Part shown: positions 1 through 64,000 of the stretch, one piece after another
How positions within the stretch are numbered: the stretch's first letter is position 1
How the letters are laid out: each line of letters opens with the position of its first letter
Source of the DNA: Trichosphaerium sp. ATCC 40318
Lineage: Eukaryota; Protista; Tubulinea
Assembly: GCA_038496445.1 (NCBI GenBank)
Contig: JALMLS010000455.1
Coordinates: 248,001 to 312,000 of the forward strand
Length of the DNA stretch: 64,000 nt
Reading direction: 5' to 3'
Program-made: the position numbers and the translations under genes
Notes under the pieces: generated by a model
What the model saw: only the letters and a program-made list of their open reading frames with translations
Databases searched by the model: none
Told to the model about the DNA's origin: nothing

Positions 1-720
1 AAAATGACTCAAGATCTTCATCTCGAATATTTGTGTAACATAACTCAATTGAATGTACACCAGAGAGTACTCTAAAGCATACAGGATCAAGATAAGTGCA
101 ATGTTGTAATGACACTTCATGAACACCTGCAAGTGCTTTAAGACCCTCACCTGTTATTCCCTTACATAAGGTAAGGCTTATTTTATGTACTCCAACAAGT
201 GCTTGTAGTGTAGAATCATCAATAACAAGGAAGCTAAGATCTATTGTATGTAATCCATCCAAGTGTGCTAGATATTCACCACCAAGAGTTGTACTATCCA
301 AGATATGAGGAAGGTAAGAAAGGTCAATATTTTTAACACCAGATAGTTTGATGAGATGCTCCTCTTCTTCTAATTTATACACTATCTTTGTATGTCTTAG
401 AACACCCTTGTATTGTGATATCTTTTCAGCGTGGGACGGCTTTGTTATGGCGGCTTTGATGTAACCGATATTGTGATGAATAATGTCTGATAATAGATGA
501 TTTATTGGTGATAACTTGTATCTAATGTCATCTCGAGAGGTTTGAGCAATAAGCGTTAATAGTTCGATCGGAAGGTCCAATATATTGTTACATATAGCGC
601 TTCTATTAGTAGAAGGACTCTGTATACGTTTTGGTACGTTATATTGTCGCTTTTTGCTACTACAAGTAAATTGCGTTTAGTTTAGTTGTAGCTATCGCCA
701 AGACGCACCAGTGTTCCATC
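1..720 (-). CDS. F-box/leucine-rich-repeat protein (runs off the window start; 5' end uncertain)
   Basis: Minus-strand frame is open from ~657 to 1. It reads ILDLPIELLTLIAQ (F-box-like), then LRR-like units LSGVKNIDLS, LDGLHTIDLS, LVGVHKISLTLC, LAGVHEVSLQHC, LSGVHSIELC. It is absent from the ORF track because it has no stop in the window. Confidence 0.8.
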
Positions 721-1123
721 CTTGGTTAACAGTTGGCGACAAATGTAAAGTCAATAGAAGTATGTTGACTTTGGAAATGATCCTTTTGTACAGTTGTCAA
801 TATCAGACAGTAGCTATTTATTTTGTAGTTTGCAGAAGCTATCAACAACATCATACGTTTGATCATCAGCAGTAAATGTTTCCAAATTGGAAAAAAGTGC
901 AAAGAGGTTGTATTGTAGTGCCTTTGATTCCATTTCGTAAGCCACCTGTAGAGTGCTCTTGTAGTGCCTTCTTACACCTTGTATTTACTATCGCACAACC
1001 ATCTTTGTGGTAGCATTTATAATATATATAGTATAGTTGTATTCGTAACAACAACAAAGTGCTATCAACTTTTTTTTTCACTTCATACTAAGTTTATTTA
1101 CATTTTACAATAGTTTTTTTGAT

Positions 1124-2482
1124 TTAAATCGTGTCTTGTCTACCACCTAGAGGCCAACAAAGTTGAACACGTAATAACCTAAATTCACCGCCAGATATTT
1201 GATTTTTATAAAGTCTTGCCATTGTTTTCAAAGTACCCCATCTAATAATAAAGTTCGTAAACCAAAAAAACTCAAAACAACAAAAAAAAAATCATCAACA
1301 TCTATAGATAGTCGTTACCTGATATGATGTGTAGGATTCTCAAATGTCGGTGGTGCTTTACGTATATTTATATTATCCAGTAAATCTTGTCTACACATCA
1401 TCACACGCATCTTTTGTACTCTAAAAAAAAGCTATGTTAGAATCATGATAGAGTGTCACTTTTTCTTATTGTGACAGATTGCGAACCTTACATCTTCAGC
1501 TTGTTCAAATGTTAAGCCGAAATAATACCACTCTGTTTTACATGGAACACCCATATCCCTTGCAAGAAAGCCAGATCCATAAGACTAAAATAAAACGAAA
1601 ATAAGCAATTAATTAACTAGCACGTTTCTTCTCAAAAAAAACCAGATAAGCTAAGGTAAAACTGATTTTGCAAGGCAAAAGGGTATTGCTAGATTATTGT
1701 ATTCGTACCTCTGAGATAGCATTTAGTATTGAGTTCAGAACTTGCCATAAATCATCCTTATCTTCCATCTGAATAAACGGATCTTCTCTTGTTGTTTTTG
1801 AACTGCCTATGAGAACCTCCCTAAAGAACAAACAACCTTATTAATAATCCACATATCTACGTCACTATCAACCCACTGTCTGGGCGACGAGAATAAAAAA
1901 AAAAAAGAACCAAGCCTTTTTTGTACAGAGTGCTTTTAGTTCTTTTAATCATTACCTTACTGCTGTAGAGTTTGGTAGTATGGTATAAATATCACGCTCC
2001 CATAATGTTCTAAATTGCAATGTGTCATCTGGAGACAACGTATTTAAACTCAGAAGGACCCTGGAGCGAAAGTTGCGTGAGCGCCACTGAGCTGTAGTCT
2101 ACTCAGTTTAATCAGTTATAAATCGGGTATTGGTGAACTTACTTTGTACAGCTTGTACACACCACGTAAAAGGCTTGTGTAGCGACCTACGAAACAGTCA
2201 GTCACATGTGACGCTACAACGACTAAAAAGAAATTACGTACCTGTACTAGATTTTAACAGGTCTTCTGCAATGTGTGAGGCAGATGCTAGGGGTTTGGTA
2301 AGCGTTGTTACTGAAAAATAATTAAACGTACTAACGGCAACTTGTTTGGTATCCCTTACGCCCAAGGTCCGCCTTTTGGTAGTTTGCGCCTTTTCTGTGG
2401 CAGGCCTTGGAAAACGTTGGTAATAACGCACTACAAGCTGTGAATGACGCTTACGTGCGCACGGAGCATACAGACGACGCAT
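1124..2482 (-). CDS. Multi-exon hypothetical protein, Arg-rich N-terminus (possible mitochondrial presequence)
   Basis: GT/AG-bounded exons read EVLIGSSKTTREDPFIQMEDKDDLWQVLNSILNAISE, SYGSGFLARDMGVPCKTEWYYFGLTFEQAED, QKMRVMMCRQDLLDNINIRK and WGTLKTMARLY...DTI*. ORF 2234-2482 is the probable first exon. Confidence 0.5.
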
Positions 2483-2641
2483 TAACGCATACTATAGTAA
2501 CACAACCCTTAAACGCGACAAATCTGCTAAATAAACACAGTTATCGTTTTGGTTGTTGCCAGCAGTTGCTGGTTGCCTGGTCTTAAAGGGTTTCACTTAA
2601 CGTGAAAACAAGCGACATTCCCCAAAAAGAACAATTGCAAG

Positions 2642-2745
2642 ATGCAACAGCAAGGTTACCCACCACAACAACAAGGATATCCGCCACAGCAACAAGGGTA
2701 TCCACCTCAACAACAAGGCTATCCGCCACAGCAACAGGGGTATAG
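2642..2745 (+). repeat. 21-nt coding tandem repeat (PPQQQGY, about 5 copies)
   Basis: Repeated ccNccNcaRcaacaRggNtay units, visible in both DNA and translation. Confidence 0.9.
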
Positions 2746-3336
2746 CCCATACGCTCAACCCCAGCATACTGTACAAACCAATACACACGTACAAGCTGTT
2801 GCTGGGCAACCAGTATACGCTCCCCAGCCTGTACAGACGGTTGTTCAACCAGTAGCAGTACAACCACAAACAACAACAGTAGTAGTGTAAGTATACGTAG
2901 CGCAGAGGATGATAGTAATTGTTTGTTTAGCCACCAGAACAGGTCTTCAGGCAACAATGCTATGATCGCATGGTGTTTGTACGTAGTTGCACAGCTTGCA
3001 ATACGGCTTTTATCATTTATCTATCGGGTCTCTTAAAAACACGCGATTTTCAGTCAACGAGTACACAAACGCTAATAGAAGTTATTGTAGGTTTATATGC
3101 GGCTTCTTTTTTGGCATCTGTTGGTGTGTCGGTGCTTTTTATATTCGCGATAAAGACCCAACCACAAGGTGCGTTTTTACGTATTTTAGCGCTCGTTAGC
3201 GCGTCTCAAACAGTTTTTTAATGATTTCTGACGTAAACTGTTTTTTTGTAGAATCGCTGGTATTTTAAATCTGATATTCGCTATCCTCATGTCCATATCT
3301 ATTGCTATCTTCATTATAGCAGTTGTTATATTATAA
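2642..3336 (+). CDS. Pro/Gln/Tyr-rich small membrane protein, paralog A (4 exons)
   Basis: Spliced product: MQQQGYPP...TTTVVV|HQNRSSGNNAMIAWCL|FICGFFFGICWCVGAFYIRDKDPTTR|IAGILNLIFAILMSISIAIFIIAVVIL*. Three phase-2 GT-AG introns; two hydrophobic C-terminal segments. Confidence 0.8.
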
Positions 3337-3756
3337 AAACTGTTTCCTTCCCCCCAAACCTTCGTGTTGTTTAACTAATAGCTCCCTTTGCTTTCTAATC
3401 CTCACGTTAACGCTGCTACAGCGTTCCATAATACGTCAGCAAGGTGGTACAAAATAGCGTCCCAAAAAGGAGCTCCCAACTATTTTGGTGTTTGTGTACC
3501 AAAAAAAATTTAATGTACCTCCATTTTATCCATAATAGTTCGTATGAGAAGTATGATAGTTGAGTATTCCCTTGGAGAATGAGATGGTTGTCCTTTTTGT
3601 ATGAACGAATTTCGTGGCAGTGGTGGTAGTAACTAAGATTTTGACATGTGCCACCAAATTTATTTGTGCTGTCAATCAAAAAAACGCCAGAAGGTTGTGT
3701 TTTTTTGTTTATTTCCAACACATAATGTAATAATCTAACACTAGCACAATGAATTT

Positions 3757-6472
3757 TTATTTTGGATCTTTACTTCCATTTATTAGCTTATACGGAGGCA
3801 TAATACCTCGCTTATTAGCCATCTAAGACAAGAAAAGCTATTAAGATAAAATAAAAACAAAATAGAAAAAAAGATATCACATGATCAAGATCTAGCTGCT
3901 GTGACAGTATCAAGGAAAATAAAGTTTGTTGAAGTTCTACGTATTAAAATTGACTGCCATATACTAGACACAAACATCGTATTGGTCACGTACTTGTAGG
4001 TGTCTTACAATCTCACCGAAATTGGAATGCCATGTTCCAACAAACATATCACATTCTCCAGCTATTAAGAGAGAAGCTAGTGTATGATATGTGCTATCTA
4101 TACTATCTTCTCCACCACCTGTAGCGTGACCATCTGTCCACATTTGTCTTTCATCCATGTAAATAAAATTCCAGTCCGGATATTGCTCTGTTTGATTTAC
4201 AATGAATCTCGACGCCTGCCAAGAAAACATAAGTCGGACGGTTTTTTTTCTAATTTTGTTTTGTTTCGTATTTTTTTCCACAATTAACCGCTGAGCATTA
4301 AAGTGTTTATAAAAGTCACTTAATCTTATATTATAATAACACAGCAAAATTATAAAAGTACATGCGTTCTCAGGCTGCCAAATGACAGGTCAAGACGTTG
4401 ACAATCAAAAAAGGTAAAAAAATAAACATGATTTGAATTTCAATGTAGGTTTGAAAATAACGTTTGTAGTACGTACAGTCAATAAATAGATGTTCTTTAC
4501 TCCGTACTTGATTCTCATTTCGTTTGCGTGAGGCATGTAAGCTTCGGACAGTAAGCAAATAGCAATAAAAATTGAAGGGGGTAGGATTTCCGTACAACTT
4601 AGGTTTAGCATTGTGCGTCCAACGTTCAAATATGAGTCACCTCTACGAACATGAAGAGCTAGTATAGGACGTAATGAATCGAAATTATAACGCTTCTTTT
4701 CTGATTTTATAAGAGCATCAAGTACAGGTCCTGGTCTGAGAATGTACTTTAACAGTGCACCCTCCAATCTAGAAAAAAAGTTATTTTGCAAATCCATCAT
4801 CACATGCTATTAATAACCTATTACTTGCCTTGCGTAATTTGGTGCTGTGTTATATAAACCCATAGTACGTAAACCCCACTTAATAATAAGTAAGAAAGAA
4901 GTGAGAACGAAGACTAAAGATGAATTGACGTACAAACATTTTGTTCATGAAAACGTGAGTATGATTTTCAAGTAGTGGTATTATTTCTCTTCTTTTCATA
5001 TTCCAATCTTCGGGTGTTATTAATGTATTCGTGTCTATTGGTAACATCTATTGTGTTCATTATTTTGTGTCTTGTATTGTGATCATCTTTGATGCAAAAG
5101 AAACGTACAGTGTTAATATCAAATAAACTTGTTGCATCACATTTAGATTCATCATGTGTTGACTTGAAATAACAACTATATTCTCGCGTAGTACAAAAAG
5201 TACTATTATAGTACTTAAACAGATAATTAGAGTCCACCAAAGATGACATAGTACAATTTACTAGAGTGTTTTTTTCTTTGAACCAAAAAAAGCAATTAAC
5301 GTTAAAAAAAAAGGTCTACGCACATCCCAATCAGCTTCTTGTGGGACCATAACCACAGTATAATTCATAACAAGTGATAATTCAAAAGTACGCACAGCAA
5401 ACATTGTTGAGCATCCAAACCCACAACCACTACAAGGTATAAGTTCCAATACATTTACAAATAAAAAGTGTTCTTACGTTGTGGGTGGATAATACAGAAA
5501 GTACTTAGTGTTAGGATCTGTACAATCTCCTTTTTGGGTATCAATAATTTTCCTGCATTGAATATAAATTACAAAGTGCTACTGCATTTGCACCGAAGAC
5601 TTGCTTTTTTTTTGTTTCGACTTTAGTTTGAAACACTTACTTTTCTATCGAGTCATAAAGCTCGTTTGCTTCTTTGATATTAACACAACGTGGTTCTGTG
5701 TACTTATGTGTTGTAAACCTATAAGCTAAGCTTGTCATATCGCTAGGACCAGAATCTATACTTAATACAGATACTTCAGGCAAGAGTTCATTACAGAATC
5801 TTCCTTCAACATGTGAAGGCATTCCAAGCTGTGAAAAATAAATCAGACATAATATTGTTGCCGTACCTCCTCTATATTAGAACCTTGTACTGGAGCGTTC
5901 GTTGGAGACACTTTACTCACAGGAGCATTTGTTGGAGCGTTTGTTGGAGGAGGGACAGGAGCGTTTGTTGGAGCATTTGTTGGTGGGTTTGTCGGAGGTG
6001 GAATGGGAGCATTTGTTGGCGCGTTTGTTGGCGCCCTTGTAGGTGAATTTGTTGGTGTACTTGTAGGCGAGTTAGTTGGGGGATATGTGGGTGCATTAGT
6101 TGTGGGAGGTGATTGCGTTGGTGAGATTGTTGTAGGTTTGATTGAACCCTACTGTTTATTAGCAAAATTAAGCGCTGTCAGTGTCACGTGACAGTTCTAA
6201 GATAAGATACCTGTTGGTAAGTGTTGGTATCCTATAGACGCATGTTAACGTATAAAAACGTGTGATTAAGCGTATATACGCGAAAGGAAGGTGTTTGAAC
6301 GAAAAAAGCTTGTTTTGACACGTTTAAGGAAATAAGGTTTATTGTTCTTCTCACATACCTCAGCTTTATCGTATACGTATACTATTGGGTTTCTTGATAT
6401 GTATACTATAAGTCTTATGTACAATACCAGAAAGGCACCCAGAATTATGAACGTTTGACCTCTGCTTAGCAT
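3757..6472 (-). CDS. Alpha-1,6-fucosyltransferase-like (GT23/FUT8-NodZ family) type II Golgi glycosyltransferase
   Basis: N-terminal TM (QTFIILGAFLVLYIRLIVYI), Pro/Thr stem, GCGFGC motif, LALHVRRGD (GT23 motif) and ECDMFVGTWHSNFGEIV (C-terminal GT23-like motif). Confidence 0.8.
5890..6150 (-). repeat. Mucin-like PTNAP/PTNSP coding repeats (glycosyltransferase stem)
   Basis: Repeated ccaacaaaYgctcc on the minus strand. Confidence 0.8.
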
Positions 6473-6787
6473 TTCTTGTAGAGAATATCACAACTCTTGT
6501 AAACAATGGTGATATTGTATTCTACGTTGTAATGCCGGATGCTCGTAGTACTGTCTACGTTGCCACTTTTGTTTTTCTCCTTTCGAGATTTTGTTGGCTT
6601 AACACGTGCGGGTTGTAAGCCAATTTTGGCAAATTATTCAAACACATTAATCGTTTTGGTAATGCACTATTTATCACGTGTCTTGATACGTCAAAACAAG
6701 CTTGAATTTATTGTAGCAAAATAACAATTTTGGTAAGCAGCACTGCAACAAGATTCATACAGCTTATGCTTGAAGAGTGAGGGTCGG

Positions 6788-8061
6788 TCAGTCAGAAGAG
6801 TTTGTCCAGAGTTTGCCGTCAGCGGTTTCGAAACGAAATAATTGATTGTCACCGTCGTTCTTTTCCCATTGTTGTATTCTTTCACCTGGAGTCTTGCTCG
6901 AGTCTCTAACTTCTACGGCTTTACCGGACTTGACATTAATAAGGCTGAAGTCTGATAAAGGAGTTAGGTGTAAAAAAAAAATAGCGAAATCAAGTGATAA
7001 AAAAAAAGACGCACATCCATCCTTCTTTGGTTCTATGAAATAATGTTGGTTATCGTGGCCATGATAATAAAACTCTATCAGTACAGCCCCATTATCAATA
7101 CTTCCTGTATTGATATCTACTCCCTTGAAGGCACATCAGATAATACATCACAAGAAACAAATAGAGCACGAAATAAGTACCTTGCCAGAAAACTTGACGA
7201 GAATGTTGTACGCTGGCTTTCCGTTTACTTCTTTTTTCTTCTCCAATAAGAAAAGTTGGGATCCGTCGCCTGAATTTTGCGTGTTCTGAATGAGAGGTGT
7301 ACAATTGTCTTTGCTGTCTCCTAAAATAAGATTAGTTGTGTCGACATAACAATCTTTATTGTTTCTATAAGTGGTGTACCTCTCACATCTAGAACCAATC
7401 CACTGTTCTTATTTTTAAGATAGAAAGGCCCGAATTTGTCAGGCAAAGGTAATTTTAGCTCAATATTAGGCTTGTAACCTGGTATGGTATGTAGCTTGAA
7501 CTGAATCATCGGAGGCGCGGATGGAACAGTATTAACTATACTTACTGGACCAAACATTACCCGTCCACCGCCCCGGCTATTAGATATCTTTGGGTATGGT
7601 ATCATGACATAGCTGTTACTGTTCACATGGCGTATATTTGAATCTACAAAACCAAGAACGTGAGACAAAAAACATGCTTTGAAAATTCACTAACGTACAC
7701 CCTGGGTACTGTTTATCGTCCTCGATCCACCAAACTTGAAGGTCCGTTATCTTTTCTTCGTCGTAGTGATCAAGGGAAAGCCCAACCTTGGATGCTACTG
7801 TCAAAATTGTGTTTTCCTTATCAAAGTAAGCTTCTTGAGATGAGTATATTGTGAGCGTACAAGATATGGGTTCGTAGGTTTGTAGGTAGCAATTTTATAC
7901 GCAGGTTTGCCTCCAACGTCTCTCACGTACGAAATAACAAATGATTGCCACCATTCCTTGTTGGACGTATCTATTAAATGGCAATTTGATTGACCACCTG
8001 CAGCAAGACCATAGTCGTTCATGCCTAAAATATAGGTCGGGATATCTAGAGATTTTTGCAT
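6788..8061 (-). CDS. Ricin-B (beta-trefoil) lectin-domain protein
   Basis: Spliced C-half has three QxW/F-type trefoil subdomains: FYLKNKNSGLVLDVRGDSKDNCTPLIQ...SQLF, YNILVKFSGKGVDINTGSIDNGAVLIEF...DNQHY, FSLINVKSGKAVEVRDSSKTPGERIQQWEKNDGDNQLFRF. Confidence 0.85.
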
Positions 8062-9018
8062 TATTCGTGGCTTTGAGTTGTTGGCCTGTTTAGTTTGGGT
8101 TGTTTGGTTGTTTGGGTTTGTTTTTGGTGTGCAGTTTTGGGTATCAAAAGACAAACACAAGAACGCAAACTGGCTATATTCCAAGAATCATACAACAAGT
8201 GTTGAAATCATATTTTTCAAAGTTCGAAAATAAAATAAAAGTATCCTATGTTGTTGTTACCATGATTGCGTCGGTTTGAATAATAATCTAAGAAATGCTG
8301 TCATTGATGATGAGTGACGGTTCATACAGAATACAGTTTTTCGTTATTCGTTTTATCAACGTTAACATAAAGTGTGACTCCTAGAAACCTTTTGAAGTGA
8401 GCAATCTCATGGTATCCACCATACGAATCCAATTACTTCCTACAAAAAAGTGAATGCAATATTGGCGTTCCATCGCACTACAGCTCAGTAGATTCTGGGT
8501 TCAACAATAAGGGATATTGCTACTCTTTTGTTTTGCGCTTTTGATCGTCTAGGGGTTAGGGTTTTGATACAATACACTTAACATACAAGGCGATGAAACG
8601 ATTCTTGTAGACACATACCATGAGCGCTGTTTTCTTATGCATCCAGGGTATCGTAGAAATGATCTAACTGTTACCTTGCTAATCGCGCTCTATCTCTTGT
8701 TTGGAGTAAAATTTGTTATTTTGGTTTCTCCTTGCTACTGAATCGGAAGAATAAGCACAAAATTGTGGGTTAGTTCTTACTATTTTCTTACCAAATACAG
8801 TTAACTAATTCTGCCAGCGGTACAGGCCTAGAATACAGAACCAAGGGAAATATTGTACACAGACGGTTTGATAGTGCTAGCGTATGCTACGCTAGGTTAA
8901 AGTTACGGACGTTCTTCGTTTTTTTGTTTTTGGTAGCTTTTCTTTCCTAAATTGCTTTAAGCTCCTAATTAGGACTTGAGAAGTATAAATTCAGCCCATT
9001 GCACATTCCGTACACACG

Positions 9019-11523
9019 ATGATGCAGAGAATATATTACTATACAATTGTACTAGCGCTGTTCTTAATTAATGTTTCTTTGTACGCACAACCCACAAGTA
9101 CGTGTAGAGTACTCCAGTATCATCTAACAGCTTTACTAGCGTCACAATTGGTTAACTCAATAGGTAATTGTTTTATTGTAATTATACACAAACAGGAAGG
9201 TCCCAACGCGTTTTCTGATGCTTGGTGTAGATTTCGAAGGAATGGAAGCGCAAGATGTCGATATTACGCCTGATGGGCTTTTAGTTATTGCTTCATCGTC
9301 GGGTTCGGTTCCAGATGGAGGTAGCTTGCTGTTTATTGAGCTAACAAATGGTTGGTAACAAAAAAGGCCAAAGAACCCTCTAATCCTTACGATTTACAAA
9401 GGCACAATTGTACATAACCTTACAACGTGGGATGGTGGCTCTTTCAGTTCTTTTCAACCTCAATCAGTGCAAGCGACTGCTAGCGGTAAAGTATATACGT
9501 CAAAAACAACGCCAAACGCATTGGTACGTAGGAAACTAAAAGTTCGGCATTTTTTTTGGTGTTTTTTTGTACATTTCTCGTTTTCTAGAACTGAAAATAT
9601 ATTCACTGAATACGCCTTTAAAGTAGCTCGCACGCGTTTTATACTATTCTGATTTGTTTGATAGACAATATTCGATTCCTCTATGAATCCAATAAACACG
9701 CTTTCAGCGACTACCGAAGGTACCTTTGAACGGAAGAGTTTTCATTCCGTATTAACCTTCCATCACGTGTTGTAAATAACTAGCTTTGTAATGTAGTGCC
9801 TCAAGCATGTTTACCCTTTCCAGAAGATGTCAGTAAGTCTACATCAAGTTACAGTTGGAAACAGGTATCAGTAAATCCCGAAGAGACAGAAGTAGCTGTT
9901 GCGTTAAGAACAGGATGTATTACTGTGTTCAGAATAGTAGATGGTACGCATTGGGCGTTTCAACAAATAGGTCTTGGTGTGGTCTTAGGTCAGCCGCCTT
10001 ATCCTACCCTAAAGGATAGCTTGTAAAGTTGCGTGAGAGCTACATATGCTATCACAAAACCGTAGCTCGTTATTTCAAGTCAAAACCTAAATTTTGACTT
10101 TGTCTTCCGTTTTTAAAGCAGCTAGATTCACCCTAAAATCGTAACAGTTATATCACTTTGTACCCTTTCAATTTTACGAAGTGATAACACATTTGTAATA
10201 GATACTCTCTTGTATTGCATTCCGCTTCCTGTTGAAGGACCTGATCATAGTAGGACAATCATTGTTCAAGGTGTTAGTTTTGTCAATAGTGCGCTATTGC
10301 TGGCTACTACATTCTCATCATCAAGTTCTACCAGTGGTGGTATATATCTATTAAACCATACTTGTACGTGTTTCTAAGGCAATACAAGTCTCATGTGACT
10401 TAATTTTCTTTTTGTTAAGATATTGTTTGTACTCTTTGCTTATATTCCCATAGCCATAGTAACCGAAATTCTATCCCCAGATAGCGTAATAGATATTGAT
10501 TACTTCCAAGTCAAGCCATGGAATGACAACTTTGTAGTTGGAGCAAATTCCCAATATGTTTTGCTGGAAAATATATTGCAAGGCAATATCGCAATTACAT
10601 ACTTCGGAGAATGTGCAGCAACATGCCAGTCAGGTATTGTTCTGCCTAGTGGTACGCTATAATTTTATCAACACAGTTGATCTTGAGTCTCACATGAAGC
10701 AAAGGTAACTTCTTAGCAGCAGCGGGAGATACAATAAACCTGTATACACCGTTGCCATCTTCTCCAACAACAATTGCTCCTACAACTGCAGCGCCTACAA
10801 CTATAGCCCCTACAACTATGATTCCTACAACTATAGCACCTACGACATCAGCACCTGTTACTACAGCTACTCCAACTGAGTCACCTGATCCTAATTGTGA
10901 GATACCGTCTTGTAAAAATGCTACAATTATAAATACTGTGTTAAACTTAACACGACCACTAGTTCTAACAGGTATGCCATCATTTGTATTTCAACTTGTT
11001 CACATCTTTCAGGTAATACCGTGATAGTAAATACAACAATAGTACTCCCACAGACTATTGAATATGAACAACCAAGTATTGTGTTTGCAGATAGTTGTCC
11101 TGATATTAGCAATCTTACAATAATAACAAACAACAAGCTTGAATCATTTGACAATATCACATTACTTTCCTATCCAGCTTTTTGTGCAGCTATTGATACA
11201 AAACAAATCAAACTTGAAAACAAGGCGTGTACACGGACAATAGGTACAAGTATACTGACTATCATTAACATATCTTGCTGATTTCTATTGTAGATACTCT
11301 GGGCACAATTAGTCTGTTGATTTCGGAGTGTTCTTCAAAGTCAGGCGTTTCACAAATATTACCAGTATGGTCATGGATTGCAGCTGCTGGTTTTGTTGTT
11401 GTACTTGCTATCTTAATGGTTTTAGCTGCAACTTTGTATAGGAAAATGCGTTACAGGAATAATGTTGTGGTTAATTTTACTTATCCAATTACAGAAATTG
11501 TTCCATGCCCAGAAAATGAATAA
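9019..11523 (+). CDS. Single-pass cell-surface protein (signal peptide, beta-rich ectodomain, Thr/Pro stalk, TM)
   Basis: Signal MMQRIYYYTIVLALFLINVSLYA, PTTIAPTT stalk at 10752-10890, TM WSWIAAAGFVVVLAILMVLAATLY followed by RKMRYR. Confidence 0.7.
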
Positions 11524-11617
11524 ACAAGATAATAATAGACAAATTAATCATGTTCACTTTGTTGCCCTAGGTGGTATTGACTTGATCTATACTTTCAATT
11601 TTTTTAGCAGTACAAAG

Positions 11618-13710
11618 ATGTTTGTAGTTTGGTCTTTATTTCCAACCTCAACGCGTACTAATGAATGCTACAGGACTCTATAGACTTTGTAATACCCAAT
11701 TGCTCACTTAGAGATGCTACTTTAAACCTTGAGGCGTACCCATAGACAGAATATGACTGTCATCTATAGCGAGTTCTGTTTGGACTGTAACAACCTCTGT
11801 TAAACTGTTTGATTAGGTATTGACTTAATAAACCAGCACTCTACGTAACGGACATTAGGTTTTGAAATTTACATTCGGAGTTATCGGATACAATAAGGTC
11901 TTGGCACTACTTTAGAAGATAGGTAGTTTTTTTTTCACGTGTTTCACATTCAAAATACTGCAAAACTTCACTTCGCTGTTAAACGGATTTACAAAGATGA
12001 TTCAATTTAAAACTTATACGTACCTTGTACTACCACGTATAGCTATGCCTTAGTAAACTATTGACAATAAACTTTGAAGAATACGTGAGCTCATGATAGT
12101 ACTCGGTGCTATTGAAGTACTCCATAGAACAACGGTATACCGTACACAGTACACTTTTTTATGGCGTAATCAGTTGGCAATGGGTCTTGTTTATTTATCG
12201 TGATAGCGATTGCTACACGGGTATTTCAGTGGTACAATAACAAACTACGGAAAACAGATCACACTTGCTTTACGCTTGTCTTTTTTTGTGACACAGCATA
12301 GGTTTGATTGCTCTTGCAATGAACAGAGTACTTGATGGCTACATTTCACTATCTCATTTTATGATAGGTGGTAATCAAGGGTTGTTTGTTTGAAGACAAT
12401 GTTAGTTTTTATGCAACTACGCTATTGTGTACCTATTCCAAAGATGTAGAAATCTCAAACTCTACTTTTGTGAGAAACAAGGAGAGAACTATGTGCAAAG
12501 GTACCGACTTGATTACAATAGTAACAAATGTTTGTAATAGAGTTTTTGAATTACGTTGGAGATAGTAGTGCGATACTTGTAGACTCTTGTGTATTTGAGA
12601 ATAACACTTGCACGTGCGTACTGATTTTGGAAGTTAATTTTCTTTGCCAACATCTTTGTATAGAATGAATAACGTAACTGTTCCAAGCACTCCTTTGTTG
12701 TTAGGTGAAAATGCAGCTATCACAGTAAGGTAAACAGATATCATTTGTACTGCGGTTTTTTTACGTCTATTTAGAAATACAAGAGTTTCTAATGAACACA
12801 ATAATGGTATCCACAAAATATTATTAATAGCTCATCCCGTAGTAGAAGCCAGTATGGTGTTTTCCTGTGCTGATACAGAAAGTACGCACACGTGCGATAC
12901 TGGTGACTGCTTTAGCAATGCTTTATTTGAAGAGTGCAACACAAAGTGGTAATATTGTAATCTATTTAAGAATGAAGAGTATTGTAGTAAGAATTTTATA
13001 CTAAGTTAACAATAATATTTAACTCTTACATTGCACCTTCAGAGCCTGTTGTTCCTCAGACAACTACTATACCAAATCAATTGATAGTATCTACTACATT
13101 GACTATAGACGGTGACTTTATTCACTCAGGAACTGTTACAATTGCTCCAGGAGGATTTCTTGAAGTTACAGGTAAACAAGTATGATTGTTGGATATTGAC
13201 TTTGTATTGTAGGATGTGTTGTGGTACCACCAAATACAACGTTCATCATTGATTTTACCAGTGAGAATGTCACCACAAGTGGTAGAAATAGAGAAGAAGT
13301 AATACGAAGTAACAGTAACTGTATTGAAGGCAATTTTACAGTTGTTTCAACAGAATGTGTTTTGGCAACGCTTGAGCGGATTCCTTCATCGTACGTCACT
13401 TGACAACTAGACAACAATAAAACTTAAACAACCTGACCCTGATGATCTAGGGTATTTGTATTGACATCAAGACCTGACAGTTGTGGGAACAAAGCGGGAA
13501 CAATCAATGTTGGTATGTTGTTAGGTATTTCTGTTGGTGTTCTATTAATGGTATGTGATAATTTTCTTGTTGATTTGAAGCTGACTTTTGTAGATCATTA
13601 TTGCTCTTGTTGTGATTTACTTTGTACCATCCATGAGACAGGCAATTTTCCCGTACCATTACGAAGATCAACTATCCAAGTTGCTTCTATACAACCTCAA
13701 TTTGCAGTAA
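11618..13710 (+). CDS. Single-pass surface protein with parallel beta-helix-like repeats (5' end uncertain)
   Basis: Beta-helix-like repeats VIKGCLFEDN, VEISNSTFVRN, ILVDSCVFENN. C-terminal TM GMLLGISVGVLLM|IIIALVVIYFVPSMRQAIFPY; stop at 13708-13710. Confidence 0.6.
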
Positions 13711-14177
13711 ATGGCTTTTCTGGTTAAGCTACTCTGTATTCCTGTAACAGTGTTGGACTAACCACAATGTAAAGGTGGTTGTGGCCTTCGCTAGGTAACC
13801 ATAATTGACAACGTGATTTTCAAAATACAGTTTTAAGGAGACTGGTCCACATCCCTTGATCAACATTGCCGTGATCAACCATTTGATATTGACCCCTTTT
13901 GTCATTTTTCGCCTATTTTCCTCAAATACCAGGTTTGTATCACGGCACAATTTACCAGTTTTCAATCAACCCACAGCTTATTTGGCGAAACGTGTTTGCA
14001 CCTTCCATTGCGTTGCTTGATAGCAAGTGTTGATTATCCAGCAGCTATTTATAATGCATTGAGTACTCCGCCAGTCCCAGTTAGCGTTGCAGGATACAAA
14101 ACTGAACATCTATGCACAGACGAAACATTTTCACACTATTTACATTGGCTTTATTTACATTCTTAGACATCTTTACT

Positions 14178-17100
14178 TCATTTGAAGTACAAAAGGCGTT
14201 GGATATGTGCAACGTGGTATTGAAGTTCTTGGAGTTGCGGGCTCTAAGTAAAACATTAGAAATAGATACTAACTAGAAAGTTTAAAATGTTCACCTGCGG
14301 TTCCTTCTTGATTGCATCAATGTGCTCAAAAAACATTGTTTGTAGTCCAGCCATAGCACCACAAAAATCAATCTCTCTATTTTGCACCTTCATTACAGGG
14401 GTAGGATCTTCTAAAAACAAACAAAGTGAGAAAGAGAAAAAAGAACAGGAAAAAAAATGAGACGAAGACAAATCGACTTCTCTTACCACTTTGATTTGCC
14501 TAAACAAACAATTAGGATTAATTCAATTAATATGTTATACGTACCAAGACTTTGTTAATATACTTTTTCATCTCAGGTACATTCGCTGTTAAGAAATCTT
14601 TTGCGAACTCATCATCTTCTTGTGTTTTCATTTTCTTTCGTAAATTTGCTAGATTCATCAACACTTTCGATACAAGCATTAGTGTCTTTTCAGCAGCCAC
14701 AGGTCTCTCTATAACAAAATCGATTAACTTGATGTTATCACAATTTCTGAAGAAGCACGTGGAAATCACGTGTTTTTTTTCAAGTCAATTTTTTTTTCTT
14801 TCAAATGAATTTGCGTTGAAATAGCACCTTCAGAAATGCCATGAACACTAGGTTCTATAATAGCCGGACAATAAAATCGAAGAAACAATAAATTTGTAAC
14901 AACGCAAGTATCAATATTAGGCTCATTTGGCCATTTTTTTACTGTGACATCTCGCCTACAAATAAATCATTAACCTCTAACAAATACTTCAAAATCAGTA
15001 ACACGTGGCAACAGGTAAAAAATCTACAAAACTGGGTGGCTTACACATATCGAAGTATTTCTCTGAGCGCACTAAAGTGGTTTGTTAATTTCTTTGAACG
15101 AAAAAAAACACAAAAATCTCAAGTACCTAGGCATGACATGATCGTAAGCAACTATACTTTGCCACATATCATTTACATATTTAAGTAGCTTTTTACCATC
15201 CCTTGTTTTCTTTTTCTGATCTTTACAAACAACCTAATGATCGTCAACACAAAGAAGTATGTAATTTTTTAAAGCTAGTTCAACAGCATTTGCCAACGTT
15301 TCACGTACAGGTTTACTATTTTCTACTTTACAAGCATCTCTGACGTGATATTGTAAAGTAACTTTGAGTAAATCATGGCATAAGAGCCGCATTAAAGCAT
15401 CCAAGCAGAGAGTAAAGGAAGATCTCCCTCGGAATAAAACCATTGCAGAATCTTCAAAGAATGTTACCACTCGTGAACTGGTTCATCAGCTTACCTGTTC
15501 TTCCAATTTCCACACTAGCTAGAGTCTTCATAAACTCAACAGCTTTTCCATGAGCATGAAGAGAAGCAACAAAATAAGTGAAAGCTTGACGTTTATCAAC
15601 AGAATCGGTTGTCATTTTATCCAACAACCAAGCTACAGTGAGATCTGCCCAACAAACCTAAATAACGACCAATGAATAATTGAACCAAATGAATAACAAT
15701 ATAGTAAAAATAGATTACACGGTAGAGATCTTTATAAAACTTCTCATTCAACACACAAGTCTCCTAAACAGAAAAAGAGTTAGTTTCCGTTTCTGTTTTT
15801 TTGACACGCGAAAAAAAAAAAGCCGAATACACTTTGTTACCTTGTACTCCACTGATAACTTTATTGTTCCTAGTCTAGGCCTACCAGATATCTTCATAGT
15901 CCTATTTTCAATATAATATTAACTTCTTGATAGAGATAGAAGATTTCGTGAAGAAATAAAGAAAACTTACTGGCGTAACCCAAATTTCTTCTGTTTTAGT
16001 GTAAACCAACCAGAAACTTGCTTTTTCTCTCGAAGAACATCAAGCCAAATAGACTTTTCTCCCAAGAATAATGTACGCATACTACGTTTATCAAAAACAC
16101 GGAAAGCAAGGACTTCATTACTATCATCAATATCTCTAAAATGATAGTTGAGTAACAATTCAAAATATCACGTGATATTTTTTGTGAAGTATTTTTTGAG
16201 TGTTGTGATTTTTGTTAACCAACGATAGAAGGTTTTGGGTTTTTTTTCTGACGTACAATCGATATGTCTCTCTCCAAGCAGGTGATGAGGACTTTTTTAT
16301 TGTAGGTGTTCTAAACATACGTGTATCATCAATACTTATCGTGACATATGGATCAACACTCTTCGATAATCCGGAAGACGAAAGAGGTAAGCTCTCCGCT
16401 TCAAGCACTAAAGAAATAAATATTTAAGATCGGGAGCACAATTACGAAGTACCTTTAATGATCAGCCACGCCCGTATTGTAGGCTTACATTGTATACCTC
16501 CTTTTTGTATAACTTTAGCCAGTATCTTTAACAGAAAAGGTTAAGAGACAAAGAAAAGTTGGCTGATATGTACGCCTTTATATAAAGACTAAAAAAAAAC
16601 TTATCGTACCTTGTATACATTATTGAGCACTGTGCCAAATATATGTAAAGTTTCACTCTCTATATGCCTCTGACAGTACGTACGCATGCAAGCCTGTACT
16701 TTATTTCTTTAACAATCACAACAAGCGCTAGTTTGAAGGGATTTGTTAGGGCTCTAAAACTAAGAAAATACGCATTTTTAAAGTACCTGCTCTCAAGTCG
16801 TGTGCGCTCTTAGCATCAAGAGCAGTATCAATATCGGCTTTGGAGGCTTCGGGAGTTTTGTTAAACTTTAACCTACGCAGTTCTATTTTCTTGCATTAGA
16901 ATAGCGCTAGCGATAGTTGTAATGAATGTAATACGCGTGGCACTTATATCAGTAGTCCCACGTGAGATAAAGCGGGGTAAAAAAATGAACTGTAAAAAAA
17001 AAAGTAAATTTAATTTTTGTGCCGATAACCGTGTTTAAACTGTTCCAAAAATACTTTGAATATCATCTACATACGCGTGCCGTACCATGTACCACAGAAA

Positions 17101-17257
17101 CTAGCGCTTTCGAAAAAAGCTTCGATCTCACATGCGTTATATTCAAATCATTGATAAACAGAGCCTCCCTGCAGCAAATTGCTGTACATTTCTGACAGCT
17201 TGCTATTACATCTTTAAGCCAGTCGCGGAGACGTAGTTCTTTCTCTTTATCAGCCAT
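14178..17257 (-). CDS. C2 domain + RasGAP protein
   Basis: C2: VLEAESLP...VDPYVTISID...FRTPTIKKSSSPAWRETY and LAFRVFDKR...FLGE...GWFTL. RasGAP: VLFRGRS, NLLFLRFYCPAIIEP (~14860-14895) and KTLMLVSKVLMNLAN. Confidence 0.9.
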
Positions 17258-17911
17258 TTTCAGAACCCGCAAAGCGGCAGGCGACTGGCTATACATTTCT
17301 GGAGCTACAAAATGATTTTTTTCTTATTTTGTGGTCTCAACTGGTTGACGTCAGCGAAAAAGTCTCACAAGTAACATGTGCTTCATACTCAAGAGTATTG
17401 GTGGTATCTGACGCTATCTCGTTTTGTGGCAAACTGGAATTGGTTTTGCGTTGCCTGTTGCTTGTGAAATAATATCTCGACGCTTTAATGCGCGTATGGG
17501 TTAGTATAACGCCATCTTTCATGGGACAGGAAGCTTCATGAAATAAATCAATGTTATCGCAGTGCTATTTGGCGCAACCACGACGGTTTTTGTAGTGTTT
17601 CGTTACGAACACAAACCAAAACAAGTAAAGCTCACCTGATGTATCTTTATGTTTGCTGAACACTCAAACCGGCGCATTCTGTGTCACAATGTGTTTCAAA
17701 GCTCCGCTAACTTTTTGACGCCAATTTTAACCCCTTTTGTAGCCAAAGTGAGCCAAACACCTCATAACAATACTGAAGTAATATTCAGCGAGTTCCGCAG
17801 TATAAACGTTTGTAAAAGTGACTGACAAAGTCGTACCTGTTCACTTCTACAAATTTTTGGCGCTAGCAAACTTATTGCATAATAGCAGTTTAGCGTGGTG
17901 CTATTCGCACT

Positions 17912-20900
17912 ATGAACGTAACAGACGCACCGGGGACTGGTAGCACGCCTATAATTGGGATTTTCGGTAATTTTTAAAACAGTAACTGCTGTAAATGACA
18001 CTCTACAGGATTTAATGGCCCCTCATTCCGTAATAATTGGTTTCCTGTGGGTGTGGCTTTATCTATATCAATAGCTTACGGTAAGCGTTGCTACGCACGT
18101 AAAATCACTAACAGATACGTAGACATCGTACTGTATGCGGTTTATTGGGTAATGTGGCGACTCGCCCACAACAATCATGGTGATGGCCGGAAAGTGCTTA
18201 AGGTTATCAAGACATTCCAAAGAAGCGTTGTTGGAGTCATTTTGGTAATTCCACTTAATAAGACACTGGCTTTTAAATTAAATCTCCCACTCAGGACGGA
18301 TTCATAGCGTTTTTGGCATTTATTTCTGTAGCTCTATTTGTAACAGAGGTGCCAATTAAAACAATTAATTAAAGCATGACAGATGCGTATTAGGTCACCG
18401 TTATAGCGAATGCAGATATATCAACAGTTATACTAAACGTTACCGAAACAATTCCACTGAACGATACCTTGGTAACCCGCAATTCACATTTTTTCTCTTT
18501 TTTTTATTTCTCTTTCTTTTTCTGTTTGTTTAATGTGTTGTAGTTGCTTGAATTACAAAGTCAGTTATTTGAGGATGTATTCGGTAATATTGCACTACGT
18601 TGGGGAGAGTTTACAATATCTTTTATATTATTGGTGAACTACAGTTTTGAGTTCTGTTCATCACGTAGAAAGTATGTCAAGAATCAGCTCTACGTTCTTC
18701 TATTTTACAAGCCAGTGCCCGTTCATCGCGCTTATATTCACTAGATTCCGATATGCTGTTATTGGACTGGTTGAAACGTTGCCCATCGTAAGTTTTTAGG
18801 TTCATGACAGTACTAATTTTTTGTGCAGGTTACAGGACTTTTAGGGCCTTTTACTGGAGTGTATTACTATGGATTTCAGTTCTTGAGAGCCTTGAAGCTT
18901 GTTAGGTTAGCTAAGTCTGTTGTTTCAAGACACATTTTCAAGCGTACGCTTTCTAGACTGCAAGATGTTTCTTTCTAAACCTATGCAACAGTTTATTCTA
19001 CTGAACTGTTTCTGATATTTCTTGGTATTGCATCACTCCTGAGTACCATTGTTGGTTTTATATTTGTATATGAGAATAGATTTCTTACACTCGATGGTCA
19101 GTTTAGAACACTCACTGAGGTAGGGATTAGAAATTTTGCATCCTTTTTGTCTCATCGATATTTTTTTTTAGTGCTTCTATTTTACTGTCATTACCATCTC
19201 CACTGTTGGTTATGGGTACTAATATTACTATTGGCTGTGGTTGAAATAGTATAGTACTAACAGAGGTGTGTAGGGATTTTGTTCCAAAGTCTGAGTTGGG
19301 TCAATTAGTCGTTATGATTGGCATCCTTATGCTTTTGTATCTACTTCCTTTTGTTTTTTCCAAAATCACGAATGTTGTGGCTATAATTACAGGTTCGTCA
19401 TTGTTCACACGGCCTAGCTTATAATAATCCTTTGTTTTAGCAACACGAAGGTATAGAGGTATAGGGCATGTTGTCGTTTTTAATAGAGATGGTTTCTACA
19501 TAGACTTTGTAAAAGCTTTCTACAAGCATGTAAGATTCTTAGTTGTTTTTTAAACTACGTACTTCTTGTACTAAATATGTACCTAGACTTCCAATTTCAA
19601 CTTCACGAGGTTGTGCTTATTAAAACCTACAAGTGAAATTGACAGACAATTAGAAGGTTCGAGAAATACTGTCAATGTGAGTATCTTTTGTAGGCGTGTG
19701 ATGTATTTATAGAATTTAGCTTCGAACACGTGTAATGAAGGGAAGCGGCACGAATCTTTCTGATCTTAGAAATTGCCACATAAAGTACGTGCTCGCTTTG
19801 AATTGCCTTAATGATGTATGATAGGAAGGCTAAAGCTTGTTTTATTCTTGCAAATAAATTAGCAGCTGATATTGAGCAAGATGACGCAGGTACAGTTTTA
19901 TTTTGTCTCAGCCATTGTTAATATTTTGCAACTAGCAAGTATTTTGACAGTGGATTATATACGACTTTCACAGACGCCAGCAAATATTCACGTGCAACTG
20001 CATACTTCACATAACAGGGTACCCGTTTTTTATTATACTTTGTGTTGATGAACAAATACTTACAAAGACTAGAGGATGGTTGAGAAACATAAGAGAGTTA
20101 AATCTGTTATGTGCATTGATGAAATTAAAATGGTTTGTTTGTTCCTGCTTCTGCGTATTCCTTATTAATTTAATAGACCTTAATGGGTCACTCTTGTAAA
20201 GCTCCCGGTTATGCAGCACTTCTCTGTAACCTAGTAATTTCTACGCACAGACAAAAGTGGAAAAAGCGATCGGGATGGAAGCGAAACTATTGTATGGAGT
20301 TCCTTTTGTTCTTTGAGCTTATTTTAGATTATAGGGCAAGGACTTGCAAATGAAATATTTACAGATATACCTATGGACAGGTTCATTGATATGAAGTTCC
20401 GTGACGTTTGTTACGTGAGTTGTAGCTTTTGTTTCAACAATTTTGAAGTTTTTGTAAATACCATTATTTTAATCGCTTGAAAACCTGAAGCAATGAGAGG
20501 AATAACAACTATAATTGTATATTATGTTGCAATTTTTTCAGTTGCATACAACTGAAATCGTATATAGTCTGTAATTTAGTACTTACCTTCTTTTTTTATC
20601 AAGCTTTTCTTTATGTGGAGAAAACTTCAGTACTGTAATGTACCACCAGCGATTCTTCTTGGTGTTAGATCTACATTACATGGCGAAATACTAATATTCC
20701 CAGACGAAACGTATGTCTGTTTGGAGTAGTTCTAAGTGATATTGAGGGAGTTGTATAGTTTGCTGAGCTATTTCTTAGATATGTTATACGTCCTGGTGAT
20801 GAAGGTATTGTGATCCATTTTGATAAGGAAGAATTACTTGCAGCAATCCAATGTATAGTCCTTGATGATTCTTTAAAGAAAGAAGCAGTCAGATGGAAAA

Positions 20901-23224
20901 ACTCGTAAGTTAAAAAAAAAGTTTTTGTTTCTTCTACTTCCTTTTACCAACAGCTTCGTCTGAATCAGTATCTAATACTTGTGTTTAGAAGCGCTCATGT
21001 AAAACTTTCGGGATCATTACCTCCTAGAAGCAAGCGATCAAGATCACGATCAAGATCAAGATCAAGGCATAGTTCACCAAGGCGTATGCCAAAAAAAGCT
21101 GGACATGAAGTAACAGACAGCCATCTACCTATGGATTCTCTTAAGTCTCCTGTTCTTGCGAATGCTCCATGGAGTCCTCACAGAGAGAGTATGCCGCATA
21201 GGTTTACTAGGAGTAATGCTAGCATTGCACTTTCAGGACGGAGTGTGCGTCACTTTTGAATAAGTTCAAGTCCATCCTTCTTATTTAAACTTTGAGCGTA
21301 CATATTTTTACCCTTTACTCATTGTTTTACTTATCAAATATTATTACCTTGGCGACCAACTTAAATCTTCAATTTTGTAGCCTCGTCGATACATATAAGA
21401 GTTCAAACTCTAAAGAATTCGGATTCTCTATTTTGACTTTGTATTAGAGTTCTAAGCTGTCTGCAAGATCTAGGTTATTCGATGATGATTCTCTTTCATC
21501 ATTGTCATCATATGGATCTATTTTAACAGCACTGTCTGGTCATATACTTGTTTGTGGTGGAAACCCCAACATTCCTCTTGATGTACGAATCCAAATTGTA
21601 TTTTACTCATTGCTAACCCTCTTTTCAAGAAATTCACTAAAGAAATTGATGATGGCGATGAACATGAAATTGTTCTTCTTAGTGATCAACCATACACTAA
21701 TAGTGCAGCTGATTCATGTCGCTATGTCAGAGTACGAAAATTATTGTAAAATTAAAAAAATCGCTTTTAATTTTGATGCAGGGTACAGCGCTATCTACAC
21801 ATGACTTAGATTTGGCGAATGCCTCAGAGGCAGCTATTGTTCTCTTACTAGGAAATTATAAGGTGAGCGAATATAAACAAGATACACTCGTTGTTATGAG
21901 CGGATTCAAAAAAAACCTTTCCTTGAAAATCACATTTTTAGTTATATTTCTGTCTGTCGTTTGCAAGATTTCTTTTGCGTTTAAAAACAATCTATACATA
22001 AAACAAGCCAAGATATTATTGTATTTGTTGCATACTGTCTTCTTGTTATTGTCAGTCTTGCCTCTTTGTGAAACGTTTTCGTTTTCGTTATTTTTTCTTT
22101 CTTTTTTTTTGACCTTGTTTTGTAGCATTTGAAGAATCTCGGTTCGGATAAATTTGATTGGGATGCAGATGCTTTAACACTTTATAAGCTTATACAGTAC
22201 CATCATTCCTTTACAATAATAGAGTTGCTGGTACCTGAAAACATGAGTTTTCTTGACCATCATTTCAGCAACTTTTTGGAGAATACACACTATGTCAGTG
22301 GTCATGTGGTCTTACCTGTCATTGTTGATGGTATAATGATTCAAGTGCGCAGGTTTTTATTTAGTTTGTGGCCATCACAACCATGATTTGTCGCGTATAC
22401 TGTTGAAAAGTTTTGACTTCTTTTTTTTTAGGCGTATGCGAAGGCTGACTTTATGCCTGTTTTTTCGTTCTTCACAGAGGAATGTGAGGTTCTCCATTTT
22501 GCTGTTACAGAACATGTATTTGATGCACTTAAAAAAGTTCATAAAGTCAGAGAAGGAGAACTAGAACATACAAGAAACATACCTTATTATGTAATGTTTC
22601 GATATTTGTTAAGAAAGTACGAAATATTATCACCAAAACTTTTAATGTCACTAAATGAATATCACTGAAATGAACATACAACACTCATTTCTTTTTCTAG
22701 GAATCTGTTGCCTCTCGGATTATATGTTAATCCTACAGCTAGTGAACTTTATAACTCACCAAAGCTTTCGGTATGTGAAAAAAAACCATATTAGCCAAAG
22801 AAAAAAAACTCCGTCTAGTTTAACGAGACTATGATGTTTAGATCTAAACCTCGTTCGAAAACAGTTGAATGAATGTGATAACAAGAGAATCATACTTGCA
22901 AACTCACTCAATTGTTTTCGAAAACTCCTGAGATACTTAGAGAAAACATCTTAAAACTTTACTTTTTTCTCAAATGAACATAATCTGTTGGTTGACTAAT
23001 TCTTGATTTTGTAGGAGGAAGAAGACCATGAAACGTTTAGATATGTTTATACAAATCCTCACGAAGATCGTAAAGTGAGGCTAGGTGATATATTCTTTGT
23101 ATTACATCCAAGAACCTCACCACGTAAAAAGAAGAAACACGCTTCACCAAAAGACCAACACAATCAGCGTGATGATTCTTTTGATGCTTCCGAAACAGAA
23201 GAGCTTTTGAATAGTGATTCATAG
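17912..23224 (+). CDS. Slo/BK-family voltage-gated K+ channel with tandem RCK domains
   Basis: N-terminal S0-like TM, S4 FLRALKLVR, pore CFYFTVITISTVGYG|DFVPKS (split by an intron at ~19216), RCK1 GHVVVF, RCK2 GHILVCG, and C-terminal YVYTNP...VRLGDIFFVL. Confidence 0.92.
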
Positions 23225-24205
23225 GCTTTATTTTCTTTGGTTGCACATTAGCTCATGCTCTTGATTGCAAACAGGAATCAACCATTTTGAATAGAAAAAG
23301 AATTAAATTAACTGTAAATAACTGTGTACAACACCCTGATAGCTTGTACCTTAACTTGCACGTGTACTAATAGCAACCATTAAACGTTCCATACGTATCA
23401 GCACTACTTATACCTATGCTTGATTTAGGATTTGACCCGAAATAGCTATTTTGAGTTAGCTTAGCCTGATTTTTCTGGATGGTTTGTGAACATAGGTAGA
23501 CCTTGTGCAAACTCTGCAAGCTATCCATTAGTGTATCCTTAGGGGACTTAACGCGAGCATAAGAGTAGAAAGTCACGTGCGCGCTACAAATCGGGAGTGC
23601 CTTTTAAAAAGTAGGTTTAACGTTAAACAAAATAGCGTTATTTCAGGTCAAATCCTTATCTACGCCAAACAATTCGCCGTATTTGATTTTTAACGGGTAT
23701 TACTCGTGCAGTGGATGGTTATGGTTAGTTCGAAACACTTCGAACAAATTATAGTTGGCGGTTCGCGTCTAGGGCACGCGCTCATGGATTCGCTACTGTC
23801 CACAAAACCCCAGCATTATATCAAAAATGTAAGCGATTGGTGACGATATTATTTCGAACGTGTTTTCGAACGTCGCTTGGTTAAAAAGGCTTACCAGTGG
23901 CCTTCAGCCGCTAGATGAGTAGACCTTTAGATTTAAAGGGGTTTGGAATGCCTTTTAATCGAAACAAAAGAGTTCTAAGTGAATCCAACGCACAGGTTCA
24001 CTGAAAGTGAAACCGGTTCTCGGACCGTTTCAATAAAACCGGTCTTATTAATGGACTGTTTCAGAACAAGCATTTTTCAGCTATAAACGTTTGTAGGTAA
24101 CTTTTTATTTAATGTTCGAAAAAATGTTCGAAATACCGCGCGTTCCTCAACTTGTTCATTTATTTGCTTAAACATTACCTACAAATTTCTTGGACGAAGC
24201 ACCTA

Positions 24206-25277
24206 ATGCAAGTCTTAACTTCTGTAATATCTGTTTGCTGGCTATTGATCTCGTTCGTACAAGTCATGCAGTCGCAAAAGCTAGTACATGAATTCAACTT
24301 TGACAATAACCTAAACGACAGTGTTGGCTCTGGGTACGCTTCCTCATCTCTTTGTTCTCAAACTAAAACAAAAAAGAAAAAACTATGTTTTTATGTTATC
24401 ACGTGTTATCTTTTTTTTCTAAGCAACGATTGATAGTAATTTAACCATTGGAATACCACAAAACTACTCTTCAAAAGGGTGTATCGAATTGCCAAGACGT
24501 ACAAACCCTCAGTTGATTTTAAACAACCCAGACCCATTATTAATTCATGCTCCATATACCATTGTATTTAACGTACATGTCGCTATGCAAGAAGATCTCT
24601 TTGGAAGGATACTTGGATGGAATGCCACAACTGACGATGGCTTGTACTTTCGTCGTCTTGGGCTTGTGTTTTATGAAGGAGGAAGTTTCGGTCCAACACA
24701 CCTGATGTCACCAGGGTTTGTATCAATATATTTTTCGTACGTTACTAGAATCCTTGCACCTTCAATCAAATTTAATGCTAACATCATCTACAGCTATGAC
24801 CCTTCACAAAGAAACTGTACATACGGTGAAGTTGGCAATCCAACTGTAAAAGCATCATACATTGAGCACACAGGGTTACCAACTATTGTTGAGACAGTCC
24901 GACTATTCACTGATGAGTTTAATACCATTGAGCAATATGAATTATGTCTAGCCAATGCACTGTTCTACACTGGTGCTTTTGAACCGACATCAGCTCCTAC
25001 TTTGCCTCCAACAACAGCACCTCCAACGGTCATACCAACAACTTCCAGCCCTACAATAGAGCCAACTGAAGCACCAAGAACTACTTCTAGTCCAACAACG
25101 CCCTCTCCATCTCCAACAAACACAACAATTTCTCCAAGCGCACCTACAACTGCAAGTCCAACCATGGCACCAACAGTGACCCCAACAGTAAAATCAAACG
25201 GCAGACTTGCATATACATCTATTACTTCGTTAAGTGTGATCAGTTTAATGATATCACTATACTCTGTGCTTTTCTAA
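24206..25277 (+). CDS. Secreted, probably GPI-anchored protein with LamG/ConA-like domain and Thr/Pro stalk
   Basis: Signal MQVLTSVISVCWLLISFVQVMQS, LamG-like start LVHEFNFDNNLNDSVGS, PTTAPPT/PTTSSPT stalk and a hydrophobic C-terminal tail. Confidence 0.65.
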
Positions 25278-25741
25278 CAATTCAATAAAGTAACCTCATT
25301 CATAAATGGATCTTATTAAAGTTGAGAATCTTGTCTGGACATACAGAAATGGTGCAAAACAACAATCACATAACACAACTTCTAGATACTAGTTTTATGA
25401 ACCTTTGTTGTCCAATCCATTTTTATTTACCTGCTGCATATGCTGGATTAACGTTCAGAGTAGTGGTTGGTGACTAAGAGCAGTCCTCAAAGTAGATAAA
25501 CAGCATTACATACAGTTCACAGATAAGATTTTTTTTTTACCTCACCTGAGCGTTTCTGGGAAGACCTAAAACGCAGATTACTCTTTAGCATATAAGATTT
25601 ACAAGTTCCGGCAGATATGTCAATTCGTCAGACATGACAGTCAAGTAGCTGCTAAAGTCAGTCTGAAAAAAAATTGTTCTTCCTAATAATATCATTTCTT
25701 CACACTCCGGCACGTGAACAAATAAATACGTAAAGCAACAG

Positions 25742-26458
25742 ATGTATACACCATATGTACAACAACAACAAACGGATACACCATACATACAGCAACAGAT
25801 GGATACACCATACGTACAGGAGCCTTACGTACCTCCTGGACAACAAGTACAATATCCCCAACAAGGTTTTCCTCCTCAACAGGTTTATAATCCACATATC
25901 GTTCAAGGACACCCAGTAGACCCGCCACCACTACACTATGTTACTACACAATCAAACCAGACTAATGTGGTGATGTACGAGCATCACCGAAATATCTACA
26001 CAGTTTTTTGTTTTCACCCAATGGTTTTGAGGAAGCAGTTTCTTTGTCTCAATTTCTCTGTTATCTTTCAAAGATTTGTACTTTAAAGCTTATTTTGGTT
26101 TTAGTAACGACAATAAAAAAAAAGAAAGTAGGCTGGCTGGCGTAGCGTTTTGGTTGTACGTCAAAAATAAAAACTGCCTTCAAACTCAACTGAAATATAG
26201 ATATGTTGGTGGGTGGTGTTGTATGGGTATTACATGGTTTATTGGCGCTTTATTCATCTTCAGTTCAGATACCAGAACAAGGTAAGCTGTTTTATGTCCT
26301 CAGATTTAACACGTGCACCAAACGTTATTAATTACAAAATTATACTTCACTGTCTACCATAAGTATTTTAACACATTTTTAGATTGATTGGTTGTTTGAA
26401 CCTTTTCTTTGCAATCATAACGGCAATATGTTTCATCGTGTATATTGTCGAAAAATGA
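25742..26458 (+). CDS. Pro/Gln/Tyr-rich small membrane protein, paralog B (4 exons)
   Basis: MYTPYVQQQQ...TNVVI|NDNKKKESRLAGVAFWL|YVGGWCCMGITWFIGALFIFSSDTRTR|LIGCLNLFFAIITAICFIVYIVEK*. Same intron positions as paralog A. Confidence 0.8.
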
Positions 26459-26503
26459 GGTTTCATATGTTGGTGCACGTGTTAAAACCTGAAGTATTAA
26501 AAA

Positions 26504-27023
26504 TTACCTTGCTTTGGAATCTTTAGAACAGATACAGAATGCACCAATAAGCCATGGAATACCACACAAACACCCGAAAAAAAATCTACAACTTAGTTTG
26601 AACACAATTATGATTTTTTGACTTACAACCAGTACGCTGTCACAGCATGCTTACTTTTCTTCTTCTTCTTTTTATTGTCGTTACTAAAAACCAAAATAAG
26701 CGTTTAAAGTAAAAATTTAATTGTATTGAACAGGTAACACAGAGAAAAGAGTGGAGATGAACCAGGTTCCTCAAAAAAAAATTTGGATATTTCGAAACTA
26801 TGACCTCGTACATCACCACAGGAGTCTGGTTCGGTTGTGTGGCGATATTTTGTTGTTGTAAAATATCTGTTGGGTATGCTTGAATAACATGGGCTTGTTC
26901 TGGAGTATACACCTGTTGAGGAGGATAACCTTGTTGGGGATATTGTATTTGTTGTCCAGGAGGTACATAAGGCTCCTGTACGTATGGTGTATCCATCTGT
27001 TGCTGTATGTATGGTGTATCCAT
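26504..27023 (-). pseudogene. Paralog C: inverted copy lacking its last (TM) exon
   Basis: MDTPYIQQQMDTPY...TPVVI|NDNKKKKKKSKHAVTAYWL|FFFGCLCGIPWLIGAFCICSKDSKAR. Intron 3 runs into the stop codon of paralog B after ~45 nt, and the unspliced frame stops at 26504-26506. Confidence 0.55.
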
Positions 27024-27395
27024 CTGTTGCTTTACGTATTTATTTGTTCACGTGCCGGTAGTGTGAAGAAATTTTATTGGAAGTCTGCGTACTTCAGTTG
27101 TTGACTTTAGTTCAAGTTTTTAGACTGACTGTAGCATCTAACTGACTGCCGTGTTTTAATAAAGGTAATTTGCGTTTTATGAATGCAAGGCAAAAAATTA
27201 CAAAGGTAAGCAAGATATTGGCTCATAATGACTTTGTCAAAAATATCTAGTTTCTGCCCGATCTATCAATTTGCTAGATCTCCTAAACGTGCTAGAAACT
27301 CACTTTCTAGAAACTATTAGTAGAACTTGAATGAGACAGACAATATCTATGTAAGGAAAAAAAACCACAGATTGAATACTGTGAACGCTTTTTAT

Positions 27396-28292
27396 TTACT
27401 TCAGAACTACTCCGAACATTACACCATTAATGACAGCAATTATTGTGACAACGATTGCACAGGCGAGGTTCATAAAACCTGCTTGTCTAGAAGTTGTTAA
27501 AATTGTAATGCGCGTATGCACGTGAAGTAATGAAGATAACTTTTGCAAGTAGTAATTGTAATGCACGTGTTAAAACCTGAGGGACGTAGAAAACCCGTAC
27601 CTTGCAGCAGAATTTGAAGAAAAGACGAAGAAAGCTCCAATAAACCACGGGAGAAACAGACAAAATCCAGCAAGTAACCTACACGTGGATGTGAGGTTGA
27701 TTAATATACTTCGATTGTCAACGTACAAACAAAGAGGTATGGTAGGCCCACCACATGTTTTTCTGGTGTCATGACTAAAATCAAATAAGCTTAAGTCTGT
27801 CGAACAGATAACTAAAAACAAATGCTACAAAGAAAAGTTTATACCAGAGCATAAAATTATGAGTTTTCTTAGGTACGATTTGTCGGCAAACTCCTGTCGG
27901 GACAAAACAGCCAATTATGTACCATTTCTTAGATCGTAGGCGAGAAAAACTCAAAATTTTCCAAAATGTCATGAAACCCGACACACGAATTTGACTTCGT
28001 ATCGAAAAAGCAATAGCAGAAGCAAATCCTCCGTAAGAAATTGTTTCCTTATCGCCTTGGGTTCGTTTTGGGTATTTGACAAAAAACTGGCTATTTCGGA
28101 TTGATTATCGTACATCACCACAGCAGCCTGTTCTGGCTGTGCAGTAGCAACATATTGTTGTTGTGGGGCAGCTACTGGGTGTCCTTGAACAACTTCGGTT
28201 TGTGTTTTCATTTCAAAAGTTTGTTCTGCTGGTGGAGTATACACCTGTTGAGGAGGAGGTGTGTAAGGGTTCTGAGCATACGGAGAATCCAT
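27396..28292 (-). CDS. Pro/Gln/Tyr-rich small membrane protein, paralog D (4 exons)
   Basis: MDSPYAQNPY...QAAVVI|HDTRKTCGGPTIPLCL|LLAGFCLFLPWFIGAFFVFSSNSAAR|QAGFMNLACAIVVTIIAVINGVMFGVVLK*. Confidence 0.8.
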
Positions 28293-28690
28293 CTGTTGCT
28301 TCACTTGTTTATTTATTCACGTGATAGTGTTCATTTTAATAAGAAGTCGATTGACCACTTTTTGTTTTGTAATAACTACAATACCAATAGATAAGACAAC
28401 CCACGTATTGTGAGTTACGTTCACAATACAACTTAAGGTCTAATTTTCCCAAGTGTTTATTACAAAATTAGTTGTTTTTTCTTTTCTCGTGTCTTTGCAT
28501 TGGTTTTATTTCTCCGATGCTCCCGTTGATCTACACATTGTTGTGATCTACCAGCCATCGCACGAGCAAACAAATACGACCTAGTTATGAAGACATGCTG
28601 TAAGTCTGTACCCAACTTCAGGTGATGTACGGCACAGTTGCATTTTTACTTGAAATATTGCGAAGCAATTTGGTGAATCTATTACGTACT

Positions 28691-29519
28691 TCAAACTACT
28701 CTGGATGTTAATAAATCTTTACCACGTTCTCCATCACTGAATATACAATGCATTGCCAGATATCCATCAGCATGCCAATACTTACATTCTCCGTGTAACG
28801 AACCTTTTCTGAAATTTAACTTTGAAAGAAGTTTACCTTTGTCGCTCCAGTATAAACACAAACCATCTCTTAAATCATTTTTGTGATCACTTTCTTCTAC
28901 AAGTTGTCCATTTGATGACCATATTCTACGCTTTCCTTCAAGCTTATCCATAACATACGTGCCTTGTACATTAAGCAACTTGTTTGGATGAAATTTCCGG
29001 AAAGAACCATGCAAAAAACCATTAACATAAGTGCAAGCTGTAAAAATATTTCCACTTAGATAATAAGAATACCAATGTCCGTGTTTTTTAAGTTCCGGAG
29101 AAAACCGAGAAGCTACAGCCATTTTTTTGGATGAAACTGGTAATTTTATGTAAGCATCCTTTGATAAATGTGTTACGATCGATAGAACACGTGGTGGTAA
29201 ATCATACAATAAAGGACGAGCTACAAGGTTTCCATCTTTGAAAAAACATTTTTGTCTTTGTTCGCCCTTAAAACCACGTATCCACGTGCCATTCTTTTTA
29301 CACGCACGTGTAAATCTTTTAGAAAGAACAGCTGTTTGTTTTGATAATAATGGCCAATTGTAGTACACCTCGGTGTCCATACTGCATATCACGTGTTGAA
29401 GTTCGCTTGGTAAGGAGTACAACCTGTTTTAGATCAACTTTATTTCCTTGCTAATCTAACGTTACGTACGACGACTGTAGTACTCGTGCATGCGATTCAA
29501 GGGGTCTTTTAGCAGCCAT
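28691..29519 (-). CDS. Double F-box-like + MORN-variant (YwqK-like) repeat protein
   Basis: Exon 1 MAAKRPLESHARVLQSS, one intron (~29424-29469), then LYSLPSELQHVI... and LYDLPPRVLSIV.... These are followed by MORN_2-type repeats (HGHWYSYYLSGN, LHGSFRKFHPN, LEGKRRIWSSNGQL, RDGLCLYWSDKGKL, LHGECKYWHADG). Confidence 0.8.
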
Positions 29520-29767
29520 ATTTTAATTAACGGAATCCGTAAGTCAAAACTTTGATTCCGCCGAATAGTTGGTGAGCTGAAGTGGTAACACAAATATTTT
29601 ACCAAGTGTATAAAACAGGTTCTGATTCTTTGAACTTGAATTTCTGCTACAGAAATGGTGTAGAGGAGACATTTGGTAGAGTGCAAAGTATTGCCTCGGA
29701 TTTAAAAATAAGTCAATGCGCATAATCAAGATTTACTGGTGATGAATGTGGCATGTATACTTTCCCG

Positions 29768-31701
29768 TCATGAAGTCATCTTCACAGCTAAATGCGGCAG
29801 CAAGTTGCTACCAGTATCGAAAAGACACGGAAGAGACAAGGCTTTTTTTGTTTTACAAATCTTTATTTTTTGCTGCTAGCTCCTCTGAAAATTTAACAGC
29901 ACGTTCTGGGTTCTCATATACAATACTTTTTGAATGTTTTGTACTTGATATTGTTCTCATCTTAGACTTACTTTTCTTTATCTTTGATGGTTCACTACCC
30001 GAATGCTTACGACTACGCTTAAAAGACCTCTTTTTATCAAGTGCTTTACCTACTTTTGGAATCATTGCAGAAACACTCTTCGACTCCAAACCGCCCTTAA
30101 AAAAGTCAACAAGAAAAAACTAAACATACAGAAGCTCGTAGGTGGTACACAGAGTATGCCCTTTTTTTTTCCGTAAAAATATTGATACTGGACATTTTCT
30201 TTCAATAAAACATGATTACTTTTTAAGCAACAGAAGTTCATGAAACAGAAAAAATGAGAAAAAAAGATTTGAAGTTTGGTTTTTTTTTTGGTTTGTTAAA
30301 CAAATCACGTACGTGAAGATGAGGTAATACCCATCCAAAGTGTTTCAGTAAAGCATCAATATGAGGTATTGTCTTACCAAGCTTTGGTATCAAAACATCC
30401 AAGTGTTTAATAAACTGATCCATAAAAGGTAAAAGTCTATCAATATGAGGAAGCAATGCTCCCAAATGTGGTGCCAGCGCGTCCATATGAGGACATAAGT
30501 CATCTAAATAAGGTACTAATCCCTCAACATGTTCGTTATTCTTTGTATAAGGAAGAATAGCATCAGCATGCTTAAGCAAAACTGGCAAGTGAGGTAATAA
30601 TGCTTCTTTGTGAAATAAAATAATATCCAAGTTTCCGACAACTGTTTCAACATTTCTTTTTGATAAAAGTACATCAAGACTTGGTCTTATAGTAGGTAAT
30701 AAAGGCATAATATCATCAAGGTGCGGAGCGATTCTTGGAAAGTGTTCAGTGATAACAGGAATGTTATCATTAAGTGCGTCTAAGTTAAGTGATATTGCAT
30801 CCAAATGGTCTAAGACATGATCGAAATAAGGTGCTATATTATCGAAATTTATAAATATCTGATCAGCGTGTTTGAAAATATCATGAAAGTGAGGTTCTAG
30901 TTTATCAATATTTCGACTAAGAAAAATATAAGAAAAATGACTAAAGGGCTTATTTGTTCGAATTCTACCATTGAAAGTGGGCTAAAAGGATTGACACTGC
31001 AGCAATATAAAAATGTTTCATCAAGTATGTAAATAAATTGAATAATGTGTATCACATAGTGAATACTATTTTGTACGTAGGTTTTTAATGTTTTCAGAAA
31101 AGCTGTCAAACCACTTTTTTGGCTCCCTTGTTTATACGTACACTATTAAATCAAAGTGAGGTAACAGAGAACGTTTGTGCTCTTTGATAGTATGAAGATA
31201 AGGAAGAACTGTATCCAAGTGTTTCATAATTATATCCAGATTTGGAACAAAAACAAACTTGTTTGTTAGAATAAAGTCTAAATGAGGTGAAAGCTTATCA
31301 ATGTTTTCGAAAATTTTAGGAAAGTGAGGCACTAAATCATCAAGAACTTCCAATATTGAGAAGATATGTGGGTACAATGTCGGTGAATTTTGTAAGATAT
31401 ATCCTCTGTACTCCCACAACTTATATTTTTGTCTGTAAACTGAAAAAATAGTATGACGCAACATTGAAGAAGGATTCTAAACAAAAATGTCAATGTTACT
31501 AAATTATGTGCCAATGAAAAAAAAGAAAAACGCCTTGAGCATATGCAATGAACCGTATACGTGATAAAAATAGTATTCACAGCACTTTTTAAAAAATAGG
31601 AGCACAGTAAAGTGGTTTTTCTGGAACAACTTTTTTCATCAATGTACCCTTTCAACAGGTGGAGGCTTCGTGTTTTGGTATTGATATTCATATTCCGCCA
31701 T
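29768..31701 (-). CDS. Hypothetical protein with many (L/I)xPH(L/F)DxL repeats and a Lys/Ser-rich tail
   Basis: Spliced MAEYEYQYQNTKPPPVER|NPSSMLRHTIF..., then ORFs 31132-31464 and 30238-30804 (repeated PHLD/PYLD/PHID/KHLD units), and basic tail ORF 29853-30089. Confidence 0.65.
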
Positions 31702-32059
31702 TGAAGGTAGCTAATGAAGGTGTCAAATGTAGATACGCGGATATAATTATGCCGATACCCGACTCAAAAAAAGAGGTACGGAACAACAAGGTATGCAAAT
31801 CCTTGTAACGGGAAAAGTGTAAACCGGACAAATGTAGAGCCGCCAAAAAAATACTGAAACAATCTTCAACGTGCCTGTGGCGCATGGTTTATGCCGCTCC
31901 TACGCGCTTGGCGTACTTTACGTTGCTTCCGGTAGAATTTAATATCCGCGCTCTCTGTAAACGCCAAGAATCCCTGAGGTTCCGATTGCACCCTAACACC
32001 AAGGCCGGTTAGCGTACAGTTAAATGTCAGAAACAGGTTTTATGAGAAATACACAAAGC

Positions 32060-32332
32060 TTACTTTTCAGGCGTTTCTTGCTTCTTTTTAGGCTTTTTTG
32101 GGGTAGCACTATTGTTTGCATCTGTTCTAACCATTACAACAAATTTGTCTGCAAAATACATCATAAGCAGGCCACCAACCATAATACCGCTAAAAAAAGC
32201 GATGATTGGGTTTACTAAAGCCGTTAATGACATTTTGTATGTTATCTGGACTAAAATTAAGAACGCACAAGCCAGCCACCACATTAATCCTACAGGCGCG
32301 TATAGGTAATCAAGAATTACAGCGTAAAGCAT
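32060..32332 (-). CDS. Small 2-TM membrane protein, basic C-terminus
   Basis: Single 90-aa ORF with two hydrophobic segments and a KKPKKKQETPEK tail. Confidence 0.5.
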   Translation of the reverse strand: MLYAVILDYLYAPVGLMWWLACAFLILVQITYKMSLTALVNPIIAFFSGIMVGGLLMMYFADKFVVMVRTDANNSATPKKPKKKQETPEK

Positions 32333-32584
32333 TTACGTTAAAGTATGCCCGAAATGGCAAAACACCTACGCCTTTACCTGTCTCCGCTCGCTATAGCTAA
32401 TTATCCTTAAATAGACCAGCTTTGAATAAGTCAGAGCAAGTATTGAACTAAGTTGTAAGTTGTAAAACGTATTTCTTTGGAATAAACCTGTGAGACACTA
32501 AGAGTAGCTACAAATGCGGCGAATTCTTATTAATACGCGTATGAGACCACTACTGTGTCTTTATTTTAATGTACTGGTTATTAG

Positions 32585-35517
32585 ATGAAATCTGTTGCTA
32601 GATTCACCGCTAAATACAATAAAAGACAAGGTAATAGCGTTACTGATACATTTCACGCGTTAATTACACTTTTGATTGAAACTTGTTTACACATACAATA
32701 GCGGAAAAACTCCCGCCGTATTCAGACTTTTATGACAGCGACAAACTGTTTTTTGACCAATACGCCCAAACAGTTAAGCTCAAAACGCTATGCGATTGGT
32801 ATTCTGTTTCTCTCCTTTCTATATGCGAACGTGGTGGGCGTAGTGTAATATCTAGGTATTATCCGCCACAACTCCACAAATTTCTGCCTCTGACTTCTGA
32901 TATACTCCTAGATACCGAAATAGCGTACTCATGGCTCTGGAGACTAATTATCCTGAATATGAATGGGATTGGCAGCGTTTTGGGTTAGTGACAGCAGTTT
33001 GTTCGAAACTAATGTAGATCTATAAGCCGATTGCCTCGAGGGTTTTGGGACGATAAGGAGTCACACGTGGATGAAGTGGATGGTATAGGTGAACTACTTG
33101 GTGTTAAGGTACTAGATGATTGGTACGATATAAACACACGTGCCATACTTACTTCACGACCTGCTGCACATAACTTGCTTCAACTGTACGAAATGAGTTG
33201 CAAAAAACACGTTTGTTTTGACTTCACTCTAGGTACAACAAGTCTATCCCTTCGCTTCTTGAAGCAATATACCCTCACCATAGTTGGGATTTGGTTCGCT
33301 TTAGGTAAAATATAGCACAAAGAGAGTATTTTAAATCAGATTGTTCTTGACAGAGTTTAGAGCGACACCACGTGATATTTGGAGAAGTAAAGCTAGTAGA
33401 CGACGTAAACTAGACTCAGCTGCTGAAAAACTTGACATCAAAACTGCTTGTGATTGGTACAATGTAAAATACGTACAATTACAGAAACTTGGGGTTGGCG
33501 GAGTGTTATCAAAGTAAGACCAAAATGCCAACATCCTAATTTCTTATTTTTTTCTTACTTATTACGTAGTTATGCTGGTGTTATGTATGCTCTTGAAGAT
33601 CTTTTTCCAGAGTATAAGTGGGAGCGAAGGCGATACTTGTACGATAAAGTTGTGTTAAAACAATGTGTTTGATTAGTACTTACCTGATTTCTTTCAAAAA
33701 ACAGGCCTCCAGTTGCATCAGCAGATCAGAGCGTTTATGTAGATAAGTTTAATGACCTGGGGCTAAAACTATGTATAAAGAATTTGGATCAATGGTATGA
33801 CTTGCTTCCGCATCAGTTGAAAATTGTAACTGCCGATGATTTGATAACAAGGTATGATCAATTCATTCAGTGTAGTAGTTTTTTGATTATAGAGTTGTAG
33901 CGCAAATTCTGTATCAAAAGGATTACTCTATGCATTCCCAGATCATAAATGGACAGTATCAAAATTCACGTACGTGTTTTTAGTGCTGTATATTGAAAAA
34001 TAAGTCAAAAGGACATAAATTAGAACGTGCACTAAAGTAATTCCAAAGGACTTATCAAAAAGTTATATTGTTTTTTTTCAGTAAGTTTTTAAGCATGTGT
34101 AGCTCTGGACCATATGACTATTGGATTGAAAATCAACGATATCGTTTAGAATCTATGGCTCCCTTACTGGATATCAAAATTATTGACGATTGGCAGTATG
34201 TTTCAGTAACTAGGCTACGCCAAGTTGGCTTAAATGATATTCTTGCAAGGTAGTGTTTCTTTAACTCGCAATTAACTGAACTTCTTACTTTTAAGGTATG
34301 GCACACCCAAGAAAATGTTAAAATCAATATACTACGAGTTTGAATGGAGATTTACGTATACACCATTTGGACACTGGTCAAAACCAAAGAACCAAGTATC
34401 TTTCTTGACAAAATTAGCCAATCGATTTAATATTCAATCTCCAGAACATTGGTACTTTTTATATACTTTCAAAAAAACAAAGTCTACAGAGTACTTTGAC
34501 AAGAAAAAAAATAACATCTAGATACTCTTATAACGTGATTTGTTATCAAAACTGGAGTGAAAGCTCGATCATCAAAAAAAAATGTGGCAACTTTTAAAGT
34601 GTCATTTCTTTCACTTGTTTTCTTACTTATTTCTTCTTTTTTTTTAATCCTCATGCGTTTAGGTATCGGTTATCAGATGACGACATAATAAGTACAGCAG
34701 GCGGGCCAGGTTTCTTGCAATATTATCCAAAAAGCCTTAAAATATTCAATCCAAGTGTAAAATGGGATTGGAACCTATTTTTTGGGTATCGTAAAAAGTC
34801 AAAGCAACGGTACGTCTGTCTTCTTTCGTTAATTTAAACGTTTTGACTACAGAGATTTACTAACCCGGAAAAATAGGCTTCTGTTTACTAGCTTACAAAA
34901 GCTTTTTCCTTCTAGTCAAATTGTTGAAGAACATTTGATAAGTACAAGTGGTGTGCGGTTGAGTCTTGATGTATACATTGCGGAGTATAATTTAGCACTA
35001 GAATACCAAGGTACGTAACCTGTGAAGGATATATTATGCAACAAAAAAGTTACTGTTGCTCTCTTAGATTCTTGTTTTAACTTGCATTTAACTTGTTTAT
35101 TTTCAGGTGAACAACATTATCATGATGCTATATTCCCTCACAGTCCGCCTACTATAAAAAATGAGGCACTTGATAATCTAAAACTGCAACAGTGTGAAAA
35201 CGCCGGTACGAAAAAAAATCCGTTTCAACTTTTTTTTTCTTCTTTTATTCTTACTAATGTTACTTAAGGTATATCCCTTGTTCGAATACCTTACTGGTAC
35301 GTTAGATGAAATCACTTTACACCTTTTGATGAAACAAACATATTCTTCTAGGTGGCCTGGTGATTTGGATAGCTTGATGGCAACCATTTTGTACATAAAG
35401 CCTGATATAAAGTTTGATAGACCGTGTACATCTTTACCACTTGGCAATATTCCCATCACAGATACAAGTAAGAAATTATATAGTTACTATTCAAATGATA
35501 GTGTATTTAGGAAGTAA
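32585..35517 (+). CDS. Tandem ~70-aa 'DWY' repeat protein (6 repeats) with C-terminal PD-(D/E)xK / DUF559-Vsr-like nuclease domain, paralog 1
   Basis: Phase-consistent splicing gives six units with consensus P..(F/Y)W....(Q)R..LD.L...L.IK.L.DWY.V....L...G...LL..Y......L...YP.Y.W...F. These are followed by SKQRLLFTSLQKLFP...SLDVYIAEYNLALEYQG|EQHY...DNLKLQQCENAG|ISLVRIPYW|WPGDLDSLMATI. Confidence 0.85.
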
Positions 35518-35653
35518 CACTGTTGCTCTTATGATGCCTAATCCGACAATGGCATAGACGCAAGAAAACATTCCAAAAAGAATTTGAAAAATATAATGGT
35601 TTACTTAATTAAGTTTTTGAGCTAACACTCAGACGTTATCCAAAAAAAAGAAT

Positions 35654-36675
35654 CTAATGAGGAGTCTTTGGTCCACGGATTTGTCCAGATCCAGCAACAT
35701 CAAGTTTAGGAGCATCTATTTAAAACATGTAAATAGTCTCTTCGATACAAGTTCAAATAAGTTGAAAAAAAAACTTACTCATTGCTTGTTGAAAAGCAAT
35801 ACCACCAATATCATGGGAAGCACCAGTTTGACTTTCACCTATTACATGCCTTGTTAGTTTTGGCCAGATAGAAGAGAAACGTGTTCATCAGTACCTCTAA
35901 TTTGGCCGGAACCTGCTACTTCTAACTTTGGTGCGTCTGTATTCTTATTAGTCGTCTACTATCACAAATCTTGATTTTTTCAAAATCACGTACTCATAGC
36001 TTGTTTAAATGCCATTCCGCCAATACCATGTGAATGAGGAGCAGCACCAGACGTCTCAGTGTTGATTACACCAATACGGGGTGATTCTACAATTTCTGTT
36101 AATTACAGCCCAAGGGCAGTTTGTAGAACGCACTCATGACAACTTTATGGTGGTATGAATCAAGTCCATGGGAGTTTGCGCCACCAGCACGTAATTGCTC
36201 ATTGACAACTCCTAGTTTTGGTGCATCTTCATAGTTGTTTAGCTTAAGACGTTTAAAGGCGTAGTTGTCATACTTGTAGCGTTTTTAATGCTTGCATCTT
36301 CGGCGGTTCTCTTTCCAACTGCGCGTACGGAGTTTGATGTACCAGTCATAGGGTTATGATGTTTACAGTATACACCTCCCTATAAAGAAGTTAGTACTCA
36401 GCTAGTCAAAGTCGCAAATATAGAAAATACTCGCACAACTCGCGTTCCGGATGCTAGTATACGTACCTCATAATAGTAGTAGGTCCTCAAGGTTAGTTGC
36501 CAACCACATCCTGGGTTTTGACCTTGTGTGCATGTTAATAGAGCGTATTTGTCCAAAATAACGCACATTTGAAGCAACCTTTGTGGTATACTTGCTCTTT
36601 ACCAGGTGGACCGCATCTAACACCTTCTAATTGGTACACAGACTTCCCACATTTATTACACTTTCCAAGACGCAT
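35654..36675 (-). CDS. LimE-like LIM-domain protein with four A(M/T)NAPKL repeats
   Basis: LIM: MRLGKCNKCGKSVYQLEG...YHKGCFKC|QNPGCGWQLTLRTYYYYE|GGVYCKHH. Then KNATNAPKL, VVMKSPRI, QAMNAPKL, QAMNAPKL, which resemble the ALNAPK repeats of Dictyostelium LimE as I recall them. Confidence 0.85.
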
Positions 36676-36844
36676 CGTTCAACAACAGTACAATTATTTG
36701 TAGTTTGGGCATACCAGGGCAGCATTGTGCAAAAAAAAATTTGCCAGGGCTCTTTACATTTTAGGCTTGTTTTGGATTTAACAATCGTTTGAAACTATTT
36801 AAAACACGCTTTTATTGCTGTTTTGTGGTATCTTGTGTAGCTGG

Positions 36845-37770
36845 CTAGAAGCAAGTTGGGCTGACTTTTAGATAATGGAAAATCTTCAAGTATGCCATAG
36901 GTTGGAACTTTGTAGGGTCCTCATGGCGTACAAATGATCCATCTCTGGCTATTGTTTCTGCTGTGATTGGTGGAACATTTGGGCAATTTGCAAACATTGT
37001 AGCTATCTAAATCGACGAAAGAATAAATAAAACAACATTTGTCAAAATTTGGAAACAAAGATGTATACCCCTGTCGATAAAGCTTTCCTTGCTTCTTCAT
37101 GTTCTTTGGACCAGCAAGGTCCAATTTCTCCAGTGACAATACAAGCTTTAATGGCTTTATTAACCTTAACAAGGCCAGCCTAGATGAGCATTAAATGATA
37201 AAATGATACATTTTGTTCAAACGTACACGAATTAGAATATTCCCAACACGTGCTTTGTAACCCTATACAAGCAATAAGATACTTGATATGTAGGATTAAT
37301 ACTGTACCTCCATCACAACTGATTCTTTTACTGCTACAAGTGAGGACAGCTTACCAACCAATGCCTACAAGTTAACGAAAGTCTTTGCTTAATTTTTGGT
37401 GTAATTCGCGTACTCTCAGTTCGTCGTCTCCATGAACAGCTTGGTCACCTGTCACAAGGTAGCATCCTCCCTCTGGTATCTGTATGACGCGAATAAGGGG
37501 CTGTTAACGTGAAAACTCTTACCCCGTTACCGTGAATCAAGTAAACCCTCTGATTCTTACCATTGATGCTTTTATTAAACGTTTCAATGTGTAGTTGCCA
37601 CGGTTCGTTCTCTACTTCAACCTTTTGAACAAAAATGCTCAGAAATTGATCTCAATACCACACAGCATACCTGAACGCGAGGAAGTACGATATTGTTCTT
37701 CACAACAAAAAAAACGCGCTACACTTAAGTGTCAACCTACAGTGTTCCAATGAGAGCGTACCAACGCCAT
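36845..37770 (-). CDS. MED20: Mediator complex subunit 20-like
   Basis: Spliced WQLHIETFNKSINGKNQRVYLIHGNG|IPEGGCYLVTGDQAVHGDDELR|ALVGKL...VVME|GYKARVGNILIR|AGLVKVNKAIKACIVTGEIGPC. It aligns by eye with Med20 (G.RY.Y.DFLVKVG.V......GISVEVEYGPC). Confidence 0.6.
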
Positions 37771-37952
37771 GGGGCGTAGATTACGTAATACTGGCAACAA
37801 ACGTGTTCAAATACGACTAATCGTAAGCGCCAGGCACAGTAGTAACAAGCCGGTGTTCAAGAGAATGATTTTATTGTTAACGCGCCAGTATTAAGCAAGG
37901 TGATTGGCTTGACGCGGAATCAGTACAATCTCGCCAACTGATTCAGACACAT

Positions 37953-40038
37953 ATGAGCGTCAAACGTAAATCAGAAGCTCTTGATGAAAGTTTAGACCTT
38001 GGAGAAGAACCAGCACCCAAAAAACAAAAAGTCTCCGATGATGATGACGCTATGGAAGGTGTGGAGTCAACAACGCCAAATGAAGCTCAAATAAACGAAG
38101 AGTTACAAAGGCGTCGTGAATACGCTAAACGGTAGCAAATTACCTTCCAAGTGACGGCCGTTAACACCATACGCGTATAGCTTCGGTTTGGCTATAAAAG
38201 ATACTGCAGGGTCAGCACCAATCAGAGCAAATCGTACCAAGCGCTATTACAACGAAGACGAATCGAAGTACACAATGGGTATGGATTTCAGTTCAGACGA
38301 AGCAATGCAGAAGATGAAAGCAAGAGGTACGCCCAAAACCCAATACTTTCGCGACTACAGAGCGAATACAAACAAAAAAAAAACTCAATTAAAATAAAAA
38401 TCGTGTCAAATGTCTTTTCTCTTCTTATTCTTGTTGTAGCTAGTAAATATGGACTTGATGAACCTAAAGAAGAAGCTTTGATTGAAATCGAGTACTCAGA
38501 GGAAATGAGAGGTAAGAAACAGACAAAAAAAACGCATCAATTTCCATCTTTTACAAAAACATCTCTTATTCATTAACCAAATTCCACTTTCCTGACACCG
38601 TCATTTGACATCTAAAGTATCTAAAATTTTATAAATTATACCATACTTCTGCTGTATCACTAAGCTTACAAAGCACATGTGACTGGTTTCGTGATGTTAT
38701 AAAACTTTTTGACTTTTTTTTTTTATTCCTTGTTCAAAAAGTAATGTTTCTTTTAGAGCCTCGTGGTAATGAAACAATAAGAGCTGAAGCTATACATATG
38801 TTTGGTACAAGTAAAATGAGTACAGATGATATATTCAAATACTGGGGTATTTATAGACCATCTTTTGTTGAATGGCTTAATGACTCTTCATGTACGTAAA
38901 GGATTCAAAAAAAAACACGTGAGAAATTTCTGTTTTGCTTAAATTACAATCAATAGGTAATGTTGTATTTAAAGAAAGCAATACTGTTGAACGTGCATTG
39001 AATAGAAGCACAAAACCTACTACAAATCCAAAATGGCGTATAGGAGAAGTAAGTAGAAGATGAAAGACAATTTTTTGTTTGTGCTGGTAACAACAAAAAA
39101 CGAGCTTATGTCTAAACTTAATAGTATTGGAGAGGTCGCCAGATTCTGGCAAGAAAAGCAACAAATAGGGATGTAAAATCAAGAGGTGTTGCTGGAAGAG
39201 ATAGTCAGTACTATAGAACACTCGGAAGGTATGTTTTTATCACCAACATAGAAACGAAACAAACAACTTTTTTTCGAAATTTTTTACCAATCAGCGTCAC
39301 GTGGTTCAACGCATAACCTTTGCGCAACCAATTTTCTAAGAACTATGAGTTGATTTATAGACAATTCATAATTTTATGTTTTATTTAAGTTGTTGTTAGG
39401 AGGAATAACAATAGCTATGGAAGAGGAAGAAATACTGCAACTACAAACCAAGTAAAACCAACAATTATAATATCTGAAGAAGAAAAACGTAGACGTGATG
39501 CTAGAGCAAAAAGGTTTGGTATATTACCATCAAATACTGCAACTGTAAAAGTAGAAAGCAACACATCAAATGTACGTACACAAACTTTTGTTTTGAAACA
39601 AAAATTTCGAACAACTCTGCAGTTCCAACCACATGTGGGTTCCCTTGTACTACGAACTTGATCGCTTTTACTATTGTATAAATCTTTATGCTCTAGTTGT
39701 GAGTGCGTTAAGGTATTTTGCGGTCGTGGGAACCACTTGTGCGAAAGAAGACTAACGAAATTGTTTGGTGGTTTTTTGGGGTTTTTGGAATTTTGAGCTT
39801 GGAGCATTTGGACTTTAATTAACTTTGGTTTCAGGATACAAGTGACATTGATGGAAAGAGTGAACCTAAGGTTGAAGAACCGAAAGAGGTCATAGAGACC
39901 AGCATTGTAAAAGAAGAAGTGGGTCTAGGATACAAAGATAAGACAATAGTTTTGGATAAAGAAGCTGATGGACAAGAAGAAGAGCTCGATCTTGGAGAAG
40001 ATAATGAAGGAGAAGATGATTTAGATTTAGGAGAATAG
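37953..40038 (+). CDS. NCBP3: Nuclear cap-binding protein subunit 3 (DUF2414)
   Basis: Exon ~38758-38892 encodes IRAEAIHMFGTSKMSTDDIFKYWGIYRPSFVEWLNDSSC|NVVF, the NCBP3 signature. RxxRFG motifs and an acidic C-terminus are also present. Confidence 0.88.
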
Positions 40039-40373
40039 AATAACCAAAAAAAACCAGAATAATGGTATAAGCCCATTATTGTCCACTAAAACAAAAAAAC
40101 ACATTAAAAAAAATAAACTTGTACAAATACTATTGGAACTTGCGTCACAATGTTGCTAAACTTTTGCTATTGCCTTTATTCTTTAGCCAATAGTTACTTT
40201 CCTGCAGCAATGTTTCGTGGACCTTCAAATTCGTTTACTTCTTGCTTTTTTGTTTTAAATGTGTGATAGCTTTGATGGTTTCCATTATTTTATCCAAACC
40301 TAGCCATACTCTTTGTTTGATGGTAGAAACAACTACTCAAACTGCTACTTTATTAAATACACTCTTATACATG

Positions 40374-43300
40374 TTATGGTTGTGAGGCTATACTCGCTGA
40401 ACTAACACCCCTTGTGGAGCTACCTCCACTTGTTGTCCATCCTCTTACTGGCTTAAAGTATCCTTTCAGCAATTGTCTAAATGCTCTAGATCATAAAAAG
40501 TGAGTTTATCAAAAAGGCTAGAGTTGAACAAAATGCGAATATTATAGGAAATAGTGGAAAGTTGGCAACTCAAGAAGAATGCATATGGGTCGATAAAATT
40601 AATGTTAAAAGCAACCAGAGGCACAAAAATTTGCAGCAAAAAATAAAAGCATGCTTGTGTGAATACAAACAAAATGGGTAGGGTATTTTTGCGTACCTTG
40701 AGAAAAAAAATGCTATGAGGATCGGTAAGCCGTTACCTTAACAAAAGAGTCAATACAATAGAAACCACCAACAAGCACAGATAAAATAATACAGCAGGAT
40801 AGTTGAAAGTAATACAAGAGATAAAATACGTACACCCAACACAGAAAATAAATATAACCTGTATCCATATTGGAGGTCTTTCAACTGAACAAGCTGAAGG
40901 ATCACCAGTAGCAAGCAAGCATATTGCGAACTCTGGTTGATCTGTGGGTATAGTTTGAACATAAACGAAACAACTAAAGCAAGTATAAATACGAGAGAGC
41001 GATACAAAAAAAAAAAGGAAAAGATGGATTGAAATCAAGTTTAGCGTACCTGTACAAACAAACAAGTATACCGAAATACACTATAACAAAAGCAATAACT
41101 AAATTCCTTGCATTATCTCTTCTTGCTGTGTTTGAGCTGTTTGGTTGCTACAGGAAAAACGATGAGTTTGACAAAAACACTACAATAAATAACAAAAAAA
41201 ACACAATCCATCGAAATATAGCAGTCAAGCTGTTCGTTACGTACACTATACAATATATAGAGTATGTATATAAAACTTGCAGTACCCACTATTGTACAAG
41301 GTATCACAGGAAATCCATAAAAAAATATCCACAGGGACCACCTGTATTCAGTTGTAGCTAAACAAAATATCTTTTAGTACAAGCCAACAACAGTGTCTAT
41401 GCCAAACTTACCGAAACAAAAGGTGAGGCCTGGTGAGGATACAAATAAACTAGAGCATAGTACAACCAATACTATCAATGAAGGCACTCCCCATAATAGT
41501 GAGTACACTGTCTAAAGTAGGAGATTAGCAGAAGATGTGAGTGGTTTTCAAAGTAAACTGGAACGTACCATTCGATAATATAGGGGAAATTGTCCTTTGA
41601 GGAACCTTACTCCTCTAAAACTAATATATGCCAAATTGAACGCTGTCAATACCCATGCCATTACCAGTTGATTTCCTGAGAACAATAGCACAGCACCTTT
41701 AAAACGTTATAAGTAACATAAAACTTGGGTCGGGTACAACATGCTTATTAAATCTCACAGCTCTTGAAAGCAAATAAAAAATGATACTTGTATGTAAAGT
41801 ACCTTGTACAGTACAAAGCCCATGCCATGCATGAGAGTTTCTCGCTTCATTTTCACATAAAAACGCTGAAGGAGTAATAGCACCAACAAAGATAGCGAAC
41901 CCTGACAGTATAGAATCCATGGATAGTACAATAAAAAACTGCGTTTGAAAGCTTCTAAATCTAAACAAAAAACGGGTTGTCAGAACAAGATATACAGAGA
42001 AAGATAAGAGGTTGTACTTTCTGTTTGAAACGAATACTAGAAAACTAAATAATCCACAACATAAACCAATAGCACCAAAAACAGCTGATAAATTAAACAG
42101 CAAGTCATACTCAGCATCTGGACAAAGTAGTCGTTAATAAGTACCTATAGTAAATAGAGACCTACCGGTGTACAACGGAGAAGGACATTTATAGCATGGT
42201 GCTTCAACTAAATAAGAAAAAAATATGTATTTCGTTACGTGAACAGGTGGTTTGTTTTTTAACGTACATATACTAAAGTCTGTAGCTTCAGGATCTGGAA
42301 GTAAAAGAGGCGGGGAACACAACAAAGCAGTCTCATTATTTGGTGCTACATACAAACATTAGTTAATACCTAAGAAAACAAAAAAACTGGCAACTGGACA
42401 TTGCAGAAGTACAAATCTAGAAACAGCGGTTTTTCTCACTACACCACCAATATTTATGCCATATAGTAATCTTGTATTACGACCAAGGTTTTGTAGCACA
42501 CATGCAGCGACTGACAAGTCGATTTGTAGGTGATGTGGTGAGACAAAGCAACCTTTGGTCCAAAGTACTTCCAGATTTTACAGCCTTTGAACATTTTGTT
42601 TGAGTGACGTACTGTTAGTAGCGTTGCTGTTGCAAGTTGGGTCAACCAATCTAACATCTGTACAATCAGGAAGCGTTATACCAAACGAAAGAAAAGCAGA
42701 ACAGTCAACAGGGATATTTTCACAAACATCAATGCAAGGTCTTAATCTACTATCTGGATCTGATGTTTCGCATCTCTGAAAACCAGCAGCGCAAGCATAA
42801 CGCACAGCAGTTATCCTACATTGTGTACCGCCTACTAAGTCTAGGACGTCTACACCAACCAGTTCTCCTTCAATCAAACTAACACAAGACTGTTAATTGT
42901 AGAATCAGGAAAAGAGTTTTGTCGGTTTTTTTTGCTGAAGAAAAATAGATACGAAGTCACAAAACACATCCTAGAGTAATTTTTTTGCATCAATACGTTT
43001 GTTGGGCGTATTTAAGCAACTTGTTACGAAACAAGTAATTAAAATAGCTTCACTGTAACTGTTGATGTTACTGCAGGCGATAGGAGGTAATAAAGTATCG
43101 GTGTTAACGTTTTAGTGGTTCGGAGTCTAGATTGCCCAACAATAAATAAAAGGTGCGCGTACGCTTGTTGTTGTGCTTGTGTAGTGTTGTCAAGTATAAA
43201 TACGATAGTTCCGGCTACAATTTCTTCATCACATCTAATTGTCATAAGTTTATACTCATACGCACTAAAACGCGCAGTAAAGGTTATTCGGTACAAAGTT

Positions 43301-43476
43301 AAAACACTTTCACAACAACTTCACCAAACTTACCTATAAGGCGTCCCAGTAGCATTATGTACGTAGGGTAAGCAGCGCCCACTAACAAAGTCTGGTAGCT
43401 GGGCGTGTAAAGCCACAAAACATACTGCAACCAACAATAGGAGCCTAAATATGCTCAATTTATTGCTGAGTTGCAT
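40374..43476 (-). CDS. Frizzled/Smoothened-like (family F) GPCR
   Basis: Signal peptide, Fz-like CRD (CRITAVRYACAAGFQRC...RPCIDVCENIPVDC), CPSPLY linker and several TM exons (CTVQG in the TM3 loop; FAICLLATGDPSACSVERPP in the last extracellular loop). Confidence 0.85.
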
Positions 43477-43524
43477 ACGCGGGGTGTAAATAAATAATGT
43501 CTTAAAAAAGCAAGTTGATTTCGA

Positions 43525-44308
43525 TTTACATTTTGTTCGATTGTGATTCTGGCTTTAATCCTTTCTTTGCTTTGCACCATATGCAATACATATATTACTA
43601 ACAAAAAAGAAAGCACGGGCAATAAGCACGTTCTGTATAGGACCTGTCTTACCTTTAGCGCCAAAGGCAACTCCAACGAAGAACAAGAGTATGCCAACTA
43701 ACATACATCAACAGCAGCTTCAACAGTTATAGCACGTACTCAATGCGTGGGATTTAGTACCACCATGCTTTGCTACTGTCAATGACGCGTGGTACAACGA
43801 ATATAATCCAGCAACAAGGACGTAGATATCATCATATGGAGTCACATGTTTTAGAAAATACTTGGCAATTAAGGACAATGCGAAAACGCCAAAATGAGTT
43901 CCTACAATAAAAAAAACACTGTGTCAAAACACGTGTATTCAAGACTATGTTAGCGCACTTAACGCGAAGGGAAAATCGTTATTCCCAAGTGCCACTGTAA
44001 GGAGGATAGATGGAGCGCCGAAACTCTTGGCTACAGGTACTAGCCTAGAAGTTTTTTAATAATACAGTAAATGCATGTTCGTACAAGTTGTAAACTGGAA
44101 TGGCCTGTTTAATACCAGCGAAACGGAAAGCGCCTGCAAGCGCTGTGACACCTACCTGTTCATAGTGTTAAGAACCCAAATTAATAAAGTGTACACGCAC
44201 TGTAGTAAAACCAAGCCTCGCTAATAGCGACGGAGATGCTCTGTTAGCTGCAAACGCACAAGATGACATCAAAGCAATTTCTGAAGCGACAATGGATAGT
44301 TGACTCAT
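43525..44308 (-). CDS. Multi-pass membrane protein (weak TMEM276-like resemblance; 3' end uncertain)
   Basis: Hydrophobic exons with GT-AG introns: MSQLSIVASEIALMSSCAFAANRASPSLLARLGFTT|VGVTALAGAFRFAG...|LVPVAKSFGAPSILL... Confidence 0.5.
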
Positions 44309-44614
44309 TGTGTTGTACTTCGGTTTTATGAAAGTTTAACCGCTTGACATTTTTGAGCACATTCAGAAAACTGAAGACTAGAGTTTTGACTTAGTTCTTC
44401 AATGCCTCTTGAAAACCGCCAAATGGCCTGGTAGTCATAAAGTAGTTAACGGCAGACAACAAGGCGCAAATTAACATCACATAAGTGCGAAATACATCCA
44501 AACAATTAAAAAAACATCTCATACGCATGAATTCCAGCTAAAAACGATTCTTAGGTGTCTTATGTGGCAACCAAAACAAATACGCTCTAAACATTACTAA
44601 AAGGATAGATAACC

Positions 44615-47189
44615 ATGAGGAATAAACTAGCAGCTAATCTAGGTACCAAATAAGCTATCTACGACATTTTTTAATACTTCCCATAAGTGTCAGCTGGGCC
44701 AGCGAGCAAAATCCAAATAGCAACAGATAGTCAAAAAAGTATGTACCGCTGTACTATTGAAAATATTTCAAAAGAGCTGTCTATACCTGATTTAAGCGGT
44801 TGGTACAATATTAGTACGAATGAACTAAAGGAGAAGAAAATAGCGTTCTTCACGTGCGTGTGCAACATACTTTTTTCGAAAACACGTGATTTTTGACACT
44901 AAAATAAAAACATCGTTCGAACAAAGCTAAAAGTATAAGGTTAGTAGCAGATACAGTGGATCCATTTGCGCTACACTGTATGATGTTTACCCTGCTTATG
45001 ATTGGAAACCATGGAAGTTCAGGTAAGTGTTTTGTTTCATTAGGCAGTCAAGCAACACTCAATATTTAATGGGTTTTATCATCTTTCAGACAAGTTCCGC
45101 AAGAGTATTGGCTAGATGTAGCGAATCAAAGACATTTTTTCGATTGTATTGGAGAAGATATGGATGTTAAATCATTAGATGATTGGTATACCAAGAAGCC
45201 AAGCTCAATGAAAAAAATTGGTGCTAACGCAGTTATCCGGTAAGATGGTTCCTTGCCGTCTAGTAATAGCTTACTTATCCTAGTCACCTTCACCGTGGTT
45301 CAGAACATCTATGCTTCCGAACCATCTACCCTAACTACCAGTGGATACCATGGAAGTTTGTGTACGATTATTCGTTGTAAAAAATGTTTCTATTGGACTT
45401 AATGTCTGTAGACATACAAGGCTTGAAGGTTGGGAAGATCCAGTTTTACAAAGGGATTTTATGGAATGTGTTAGCAAGTATCTACGTATAATGGATATCA
45501 CTTCTTGGTATAAGTACTGTACCGACGAATTTCTATTTACTAGTGCCCGTGAAATGTACGTCACATATGTTATTTATCTTTACAAAGTATGACCACATTG
45601 TTGCTTACTTGTCATACTCTACAACTTTTTTTTGACTCCTTGTGATTATTATCTCACTATGTGGTTATAAAAAAAGGACAAAGTGGTTGCCTGGAGAACG
45701 TAATCTCTTAAATTTATTCTTTGTCAAAGGGTTACACAAGAGACAGATGATGAACATTTTCAAAAACACAGACTGTATGGATAGTAATATTCTGGAGGTT
45801 CACCCAAACTAACTAGAGATAAGGGATGACCACGATCCAGAATATCTACTGCGTCACAACATAATGTTCAAAATAGGAAAAAAGATTCTACAGCAGTTAC
45901 GTTTAAAGTTTAAAACTCTTACTTGTTACTATCTTTTTTTAAATGACTTTATTGATTTCTTGTGCCTAGGCATGGTGGACGTATTCAACGAGCACTCAGG
46001 AATATTTATCCTCATTATGAATGGAGGTTTGAGTCTGATGGTACAAGTGGCTACTGGTTATCAACGACAAATCAAAGGAGTTTTCTGCTGCGTTTAAAAA
46101 GACAGTTTAACATTTCAAGCCCAGAAATGTGGTAAGCTTCTTTCTCCCTTGAAAATAGACTAACAAACGTTTCTTTCACTACCATTAGGTACAGAATTTC
46201 AAATGCTGATTTTAGAGCGAATGCTACAAGCGGGATACGGCAGGTTTGGCCTCAAATGTTGACACAACTTGAACCTCATTTTAACTGGGATTGGACAAAG
46301 TTTGCATGGCAAGGAAAGGCGTCAAAACAAAGGTATAGATAGTGATAGTTGGTACAGCAGGCACCAAGTTAAAAGTTTACTTTCATGTCCATAATCCAGA
46401 AATGTTGACAGGTGTCCTTGCTGTACCTTTGTTGGAGTTAATTTTGGCTAAAAAAATGTGCCACAGGCTACTGTATGAAGCTGTTAAAGAGATACTGCCA
46501 AGTATGATTATTCTAGAGGAGCATATAATAGGTGTAAGTGGCTTCAAATTTTAAATTCTTGAAAAAACAGTTTCAACACGTAGACTAAAAAAACCCGTGT
46601 ACTGACACTTGACTGAATTTCTTAGGTTCGTGGACAAACAAACTCTCCTTTGTCGGTAGATGTTTATATCGCTGATTACAATATTGCTCTCGAATACCAG
46701 GGTATAGTTTAAACCGTCTAAAAAGAAATTTACATGTCATTGATAACTAACTGTCAAAAAAGGAGAACAACACTTTCGTGATCGTATTTTTGTTGGACAT
46801 TTTTCGTCTGTTCAACGAATACAAGACACTGAAAAAATGAATATATGCGAAGCAGCAGGTACGTCAAGAACGTAACATAAAAGAAAAAATCAAAGGTTAA
46901 TTTTATGCTTCTTTTTTTAGGCATAACTCTTGTACATGTTCCGTTCTGGTGGAATGGCGATAAAGGACAAATTGCTGCAACCTTACGGCACTTTATGCCA
47001 CACTTGAACCGTTTAATAGTTCCTCAAGGTGCTAAACCTCTCTCGGATCATTTACCATCTGGTGACCGTACGTCAAAGCCACGATCAACAATAGTTTTCA
47101 TAGTTCACTTATTTTATTCTTGTTGAACAGTAAACCTACGAATGATGCAAGTGTCAACTGAGTTCGTCGCAAGAGATATGGCCAGCTAA
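44615..47189 (+). CDS. Tandem 'DWY' repeat protein (4 repeats) with C-terminal PD-(D/E)xK / DUF559-Vsr-like nuclease domain, paralog 2
   Basis: Units LSIPDLSGWYNI...VYPAYDWKPWKF, VPQEYWLDVANQRHFFD...LDDWY...IYPNYQWIPWKF, WEDPVLQRDFME...TSWY...IYPHYEWRF and YWLSTTNQRSFL...PEMW|Y. Then SKQR|LLYEAVKEILP...SVDVYIADYNIALEYQG|EQHF...DTEKMNICEAAG|ITLVHVPFWW. Confidence 0.85.
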
Positions 47190-47604
47190 GTTAGGCTATT
47201 TTTGTCCTAAAATGAACATAAGATGGAAAGGTGCAAAACTTGTATAAAGAGATAATGGATGTCAACGTACTCTGTATTGGAAAATTACAAAGATGAATCA
47301 AACCAACACCGATTTTGCCTGTCAAAAGCAAGGTATTGACAAAACGTGTTTCTTGTACGCTGTAAATAAACACTACGCACTTGAAAAGCGATAGAATCAA
47401 AAGGTTTGACACAACAAATCAAGCGTTGTTCAATTAATTTGCACGCTTAACAGAACGCTACTGGTGAGTGTATTAATAGGTTTCACACTAATTCACACAA
47501 AGCTTGTTAAGAGTTTTAACAAAAAACTTCGTTTTAACGTAAAAGTGTTCACGGCGTACAAAAAGGTTGAGTGTATGTTTAAAAGAGACTAGCGGTTTAG
47601 AATA

Positions 47605-50600
47605 ATGGCAAAGAGCAAGGCTACGTGTAGCTTAGTTATCGATGCTAACAATGAATGCTCTTTGGAGTCTCTCGACGCATGCATAACGCTCACGGGTAAT
47701 TTTTAGCTCTTTTTGAGAGAATTAGCGTCCCAATTAACTAAAATATGTACCAAGGCTTTCTCGCGTATGCTAGTGTAACCATGATATGGAAGAATCCGTT
47801 AAATGAAGAAAAAGAAGGAGAGGTATGAAACGGTAGAATGCGAAACGCTAAAAACGCCTGCAGCTCGTTTTTCCGATGCCTGATGACGCCAAAGTAACGT
47901 CTTACGCGCTTGACATTGGAGGGAAACTTGTGCCAGCAACGATTGTCGAAGTACGTAGCATGCACCTGTAGACTGTCTAATGTCCTACAAGCGTGAAGTA
48001 GCAAGGGTTGCTTACGAAGTTGAAGAACGTGTAGTTGTCAAAGAAACTTCAACAAAAAACTTTGTCGCTCCTTTACAGCCAACAGCAGTTACGTTTTCTG
48101 TGGTAGAAGAGACAATTGGAAACGAGTTCAAAACAAGAATATTTCCGCTTCCAAAAAACAGTGCGTGCTTCCACTAGCTACCACACCATTATTAACTTGT
48201 ATCAGGTACCCGCACAGTTAAAATAGAGTTCCACTGGGAGATTAAGCGTGAACCAAATGAGTCAGAGCTCTCACTTCCCATAATTGTGAAAAACACAGTG
48301 AAAACATTTAATCTTAGTGTACCCTTTATCACTTGTTATTACACAACTAACAGTACATCCAGGTCATTGCAGACTCTGTCGTAGCACCAAAACTGTATAA
48401 TAACAAGAAACGAGTGCCACAGCATCGATGGACACACGAAGAGAATGCATGGCGCTATTCACACTCACTAAAAGACCATGCAATCTCAAGCGGAATATCT
48501 CTTTCTATACCAAAAATTCCCTCTGTTGTGCTTGGCAAGCATAACAACGAAGTAAGTACTTAAACATTTAACGTTACGCAGCTTTGTTTACACTACGTTC
48601 CTATTATTTTCTTAAAAACAAGATATTTACTAATATCTGTGCAGACTTTCTTTGCTATCAATGATATCCCTAATGTTCCAAAAACAGCAACAACACTTGA
48701 TTCAAAAAGTAAAATTGCAATACTATGGGATGCTAGTCTATCACGTGCAAAAGTAGATAAGAAAGAAGAATATAATGTATTGCGTGCTCTTCACAAAAAG
48801 GTAAAAATCTCACAGGCAGTTCTTACTGAGCTTCAACTAGCTGGGCGTTTGTGGAGTAGACCTATTCGTATTTAGAAATATAGTGGAGTCTCCTCAAGCA
48901 CTCAAACTTGGATCTAACCTTATAGAAACGTTAGAGAAGGTAAGTAAATGATTGATAAAACAAGAAATGAAGATTAAGAATAAACTGTAGATTAAGTATG
49001 ATGGTGGAACAATTTTAAGCGATTTTAAATGGTCTCTTGATTACAGCTGCTATCTCTTATTTACTGATGGCATGGAAACTATGACTTTAAATAACGATAA
49101 ATGTGATATACCTGTACCTATTCACGTGCTCTCTAGTAGTAAAAAAAGTAACAAAAAATTCTTGAAAGTATTAGGTACATTTACTTGTACTTCGTTCTCA
49201 ACTAACTATAATGGCTCATAGCTCGTAAAAGCGGTGGAAAGTACTTTAAATTATGGGAGCAAATGTCATCCGATTCAATTGCTAAACGAGTGTGTTCACC
49301 TCAGTTTTCTCTACTTGCAGTAACTACGAAAAATATTGACATAAAAGACAATGTGTCTAAGGTCTATCCATCAATACCCACGCCTTGTGATTCGGATATG
49401 AACATATCTGGTACAATATCAGGAACTCAGCCTATAGAACTTGTCTTGGTACGTGTTTCTAATATAACTAAGTTTTAATACAAGCTCAATAGCAATACGG
49501 TTATGGTAGTACTTGCACCTTGAAGAAAACTTACACAGTGGACCCAAAGGCAGCAATAGTATCACGTGCATGTTCAATATTCTGGGCTCAATGTAAGATA
49601 TCAGAACTCGAGTTATTTCCAGAGATAGATGGCAACGATAAAGCCATAACAGAAGTAAGTCACAACATGTCTTCGAATCAATAACAATTTATTTTAGGTT
49701 GGAAAGAGCTTTGGCATTGTAACATCTAACACTTCTCTACTTTTACTGGAGAGTTTATCTCAATATTTGAAACGTTTGTCTTCACTATTTCCTTGAAAAG
49801 ACTTGTAACTTGTAACGCTTTGAATAGATGATATCGAACCTCCTGCACAGCTTGAGGAGATCCGAAAGCAATACCTTGAAATCAAAAAAGGAAAAGACGA
49901 TCAGAAAGAAGCTGTTGAACGTGAAAGGGTATTTCTTTTCGTCTTTTATACTTTTGGTTTGTTAACAATATTTAAGCTTAATCATGTCCTTGGCATGTGG
50001 CATAGACGTTTGGCTTGGTGGAATGACGATCAAACTTGCCCAGAGTTCGTTTGATTACCTTGTCTTTTACATCAAGACACGGAAACTTACCTATTTGTAG
50101 GCATCCTGAACCGTTCTCACTCCATCATTGTACATACCCACAAGGTGTTGATACTTACTCTACAGCAGATTCTTCTTGGAGTGAATACAAGTGCGTAACT
50201 AATCATAGTAGTTTATATATGATAAAGAACTCATGAGTAGCTTTGAGCTTCAGAAAAAGGAACTGCGAACAGAAGATAGTCAACGAGTCAACATTGACAA
50301 ACACGTTCAAGATTTACGTGATTACATCACAACACTACGTGAAGCACAACAACGTACGCCCTTGTTTTTTAGCAATAGCTTTGTGTACCTCTTGAACTAA
50401 TATTTTTCCTTATGAAGGTTTTGCTGGAAGCAAGACATTACAAAAGATGACATGTGGTGCTGTTATAAGAACTGCCAAACGGCATATTGTAGTAAAACAA
50501 TACACTTTCGAAAGATTCTTGGAGAAAGCAAGGTTCCTTAGCTTGGCAGCTGTTGCAATTTCCAGCGAAGTCAGGTACATTCTGAAACTAATTTCTTCAT

Positions 50601-53600
50601 ACACAAAAGTAACGAACAATAAGTTTTCCGAATGCGGGATATGCAGCTATAAACAGAATAAAATGCACTTTTTATTCACTGGTTGAATCAGTCGTACAGC
50701 TTATTGATGAAGTCAAAGAGGTACACATATCATTTGAACGTATTAATCACCATGAAAAATTGACTTTAAACTGAAGGGGTTATCATCGGCATCAACAATA
50801 AAAGAAGTGCCCAAAATAAGTGCTGATGAGTATGAACCTTTGAGCAATTTAGTTGAGTACATGCTACTCGTAGAACAATGCCAAAACCTTGCCAATATTG
50901 TACAACTTTCTCAAAATCGCGAACTGTCTTCTCAACACGTATGTGATGTTAGTGTTTGATACTATCTACTCATCTCTCATAGGTCGAGAATCGTGATAAA
51001 AAAAAAGTGATTGATCGCTTAGTAGAGCAGCTTGAAACATTGAAACAAAAGTTGCAAATGTATGATGGCCTTAATGACAAGTGGTTAAAGGAGATGCTCT
51101 CTATAGTCAGAAACGTTACCACAATCTATAATACGTGTATGAACGAAACTACACACCACTTGCAAATGAAAGCAAATGAGCGTATGTTGAACAACATTTT
51201 TTATTCTTGTTTTTTTTCGAAAATAAACAAACCTTTCTTCCTAACCAAAATTTCCCTAGTTATGGATTTCATTGTTACCACATTGCACGTACGTATTTAT
51301 TATGTCGCCACGCTAAAAAATAACCTTAAAAACAGAAAGCTCTTACGATTAATGACGTTATGAGTGATATCACTACTTGTGTTTATCTTGTTGATGCAAC
51401 TATATCATGTGCACTACAAACCGCTGAAGGCATTTCTGTGTATATCCAATGTGATGATGTAGTAGACGCAATTTGTAACTTAATCAATACCATTGACAAG
51501 CCAATAATACCAGTTAAGCCAAAGGTGCGCACTGAACATATTTAGTTATGTTGTTTCTAAAAAAAATTTGCAACAGGCTCTGAAAGAGATACAAAGTGCT
51601 ATTGAAGCTGCTGTAAATAATCTCGAATCTTCTAATTCTAAAATCGTATCTGGAGCTTGTAATGGTTCATCTATTATTGGTAGTTCAGCCAAGGAATGTG
51701 AACTTGCTATTAAAGATATCGTGCAAGCAGTACAAGCAGCATCACAAAAGCCTGGTACATATAAACCAATAGTAGACCAAGCAAGAGCTAGTGAAATAAT
51801 AGCCAACATTACCAGTGCTACAATGATTATGGAACGTAATCAAAAAGGCATGGATGTTAACTCACAAAATTTTTCTGACAGTTGTTAGATGGAAAACAAG
51901 TAATGCAAACCGCCAAAGATATGTGTACAAATGTAAACACACTTATTGGTATTGCCAGAGATGCCTGTAAAAAACCTGGTGCAGATATACAACGTATTAT
52001 GAACGGAGCAAAGCAAACTGCTAGAGCAATACAAGCTGTTGTCACAGCTGCAAGGGGTTAGGCATATACTTTTTGCTAGTTCAACATTACTAAACTTAGT
52101 ACCACATTAGGAACCAAAAGCTTTGCTGATATACCAGCGTTGGTAACCGCTGGTCAACATATGAACAAGACTGTAACTTCTCTTGGCCGTATATTGGGCA
52201 TAGACGATACACCCAGTGGTGTTACTACCGAGGAAGCCGTAGATCCAGAAGTAGCTAAGAAGCTTGCAGTTGTAACAAAGACAGCTGCCAGGTTAATAAA
52301 CGAATTGATTCGTGCGTCATCATCAGTTTCTGCCAATTTCAGTGATTCTGCTGCTAGTAGCAAGGTATGTCATTTAGCCGTGTATTTTTTGAACACTTAT
52401 GACAACCTAACTATGTGTTAGCTCTATGAATCATCGAAGAGAGTCACTGATGTAGCAAAAGAGCTCCTTGATATTAGTAAACATCTAGATAAACCAGAAC
52501 TTCCTAGAAATGAACCAGATCCTACTCTTGATGTACTACAAGTTAAGAAGAGTGAAGATATTGAGTCTGTTGCTCTGAAGGAACTATCTAATACTCTTAA
52601 GATAGTAAAGACCTCCTCAGAGACCATATACAGCGTTAACTCCAAATATACTTCACAAAGTACCTATGATGTCCTCAAAGAAAACGTACACTTACAAAGA
52701 TATAACAACAATTAAACTCTTGTAGAATGTCAGGGATGCTGTTACCAGTGCTGTAACTGCCATAACCATTGCACTGGGAAAACTATTGATTTGTTGTGTT
52801 GATACTCAGAAGAAACGTGTTGGTAAGAATTTAGCTACTGGAGGTAAACGTTATGCAAACGATACCTTGTGGGCCAAAGGTCTTATTTCCGCTGCGAAAA
52901 AAGTTACTGGAGCTGTACAAGTACTTGTTGAGACGGCTAAGAGATACCTTGAGGTATGTTGTGTTTGACCATAAGAGTAGCTTTTTGATCTCATAATTAT
53001 TGCAACAGGAATGCTTTGATGAATCACAGCTTATTGCCGCTGCTAAGACAATATCAGCTTCAACAACTCAATTGGTATCAGCTTCTTGTGTTAAAGTAAA
53101 ATACAATTCCCTTAGCAATCAGAAAATACGTGGTGCTACTAAATCTGTTAACAAGGCGATTATAGAACTTGTTCAGGCAGCAAAAAGTAGTTGTAGCTTC
53201 CTCGAGGATCAAGATGTACAACAAGCAATAAGTGATCCTATAAATATGGAAGCGCGAACAAGAGTGTTTAATGTACAAAAACAACTAGAGCTGGCCAGAA
53301 AAGAGCTTTCTACTATTAAAGTCGAGGTATGCTTCTACTAGCTCTTACTTAACATGTAACATTTTCTCATGTTGTTTAGTGCAAAAAACCAAAAGGAAAA
53401 GGTGGTTTTGGTTTTGGTGGTAAAGGAAAGGTCAAACGCGGTGTTGGTGTTGACATTGACGCTGATGTGAAGGTAAAGAGTAAGAAACGAAACGGCCTCG
53501 GTTCCAGTGGCAAAAGAAAGGCTCCAGCGGCATCCTCATCTTCACTTGACCTTGTTGAGGGCAAATATGGTGGATCCGGTTTCGTTCTTGGTATTCAAGC

Positions 53601-56600
53601 AAAGCCACTTGGAAGTAAACCTTCAATTGAATCCCTTTTTGAGGTACAAAATTCACTTTGCCATTTTTTTTTCCACTCGTTTGCTGTATTGATAACTCGA
53701 GATGTTTTAGATGTGTGATAGAGACCAACTGAGGAATAGCACAGAAGCTGTTGATTCAATGAAAAAGAGAATAGCTGAAAGCAAGAAAGAAATAGGAACT
53801 CGTTTGAATAAGTTTGAAGAAGAGGAAAAGAGAAGATACGAGGAAGAAAAAGCAATGTGTGCTATGAAAGAGCTTATTTCTCGCCGTAAAGCTGAAGCTT
53901 GTATAAAAAGAACTAAAGAAGAAGCAATGCATCAGTATGAAGAGGAACAGAGAGCTGAAGAACAAGCTGTTGCTTCTATGCGTGAACGCATTGCTCTTCG
54001 TAAAGCTGATATACAAAGCAAGAAAAAGTTCGAGGCTCAGGCTTTAGAGAAGTACGAACGCGAAAATTCTAAGCAAAATAGGCAATCTCTTGATGATACT
54101 TCACAGCTATACAATCAGGTATGATAATACTGCAACATGGTTTTCGTTTTTTCTTACATGTTTATTCAAAGGAACGAGACAGACTTCTTTCATGCTCATG
54201 TTATGTAACGAAGGATGAAGCTATTAAACTTGCATCACTAGCACTTCAAGCTGATAAAGGTAACTATAGTCACTCAGAGAGTATAAGTGGATATATGCCA
54301 GAGATGCATAAAGCATACAAAAATGCAACTGTAGTAAGGTAAAGTTTATTTTTGTTCGAAGAATAACTATTGCTAAACTGAATCTTTTCACTTGTTTAAC
54401 TCTTCTGTTATTAAAGTGCATGGAGAAAACTTTCTGGTATATCATCTCTAGATGCCAAGAAAAGATTCATTTCTTCAATGAAGTCTTTTGGTTCAAACAC
54501 AGCGTTTCTGACTACTGTACATATCAACCTTTAGTTTTATTGTTCCTTCCTTCTTACCTTTTTTTTTTCAAAATAGAAGCCTGTTAGAGGTAAAAGAAAA
54601 CCTTTACAACAGTATATTGTTATTAGTCCGAGTGGTATAAGAATTGTATCATCTACAGGAGCTGTCACTAAAACTCGTCCTATTACACATTTAAAACGAT
54701 GGGCAGCAAACAAAGGAAGCTTTACGCTTGATTTTGGTGATTACGAAGATGACTATTTCACAGTTCAAACCCCTCATGGAGACACAATGTCACAAATTAT
54801 ATCCGGTTACATTGATAACGTATTAAAAAGTACTTACATTTTACAACCATGGGTATATACTTATGTGATAAACTAGGGCGCAAGGAAGTGCAGAAAATGG
54901 CTGAAACTGAGGCTGAGACTGCGGATATTGATGATATCCTAGATGATCTGAGTAGTTTGAGACCTTCATCAACCTCACAGAGTTTATCTCTTCCCGGCGC
55001 AGTAGTATCACGTTTAGGAACAAAGAAAAGCTCTTGGCATAACTTTAGAGATTTCGTAAAGTTAATGAACAGACAAACGTCGCACGTGATGAGTTTTACT
55101 GCTTCTGAATTGGGTACTTCAAACAAACAAATTACTATCATCCACCTTTACTGACCTGTTACAATAAAGGTACAAATGGTAGTTTAAATACAAATGGTGA
55201 TCTTGTATTGAAAGGTAGATTTGCTAGCAAGCAAATAGAACAAGTGATGAAACGTTACATGAGCACTTACGTTTATTGCAATAAGTGCAGGTCATCCAAT
55301 ACAACAATTACTAAAAAGAATCGGCTGATGACCCTTGATTGCATGTCTTGTTCAGCTTCGTACCAAGTACCATCTATAAAGACAGGTTTCTCTTCATTGT
55401 CAAGACGCAACCGTAGAAAGTCAACAGCATCAACTGAAGCGAATCCACCTGTTACCCAACCGACAACTAACATTGCTCTGCCTGTTATACAACCGAAGAA
55501 GAAGTTCTTTAAGAGTTCAAGGTCAGCAAATAAAGAAGACTTGGAACGATACAGAAAAGAGCTATTAAAAGAAACAAAGAATGATAGTGATAAAAGAAAC
55601 TTTGTTGTCATTAAAGTAAAGATGGAGAATACAATCAAAACAAAAAGATATGATCCCATGAGCCTCATTAATAATATCATCCGAGATTTTGGTGTCGGTG
55701 AGACCTTGCGTTATCAATTCTATTGATGTCAATACTGTAATACTTACTTCAATCTTTAGGCGTCAATTACGGTATTTTTGAGCATGCAACAGTAAGAGAC
55801 CATTTGCAATTTTTAATGGAATTGTATTACTAACGTTTTGGACGTAGACAAAGTGTAGAGCTAGATGGTTGAATACCAATCGCACGTTTTTATTCTATGA
55901 TATTACATCAGGGGTTAGCTTTGCTCTTACTCTTCTTTAACTTTGTTAATATCATGTTTATCTAGACAACATTGGTTTGTATGAAGAAGCACAAACCTGT
56001 TCGCATTGAGTTAATGGATTCAACTATAAAAACGGTACGTGACTTTGTTCTGTTGGTGATTTTCTTCACTTTGAAAATAATACAAATTGTTTGTGCACGT
56101 GATAATAGTGGGAATGTTTTATTCTGAACATATTTTTTATGTAGATTTTGGTGGATACTTCTTCAAGTGTAGAATCTATAGTAAAACAAATATCTGAGAA
56201 GTTAGGCATTAAACATGCTGAAGAGTTTGGTACGGTTGCAGGTTTTCTTTAAATTTTCACAAAACCACCAATCTGTTTTGTTGTGATTTTCTATTTTACA
56301 CGGTTTATTTACATTTTTAGGTCTCAAGCCACGTGATTCAGGTAATACGATTAGTAAAAAGCAAAGCTTAAACTGTCCCTTACATTTTTCTTAGACACAA
56401 CGTGGCTAAGAGCAACAGAAGATCTTTGCCAGAATAACATTGATATTACAAATACTATTACTCTTAAGTTTTCCAAGCGTTTTTTTTATTCAGACAATAC
56501 TATTGATAGAAGCGATTCAACCCAACTCCATCTTGTATACGAACAGGTATATTTTAATGCATTTCTCAGGAGTACTTCAAGCTTAGAGATAGCAATCTCT

Positions 56601-59600
56601 TCGGTTTTTTCGTTATGTTAATTTTTTCATTTTAGACGAAGTCAAGCATTCTTAACGATCAGTACCCCTGCAGTATATACGAAGCACGTGACTTTGCTTC
56701 TTTACAATTGCAAATAGATATTGGAGATTACTCTCCAGTAAAAGATACGCCAGAAAACATCAGGTAGGATTTTTACAGCGCCTAAAATAAAATGGGCAAA
56801 GCTTTTCTTCGCTTAACTCTTCATACTTATCTTCATTAGACTTGAAAATTATTTATCAGCTTCCCACCTAAAGCATAAGAATATTGCCCGTGATATATTT
56901 CAGACGCATAAGAAATATGTTGGCATGTCAGAAATCAATGCAAAATACAGATACGTACAACTTGCACGTTCATTGAAAACATACGGTATCACCTTTTTCA
57001 ATGTAACGGAACCTGTGCGTGGAAAGACAAATCCCCTTCGTCGCATGCTTGGATGTTCTCGAGATTCAATTATTCTTATGGATACTAAAACAAAGGTAAG
57101 AAATCACGTGAACAGTGACAAAAGCTTTTTTATTTAAGGGACCTCCTGTTAAGCAAACTCTTTGTGTTACTAATGTCTAACTTTTTTTTTTTACTAGACT
57201 GTAATAAAAGAGTGGAAAATAACGCAAATAAAACGATGGGCAGCAACATCATCAACGTTCACACTTGACTTTGGTGACTATGAGAGCGATTACATCACAT
57301 ACCAAACAACAGAAGGAGACAGTATTTCTCAGTTAATAGCTGGATACATTGACATAATGCTCAAGGTTAGAAAAGACGTAGGATCGCAAATGACGGAAGA
57401 AGATGCTAGTGTTGATAGCAAAGAAAGTGTGGCATTTGTACGTGTTTTTTTTTCTTTAATCAACAACCAAAGCGCTAACTCTGTTGCTTCTCATTGATAT
57501 GTCTAGTCTTCTGGCACGGAAGCACTGCTTTTATCAATGCCTTCAGCTTCTCTGCACAACCAAGATGAGGTTAAACTTCAACATCCCAAACAAATCAATA
57601 GAGATAAAGACAATGACGATGTCGATTTAAAAATGCCATGCCTTCTTTTTGACAGTGCTCTCTCTAACCTTCGGTTAGTACAAGATACAAAGTTATTATC
57701 GTTCAACACTTACTTTATGACACTAGTGCTAATATTAACAACAAAGACTTTATTGTTAAGTACAGCAGGGAATGCTTCAAAAAATATAGTAACATTGTGC
57801 GAGTTGCAAAAAACCTGGTAAAGCCTGACGCACCGAACAGTGAGCGTATCAAAAAGAATTTAGTAGTATCTACAAATTTCTTAAAGAAGCTCTTATCTGC
57901 CGCAAAGGCTGCCTGTTCAAAGCCTAATGATCCGAAGAACCAACAAGAGTTATTGGATGCTATAAAAGCCAGTCAAGCTGCTGTGCAGGTTCGTAGTACT
58001 TTTCTTTGTTGGCTTCTTATGTTTTGTTCAAATAGACACTTGTTGATGAAAGTAAAGAGCAACCTTCGATTCTTTTGGTAAAGCTTGAATCTAAGATAGA
58101 TGAATACGAAGAAGAGCAATATACAGAGCCAAGTACGAAACAAAGTTGGTTTTGGTTTTTTTCAAAGTTTTCTTTTTTATGTGTAAGCTGTTAATATCCA
58201 TGTGATGATATCCTTACACTATTTTATTTCTACAAGTAATCTAAAGCAAAACAACAGTATCTTCGAACATTCTTGAACTTGGATTTGTCAAAAAAAGACC
58301 AACTCTGAGTTTTTTCTTTTCAGATTTTTGTTGACTTTGCACTGAGTCCCTGGGGTTTTTTTAGTTTGGCCCATTGAAGGCGATAAGTTATTATTGTTCG
58401 TTCTTATTTTAGTAGTTACAATGAGTTTGAAGGATTGGTGTACAAATGAGTTATACATGGAAAAAATTACTAGTGAATCTTTACTTGATAGCAAGTATGA
58501 TATTTATTTTAAGTCACGTGACGAAAATATTACATCAATGCACTTTTTCATGGACGTCGCATCTCACTTTTTCACGTTGAACTCAATAAAACGTACGCAG
58601 TCACCGTAGAATTGGCGTTTTTCCGAAAAAAACATTGTTTGATATTATTTAGGCTCTTCTGATCTTGCTATGCGCATTCTATCGAATATTTCTGAACTTC
58701 AACCTGAAGATCCCTCTTCTCTTAGATTGTTTGCTTACTTTCTTCAATACCAGACGTCTATTGGTACTTAGTTCTTTCAACAAAACGTTGTTCAGTTTTC
58801 GAGTTATTGTTCAAGTCGAAACAGTTACAGGCCTGAACTAATCCAACGTTTAGCAATGTCTGAACAAGATATTACCAAAGCTTCTTTGTTTAATAACTGC
58901 GCTATTAAGATGTTAAAGAGGATAAAGAAACTAAGACCAGAAGAACCACAAGTATGCAAAGAAAACCTGTAAAACAAAATTAATCAGAAACTCACTTGTT
59001 CTTAGTCGTTCCTTGATTTGGCTGTTTCTCTTGAAACCTCCGCTTCAATACTACGAAAAGAAGTCAAAGGTGTTAATGATGATTTACGTGCACGTGTATC
59101 GCCTATTTATGGAGAAGCAATATCACTTCTAAAAAAGGTTGTTGTTAACAAATGGGACGCGAGATTCGATCAAATACAAGTCACAGCATTGACCGAAGTA
59201 AGTTAAGAAAAATATGAGAATGACAAACAAGTTCTACGAGAGCTCACGAAATTTTTTAGATGAATAAAATCCTTGGTATTCTTGATCACTTGGATATACG
59301 CAATGATGTCGCTTTGTCCATTGGTACGTAGTTTGAATCATGTTGAGGAACAGAAGCAAAAAAAAATTAACAGTTTTTTTCTTTGTTAGAGTCTTTGTAT
59401 GTTGCAAACATTGATGTCGATCTTCGGATTGTCATGTATTGGGATACTGATAAAACAGATATTGATTTACAAATAACTCAACCAGACGGAGAAAAGTGTT
59501 ACAGCTTCAACAATAAGGTACCCAAGCCAACTTATTTTCAAAAGTGAAAAAACAATTTTTTTTTTGTTTCACCAGCAGCACTCACTCATTTGATCTTTAG

Positions 59601-59940
59601 ACAAAATGTGGCGGTATGATGTCACGAGACTTTACTTACGGATATGGACCTCAAGAATACCTACTTCGTGAAGCGCCAGATGGAGAATTCAATGTACGTC
59701 ACAAAGAATAACACCTCCCAAAAAACCCCAAAAATACAACTTAATTCAGTCTAACTGTATGTTAAGGTCGACGTGTCATTATTCTCAAACATACAAAACC
59801 CAAAACCAGTGAGTGTTTTTGTTAAGATAATATCAAACTTTGGAAGACCAGGAAAGGAAAAAGAATGGTATTCTTTTGCACGACTATCAAAACCAAAAGA
59901 AAAAATAACGCTTGCTACTTTTACAAGAAAACTTGTGTAA
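47605..59940 (+). CDS. Giant chimeric protein: VIT-vWA-[talin rod/I-LWEQ, coiled coil, FERM F2F3, eIF2beta domain, FERM F0-F3]-TPR-DUF2135
   Basis: VIT ([21 protein letters not shown]; [12 protein letters not shown]), vWA-like ([22 protein letters not shown]), I/LWEQ ([10 protein letters not shown]), FERM twice (KRWAA...FTLDFGDYE), eIF2beta (CNKCRS...CMSC) and C-terminal LRPEEPQ / [17 protein letters not shown] / [13 protein letters not shown]. Splice phases were consistent at every inter-domain junction I traced. Confidence 0.7.
52540..53326 (+). other. I/LWEQ (THATCH) actin-binding domain within the chimera
   Basis: [71 protein letters not shown]. Confidence 0.88.
54980..55400 (+). other. 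eIF2beta (eIF-5_eIF-2B family) core and C2-C2 zinc finger within the chimera
   Basis: [35 protein letters not shown]|[44 protein letters not shown]...LDCMSC...SIKTGF matches the eIF2beta pattern along its length. Confidence 0.9.
55600..57370 (+). other. Complete talin head (F0-F1-F2-F3 FERM) within the chimera
   Basis: [109 protein letters not shown]. Confidence 0.92.
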
Positions 59941-60327
59941 ATAAAAAAAAAGCCGCTTCTAGTGAACAAATGTACTTCGTCAGTGGTTGAGCTCAATGCA
60001 TACTTTGTAGTTAACTCGGACTATAAAATCCCTTAAACAAAACACCAAGCAAAGTGCAAATGACTACCTTTAAATCTAGTACATCCTAAGCCTTTTGTGA
60101 ACTTCCTCACTCACAATAAGTTGCACAATAAAATTCTTTTACATCTTTCTTAATATTCAGTCAATTTCTATGAAACAAGTAGATGACACCTAACGAACGA
60201 GCCTATCTACGCGCATAACAATTGCAATGTAAGTTGGGTTGTTTTCTGAAATAATAATTATTAAATCCTTGTTTGTACAATACTTGTGGTGAGTGCGGTT
60301 TTGTTTTTTGTTGGTTTCTTTACCCAT

Positions 60328-62841
60328 TTACTCGTCCTCATCAGCAACAACATTTTGGCCATCTCCAGCGTCTTCAGCATCATCAGCAGTATCCTCTACT
60401 TGGACATCCGCTTCATCTGTTTCGTCTCCTTCTGGATCATCTTCAACTTGTTCATCGTCTTCAACTTCATCATTTGTTGCTTCCTCAACCTCATTTTCTT
60501 CTTCCTGAGGCTCTGCAACGTTTTCCTCTGCAACTTCATCATCTGCTACTGTATCTTCTTCAGGTCGAGCATCTTCTTCGGCAACATCTACGCCTTCACC
60601 ACTCTCGTCATTTTCAGCTACATCCACTTCTTCGTCTACTTGTTCTTCTTCCTTCTCGAGAGCTTCTTCAGCTGAAGCTTCGTTCTCTACTGGTGGTTCA
60701 GCGTCCTCAAGTGTCTCATCTTCTTTTGGTTTTTCTGTTTCTTTTTCTTTATCTTCCTCTGCAGGTTCTTTATCTTCAGTAGATTTAACCTCTTCTTCTG
60801 TTACAGGTTGTTTTACTTCGTCTCTACCAACACAAGGTTAACAAACACCACACGACCTATAAATACAACTATATGCATAATATATAATATCACAACAAAG
60901 TGTTATAATCTCTAGAGAACATAGAACACGTAAAGCGTGCAAACGCAAGAAAAAAAAGTCAATTGATGTCAAATAGGCAACAATCATCTTCACAATTCTA
61001 CGCGATTTTCTCGTGGTAACAGATGTGTAAATAGATAAATACACAAAGGAAACATACATACATAGATAATAGATACAATAGATAAATAAAAAAAAATTGT
61101 TGATTTTCTTTACGCGCTTTCATCAAGTAGCACTACAACATTCTCCTTTTGCGTTTTTTTTGTTTTTTTTAAAAGAGGCAAGCAAAGCAAGAGGAATCTC
61201 CTAGCAAAGCCCCCAAAAAAAAAAACAAGGTGAAAACGCAACAAAACCAAAAAAAACCCGTGATACAGTACATATAATGTGTTTACATTGCAAAAACGTA
61301 CTGCCTTTTCTTAACACTATTCCCACCTGCAGCTGCTTTTTGAAAAGCAGCCATTCTTTCCTTTAAACTCTTAACACCTAACGAAATCGTTAGCAACAGT
61401 TATAACAACGCCAACCGAAAAGCAAGGCCTAAAAATGAATTTAAAAACTTACCAGTTGGTAAAACTCTGGCGCCGCTGGTGTTGCTAGAACCACTTCGAT
61501 TCACTGGCATAGTTGCAGAGCGTGCTAAAAGTGAATTTAGTAATGCAATTGAAAGGAAATTGAAAAACACTCCGAAGCCGGAGAACAAAATTATGAGATC
61601 ATAAATGATTGATCTTGTGCTAGAACTACTTGTTCGATTTTCTCGTACCTCGTGTAGTAGTAGACGTTTGTGTATTGCGTGTGGCACCACTACCATATGA
61701 TCTTCCATATGAAGGTGTAGTCTTCTGCTGAGGAGGCTTGCTTCTGTAAGGAGAATAACCACTTCGAACTGGGGTCTTAGTTGGAGTAGTGGTTCTATTG
61801 TAGCCGCTGGTTGTTTTGGATGTTTGTGGGGTGCTCTTCTGTGCTGCGTTGGTTTGTTTAATCCTATCTCTAAGAGCGACATCCGTTAGCAACCAATTTG
61901 ATTAGTAAAAATTATGTAAACGTACTGTACAGACATCTTAGGAGTTGACGAACCACCAGACGATACTGGCACTACCATTGCCAAAAGCGTTTTTTGTTTG
62001 CTTCCAAGCTCACGTCTACGCTCTTCAAAATAATCGTCTGAGCTCTTCATAGTCTCCACTTGGCGTTTACCAACACCTAATAGATGTTTGTGAGTGAAAA
62101 AAAAAACGTGCGATTGTGGAAAGTTGTTAATTTTTTCTATAACGCCAAAAACCGCCTTGTACGATTAAACGAGATGAAACCACGTTAAGGAAAGAGGGAA
62201 CAAAAAAAAAAAAAGAAAAATTAAGATTTTCGTCTTGTATTTAAAATTACCGGTATGTGTGGCTGCCCATTGTTTTCTAGGTACCATATTATCTTTGTTT
62301 AGTTTTGCGAGAAGACCAACACCGCCACCTAGATTTTGTTAAACCCATACTAATTAAGCGTTTCGTACCAATCTTTTCTGCGTATCTGTGGACGTTTTGT
62401 GCTTTAATGTGTCGCTTTTCTGGTCCGTGACACCGTACGCCCTAAAACATTCTAATTAATCTCGCGTGTTGTATAATAGAGTACATTGGCGTTCCACAAA
62501 ATGTTTTGCGTAGTTTTTAAAACGAACAAACAAAAAAAAAATAGAGACTGTCGATAAAAAGCGCAAACTGCAAGAACAATGGATAAACGAAAAAGAAAGA
62601 GAGGGTTGACAACAGCGGATGATTATTTTGCTAATTACACTTTTGCGTGTTTTAAAACAAAATGTAAGGAGTGTAACAGCGCGCTGTAGCAAAATTTCGA
62701 GCGCAGTGCATCGTAAGTTCGCCAAAAAAAAGCTAAAATAAACAAACACTGATCTTGTAACGAGTAACTAACCTGCACTTTTGGCCATTTGCGGGCGGCA
62801 TTAGATTGATTTGATCTCCAGGCTTGTCCTGTTGTTGTCAT
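60328..62841 (-). CDS. Disordered protein with basic N-half and very acidic C-terminal exon (possibly cytoskeletal)
   Basis: Exons MTTTGQAW...WPKVQ|GVRCHGPEKRHIKAQ...|GGGVGLLAKLNKD...|...VKSLKERMAAFQKAA|, then an E/D-rich last exon ending ...ADEDE*. Confidence 0.6.
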
Positions 62842-63176
62842 TAACGCAGGCCAATTATTTGTTTAGTAATTTTGACCTTTTTTTCAAAACAAAAGAAGAA
62901 CTTCTAAACTACAATAAAATATACTTTTTACGCATAAAAAATACATTGCCCGGGGTTTTTGAATGACATGATAAAACATGAAGTTTTTGAGCAAACATTT
63001 CTCATGAAAATAACATATAGAACTCACAATACATGTAATTAGTGAGAACGTATTACTATGTAACATTTAGGATACTTCATATTCTTTTAAGATGGCGCTA
63101 TCGGATTGTTTTGTTATCAAGTTTATTAAAAACTTCACTGAAGTTCAGCTGTTGTACTCATTTTTACTCTCTTTTC

Positions 63177-63963
63177 TTATTCTATACCTTCAAGTTCTCG
63201 CATTTTTGCCCGAACGTCAGATGGTACTTCCGTTTTTTTCATCTTATCGTAGTCGAAAAACACAAGCCTAAGGAAAGGTGTTAACAACATTGGAATATAA
63301 AATCCAAAAAATGAATAACAAAATAGTTTGTTGCATACCGCGCTTTTCCCAACGCTGCAGGCTTATTATTTTCATCAGTCTATTAATAACATGTAAGAAT
63401 TACACCGAATTTTGTGGAGTTGAGTTGATCACGTGATCAACTGAAGAATTCATGAGAAAAAGCTCGTACCACACTGTATTCTACGTTCCATGACGTCTTA
63501 CCAATACTCGTTGTTCGAGCATTGATGGCTACCTTTCCTGGGTATTCAAGTGCTCTCAAGAACTTGCAATCGGCTTCTGCAAGGATCACACTTATACCTT
63601 CATCTTTAGCGACGAGATTCAACTTTTTCATGTGTTCAAGGCGAACCATTTCAAACCATGCTAAAGCGAATTAGAAATTATCACAAAAAAGCGGTTTAGG
63701 CCTACAAGTGAAGCGACACGAACCGCTTTAAGTAGAATACGCGCATGACACTCTAATTTTTTTGTTTTGATGGTAACTAGGTTCATACCATAGTATTGTA
63801 CGTTGTTTACATGCTTAAAAACGTCCTGTGATGCCCATTCGATCTCTCTATGTATTGTGGCAGTCCATTTTTTAGTGTCAGTTGTACAATAACGTCTTGT
63901 AGCGGTATTGCGTTTTTTAACGGTCTGACGCGCGAGCGTGGCTACTCTATAGCCCTGTAACAT
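63177..63963 (-). CDS. Hotdog-fold acyl-CoA thioesterase (4HBT/YbgC-FadM family), likely mitochondrial
   Basis: Arg-rich presequence, then IEWASQDVFKHVNNVQYY|AWFEMVR...VILAEADCKFLRALEYPG...IGKTSWNVEYSV. Confidence 0.88.
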
Positions 63964-64000
63964 TGTTTGCGAATTTGTACCGTGTGTTTCTGCCTTAAAT

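Follow-up and report, generated by a model that had tools for sequence, protein, structure and literature searches.

Organellar gene expression makes use of a known protein design, seen in the FASTK, OPR-RAP and HPR-RAP proteins, in which a nuclease fold of the Vsr/RAP type is attached to helical repeats. Membership of a large nuclear family, variable repeats and presequences together typify organellar RNA factors (PPR, OPR, HPR, FASTK) rather than DNA enzymes, and some RAP proteins have been proposed as non-catalytic structural parts of mitoribosomes. The Vsr, DUF559 and DUF2726 proteins, including the homing endonuclease I-Bth0305I, are small bacterial or phage DNA enzymes that stand alone or are encoded in introns. 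DUF2726 was placed with Vsr and DUF559 in a survey of PD-(D/E)xK proteins (PMC3424549). For the RAP branch, processing of a non-canonical RNA junction by FASTKD4 requires a conserved RAP aspartate (PMC5737537), and a survey of RAP proteins could detect none in Amoebozoa or Excavata (PMC8190603). Here we describe a gene in a 64,000-nucleotide stretch of DNA (the window) from the amoeba Trichosphaerium sp. ATCC 40318, whose product resembles the repeat-RAP design in outline but carries a repeat of a different fold.

The gene is expressed and spliced. Public cDNA contigs establish 17 coding exons on the forward strand (CDS 32585-35557) that encode a protein of 604 residues. All introns, 16 inside the CDS and one in the 5' UTR, are of the GT..AG type (contigs of runs X2 and X3), and the 5' end of one contig, at 32479, bears a SMART adapter. 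No single ORF covers the whole protein, which is formed only by splicing; the spliced frame is open over 1815 nt, from the ATG at 32585 to the TAG at 35555-35557. The first-pass annotation had the correct start but ended the frame at 35517, which is the stop codon of an intron-retained frame. Because the intron 35468-35510 is removed in all three runs, the true stop lies at 35555-35557. The positions of all features are collected in Table 1. Readings of the gene as a mobile element or a pseudogene were ruled out, as it is spliced and open and its nuclease residues are intact. Its context is also not that of a homing endonuclease: it is of nuclear type, is interrupted by 17 spliceosomal introns and does not lie in an intron, intein, mobile element or phage.

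Table 1. Features of the gene and of its predicted product, in window coordinates.
Feature	Position	Strand	Evidence or remark
5' UTR exon	32479..32538	+	loose end at 32479 and joint 32538 to 32585, runs X2/X3
Coding exons 1-6	32585-32630, 32702-32855, 32912-32983, 33027-33185, 33233-33304, 33361-33513	+	cDNA joints
Coding exons 7-12	33570-33638, 33705-33851, 33901-33969, 34103-34249, 34296-34451, 34663-34809	+	cDNA joints
Coding exons 13-17	34877-35010, 35107-35205, 35269-35296, 35352-35467, 35511-35557	+	cDNA joints
N-terminal 15 residues, MKSVARFTAKYNKRQ	32585..32630	+	basic, zero acidic residues; possible short targeting signal, read from sequence
Repeat 1 (aa 22-89), N-terminal part degenerate	32719..32978	+	HMM i-Evalue 1.1e-20
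Repeat 2 (aa 92-166)	33028..33299	+	HMM i-Evalue 7.2e-23
Repeat 3 (aa 169-240)	33362..33633	+	HMM i-Evalue 1.3e-22; second exon has alternative donors 33638/33648
Repeat 4 (aa 241-312), most divergent, lacks first Trp	33634..33964	+	HMM i-Evalue 1.5e-12
Repeat 5 (aa 315-384)	34104..34359	+	HMM i-Evalue 9.8e-18
Repeat 6 (aa 385-453)	34360..34777	+	HMM i-Evalue 7.9e-19
PD-(D/E)xK nuclease-like domain (aa 454-581)	34778..35442	+	family alignment A2, AF2 model of homologous domain, fold matches
Motif LDVYI	34965-34979	+	
Motif EYQGEQH (intron-split)	35001-35117	+	
Motif LDNLK	35169-35183	+	
Motif IPYWW	35286-35355	+	
Tail, poorly conserved, with stop TAG 35555-35557	35443..35557	+	low pLDDT in homologue's model

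The protein contains six tandem repeats of 70-77 residues with the framework W..NQR..DWY..GG..LL..Y..S..YP..W..F. All six match a family HMM trained on 958 repeats taken from homologues in the databases (6/6; i-Evalue 1e-12 to 7e-23), confirming the six repeats of about 70 residues with fixed framework positions that had been noticed in the sequence. The repeats of the window protein are rather degenerate, with NQR kept in one of the six and GG in two. Column entropies calculated over the 958 repeats identify about 15 highly variable positions per repeat, spread over helices 1, 3 and 4, among which no obvious pair stands out. The variable positions fall in HMM columns 8-11, 15, 19, 37-43, 46-47 and 50-51. 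The arrays of the family are mildly basic, with a mean net charge of +1.1 per repeat.

Both structure models were made from the homologue P0010, which is 32% identical to the window protein and collinear with it, and which serves as its proxy. In the three-repeat model (pLDDT 96, pTM 0.82) each repeat is a five-helix unit of about 73 residues, and the two scores together indicate a fixed geometry between repeats. The array is not a solenoid of 34-40-residue hairpins like that N-terminal to RAP domains (FAST_1/2, OPR, HPR, and likewise PPR), to which the five-helix unit is unrelated. The repeat model has no match among the structures of the PDB, Swiss-Prot and BFVD, and PPR, FASTK and OPR structures gave no significant match. 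The only named family that shares the repeat fold is DUF4046 (PF13255), an uncharacterised family of Bacillota: the three-repeat model superposes on its cluster representative in the Atlas with TM 0.72/0.64 over about 215 residues, and on AFDB entries with TM 0.64-0.72. In sequence the relationship is distant. The DUF4046 model matches 3 of 70 three-repeat segments at E<=1, all below the gathering threshold (P0010:94-316 reaches 15.3 bits, the cutoff being 22.8). DUF4046 is without an assigned function and is mentioned in none of the papers searched; for the 73-residue repeat itself there is neither a solved structure nor a robust Pfam model, nor a published description. Pfam matches of the repeats to Myb_Rap1, SAM_TNK, TagF_N and CH were weak, scattered and inconsistent, and we regard them as noise.

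The array resembles those of TALE, PPR and PUF proteins in several ways: its tandem repeats are even in length, combine conserved framework residues with variable surface positions and differ in number between proteins. It is also continuous, as in TALE and PPR readers (six contiguous repeats here, 3-25 in relatives). Its nuclease-type domain lies at the C-terminus, as in engineered TALENs. The TALE/PPR-like layout proposed in the first-pass annotation holds for a tandem array with a C-terminal nuclease-type domain; no modular code emerged from the variable positions, which are scattered across the unit. There is no homology to TALE, PPR or PUF repeats, the family unit is twice as long, and no hypervariable 'code' pair is apparent. 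The further claim, that the repeats set specificity, is a proposal, given this scatter and the lack of homology to TALE, PPR, OPR and HPR repeats. Nucleic-acid binding by the array and its site specificity are our inferences, as are the type of substrate and the compartment.

The quoted C-terminal string, D..EYQGEQH..D..K..IPYWW, was found after splicing, with LDVYIAEYNLALEYQGEQHY ... LDNLK ... GISLVRIPYWW spread over four exons. In an alignment of 30 family C-domains (A2; about 25-30% identity), D, Y, G, H, D, K, P and W are invariant, and E (>=90%) and the second W of PYWW are nearly so. The window protein retains all of them: D494, E506-Y-Q-G-E-Q-H512, D531 and K534, plus the conserved P/W. 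The conserved D/H/D presumably correspond to D51/H69/D97 of Vsr. The AF2 model of a homologous C-domain (P0010:525-690, 38% identical to that of the window by BLASTP; pLDDT 80) consists of the elements H-E-E-E-H-H-E-H and contains an alpha-beta-beta-beta-alpha-beta core. The conserved residues fit the catalytic pattern of the branch, in which strand 1 carries an Asp, strands 2 and 3 carry E-x-(Q/D)-G-x-x-H and a further Asp follows downstream. The top Foldseek and VIA matches of this model all belong to the Vsr/DUF559/DUF2726/RAP branch, and RAP domains match it as well as Vsr and I-Bth0305I do. Among the solved structures nearest to the model are mitoribosomal RAP subunits and a chain of the Polytomella ATP synthase (6rd4_2). 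The C-domain, as modelled, thus has the restriction-endonuclease-like fold that had been expected; together with the intact D, E, H, D and K, the fold matches support its placement in the Vsr/DUF559/RAP branch of PD-(D/E)xK proteins. Nuclease activity is predicted from the fold and the conserved residues.

Pfam DUF2726 matches 22 of the 30 family C-domains at E<=1 (best 5.4e-6), in one case above the cutoff (P0019, 29.6 bits against 24.7), whereas Pfam RAP (PF08373) misses 29 of the 30 and matches the remaining one at E 0.032. Neither the domain of the closest homologue nor the single exons of the window matched DUF2726, DUF559 or Vsr in Pfam, and Pfam scans of these exons yielded nothing useful; a sequence-profile search of the PDB with the C-domain returned a chance match alone (GCP4, E 1). 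Unlike the Vsr, DUF559 and DUF2726 enzymes, the family domain ends in its own (I/V)PYWW motif, lies behind a long helical array and is encoded by an intron-rich nuclear gene. The same subtype of nuclease, EYQGxQHY ... PYWW, occurs C-terminal to a modular array in the phage and viral DUF4379-DUF723-CapR nucleases. Those arrays, however, consist of treble-clef zinc ribbons (DUF4379, DUF723, CapR), and the helical repeat was present in none of the best 80 viral loci.

At 50% identity the family falls into 3,447 clusters, and its proteins have between 3 and 25 repeats each, figures that answer the question of family size and repeat-number variation raised by the first reading. Among 154 proteins scanned, the nuclease-type domain follows the last repeat in all 80 that have it. 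Members occur in Amoebozoa (Dictyostelium included, UniProt Q54JM7), in Heterolobosea and in marine-protist (MMETSP) transcriptomes, and rarely on genuine bacterial contigs, where full repeat and nuclease proteins adjoin a sigma-54 activator gene and genes for TRAP transporters; one bacterial homologue is intronless. The range of the family takes in bacteria and several supergroups of protists, among them lineages for which RAP proteins were reported undetectable. Some Atlas clusters carry a Nucleocytoviricota label; we make no case for cultured giant viruses having the family, as BFVD and Swiss-Prot gave no match to the repeat. Neither PADLOC nor NCBIfam has a model for the family. Swiss-Prot, the PDB and the literature yielded no characterised member, in agreement with the first reading.

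Members from Cavostelium carry a LigE-like DNA ligase C-terminal to the nuclease (NCBIfam PRK09125 at 9e-32; Pfam DNA_ligase_A_M 36 bits against 22 bits for RNA_ligase). The KLDG motif of the ligase is intact in P0088, and the domain is dead in some relatives (K to Q in P0132; degenerate in P0089). In the tails of the relatives with a ligase, Pfam did not confirm a zinc finger of the PARP type. The fusions suggest, from sequence, a cut-and-reseal chemistry; the window protein has no ligase domain.

Fifty-six members have N-terminal extensions of 15-70 residues that are poor in acidic residues (D+E 4.9%, against 12% in the rest of the protein) and rich in Arg (9.8% against 4.9%) and Ser+Thr (18% against 10.6%). 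In 25 of the 56, the first 20 residues include no acidic and at least three basic residues. The motif for cleavage by MPP, R-x-[FYL]-[SAT], shows no enrichment, with 10 occurrences where 6.6 +/- 2.4 are expected. The suggested mitochondrial targeting is in keeping with the presequence-like N-termini common in the family, but in the window protein the candidate signal is a basic stretch of only 15 residues before repeat 1. The protein is probably organellar.

Our preferred reading, to which we assign a probability of about 0.42, is that the gene encodes an array-guided endonuclease, with DNA as its somewhat likelier substrate, most likely organellar (mitochondrial) DNA. The six compact modules, as distant structural relatives of DUF4046, would form a rigid array that docks onto a particular nucleic-acid site, and the PD-(D/E)xK domain would cut or nick next to it. 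The window protein would be the 'recognise and cut' form and the sister proteins with a ligase the 'recognise, cut, reseal' form. The expressed gene, the intact frame, the DUF2726 matches, the conserved motif residues, the rigid array model, the mildly basic repeats and the constant place of the nuclease after the last repeat all count in favour. The short signal, the unenriched MPP motif, the degenerate repeats and models built from a homologue only 32% identical count against it. The DNA substrate is further opposed by the structural matches to RAP, family traits like those of RNA factors and the missing ligase. The main alternative, a possible though somewhat less favoured one, is an organellar RNA-processing factor analogous in function to OPR-RAP, HPR-RAP and FASTK proteins: the array would bind one particular transcript of the mitochondrion, and its RAP-like partner domain would cleave or cap an RNA end, with roles that might include the processing of junctions, binding to rRNA fragments or the stabilising of transcripts. 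The presequence-like N-termini, the expanded family with its range of repeat numbers, the RAP-aspartate dependence of FASTKD4, the automatic name 'RAP domain-containing protein' on related clusters in the Atlas and UniProt, and the abundance of members where mitochondrial RNA editing is elaborate, such as Heterolobosea BB2, are all consistent with it. The poor performance of the RAP model relative to DUF2726, the five-helix repeat in place of a hairpin solenoid, and the DNA-type ligase on sister proteins argue against it, as do the full-length bacterial homologues. Since these bacterial homologues, the phage nuclease relatives and the ligase fusions make DNA at least as likely as RNA, the RAP-type RNA-processing reading of the first-pass annotation survives as one of two live options. 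Taken as a question of substrate only, DNA stands a little short of even odds and is slightly favoured over RNA.

Two other readings appear improbable. The protein could be a non-organellar nuclease of genome conflict, either one of a set of diversifying, sequence-directed DNases acting against viruses or mobile DNA or a descendant of a homing endonuclease. Nuclease relatives are frequent, together with modular DNA-binding arrays, in contigs of phages and viruses, I-Bth0305I is among the best structural matches, and some clusters bear the viral labels mentioned above; one bacterial homologue adjoins a Schlafen/AlbA_2-HATPase_c_4 gene with weak PADLOC matches, and a second family copy lies 9 kb from the gene, which points to clustering. 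Yet 17 introns at positions conserved between repeats mark an old resident host gene rather than a mobile element, no family member is matched in PADLOC, the viral structures of BFVD give no match, and the presequence-like N-termini argue for mitochondrial import. Slightly less probable still is a catalytically silent adaptor, in which the array and the nuclease-fold domain merely bind a partner, nucleic acid or protein. The mitoribosomal RAP subunits and 6rd4_2 among the closest structures, and the dead ligase domains of some relatives, are in line with such a role; the acidic, His and Lys motif residues are invariant (E nearly so) in very divergent members and kept here, which makes a non-catalytic reading hard to sustain.

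Unlikely, though of consequence if true, is a reading in which the 73-residue unit represents a modular class of repeat not described before, one whose residues specify the bases of a nucleic acid through a code that could be worked out. Amoebae would then use the family as natural, nuclear-encoded recognise-cut and recognise-cut-religate enzymes aimed at many defined sites in the mitochondrial genome or transcriptome. Such a code would provide a natural counterpart of TALENs and missing machinery for unusual mitochondrial gene expression. Modular reading by the array would offer a new programmable binding scaffold and a route into mitochondrial DNA or RNA processing in amoebozoans and heteroloboseans. 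Even without a code, the family is well defined, abundant and experimentally tractable.

The arrangement of the introns follows that of the repeats, several sharing position and phase from repeat to repeat. Repeat 1 is encoded by an exon pair with a phase-2 intron ahead of the conserved Tyr; repeats 5 and 6 are joined without an intron, and repeat 6 has its own intron after the Trp of the xWY motif (between EHW and Y). The exon that starts at 33570 is spliced from two alternative donors, 33638 and 33648, to the same acceptor at 33705. The first (X3 contig) yields an exon of 69 nt and keeps the frame; the second (X2 contig) yields 79 nt, a frameshift and a stop after 258 residues.

An ORF scan of the region found no long reading frame in any frame. 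Coding pieces are spread over all three frames with short AT-rich stretches between them, which marks this as an intron-rich eukaryotic gene. Among the public cDNA runs, X2 and X3 each yield one contig of ~1.9 kb, and X1 yields two short ones. Aligned to 32400-35700, these contigs define one intron in the 5' UTR and 16 in the coding sequence, all GT..AG and 43-211 nt long. One contig begins with the SMART template-switch adapter at 32479, which places the 5' end of the transcript there. The cDNA-based frame opens at the ATG at 32585, the start codon chosen in the first-pass annotation. The end given there, 35517, proved to be the stop of an intron-retained frame: the last intron (35468-35510) is removed in all three runs, and thus the coding sequence ends at the TAG at 35555-35557. 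The productive mRNA encodes 604 residues. The exon starting at 33570, the second of repeat 3, has two alternative donors 10 nt apart. The X3 contig uses donor 33638, giving an in-frame 69-nt exon (33570-33638); the X2 contig uses donor 33648, giving a 79-nt exon, a frameshift and a stop after 258 codons. The latter form would yield 258 residues, comprising three repeats but lacking the nuclease. The 46-nt intron in the 5' UTR stops exactly at the start codon, and a 13-codon uORF from an upstream ATG at 32514 overlaps the main ATG.

The six tandem repeats first noticed in the raw sequence are borne out. They are 70-77 residues long, and each is matched (i-Evalue 1e-12 to 7e-23) by a family HMM made from 958 repeats of database homologues, with the consensus P.GYW....NQR.F.D.L...LGIK..EDWY.V....I...GG..LL..Y..S...AL...YPEH.W..W.F. 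Column entropies over the 958 repeats show conservation of a framework of hydrophobic residues and tryptophans and of a polar N-Q-R where helix 1 begins. About 15 positions per repeat are variable, scattered over helices 1, 3 and 4, and no TALE-like residue pair stands out among them. Each repeat carries a mean net charge of +1.1, which makes the arrays mildly basic; the array pI is 8.4 in the window protein and 9.4 in P0010, its closest relative. In the window gene, repeats 1-4 each occupy one exon pair, with a phase-2 intron right before the conserved Tyr and a second one after the closing W..F. Repeat 5 retains the intron before the Tyr, repeats 5 and 6 are not separated by an intron, and repeat 6 has an intron of its own behind the tryptophan of its xWY motif (EHW|Y). 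This recurring layout indicates that the array expanded within a eukaryotic genome as a two-exon unit was duplicated.

We modeled three consecutive repeats of P0010 (residues 94-316) from 70 aligned triple repeats. The very confident model (pLDDT 96.3, pTM 0.82) consists of helices only, about five to a unit, and the high pTM indicates that packing between the predicted units is fixed. Foldseek returned no significant match in the PDB (best annexin/giardin, E 0.14, TM 0.23), nor was any found among the Swiss-Prot models or the BFVD viral models. AlphaFold DB clusters match with TM up to 0.91 and 25-31% identity; all are uncharacterised proteins, automatically named 'RAP domain-containing protein (Fragment)', 'DUF4046 domain-containing protein', 'DUF559 domain-containing protein' or 'Restriction endonuclease'. 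In the ESM Atlas, a Bacillota DUF4046 cluster matches over 215 residues (TM 0.72/0.64), as do uncharacterised eukaryotic clusters from Discosea and Evosea, and the nearest clusters by language-model features are eukaryotic, most commonly Tubulinea, or labelled Nucleocytoviricota. Judged by its modeled structure, the repeat is a DUF4046-type unit. Recognition by Pfam is unreliable: only 3 of the 70 segments match DUF4046, each with a score under the threshold, and other Pfam matches on the repeats are scattered and were dismissed as noise. DUF4046 is not mentioned in the literature searched.

The C-terminal domain follows the pattern ELD(V/I)..P.L.LAFEYQGEQHY...RD..K..C...GITLI.VPYWW, and in an alignment of 30 such domains D, Y, G, H, D, K, P and W are invariant. 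The window protein keeps all conserved residues (D494, E506, H512, D531, K534 and IPYWW). Pfam DUF2726 is weakly matched by 22 of the 30 domains (best E 5.4e-6) and RAP by one. A survey of the PD-(D/E)xK superfamily groups DUF2726 with Vsr and DUF559 and lists RAP as a member (PMC3424549). The first-pass annotation had made its nuclease assignment depend on a restriction-endonuclease-like fold. This fold is present in the AF2 model of the P0010 domain (residues 525-690; pLDDT 80, pTM 0.72), which has the classic order helix, three strands, helix, strand; its best PDB matches in Foldseek are T. gondii mitoribosomal RAP proteins, Vsr, I-Bth0305I, PvuRts1I and the R2 endonuclease. By fold and motif, the window protein belongs to the Vsr/DUF559/DUF2726/RAP branch.

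Family size and variation in repeat number, which the first-pass annotation had proposed to count, were obtained by searching 1.84 billion cluster representatives with a profile of those repeat halves that the first exons encode. E-value cutoffs of 1e-3, 1e-10 and 1e-30 leave 3,447, 1,344 and 139 proteins, respectively, and the best 153 have 3 to 25 repeats each. When these 153 and the window protein were scanned, 80 of the 154 carried the same C-terminal domain, always behind the last repeat. Residues 37-599 of the window protein align collinearly with P0010 (32% identity); the window protein itself is absent from the collections searched. Where a source is named, it is a EukProt transcriptome of Cavostelium (Amoebozoa) or of Heterolobosea sp. 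BB2 or, in one case, an MMETSP transcript; the other sequences come from Logan, JGI and ENA assemblies. A relative without introns sits on a 78-kb metagenome contig that is assigned to a eukaryote because pieces of actin, Skp1 and RagA genes adjoin it. Repeat-only members also exist, as the intronless homologue P0008 (688 residues) has eight repeats and no nuclease domain. No characterised member turned up in the PDB, Swiss-Prot or the literature searched. A second gene of the repeat-plus-nuclease type, a paralogue, follows 9 kb further downstream in the same orientation, its repeat pieces and nuclease exons found by tblastn. Its LSVDVYIADYNIALEYQG is 83% identical and it also has GITLVHVPFWW; an intron right upstream of its LSVDVY exon has no equivalent in the first gene.

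Coordinates of features in the window and in related loci
Feature	Location	Strand	Source
5' UTR intron	window:32539-32584 (within 32479-32587)		
Alternative-donor region, second exon of repeat 3	window:33639-33704		cDNA contigs X2, X3
Paralogous repeat-plus-nuclease gene	window:44690-47130	+	
ORFs with periodic Pro/His/Leu motif	window:30238-31464	-	
DUF4379 zinc ribbons + DUF723 + CapR + nuclease	L006:4645-6231, L066:4924-6225		IMG/VR contigs
Entries of the six-repeat bacterial locus	L089:1792-3522, L089:4233-5873		deltaproteobacterial MAG contig
Eight repeats, no nuclease (P0008)	L001:2916-4982		eukaryotic metagenome
Repeats + nuclease + LigE-like ligase	P0088:454-847, P0132:672-1056, P0089:554-854		Cavostelium transcripts

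The nuclease subtype is a cassette that also serves other kinds of array. In IMG/VR it is encoded by at least 314 viral contigs, where it stands behind treble-clef zinc ribbons (DUF4379), DUF723 and CapR modules, never behind the helical repeat, a parallel modular-array-plus-nuclease design. The full repeat-plus-nuclease design is present in bacteria: in three of the best 80 prokaryotic loci for this nuclease (L084, L089 and L109), 3-6 repeats precede it. The deltaproteobacterial protein of L089 (577 residues, six repeats) aligns with window protein residues 18-563. Two of the gene contexts are truly bacterial: in L089 the neighbours encode a sigma-54 activator, an M54 peptidase and a Schlafen/AlbA_2 protein, and in L084 they are TRAP-transporter genes. 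The L089 gene lacks introns and encodes highly regular and basic repeats; the gene after it encodes Schlafen/AlbA_2-HATPase_c_4 and gives weak PADLOC matches to Argonaute-associated models. Some eukaryotic members carry a LigE-like ATP-dependent DNA ligase behind the nuclease (P0088 against NCBIfam PRK09125, 9e-32). In Pfam, this region scores 36 bits with DNA_ligase_A_M, above threshold, and 22 bits with RNA_ligase, below threshold. P0088 has an intact adenylation motif (KLDG), P0132 a substituted lysine (QLDG) and P0089 a degenerate motif that has lost the lysine. The Cys-rich tails of the three proteins are not recognised by Pfam as PARP-type zinc fingers.

In 56 members, a 15-70-residue extension precedes the first repeat. 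Compared with the rest of the protein, these extensions are poor in acidic residues (4.9% versus 12%) and rich in Arg (9.8% versus 4.9%) and Ser/Thr (18% versus 10.6%), and 25 of them have no acidic and at least three basic residues within the first 20. Many resemble textbook mitochondrial presequences; among the 56, the R-x-[FYL]-[SAT] motif shows no enrichment. From composition, a mitochondrial location is likely for many family members and weakly indicated for the window protein by the putative signal MKSVARFTAKYNKRQ.

The safest statement is that the window protein is a predicted array-guided endonuclease, in which a rigid array of DUF4046-like modules would place an intact Vsr/RAP-clade nuclease. 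That even very divergent members conserve the acidic and His residues speaks for an active enzyme; a non-catalytic role is improbable. The best explanation, to which we assign a probability of about 0.42, is an array-guided DNA endonuclease, mostly organellar. The nuclease is nearer in sequence to DUF2726 and Vsr than to RAP, it has phage relatives, full-length homologues exist in bacteria, and the DNA-type ligase fusions fit nick-and-reseal chemistry, all of which point to DNA. Taking every DNA reading together, including part of the alternative of a conflict nuclease, the chance of a DNA substrate falls a little short of even. An RNA substrate, by analogy with FASTK, OPR-RAP and HPR-RAP proteins (PMC5737537, PMC8190603), is possible but rather doubtful; the structural matches to RAP, the presequence-like N-termini and the expansion of the family speak for it.

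The proposed array-guided endonuclease would work like RAP proteins but is not one of them: the Pfam RAP model fails, and the repeat of the window protein is not a hairpin solenoid. A dedicated survey did not detect RAP in Amoebozoa and Excavata (PMC8190603), the lineages in which the helical-repeat/nuclease family is common. Modular homing-type nucleases offer a similar likeness in mode of action, but membership was rejected as the gene is not mobile. Elsewhere in the window, ORFs on the opposite strand encode a strikingly periodic Pro/His/Leu motif of ~11 residues (…LVPYLDDLCPHMDALAPHLGALLPHIDRLLPFMDQFIKHLDVLIPKLGKTIPHIDALLKHF…).

What the first reader, a model, noticed from the sequence alone, without database searches (positions are those of the whole stretch)
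47605..59940. A ~12 kb single gene fusing a bacterial-type VIT-vWA-TPR-DUF2135 scaffold with talin and eIF2beta
Seen: the VIT/vWA N-half (47605-~50020, ending [11 protein letters not shown]) and the TPR/DUF2135 C-half (58413-59940, starting IVTMSLKDW) are ~8.4 kb apart. The gap holds talin rod, I/LWEQ, coiled-coil, FERM, eIF2beta and a second FERM exon set on the same strand. I could join them with phase-matched introns and no stop (e.g. CCA GA|gt at ~50045 to G CAT at 50101; CCA A|gt at ~58133 to TA GTT at 58413), and there is no intergenic-sized gap. Knowledge: bacterial VIT+DUF2135 proteins carry these two halves in one chain with a linker here; talin and eIF2beta are normally stand-alone. 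Inference: a roughly 3000-aa scaffold that captured actin-binding, membrane-binding and translation-factor modules. I know of no such architecture.
Basis: partly seen in the sequence, partly recalled or inferred. Interest (0 to 1): 0.9.

Follow-up and report, generated by a model that had tools for sequence, protein, structure and literature searches.

The report
Amoeba scaffold gene carrying talin and eIF2beta
An amoeba gene of bacterial origin appears to have swapped its floppy middle linker for about 2,000 residues of talin-like and eIF2beta-like modules, but the last splice joining its two halves has no RNA evidence here.

Summary
A profile built from 56 bacterial VIT..DUF2135 proteins matches the spliced N-half (47605-50190) at profile positions 29-596 (309 bits). 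It matches the C-half (58416-59937) at positions 675-969 (221 bits). The 8.2 kb between them replaces the bacterial family's disordered, variable linker.

That stretch encodes talin rod pieces, an I/LWEQ domain, a coiled coil, two talin-type FERM heads and an eIF2beta core. One exon reads from the eIF2beta zinc ribbon into talin F0 without a stop.

My model has 55 exons, 54 GT-AG introns and 2,973 aa. From 47605 to 58132 every gap is 110 nt or less, so the fusion of the N-half to this cargo is well supported from sequence alone.

The last junction (58133-58415, 283 nt) is open. It has a strong donor, a strong acceptor and matching phase. However, an ATG sits at 58421 and an in-frame stop at 58190. 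I put one gene at about 0.65 and two genes at about 0.25.

No RNA run was listed. No eIF2beta-FERM fusion appeared among the best 150 of 1,110 matches in 1.84 billion representative proteins.

The scan has already noted many paralogues with other host-like cargo in this genome, probably Trichosphaerium. Function is inferred only.

The parts
47605..50190 (+). N-half of the chassis, exons 1-15, residues 1 to about 627: VIT, a vWA domain with the MIDAS motif (WDASLS), a beta region and helices ending in the conserved W (MWHRRLAWW). No signal peptide.
   Evidence: Matches family HMM positions 29-596, 309 bits. One exon hits Pfam VIT (E 4e-4). 30 of 43 family-invariant residues are kept. Bacterial homologues begin with signal peptides; this protein starts at HMM position 29.
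50241..51524 (+). Start of the cargo, exons 16-22: about 315 aa of helical sequence of unidentified family.
   Evidence: Joined to the N-half by a 50-nt GT-AG intron (50191-50240, donor score 4.2). No Pfam or PDB match at exon level.
51577..52685 (+). Talin rod part, exons 23-26: an IBS2B-like bundle at 51577-52055, then a further helical bundle.
   Evidence: Pfam Talin_IBS2B profile positions 3-57 and 62-115 match two consecutive exons (E 0.04 and 0.008, colinear).
52726..53326 (+). I/LWEQ (THATCH) actin-binding domain with the terminal dimerisation helix, exons 27-28.
   Evidence: Pfam I_LWEQ E 8.5e-7 and 2e-16. Matches PDB talin-1 residues 2421-2526, HIP12 and Sla2.
53380..53643 (+). Gly/Lys-rich exon 29 (88 codons) that carries the reading frame on past the I/LWEQ domain.
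   Evidence: The frame opens exactly at the acceptor. The chance that a shuffled sequence stays open is 0.0034. Codon score is 0.217 in frame against about 0 in the other two frames. It contains no ATG, so it cannot begin a new gene.
53711..54118 (+). Charged coiled-coil exon 30 (136 aa).
   Evidence: Open frame. Flanked by introns of 67 and 53 nt.
54172..54829 (+). First, partial talin head: the second half of F2 plus F3 (PTB-like), exons 31-33.
   Evidence: PDB talin F3 E 6.9e-19. Pfam IRS E 6e-16. 62% identical to the second F3 over 55 aa.
54877..55412 (+). eIF2beta core: acidic leader, central domain and a CxxC-x17-CxxC zinc ribbon. The Lys boxes are absent.
   Evidence: Pfam eIF-5_eIF-2B E 1.8e-7 and 4.2e-17. 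Aligns to human eIF2beta residues 246-325 of 333. Best relatives are ordinary eIF2beta at 47% identity.
55413..57437 (+). Linker, then a complete second talin head F0-F1-F2-F3 (exons 35-44). Exon 35 (55170-55697) holds both the eIF2beta zinc ribbon and the start of F0.
   Evidence: The stretch 55109-55723 is open for 205 codons. FERM_M E 2.7e-10. IRS/F3 E 8.4e-15. F0 and F1 were assigned by my own reading against talin, not by a tool.
57507..58132 (+). Linker and a talin-rod-like helical bundle, exons 45-47. This is the end of the cargo.
   Evidence: Weak Pfam Talin_IBS2B hit, E 1.4e-5. Weak match to PDB talin-1 residues 847-897, E 3e-4 to 3e-3.
58133..58415 (+). Putative 283-nt intron (280 nt if the acceptor is 58412). 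The one-gene reading depends on it. The rival reading places a stop at 58190-58192 and an ATG at 58421.
   Evidence: Donor score 4.0, in the top 1.4% of all GT sites. Acceptor score 2.7 (58415) or 1.4 (58412). Phase 1 on both sides. Sense strand is T-rich like introns (T 0.42 against 0.37). Controls: 1 of 21 gene ends and 0 of 21 gene starts in the window carry sites this strong.
58416..59940 (+). C-half of the chassis, exons 48-55, residues 2618-2973: TPR-like helices and the DUF2135 beta-sandwich. Stop codon at 59938-59940.
   Evidence: Matches family HMM positions 675-969, 221 bits. 26 of 32 family-invariant residues are kept. tblastn to bacterial VIT proteins E 1.6e-13.

Best explanation
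This is most likely one gene: 47605-59940 on the + strand, 55 exons, about 2,973 aa. It belongs to a lineage-specific family in an amoeba, probably Trichosphaerium sp.

**Chassis.** The family descends from secreted bacterial VIT-vWA-TPR-DUF2135 proteins whose N-half has an ITIH-like fold. The amoeba copy has lost the signal peptide, so it is probably cytosolic. It keeps both folded halves.

**Cargo.** The roughly 90-aa disordered linker of the bacterial proteins has been replaced by about 1,990 aa of host-type modules. In order these are: helical bundles; a talin IBS2B-like bundle; I/LWEQ; a Gly/Lys-rich spacer; a coiled coil; a partial talin head (F2-F3); an eIF2beta core without Lys boxes; a full talin head (F0-F3); and a short talin-like bundle.

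**Shown.** The family membership of both halves, the identity of the cargo domains, and continuous coding from the N-half through the cargo.

**Inferred.** The last splice (58133-58415) and the function.

**How it likely works (inference).** The two chassis halves pack into one body and hold the cargo out as a giant loop. My leading guess, at about 0.35, is a bait or decoy display. Folded copies of hub proteins (talin, eIF2beta) would be offered to whatever binds or cuts the real ones, such as effectors of intracellular bacteria or giant viruses, with the chassis reporting or trapping the event. An ordinary actin- and membrane-linking adaptor role is about 0.25. The rest is unknown.
For: - **Halves.** They match one bacterial profile colinearly and without overlap: positions 29-596 and 675-969.
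- **Linker.** The split falls in the bacterial variable linker. That linker is disordered in an AlphaFold2 model whose two halves are confident and whose overall pTM is 0.81. An Atlas relative also has pTM 0.81.
- **Selection.** Invariant residues are kept in both halves, 30/43 and 26/32, including the MIDAS W-D-x-S.
- **Gene structure.** 54 GT-AG introns with median length 54 nt. All gaps before 58132 are 110 nt or less.
- **Exon 29.** It is open by more than chance (P 0.0034), scores as coding and has no ATG.
- **Exon 35.** It fuses the eIF2beta ribbon to talin F0 in one open frame.
- **Last junction.** The donor and acceptor are stronger than at 20 of 21 and 21 of 21 control gene ends and starts, and the phases match.
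- **Cargo skipping.** Donors 50045 and 50191 are phase 2, while acceptor 58415 needs phase 1, so a cargo-skipping splice is out of frame (read).
- **Published annotation.** The Trichosphaerium annotation holds single models of 1,456 and 1,603 aa whose best hits are bacterial DUF2135 proteins of about 950 aa.
- **Scan notes.** Notes on the same genome describe many paralogues with other cargo. These are leads, not evidence.
Against: - **No RNA evidence.** No run was listed. The spliced junction sequence was not found in metagenome contigs.
- **Intron length.** The 283-nt junction is 2.6 times the next-longest intron of the gene, which is 110 nt.
- **Start and stop.** An ATG lies three codons into the C-half, and an in-frame stop lies 19 codons after the donor. 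A separate C-half gene is therefore possible.
- **Gene-finder bias.** My gene finder joins across true gene ends, so the fact that the halves can be joined proves nothing.
- **Half-length forms.** Bacteria have N-half-only (608 aa) and N-terminally truncated (685 aa, matching residues 284-962) clusters. Scan notes mention paralogues that end in cargo. Half-chassis proteins may therefore be viable.
- **Function.** It rests on analogy only.
Confidence: 0.65

Rival explanations
1. There are two adjacent genes. Gene 1 (47605-58192) encodes the N-half chassis plus all the cargo and ends ...[27 protein letters not shown]. Gene 2 (58421-59940) encodes a stand-alone TPR-DUF2135 protein of about 355 aa starting MSLKDW. 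The two products might still assemble with each other.
For: An ATG at 58421 sits at the first conserved position of the C-half, and a stop lies at 58190-58192. The 283-nt gap is far outside the gene's intron range of 40-110 nt. N-half-only and N-terminally truncated proteins exist in bacteria, as do small DUF2135 proteins such as YfaP.
Against: Only 228 nt would have to hold a 3' UTR, a promoter and a 5' UTR. The one checked same-strand spacer here is 416 nt (47190-47604), and the genome average is roughly 0.7 kb, my estimate from the genome figures in PMC10521059.

A top-1.4% donor sits exactly where coding-like sequence ends. A strong acceptor lies 6 nt before the ATG, in matching phase. The position aligned with the Met is hydrophobic in the family (I/V), so a Met there is not rare. 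No AATAAA-like signal is present in the gap.
Confidence: 0.25
2. There are several independent or nested genes. On this reading the VIT..DUF2135 gene splices directly from about 50045/50191 to 58413, and the talin-like and eIF2beta-like units are separate genes inside a giant intron.
For: Talin and eIF2beta normally stand alone. ATGs exist at 50233, 53711 and 54897.
Against: A direct splice is out of frame: the donors are phase 2 and the acceptor needs phase 1. All internal gaps are 110 nt or less, too short for gene boundaries. Exon 29 is coding yet has no ATG. The eIF2beta unit lacks its N-terminal third and runs into F0 within one exon. An 8.2-kb intron would be about 150 times the median.
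Confidence: 0.05
3. The locus is an assembly chimera or a decaying pseudogene array with no product.
For: The architecture is unprecedented. No read support could be checked.
Against: About 8.9 kb of coding sequence stays open over 55 exons with canonical splice sites. Family-invariant residues, the zinc-ribbon cysteines and the F3 core are all intact. If the organism is Trichosphaerium, as a scan note suggests, its published assembly used Nanopore and PacBio reads, and its scaffolds are named 'longreads'.
Confidence: 0.05

Closest known systems
Bacterial VIT-vWA-TPR-DUF2135 proteins (for example WP_309942093.1 of Aureibacter tunicatorum; Pfam PF08487 + PF09906)
   Same: Both halves align end to end in the same order, with the MIDAS motif and the DUF2135 GYGP motif conserved.
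   Different: The bacterial proteins are about 950 aa, carry a signal peptide and have a 56-128-aa disordered linker. Here there is no signal peptide, there are 54 introns, and about 1,990 aa of folded eukaryotic modules sit in place of the linker. The function of the bacterial family is unknown, and no paper in the library mentions DUF2135.
Inter-alpha-inhibitor heavy chain ITIH1 (PDB 6FPY) and the cytoplasmic VIT/vWFA proteins VWA5A and Dictyostelium Vwa1
   Same: The N-half of the chassis has the ITIH1 fold (Foldseek E 6e-20 over about 580 columns, tested on the bacterial homologue). Intracellular VIT-vWFA proteins are known in amoebae (PMC10539598).
   Different: Those proteins have no TPR-DUF2135 C-half and no inserted cargo.
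Talin (TalA/TalB, talin-1)
   Same: F0-F3 head, F3 PTB core ([12 protein letters not shown]), an IBS2B-like rod bundle and I/LWEQ with the dimerisation helix.
   Different: The order is permuted: rod and I/LWEQ come first and the heads come after. The head occurs twice, once partial and once complete. Only part of the rod is recognisable. The I/LWEQ domain is internal rather than C-terminal. The whole is embedded in another protein.
eIF2 beta subunit
   Same: The central domain and the CxxC-x17-CxxC zinc ribbon are present, 47% identical to ordinary eIF2beta.
   Different: It lacks the N-terminal Lys boxes and the surrounding region. It is flanked by FERM domains. None of the 150 best hits out of 1,110 in 1.84 billion representatives extends into the FERM part.
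Integrated-decoy immune receptors of plants (NLR-ID) and the bait region of alpha-2-macroglobulins. This is an analogy of concept, taken from my own knowledge.
   Same: A conserved chassis carries a variable piece that resembles host targets. Small DUF2135 proteins lie next to bacterial alpha-2-macroglobulin genes (L001; E. coli YfaP).
   Different: The chassis shares no homology with NLRs or A2M. No signalling or trapping activity is known. The analogy is untested.

Membership tests
VIT-vWA-TPR-DUF2135 family (bacterial type) | N-terminal VIT domain followed by a vWA domain with a MIDAS motif | tested here: met
   HMM positions 29-596, 309 bits. Pfam VIT hit on exon 3. W-D-x-S and D361 are conserved.
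VIT-vWA-TPR-DUF2135 family (bacterial type) | C-terminal TPR-like helices plus the DUF2135 beta domain | tested here: met
   HMM positions 675-969, 221 bits. 26 of 32 invariant residues are kept.
VIT-vWA-TPR-DUF2135 family (bacterial type) | Both halves in one polypeptide | tested here: inconclusive
   The splice signals and phase at 58133/58415 favour it. The 283-nt length and the ATG at 58421 count against it. There is no RNA evidence.
VIT-vWA-TPR-DUF2135 family (bacterial type) | N-terminal signal peptide (secreted protein) | tested here: not met
   Bacterial members start with hydrophobic leaders. The amoeba protein starts [13 protein letters not shown], aligned from HMM position 29.
Talin | FERM head with an F3 PTB subdomain | tested here: met
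   Two F3 copies match PDB talin F3, E 7e-19. FERM_M is also present.
Talin | Domain order: N-terminal head, then rod, then C-terminal I/LWEQ | tested here: not met
   Rod and I/LWEQ (51577-53326) lie upstream of both heads (54172-57437), and the I/LWEQ domain is internal.
Talin | Full rod of 13 helical bundles | tested here: inconclusive
   Only the IBS2B-like bundle, I/LWEQ and one R4-like bundle were recognised at exon level. The spliced protein could not be given to the profile or fold tools.
eIF2 beta | Central domain plus C-terminal zinc ribbon | tested here: met
   Pfam PF01873 on two exons. Aligns to human eIF2beta residues 246-325 with all four Cys present.
eIF2 beta | N-terminal Lys boxes, in a free-standing subunit of about 300 aa | tested here: not met
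   The sequence before the core is an acidic leader directly after F3. The sequence after the ribbon runs into F0. Compare the ordinary eIF2beta sequences.
Integrated-decoy or bait-display sensor (a concept, not a sequence family) | Cargo mimics host targets and is bound or modified by pathogen factors, with the chassis transducing the event | not testable with these tools
   The only basis is the pattern of cargo types reported in scan notes and the folded state of the cargo here.

The most novel reading that the evidence does not exclude
This gene is one member of a large amoebal system in which a bacterial-derived VIT-vWA/TPR-DUF2135 chassis displays, in place of its linker, folded copies or fragments of host hub proteins. 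Here the cargo is talin and eIF2beta. Scan notes report actin, Rab5, Akt, Hsp70, histones, ESCRT-III, SNARE and P-stalk tails in other members. The cargo would act as bait for effectors of intracellular bacteria or giant viruses. That would make it an integrated-decoy immune system outside plants, built on an unrelated chassis.
Probability: 0.25. Interest if true: 0.92.

Novelty: new variant of a known kind. Interest (0 to 1): 0.7.

Why it matters
If this is one gene, it shows that a protein acquired from bacteria can serve as a frame whose disordered linker accepts about 2,000 residues of unrelated, folded eukaryotic modules. It would also mean that talin parts and a translation-factor core can sit in one chain, an architecture my searches did not find elsewhere.

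Together with the paralogues noted in the same genome, it points to a systematic cargo-in-linker gene family that no paper in the library describes. Either reading is of interest. The family could be a new kind of decoy or sensor system in an amoeba known for heavy gene traffic with giant viruses. Alternatively, it could be an unusually active route of domain shuffling, including circular permutation.

The claim can be tested directly with the organism's existing RNA-seq data.

Tried and rejected
- **Relatives of the fusion exon.** A search of 1.84 billion representatives with exon 55109-55723 gave only ordinary eIF2beta among the 150 best hits. None covered the F0 part, and nothing exceeded 49% identity, so this genome seems absent from that library.
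- **Spliced junction.** An exact search for the 58132|58413/58416 junction in metagenome contigs gave 0 hits. A search for related loci with C-half exon 1 found none.
- **Bacterial genomes.** A scan with a DUF2135 exon found only small DUF2135 proteins beside an alpha-2-macroglobulin gene. The full-length bacterial family was reached through plasmid records instead.
- **Exon-wise Pfam on the chassis.** This was nearly blank, because the spliced protein cannot be passed to the tools by reference. I replaced it with a home-made family HMM in the sandbox.
- **Home-made gene finder.** My Viterbi gene finder always merged everything, and even ran on past the true stop. I rejected it as evidence of continuity and used it only to propose exons.
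- **Composition of the 283-nt gap.** It is T-rich like introns, but the intergenic spacers vary too much for a firm call.
- **Poly(A) and promoter motifs.** Nothing usable.
- I rebuilt the alignment from permitted rows only.
- **Nested-gene reading.** Rejected on splice phase and gap sizes.
Full report
**What the window is.** The window comes from an intron-rich eukaryote. Stop-free segments of 30-200 codons alternate between frames on the + strand from 47.6 to 59.9 kb. A first-pass exon chain over the whole window gave 117 introns of 40-75 nt, with mean 53.6 nt and donor consensus GTA[C/A]GT.

**The two halves.** Exon-by-exon Pfam searches on the halves were almost blank: VIT at E 4e-4 and DUF2135 at E 0.17. 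I therefore fetched the bacterial family. A tblastn search of plasmid records with a DUF2135 exon found 'VIT domain-containing proteins' of 924-1,007 aa in Aureibacter, Sphingomonas and Deinococcus. Two of them, Aureibacter and Deinococcus, have the Pfam architecture VIT ... TPR ... DUF2135; the Sphingomonas protein scored for VIT only. The Aureibacter protein retrieved 836 relatives.

An HMM of 56 of these proteins (973 positions) matches the window only at this locus, and colinearly. The spliced N-half (47605-50190) covers positions 29-596 at 309 bits. The spliced C-half (58416-59937) covers positions 675-969 at 221 bits.

The missing positions, about 585-674, are the bacterial family's most variable stretch, 56-128 aa long and acidic or Lys-rich. 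In an AlphaFold2 model of the Aureibacter protein, residues 601-701 have pLDDT about 30. Both halves are confident and the overall pTM is 0.81. The N-half fold is closest to ITIH1, PDB 6FPY (E 6e-20).

The amoeba protein keeps 30 of 43 invariant residues in the N-half and 26 of 32 in the C-half, including the MIDAS residues. Bacterial members begin with signal peptides and the amoeba copy does not.

**The cargo.** Tool evidence for the modules, in order along the gene:

| Module | Window coordinates | Evidence |
|---|---|---|
| Talin IBS2B-like bundle | 51577-52055 | Pfam profile positions 3-57 and 62-115 on two consecutive exons |
| I/LWEQ | 52726-53326 | Pfam E 2e-16; talin-1 residues 2421-2526, HIP12, Sla2 |
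| Talin F3, first copy | 54577-54829 | PDB talin E 7e-19 |
| eIF2beta core | 54877-55412 | Pfam PF01873; human eIF2beta residues 246-325, four Cys kept |
| FERM_M | 56841-57095 | Pfam |
| Talin F3, second copy | 57198-57437 | Pfam; 62% identical to the first copy |
| Talin-rod-like bundle | 57728-57988 | Weak Pfam and PDB matches |

F0 and F1 of the second head were assigned by my own reading against talin, not by a tool. Exon 55170-55697 reads from the zinc ribbon through a linker into F0 without a stop. The eIF2beta unit lacks the Lys boxes that ordinary eIF2beta carries.

**Gene model.** The curated model has 55 exons, 54 GT-AG introns and 2,973 aa. Intron lengths have median 54 nt. The longest are 110, 102 and 93 nt. 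The 102- and 110-nt introns leave no gap when I read the flanking exons against talin from memory. The next step up is 283 nt, for 58133-58415.

**Continuity up to 58132.** No gap is long enough for a gene boundary. The one place where a talin-like gene could naturally end is after the I/LWEQ dimerisation helix. Instead it is followed by a typical 53-nt intron and an 88-codon exon. That exon opens exactly at the acceptor and stays open against a chance of 0.0034. It has a coding codon score in that frame only, and it has no ATG, so it can only be translated as a continuation. The fusion of the N-half to the talin-like and eIF2beta-like cargo is therefore well supported by sequence alone.

**The last junction.**

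For a splice:
- The donor at 58133 scores 4.0, in the top 1.4% of GT sites, and sits exactly where coding-like sequence ends.
- The acceptor at 58415 scores 2.7.
- Both sides are phase 1.
- Sites this strong occur at 1 of 21 control gene ends and 0 of 21 control gene starts, against 26% and 11% of this gene's introns.
- The gap is T-rich on the sense strand, like introns.
- It has no AATAAA-like motif.

Against a splice:
- The length is 283 nt.
- An ATG lies at 58421, three codons into the C-half.
- An in-frame stop lies at 58190.

The local signals roughly cancel, at perhaps 2:1 for a splice by my estimate. Context tips the balance toward one gene. Nearly all listed bacterial relatives carry both halves in one chain, although half-length forms exist. 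The two halves model as one body. Only 228 nt would be left for a 3' UTR, a promoter and a 5' UTR. I put one gene at about 0.65 and two genes at about 0.25.

A nested-gene reading is unlikely. Donors 50045 and 50191 are phase 2 while the acceptor needs phase 1, so skipping the cargo breaks the frame.

**External evidence.**
- The representative-protein search shows no eIF2beta-FERM fusion among its 150 best hits, and nothing from this genome.
- Metagenome scans were blank.
- No paper in the library mentions DUF2135.

**Organism.** A follow-up note of this scan on another paralogue names the organism as Trichosphaerium. The published genome fits, with GC 37.69%, mean intron 75 nt and mean exon 154 nt (PMC10521059). 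Its annotation table lists single models of 1,456 and 1,603 aa whose best hits are bacterial 'DUF2135 domain-containing proteins'. That is about 500-650 aa longer than the bacterial proteins, as expected for cargo carriers.

**The family in this genome.** Scan notes list many further paralogues with actin/ARPC1, Akt-like kinase, permuted Rab5, Hsp70 SBD, histone, ESCRT-III, SNARE or P-stalk-tail cargo. I could not read those loci and treat the notes as leads only.

**Mechanism (inferred).** The chassis halves probably pack together and present the cargo as a loop that replaces the disordered linker. The cargo domains look folded and keep their core residues. The talin parts are in permuted order with a duplicated head. 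This is the pattern expected if a window was cut from a tandem duplicate, and it parallels the permuted Rab reported for a paralogue.

Small DUF2135 proteins lie beside bacterial alpha-2-macroglobulin genes, which are bait-and-trap proteins. This, together with the list of cargo types, makes a bait or decoy display my leading guess, at about 0.35. A plain adhesion or actin adaptor role is about 0.25. Nothing here tests function.

**Novelty.** The parts are all known families, and domain insertion is a known process. The combination, the insertion site and the family-wide pattern are not described in the literature I could search. I rate it a new variant of a known kind, with a 0.25 chance that it belongs to something categorically new.

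Noticed in passing
L001:23-4072 (Clostridia MAG contig CAZTNO010000015.1): A bacterial alpha-2-macroglobulin gene (A2M, TED and MG10 domains) is followed directly by two small proteins with Glucodextran_B-like and DUF2135-like domains. E. coli YfaP also matches the amoeba DUF2135 exon. DUF2135 therefore travels with bait-and-trap proteins in bacteria.
   Followed up: partly
window:50233-50236: If intron 50191-50240 were retained, the N-half frame would stop at TGA 50234-50236. That stop overlaps an ATG at 50233 that opens the cargo frame (ATGA). It is probably chance, but intron retention would yield a cargo-less N-half protein.
   Followed up: no
window:28691-29422 (-): A single-exon ORF of 243 aa with MORN/YwqK-like repeats. 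The published Trichosphaerium annotation lists similar genes with best hits to bacterial 'YwqK family antitoxin'.
   Followed up: no
window:60258-60782: Just after the gene's stop, all three + frames are open for 100-170 codons. GC skew there is strongly negative (-0.28 to -0.32). A long ORF on the - strand (61400-61882) and a first-pass gene prediction lie nearby. This is a low-complexity, strand-biased stretch. My first gene-finder pass wrongly spliced into it.
   Followed up: no
ESM Atlas clusters near P0151: Bacteria also have clusters that look like the N-half alone (608 aa, VIT) and like the vWA-to-DUF2135 part alone (685 aa). Natural half-length forms of the chassis therefore exist.
   Followed up: no
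window:55760-56394: The F0-F1 part of the second talin head is cut into very small exons (32, 66, 69, 85 and about 21 nt). F1 lacks the long loop of animal talins. The 21-nt exon is uncertain.
   Followed up: partly

Follow-up and report, generated by a model that had tools for sequence, protein, structure and literature searches.

A predicted eIF2β-type core and zinc-binding domain between talin-type FERM modules in an amoebozoan-type protist

In a stretch of 64,000 nucleotides from Trichosphaerium sp. ATCC 40318 (the window), we found an eIF2β-type helix-turn-helix core with its zinc-binding domain, lying in frame between two talin-type FERM modules. The explanation we favour, with a probability of roughly 0.55, is a chimeric gene, specific to the lineage of this amoebozoan-type protist, in which the eIF2β module would be retained as a docking domain of a talin-type scaffold. 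A co-opted translation-initiation domain had been proposed in an earlier note on this DNA, and the sequence supports such a co-option, since the copy is old, is still open and compatible with splicing, and has retained 33 of the 41 strongly conserved eIF2β columns.

Results

Identity of the eIF2β-type domain

All coordinates are window positions and all features listed in Table 1 are on the + strand. The Pfam, PDB and BLAST searches were run on single exons, one exon per search. A complete IF2B/IF5 domain (PF01873) was found at 54975-55390, interrupted by one 56-nt phase-1 intron. The second exon (55172-55696) matches profile positions 55-116 with 61.2 bits (E 1.1e-16), and the first (54879-55112) matches positions 8-53 with 25.6 bits, against a gathering cut-off of 27 bits and colinear with the second across the intron. 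With an HMM made from 89 eIF2β references, the core in exon 1 scored 46 bits. The top PDB match of the eIF2β-type exon was human eIF2β (residues 246-324, E 5e-19). The best matches are all eIF2β, which rules out an eIF5 origin of the domain.

The four zinc-binding cysteines, reported earlier as kept, are indeed all present, with codons starting at 55277, 55286, 55340 and 55349. They form a C2-C2 zinc ribbon, CNKC…CMSC (55277-55351), whose Cys columns do not vary across an alignment of 32 sequences. In the AlphaFold model of exon 2, residues 21-70 have a pLDDT of 90-96, with values above 90 over the zinc ribbon, and the basic linker that follows is at about 50-60 apart from one helix.

The helix-turn-helix core and the C2-C2 zinc-binding domain are shared with the C-terminal two thirds of eIF2β (SUI3 / EIF2S2). 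In eIF2β, a protein of 25-45 kDa, however, the domain is C-terminal, whereas the window module sits inside a FERM/talin protein, and ordinary eIF2β proteins reach 110-145 Pfam bits compared with about 87 summed for the window module. The N-terminal domain of eIF5 also has the Pfam family and the fold in common with the window module and shows that a protein with this fold can act on the initiation complex although it is no subunit of eIF2, but the window module lacks the N-terminal Arg-finger segment and the W2 domain of eIF5. To our knowledge, the IF2B/IF5 fold is essentially unknown in protein contexts other than eIF2β and eIF5.

The talin context

A FERM_M domain followed by an IRS-type PTB domain is found both upstream and downstream of the eIF2β-type domain, and the Pfam matches bear out the position between two talin-type FERM modules that had been read from the letters. 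The upstream F3 is 62% and the downstream F3 82% identical to the F3 of the organism's own talin C40. In common with talin (TLN1; amoebozoan talins), the predicted gene has a head in which the C-terminal half of F0, F1, F2 and F3 are recognised, the F3 being an IRS-type PTB, and it also carries rod-like helical bundles and an I/LWEQ domain. Unlike in talin, an extra F2-F3 follows the coiled coil, the eIF2β module lies between the FERM modules and the N-terminal half of F0 is degraded. The I/LWEQ domain, encoded on the same strand, precedes both FERM modules, so that the talin order (head, rod, C-terminal I/LWEQ) is permuted. Exon-wise Pfam searches of the flanks found no vWA or DUF2135 at E<=0.01 and a weak VIT match (E 4e-4). 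On the minus strand an open frame of 135 aa extends over 55273-55680, which we take to be a shadow of the + strand coding frame.

Table 1. Exons, introns and domains of the predicted gene (window coordinates)
Feature	Position	Strand	Evidence and remarks
I/LWEQ (talin C-terminal actin-binding) domain	52726..53338	+	PF01608, E 8.5e-7 and 2.1e-16
Glu/Lys-rich coiled-coil ORF	53711..54121	+	Open frame; no Pfam family; its end resembles the first talin F2 helix (by eye, against own talin C40)
Upstream talin-type F2 (FERM_M), 2-3 small exons, approximate borders	54121..54531	+	PF00373, E 6.2e-7, on 54121-54339; 54415-54531 aligned by eye to the end of own talin F2
Upstream talin-type F3 exon (IRS-type PTB), ends in phase 1	54577..54829	+	PF02174, E 3.8e-16
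Intron, 47 nt, phase 1	54830..54876	+	GTACTT…TAG; sole GT..AG pair joining the F3 frame to the eIF2β frame; donor identical to that of the next intron
Acidic linker in place of the eIF2β α1 helix	54877..54974	+	No in-frame stop; codon log-odds +0.38
eIF2β helix-turn-helix core, N-terminal part (RQTSHVMSF…ELG)	54975..55113	+	PF01873, 8-53
Intron, 56 nt, phase 1	55114..55169	+	In the Gly codon of ELG/T
eIF2β core, C-terminal part, and C2-C2 zinc-binding domain, end SIKTGF	55170..55390	+	PF01873, 55-116
Basic linker, one predicted helix (residues 121-136)	55391..55585	+	Open; codon log-odds +0.19
Presumed N-terminal half of talin F0, same exon as the zinc domain	55586..55697	+	Weak first rank; colinearity
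Intron, 62 nt, phase 1	55698-55759	+	
F0 mini-exon, 32 nt	55760..55791	+	By eye like own talin …ADHGLFQPAA…
Intron, 56 nt, phase 0	55792-55847	+	TACTAAC
F0, C-terminal half	55848..55913	+	BLASTP E 3e-8 against own talin C55, F0 residues 63-84; FERM_f0 (PF16511) positions 56-73, E 0.059
F0 end and F1 start, two exons	55966-56034, 56145-56231	+	RA_2, E 0.031; 55966-56034 against own talin, BLASTP E 3e-7
Downstream talin F2 (FERM_M) and F3 (IRS-type PTB)	56636..57350	+	F2: PF00373, E 3.3e-5 and 1.4e-10; F3: PF02174, E 8.4e-15

Origin of the copy

A separate canonical eIF2β gene, suggested earlier as a point to confirm, is present in the genome, on contig C1. The intron at ELG/T, which splits the Gly codon as G/GT in phase 1, is common to the window module and the organism's own eIF2β genes on C1 and at C3:384568. 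Identity of the module to the own eIF2β genes is about 40% (39-44%). Compared with the canonical paralog, dN is 0.64 and dS is undefined, with saturated synonymous sites, so that the dN/dS ratio proposed in the earlier note is not computable. To judge by these features, the domain stems from an old duplication of an intron-containing eIF2β gene at the DNA level. The shared position and phase of the intron point to a DNA-level event, and the low identity and saturated synonymous sites to an old one. The presence of the parental intron rules out a retrocopy, and the identity range rules out a recent duplicate of the canonical gene.

What the module has lost and kept

The N-terminal lysine boxes (K-boxes) of eIF2β are the binding sites for eIF5 and eIF2B (eIF2Bε), and the α1 helix (yeast 128-143, Y-S-E-L-L-x-R-F-F) is its known anchor on eIF2γ. 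K-boxes were not found upstream of the window domain, in agreement with the first reading of this DNA; the IRS-type PTB exon and then the acidic linker stand there instead, and the canonical copy on C1 has K-runs. The α1 motif Y-x-E-L-L-x-R-F was not found in window exon 1 with the HMM of 89 eIF2β references, which matches this exon at nodes 62-109 only and leaves 54877-54974 unmatched. The α1 region (nodes 37-55) is matched in all three free-standing paralogs of the organism (C1, C36 and C3b). With the K-boxes and α1 gone here and α1 kept in all three of these, the suggestion that the module acts as a decoy is weakened.

The strongly conserved eIF2β columns are at least as well kept in the window module as in the free-standing paralogs, where 31 of 41 are retained in the canonical copy and 26 and 28 in the other two. 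Yeast F217, Q221, T238, N252, R253 and S264 are residues of the core and the zinc domain that have been implicated in contacts to γ and tRNA, and a second contact between eIF2β and eIF2γ, made by the zinc domain and independent of α1, has been reported (PMC11230868). In an alignment to yeast eIF2β 201-284, the equivalents of F217 and Q221 in the core, of N252 and R253 in the R-loop of the zinc domain, and of L254 are kept, the first four of them as F17, Q21, N50 and R51 of the module. In place of T238, a zinc-domain residue that contacts nucleotides, the module has Lys, and in place of S264 it has Ala, as does the canonical C1 copy. Since the K-boxes and the α1 helix are gone and the fold and most family-invariant residues are kept, the module is, on this comparison, probably a maintained core and zinc finger without its anchors, rather than a subunit of eIF2 or a mere decoy.

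The junction with talin F0

The earlier note had described one exon that runs from the zinc domain straight into talin F0. The first part holds, as the exon continues after SIKTGF without an intron or a stop, but the segment that follows (55586-55697, about 37 residues) is not recognised as F0. It gave no FERM_f0 match in Pfam, no match in the PDB at E<=10, and a BLAST E value of only 1.6 against the organism's own talin F0. With an HMM of three own talin F0 N-terminal halves, this ORF ranked first of 2047 window segments, but with a non-significant E of 0.61. F0 becomes significant only from the next exons (55848-55913 and 55966-56034). The note had taken the fusion to be independent of its splice calls, but the join to the talin head needs the splices 55698/55760 and 55792/55848.

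Continuity and rarity of the gene

The frame around the junction is open for 205 codons (55109-55723) and ranks fifth in length among the window's 7253 stop-to-stop segments, with a probability of about 6e-6 at the window's stop frequency. The introns are all GT..AG, 47-110 nt long and frame-preserving, and the codon log-odds are positive in both linkers. The domain-coding exons carry no stop or frameshift despite the old divergence.

A fusion of eIF2β with talin was found in none of the proteins among 1.84 billion representatives, which included amoebozoan transcriptomes (e.g. Nolandella). A word-based protein search with the fused exon gave no match, and in the literature we found no paper joining talin and eIF2β in one protein.

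Discussion

According to the explanation we favour, the eIF2β copy would have lost its stop codon and the spacer behind it would have been read through, so that the last eIF2β exon became continuous with the first exon of a gene for a talin head. Such a join would account for the lack of an intron between SIKTGF and F0, for the basic low-complexity linker of about 65 residues after SIKTGF, and for the degraded N-terminal half of F0, which lies beside the junction. The module would then have been kept by selection as an internal, zinc-stabilised docking domain in a large cortical scaffold, in which the I/LWEQ domain might provide actin binding and the two PTB/FERM modules membrane contact, and it would no longer serve as an eIF2 subunit. 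The most likely ligand would be one of the partners that the core and zinc domain of eIF2β contact during initiation, namely the nucleotide face of an eIF2γ-type GTPase, initiator tRNA or RNA. With both anchors gone, it would be bound only weakly. The locus occurs once and has no orthologue, and dS is saturated, so that selection can be read only from the conserved residues and the open frame.

Gain of a globular domain by a talin-type FERM protein has precedents. Kindlin carries a PH domain inserted in F2, and talin B of Dictyostelium a C-terminal villin headpiece. The domains added in these proteins bind lipid or actin, and we know of none that came from the translation apparatus.

It might also be that the gene is real and expressed and that the module is an inert folded spacer between the FERM modules, without a ligand of its own. 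In this genome, domains have often been shuffled around talin heads; it has six talin-type F3 loci and, on C192, a PH domain upstream of talin F0. Other long proteins, too, combine PF01873 with domains unrelated to it (e.g. Rhodanese, SAP and LRR). We nevertheless consider an inert spacer unlikely, because the retention of these conserved columns, including surface residues that contact tRNA and γ, at such low overall identity exceeds what maintenance of the fold alone would demand.

Rather unlikely, too, is that the exons do not encode one protein and belong to separate or decaying genes, or to an untranscribed mosaic of duplicated exons. The separate genes would be a talin fragment ending in F3, an eIF2β paralog without K-boxes that starts at the ATG at 54898, and a talin head. 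This ATG does lie in an A-rich context, the F3 frame would meet a stop at 54874 were the 47-nt intron not spliced out, and the degraded F0 half, the permuted talin order and the extra F2-F3 would fit as well. However, only 22 nt separate the stop from the ATG, which leaves no room for two separate genes, and a talin head encoded on its own would lack a start codon ahead of its first β-strand. The long open frame and the intact domain-coding exons also speak against separate or decaying genes.

Another reading, which we regard as quite unlikely, is that the module tethers or regulates translation by engaging eIF2γ or a paralog of it, Met-tRNAi, eIF1/eIF1A or the 40S, whereby initiation machinery would be placed or sequestered at talin-type adhesion or cortex sites. 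The family-invariant surface residues of the core and the R-loop are kept and the α1-independent contact of the zinc domain could serve this purpose, and the genome has extra eIF2β, eIF5-like and eIF2γ loci, among them two eIF2γ paralogs, on C35 and C40, that are each split into many exons. Against such a tether, both known high-affinity anchors are missing and the T238 equivalent is Lys. Improbable is the most specific version, a talin-type scaffold whose eIF2β core still works and docks eIF2γ·GTP·Met-tRNAi or the 43S at membrane-actin attachment sites. If true, it would be a built-in physical link from cell adhesion to translation initiation and may belong to a wider remodelling of the eIF2 system, together with the extra eIF2β, eIF2γ and eIF5 loci.

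Under the favoured reading of a retained docking domain, an eIF2β core and zinc finger would long have persisted without the ties to eIF5/eIF2B and eIF2γ. Should the gene be silent, the locus would simply illustrate the heavy exon shuffling in this genome. If it is expressed, it would be a natural separation-of-function construct that shows what the eIF2β core alone binds. Local translation at adhesions has long been observed; an expressed gene of this kind would be a candidate for a direct link between adhesion or cortex scaffolds and the initiation machinery.

An eIF2β-type module between talin-type FERM modules

The assembly analysed here is eukaryotic and intron-rich (70 Mb, 642 contigs, ~36% GC). 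Both the profile match and the zinc ribbon place the module in the IF2B/IF5 family (PF01873): two consecutive Pfam pieces on the plus strand (see Table) are linked by a 56-nt GT..AG intron (55114-55169), which interrupts the Gly codon in ELG|T in phase 1. A PDB search with the second piece ranked human eIF2β first among solved structures (residues 246-324, E 5e-19) and yeast SUI3 next, and all four zinc-binding Cys are kept (CNKC…CMSC, 55277-55351), confirming the eIF2β zinc-binding domain of the earlier note. AlphaFold2, run on a 32-sequence alignment, gave a pLDDT of 90-96 at residues 21-70 and predicted, as expected, a helix and a three-stranded zinc ribbon. The position between two FERM domains, claimed there as well, was also found with Pfam. 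The exon directly 5´ of the module (54577-54829) encodes an IRS-type PTB (E 3.8e-16) and lies behind a FERM_M; by these profiles the pair is an F2-F3 of talin type. A FERM_M and a second IRS-type PTB follow 3´ of the module. FERM modules of talin type flank the domain on both sides; the order of talin domains is, however, permuted.

Table. Positions of the module, the I/LWEQ domain and related loci in the assembly; conserved columns are counted out of 41.
Feature	Position	Strand	Locus	Conserved columns	Remark
PF01873 piece 1	window:54879-55112	+			profile positions 8-53, 25.6 bits
PF01873 piece 2	window:55172-55696	+			profile positions 55-116, 61.2 bits, E 1.1e-16
Window copy (whole module)	window:54975-55390			33	
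I/LWEQ domain	window:52726-53338				upstream of both FERM modules
Canonical-looking eIF2β	C1:471003-471474		L003/L006	31	K-runs
eIF2β paralog, free-standing	C36:18147-18479		L001	26	
eIF2β paralog C3b, free-standing	C3:384568-384711 and on		L010	28	~80 kb downstream of module
eIF5-like	C57		L002		
eIF5-like	C7		L005		
eIF5-like	C151		L007/L008		
eIF2γ C-terminal domain (PF09173)	C35:99553-99795		L014		
eIF2γ C-terminal domain (PF09173)	C40:227455-227727		L015/L016		

Elsewhere in the window (47852-47968 and 59371-59940, +), exon-wise Pfam returned only a weak VIT match (E 4e-4), and neither vWA nor DUF2135 was found there at E<=0.01.

Residues kept and lost

Yeast eIF2β comprises an α1 helix (128-143), an HTH (155-234) and a zinc domain (235-270) with T-, R- and S-loops (PMC11230868), and the residue roles described there were transferred to the module via the yeast alignment. 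Equivalents of F217, Q221, N252, R253 and L254 are retained; T238 corresponds to Lys and S264 to Ala, the latter also present in the canonical copy of this genome. Conservation was scored over 41 columns in which one residue occurs in at least 80% of 89 eIF2β references.

In window exon 1, matches to the HMM of the eIF2β N-terminal part were limited to the core, node 62 onwards. The α1 helix nodes (37-55, …dytYdeLLeRvf…) were unmatched in this exon, whereas they were matched in all three free-standing paralogs, and an acidic stretch of 12 residues occupies the place of α1. The K-boxes are absent too, as had been noticed earlier, the upstream exon encoding the PTB instead. K-boxes bind eIF5 and eIF2B, and α1 binds eIF2γ. 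Unlike eIF2β as a subunit of eIF2, the module is devoid of these two defining features: both known anchors are lost, and the globular core and zinc domain are unusually well kept. As a normal eIF2 subunit it cannot serve. The decoy role put forward in the earlier note, as a simple eIF2γ decoy, seems unlikely since the HMM finds no α1. It is also unlikely that the module is an inert passenger domain.

A probable single coding sequence and the junction with talin F0

We consider it probable that a single predicted CDS covers the coiled coil (from 53711), F2-F3, the eIF2β module and F0-F3. Of 7253 stop-to-stop segments, only four are longer than the open frame at 55109-55723 (205 codons), which has a chance probability of ~6e-6 at the window stop frequency of 0.057 per codon. 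Over the 92 codons 3´ of the eIF2β homology this frame has no stop, whereas the two alternative frames have 3 and 12. Codon log-odds, for which 63 long ORFs of the assembly served as training set, are above zero in this frame for both linkers (+0.38 and +0.19) and the F0 N-half (+0.23), similar to confirmed exons. Upstream, phase 1 is shared by the end of the F3 exon (54829) and the start of the eIF2β exon (54877); the donor of the 47-nt intron between them, GTACTT, is identical to that of the following intron. Retention of this intron would bring the F3 frame to a stop at 54874. From there it is just 22 nt to the eIF2β exon's first ATG (54898), a gap too short for two separate genes. A talin head standing alone would lack a start codon 5´ of its first strand. 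No near-identical protein fragment was found in a collection of 5.8 billion. That the locus is split, decaying or silent we regard as rather improbable.

A Lys/Gly-rich open frame of 112 codons (53380-53715, +), which had no Pfam match, separates the I/LWEQ domain from the coiled coil and suggests that one CDS may cover both the I/LWEQ-bearing and the FERM-eIF2β parts. Antisense to the eIF2β and linker exon lies a 135-aa ATG ORF (55273-55680, -), its reverse frame being stop-free across the linker, which looks like a hydrophobic shadow ORF.

The earlier note had a single exon running straight into talin F0, independently of splice calls. By the HMM criterion that the note itself set, this did not hold, F0 becoming significant only with the exons 3´ of the shared eIF2β exon. 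The stretch in question (55586-55697, same exon as the zinc domain) matched neither Pfam FERM_f0, even at E<=10, nor the PDB, and matched the genome's own talin F0 by BLAST only with E 1.6. With an HMM of the own-talin F0 N-half (n=3), its ORF ranked top among 2047 open segments of the window, yet with E 0.61. Further 3´, 55848-55913 matches residues 63-84 of the own talin F0 (E 3e-8; Pfam FERM_f0 positions 56-73, E 0.059) and 55966-56034 the F0/F1 border of the own talin (E 3e-7). The introns at 55698-55759, 55792-55847 and 55914-55965 are of 52-62 nt, GT..AG and frame-keeping; TACTAAC is present in one of them, and the intron positions after …DITSG and …STIKT are common to the window talin head and a talin-like gene on contig C192. 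All searches were made exon by exon. We infer that 55586-55697 is a degraded talin F0 N-half, because it is colinear with the remaining F0, shows by eye the talin F0 pattern K-T-x-x-[FY]-[DE]-P, has a helix predicted at the expected place and has no better candidate in the whole window by HMM ranking.

Origin of the parts

A separate canonical-looking eIF2β gene, which the earlier note proposed to look for, exists on contig C1, with K-runs; its closest proteins, from amoebozoan transcriptomes, are a EukProt Trinity protein (64% identity) and one of Nolandella sp. (59%). The organism is accordingly taken to be a protist of amoebozoan type. With three free-standing eIF2β-type genes and three eIF5-like loci, the IF2B/IF5 family is unusually large for one protist. 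The two PF09173 loci may mean that eIF2γ is duplicated too, and together with the eIF2β/eIF5 expansion they suggest, tentatively, that the eIF2 system has been remodelled.

In the C1 and C3b genes, an intron sits at the exact site and phase of that in the module (GAA-TTG/CTC-G|GT…AG|GT), and therefore the module derives from genomic DNA, not mRNA; one of the three free-standing genes is intronless at the ELG site. Identity to C1, the closest paralog, is 39-44%, and against the canonical paralog dN is 0.64 with dS saturated. On sequence divergence, the duplication behind the module is old. The downstream F3 and following linker (57198-57350, +) are ~82% identical to the talin of contig C40 (L011), divergence growing toward the eIF2β-F0 junction, and the upstream F2-F3 62%; thus, the downstream head was duplicated much more recently than the eIF2β module or the upstream F2-F3. 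The last eIF2β exon would have been joined to the first talin-head exon through stop codon loss and spacer read-through, since three features agree with this: no intron separates SIKTGF from F0, the linker there is basic and of low confidence (~65 residues), and the F0 N-half is degraded.

On C192 (L013, C192:60382-63501, minus strand), too, a talin head is joined to a foreign domain: a PH domain (PF00169, E 1.4e-6) lies ~1 kb upstream of a talin F0 (PF16511, E 2e-6) on the same strand; intron positions in this F0 agree with the window talin head.

A possible docking module at the cortex

Among the best 150 of 1021 matches in 1.84 billion representatives, all were ordinary eIF2β (query residues 1-85, 40-51% identity) and none reached past the query's eIF2β part. 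Those long PF01873 proteins that we checked carry Rhodanese, SAP or LRR and no FERM, and no paper was found in the literature on talin and eIF2β in one protein.

The likeliest ligands of the module would be the nucleotide face of eIF2γ, initiator tRNA or RNA, because core and zinc domain touch these in initiation complexes. That it acts as a true translation tether or regulator seems improbable. We favour, at a probability of roughly 0.55, a real and selectively maintained chimeric gene, in which the anchor-less eIF2β core and zinc domain would act as a docking module within a large cortical scaffold, built from I/LWEQ actin binding, the coiled coil and two FERM/PTB membrane modules. Such an eIF2β-talin fusion would surprise a specialist, although it is known from one genome and its gene model is partly inferred.
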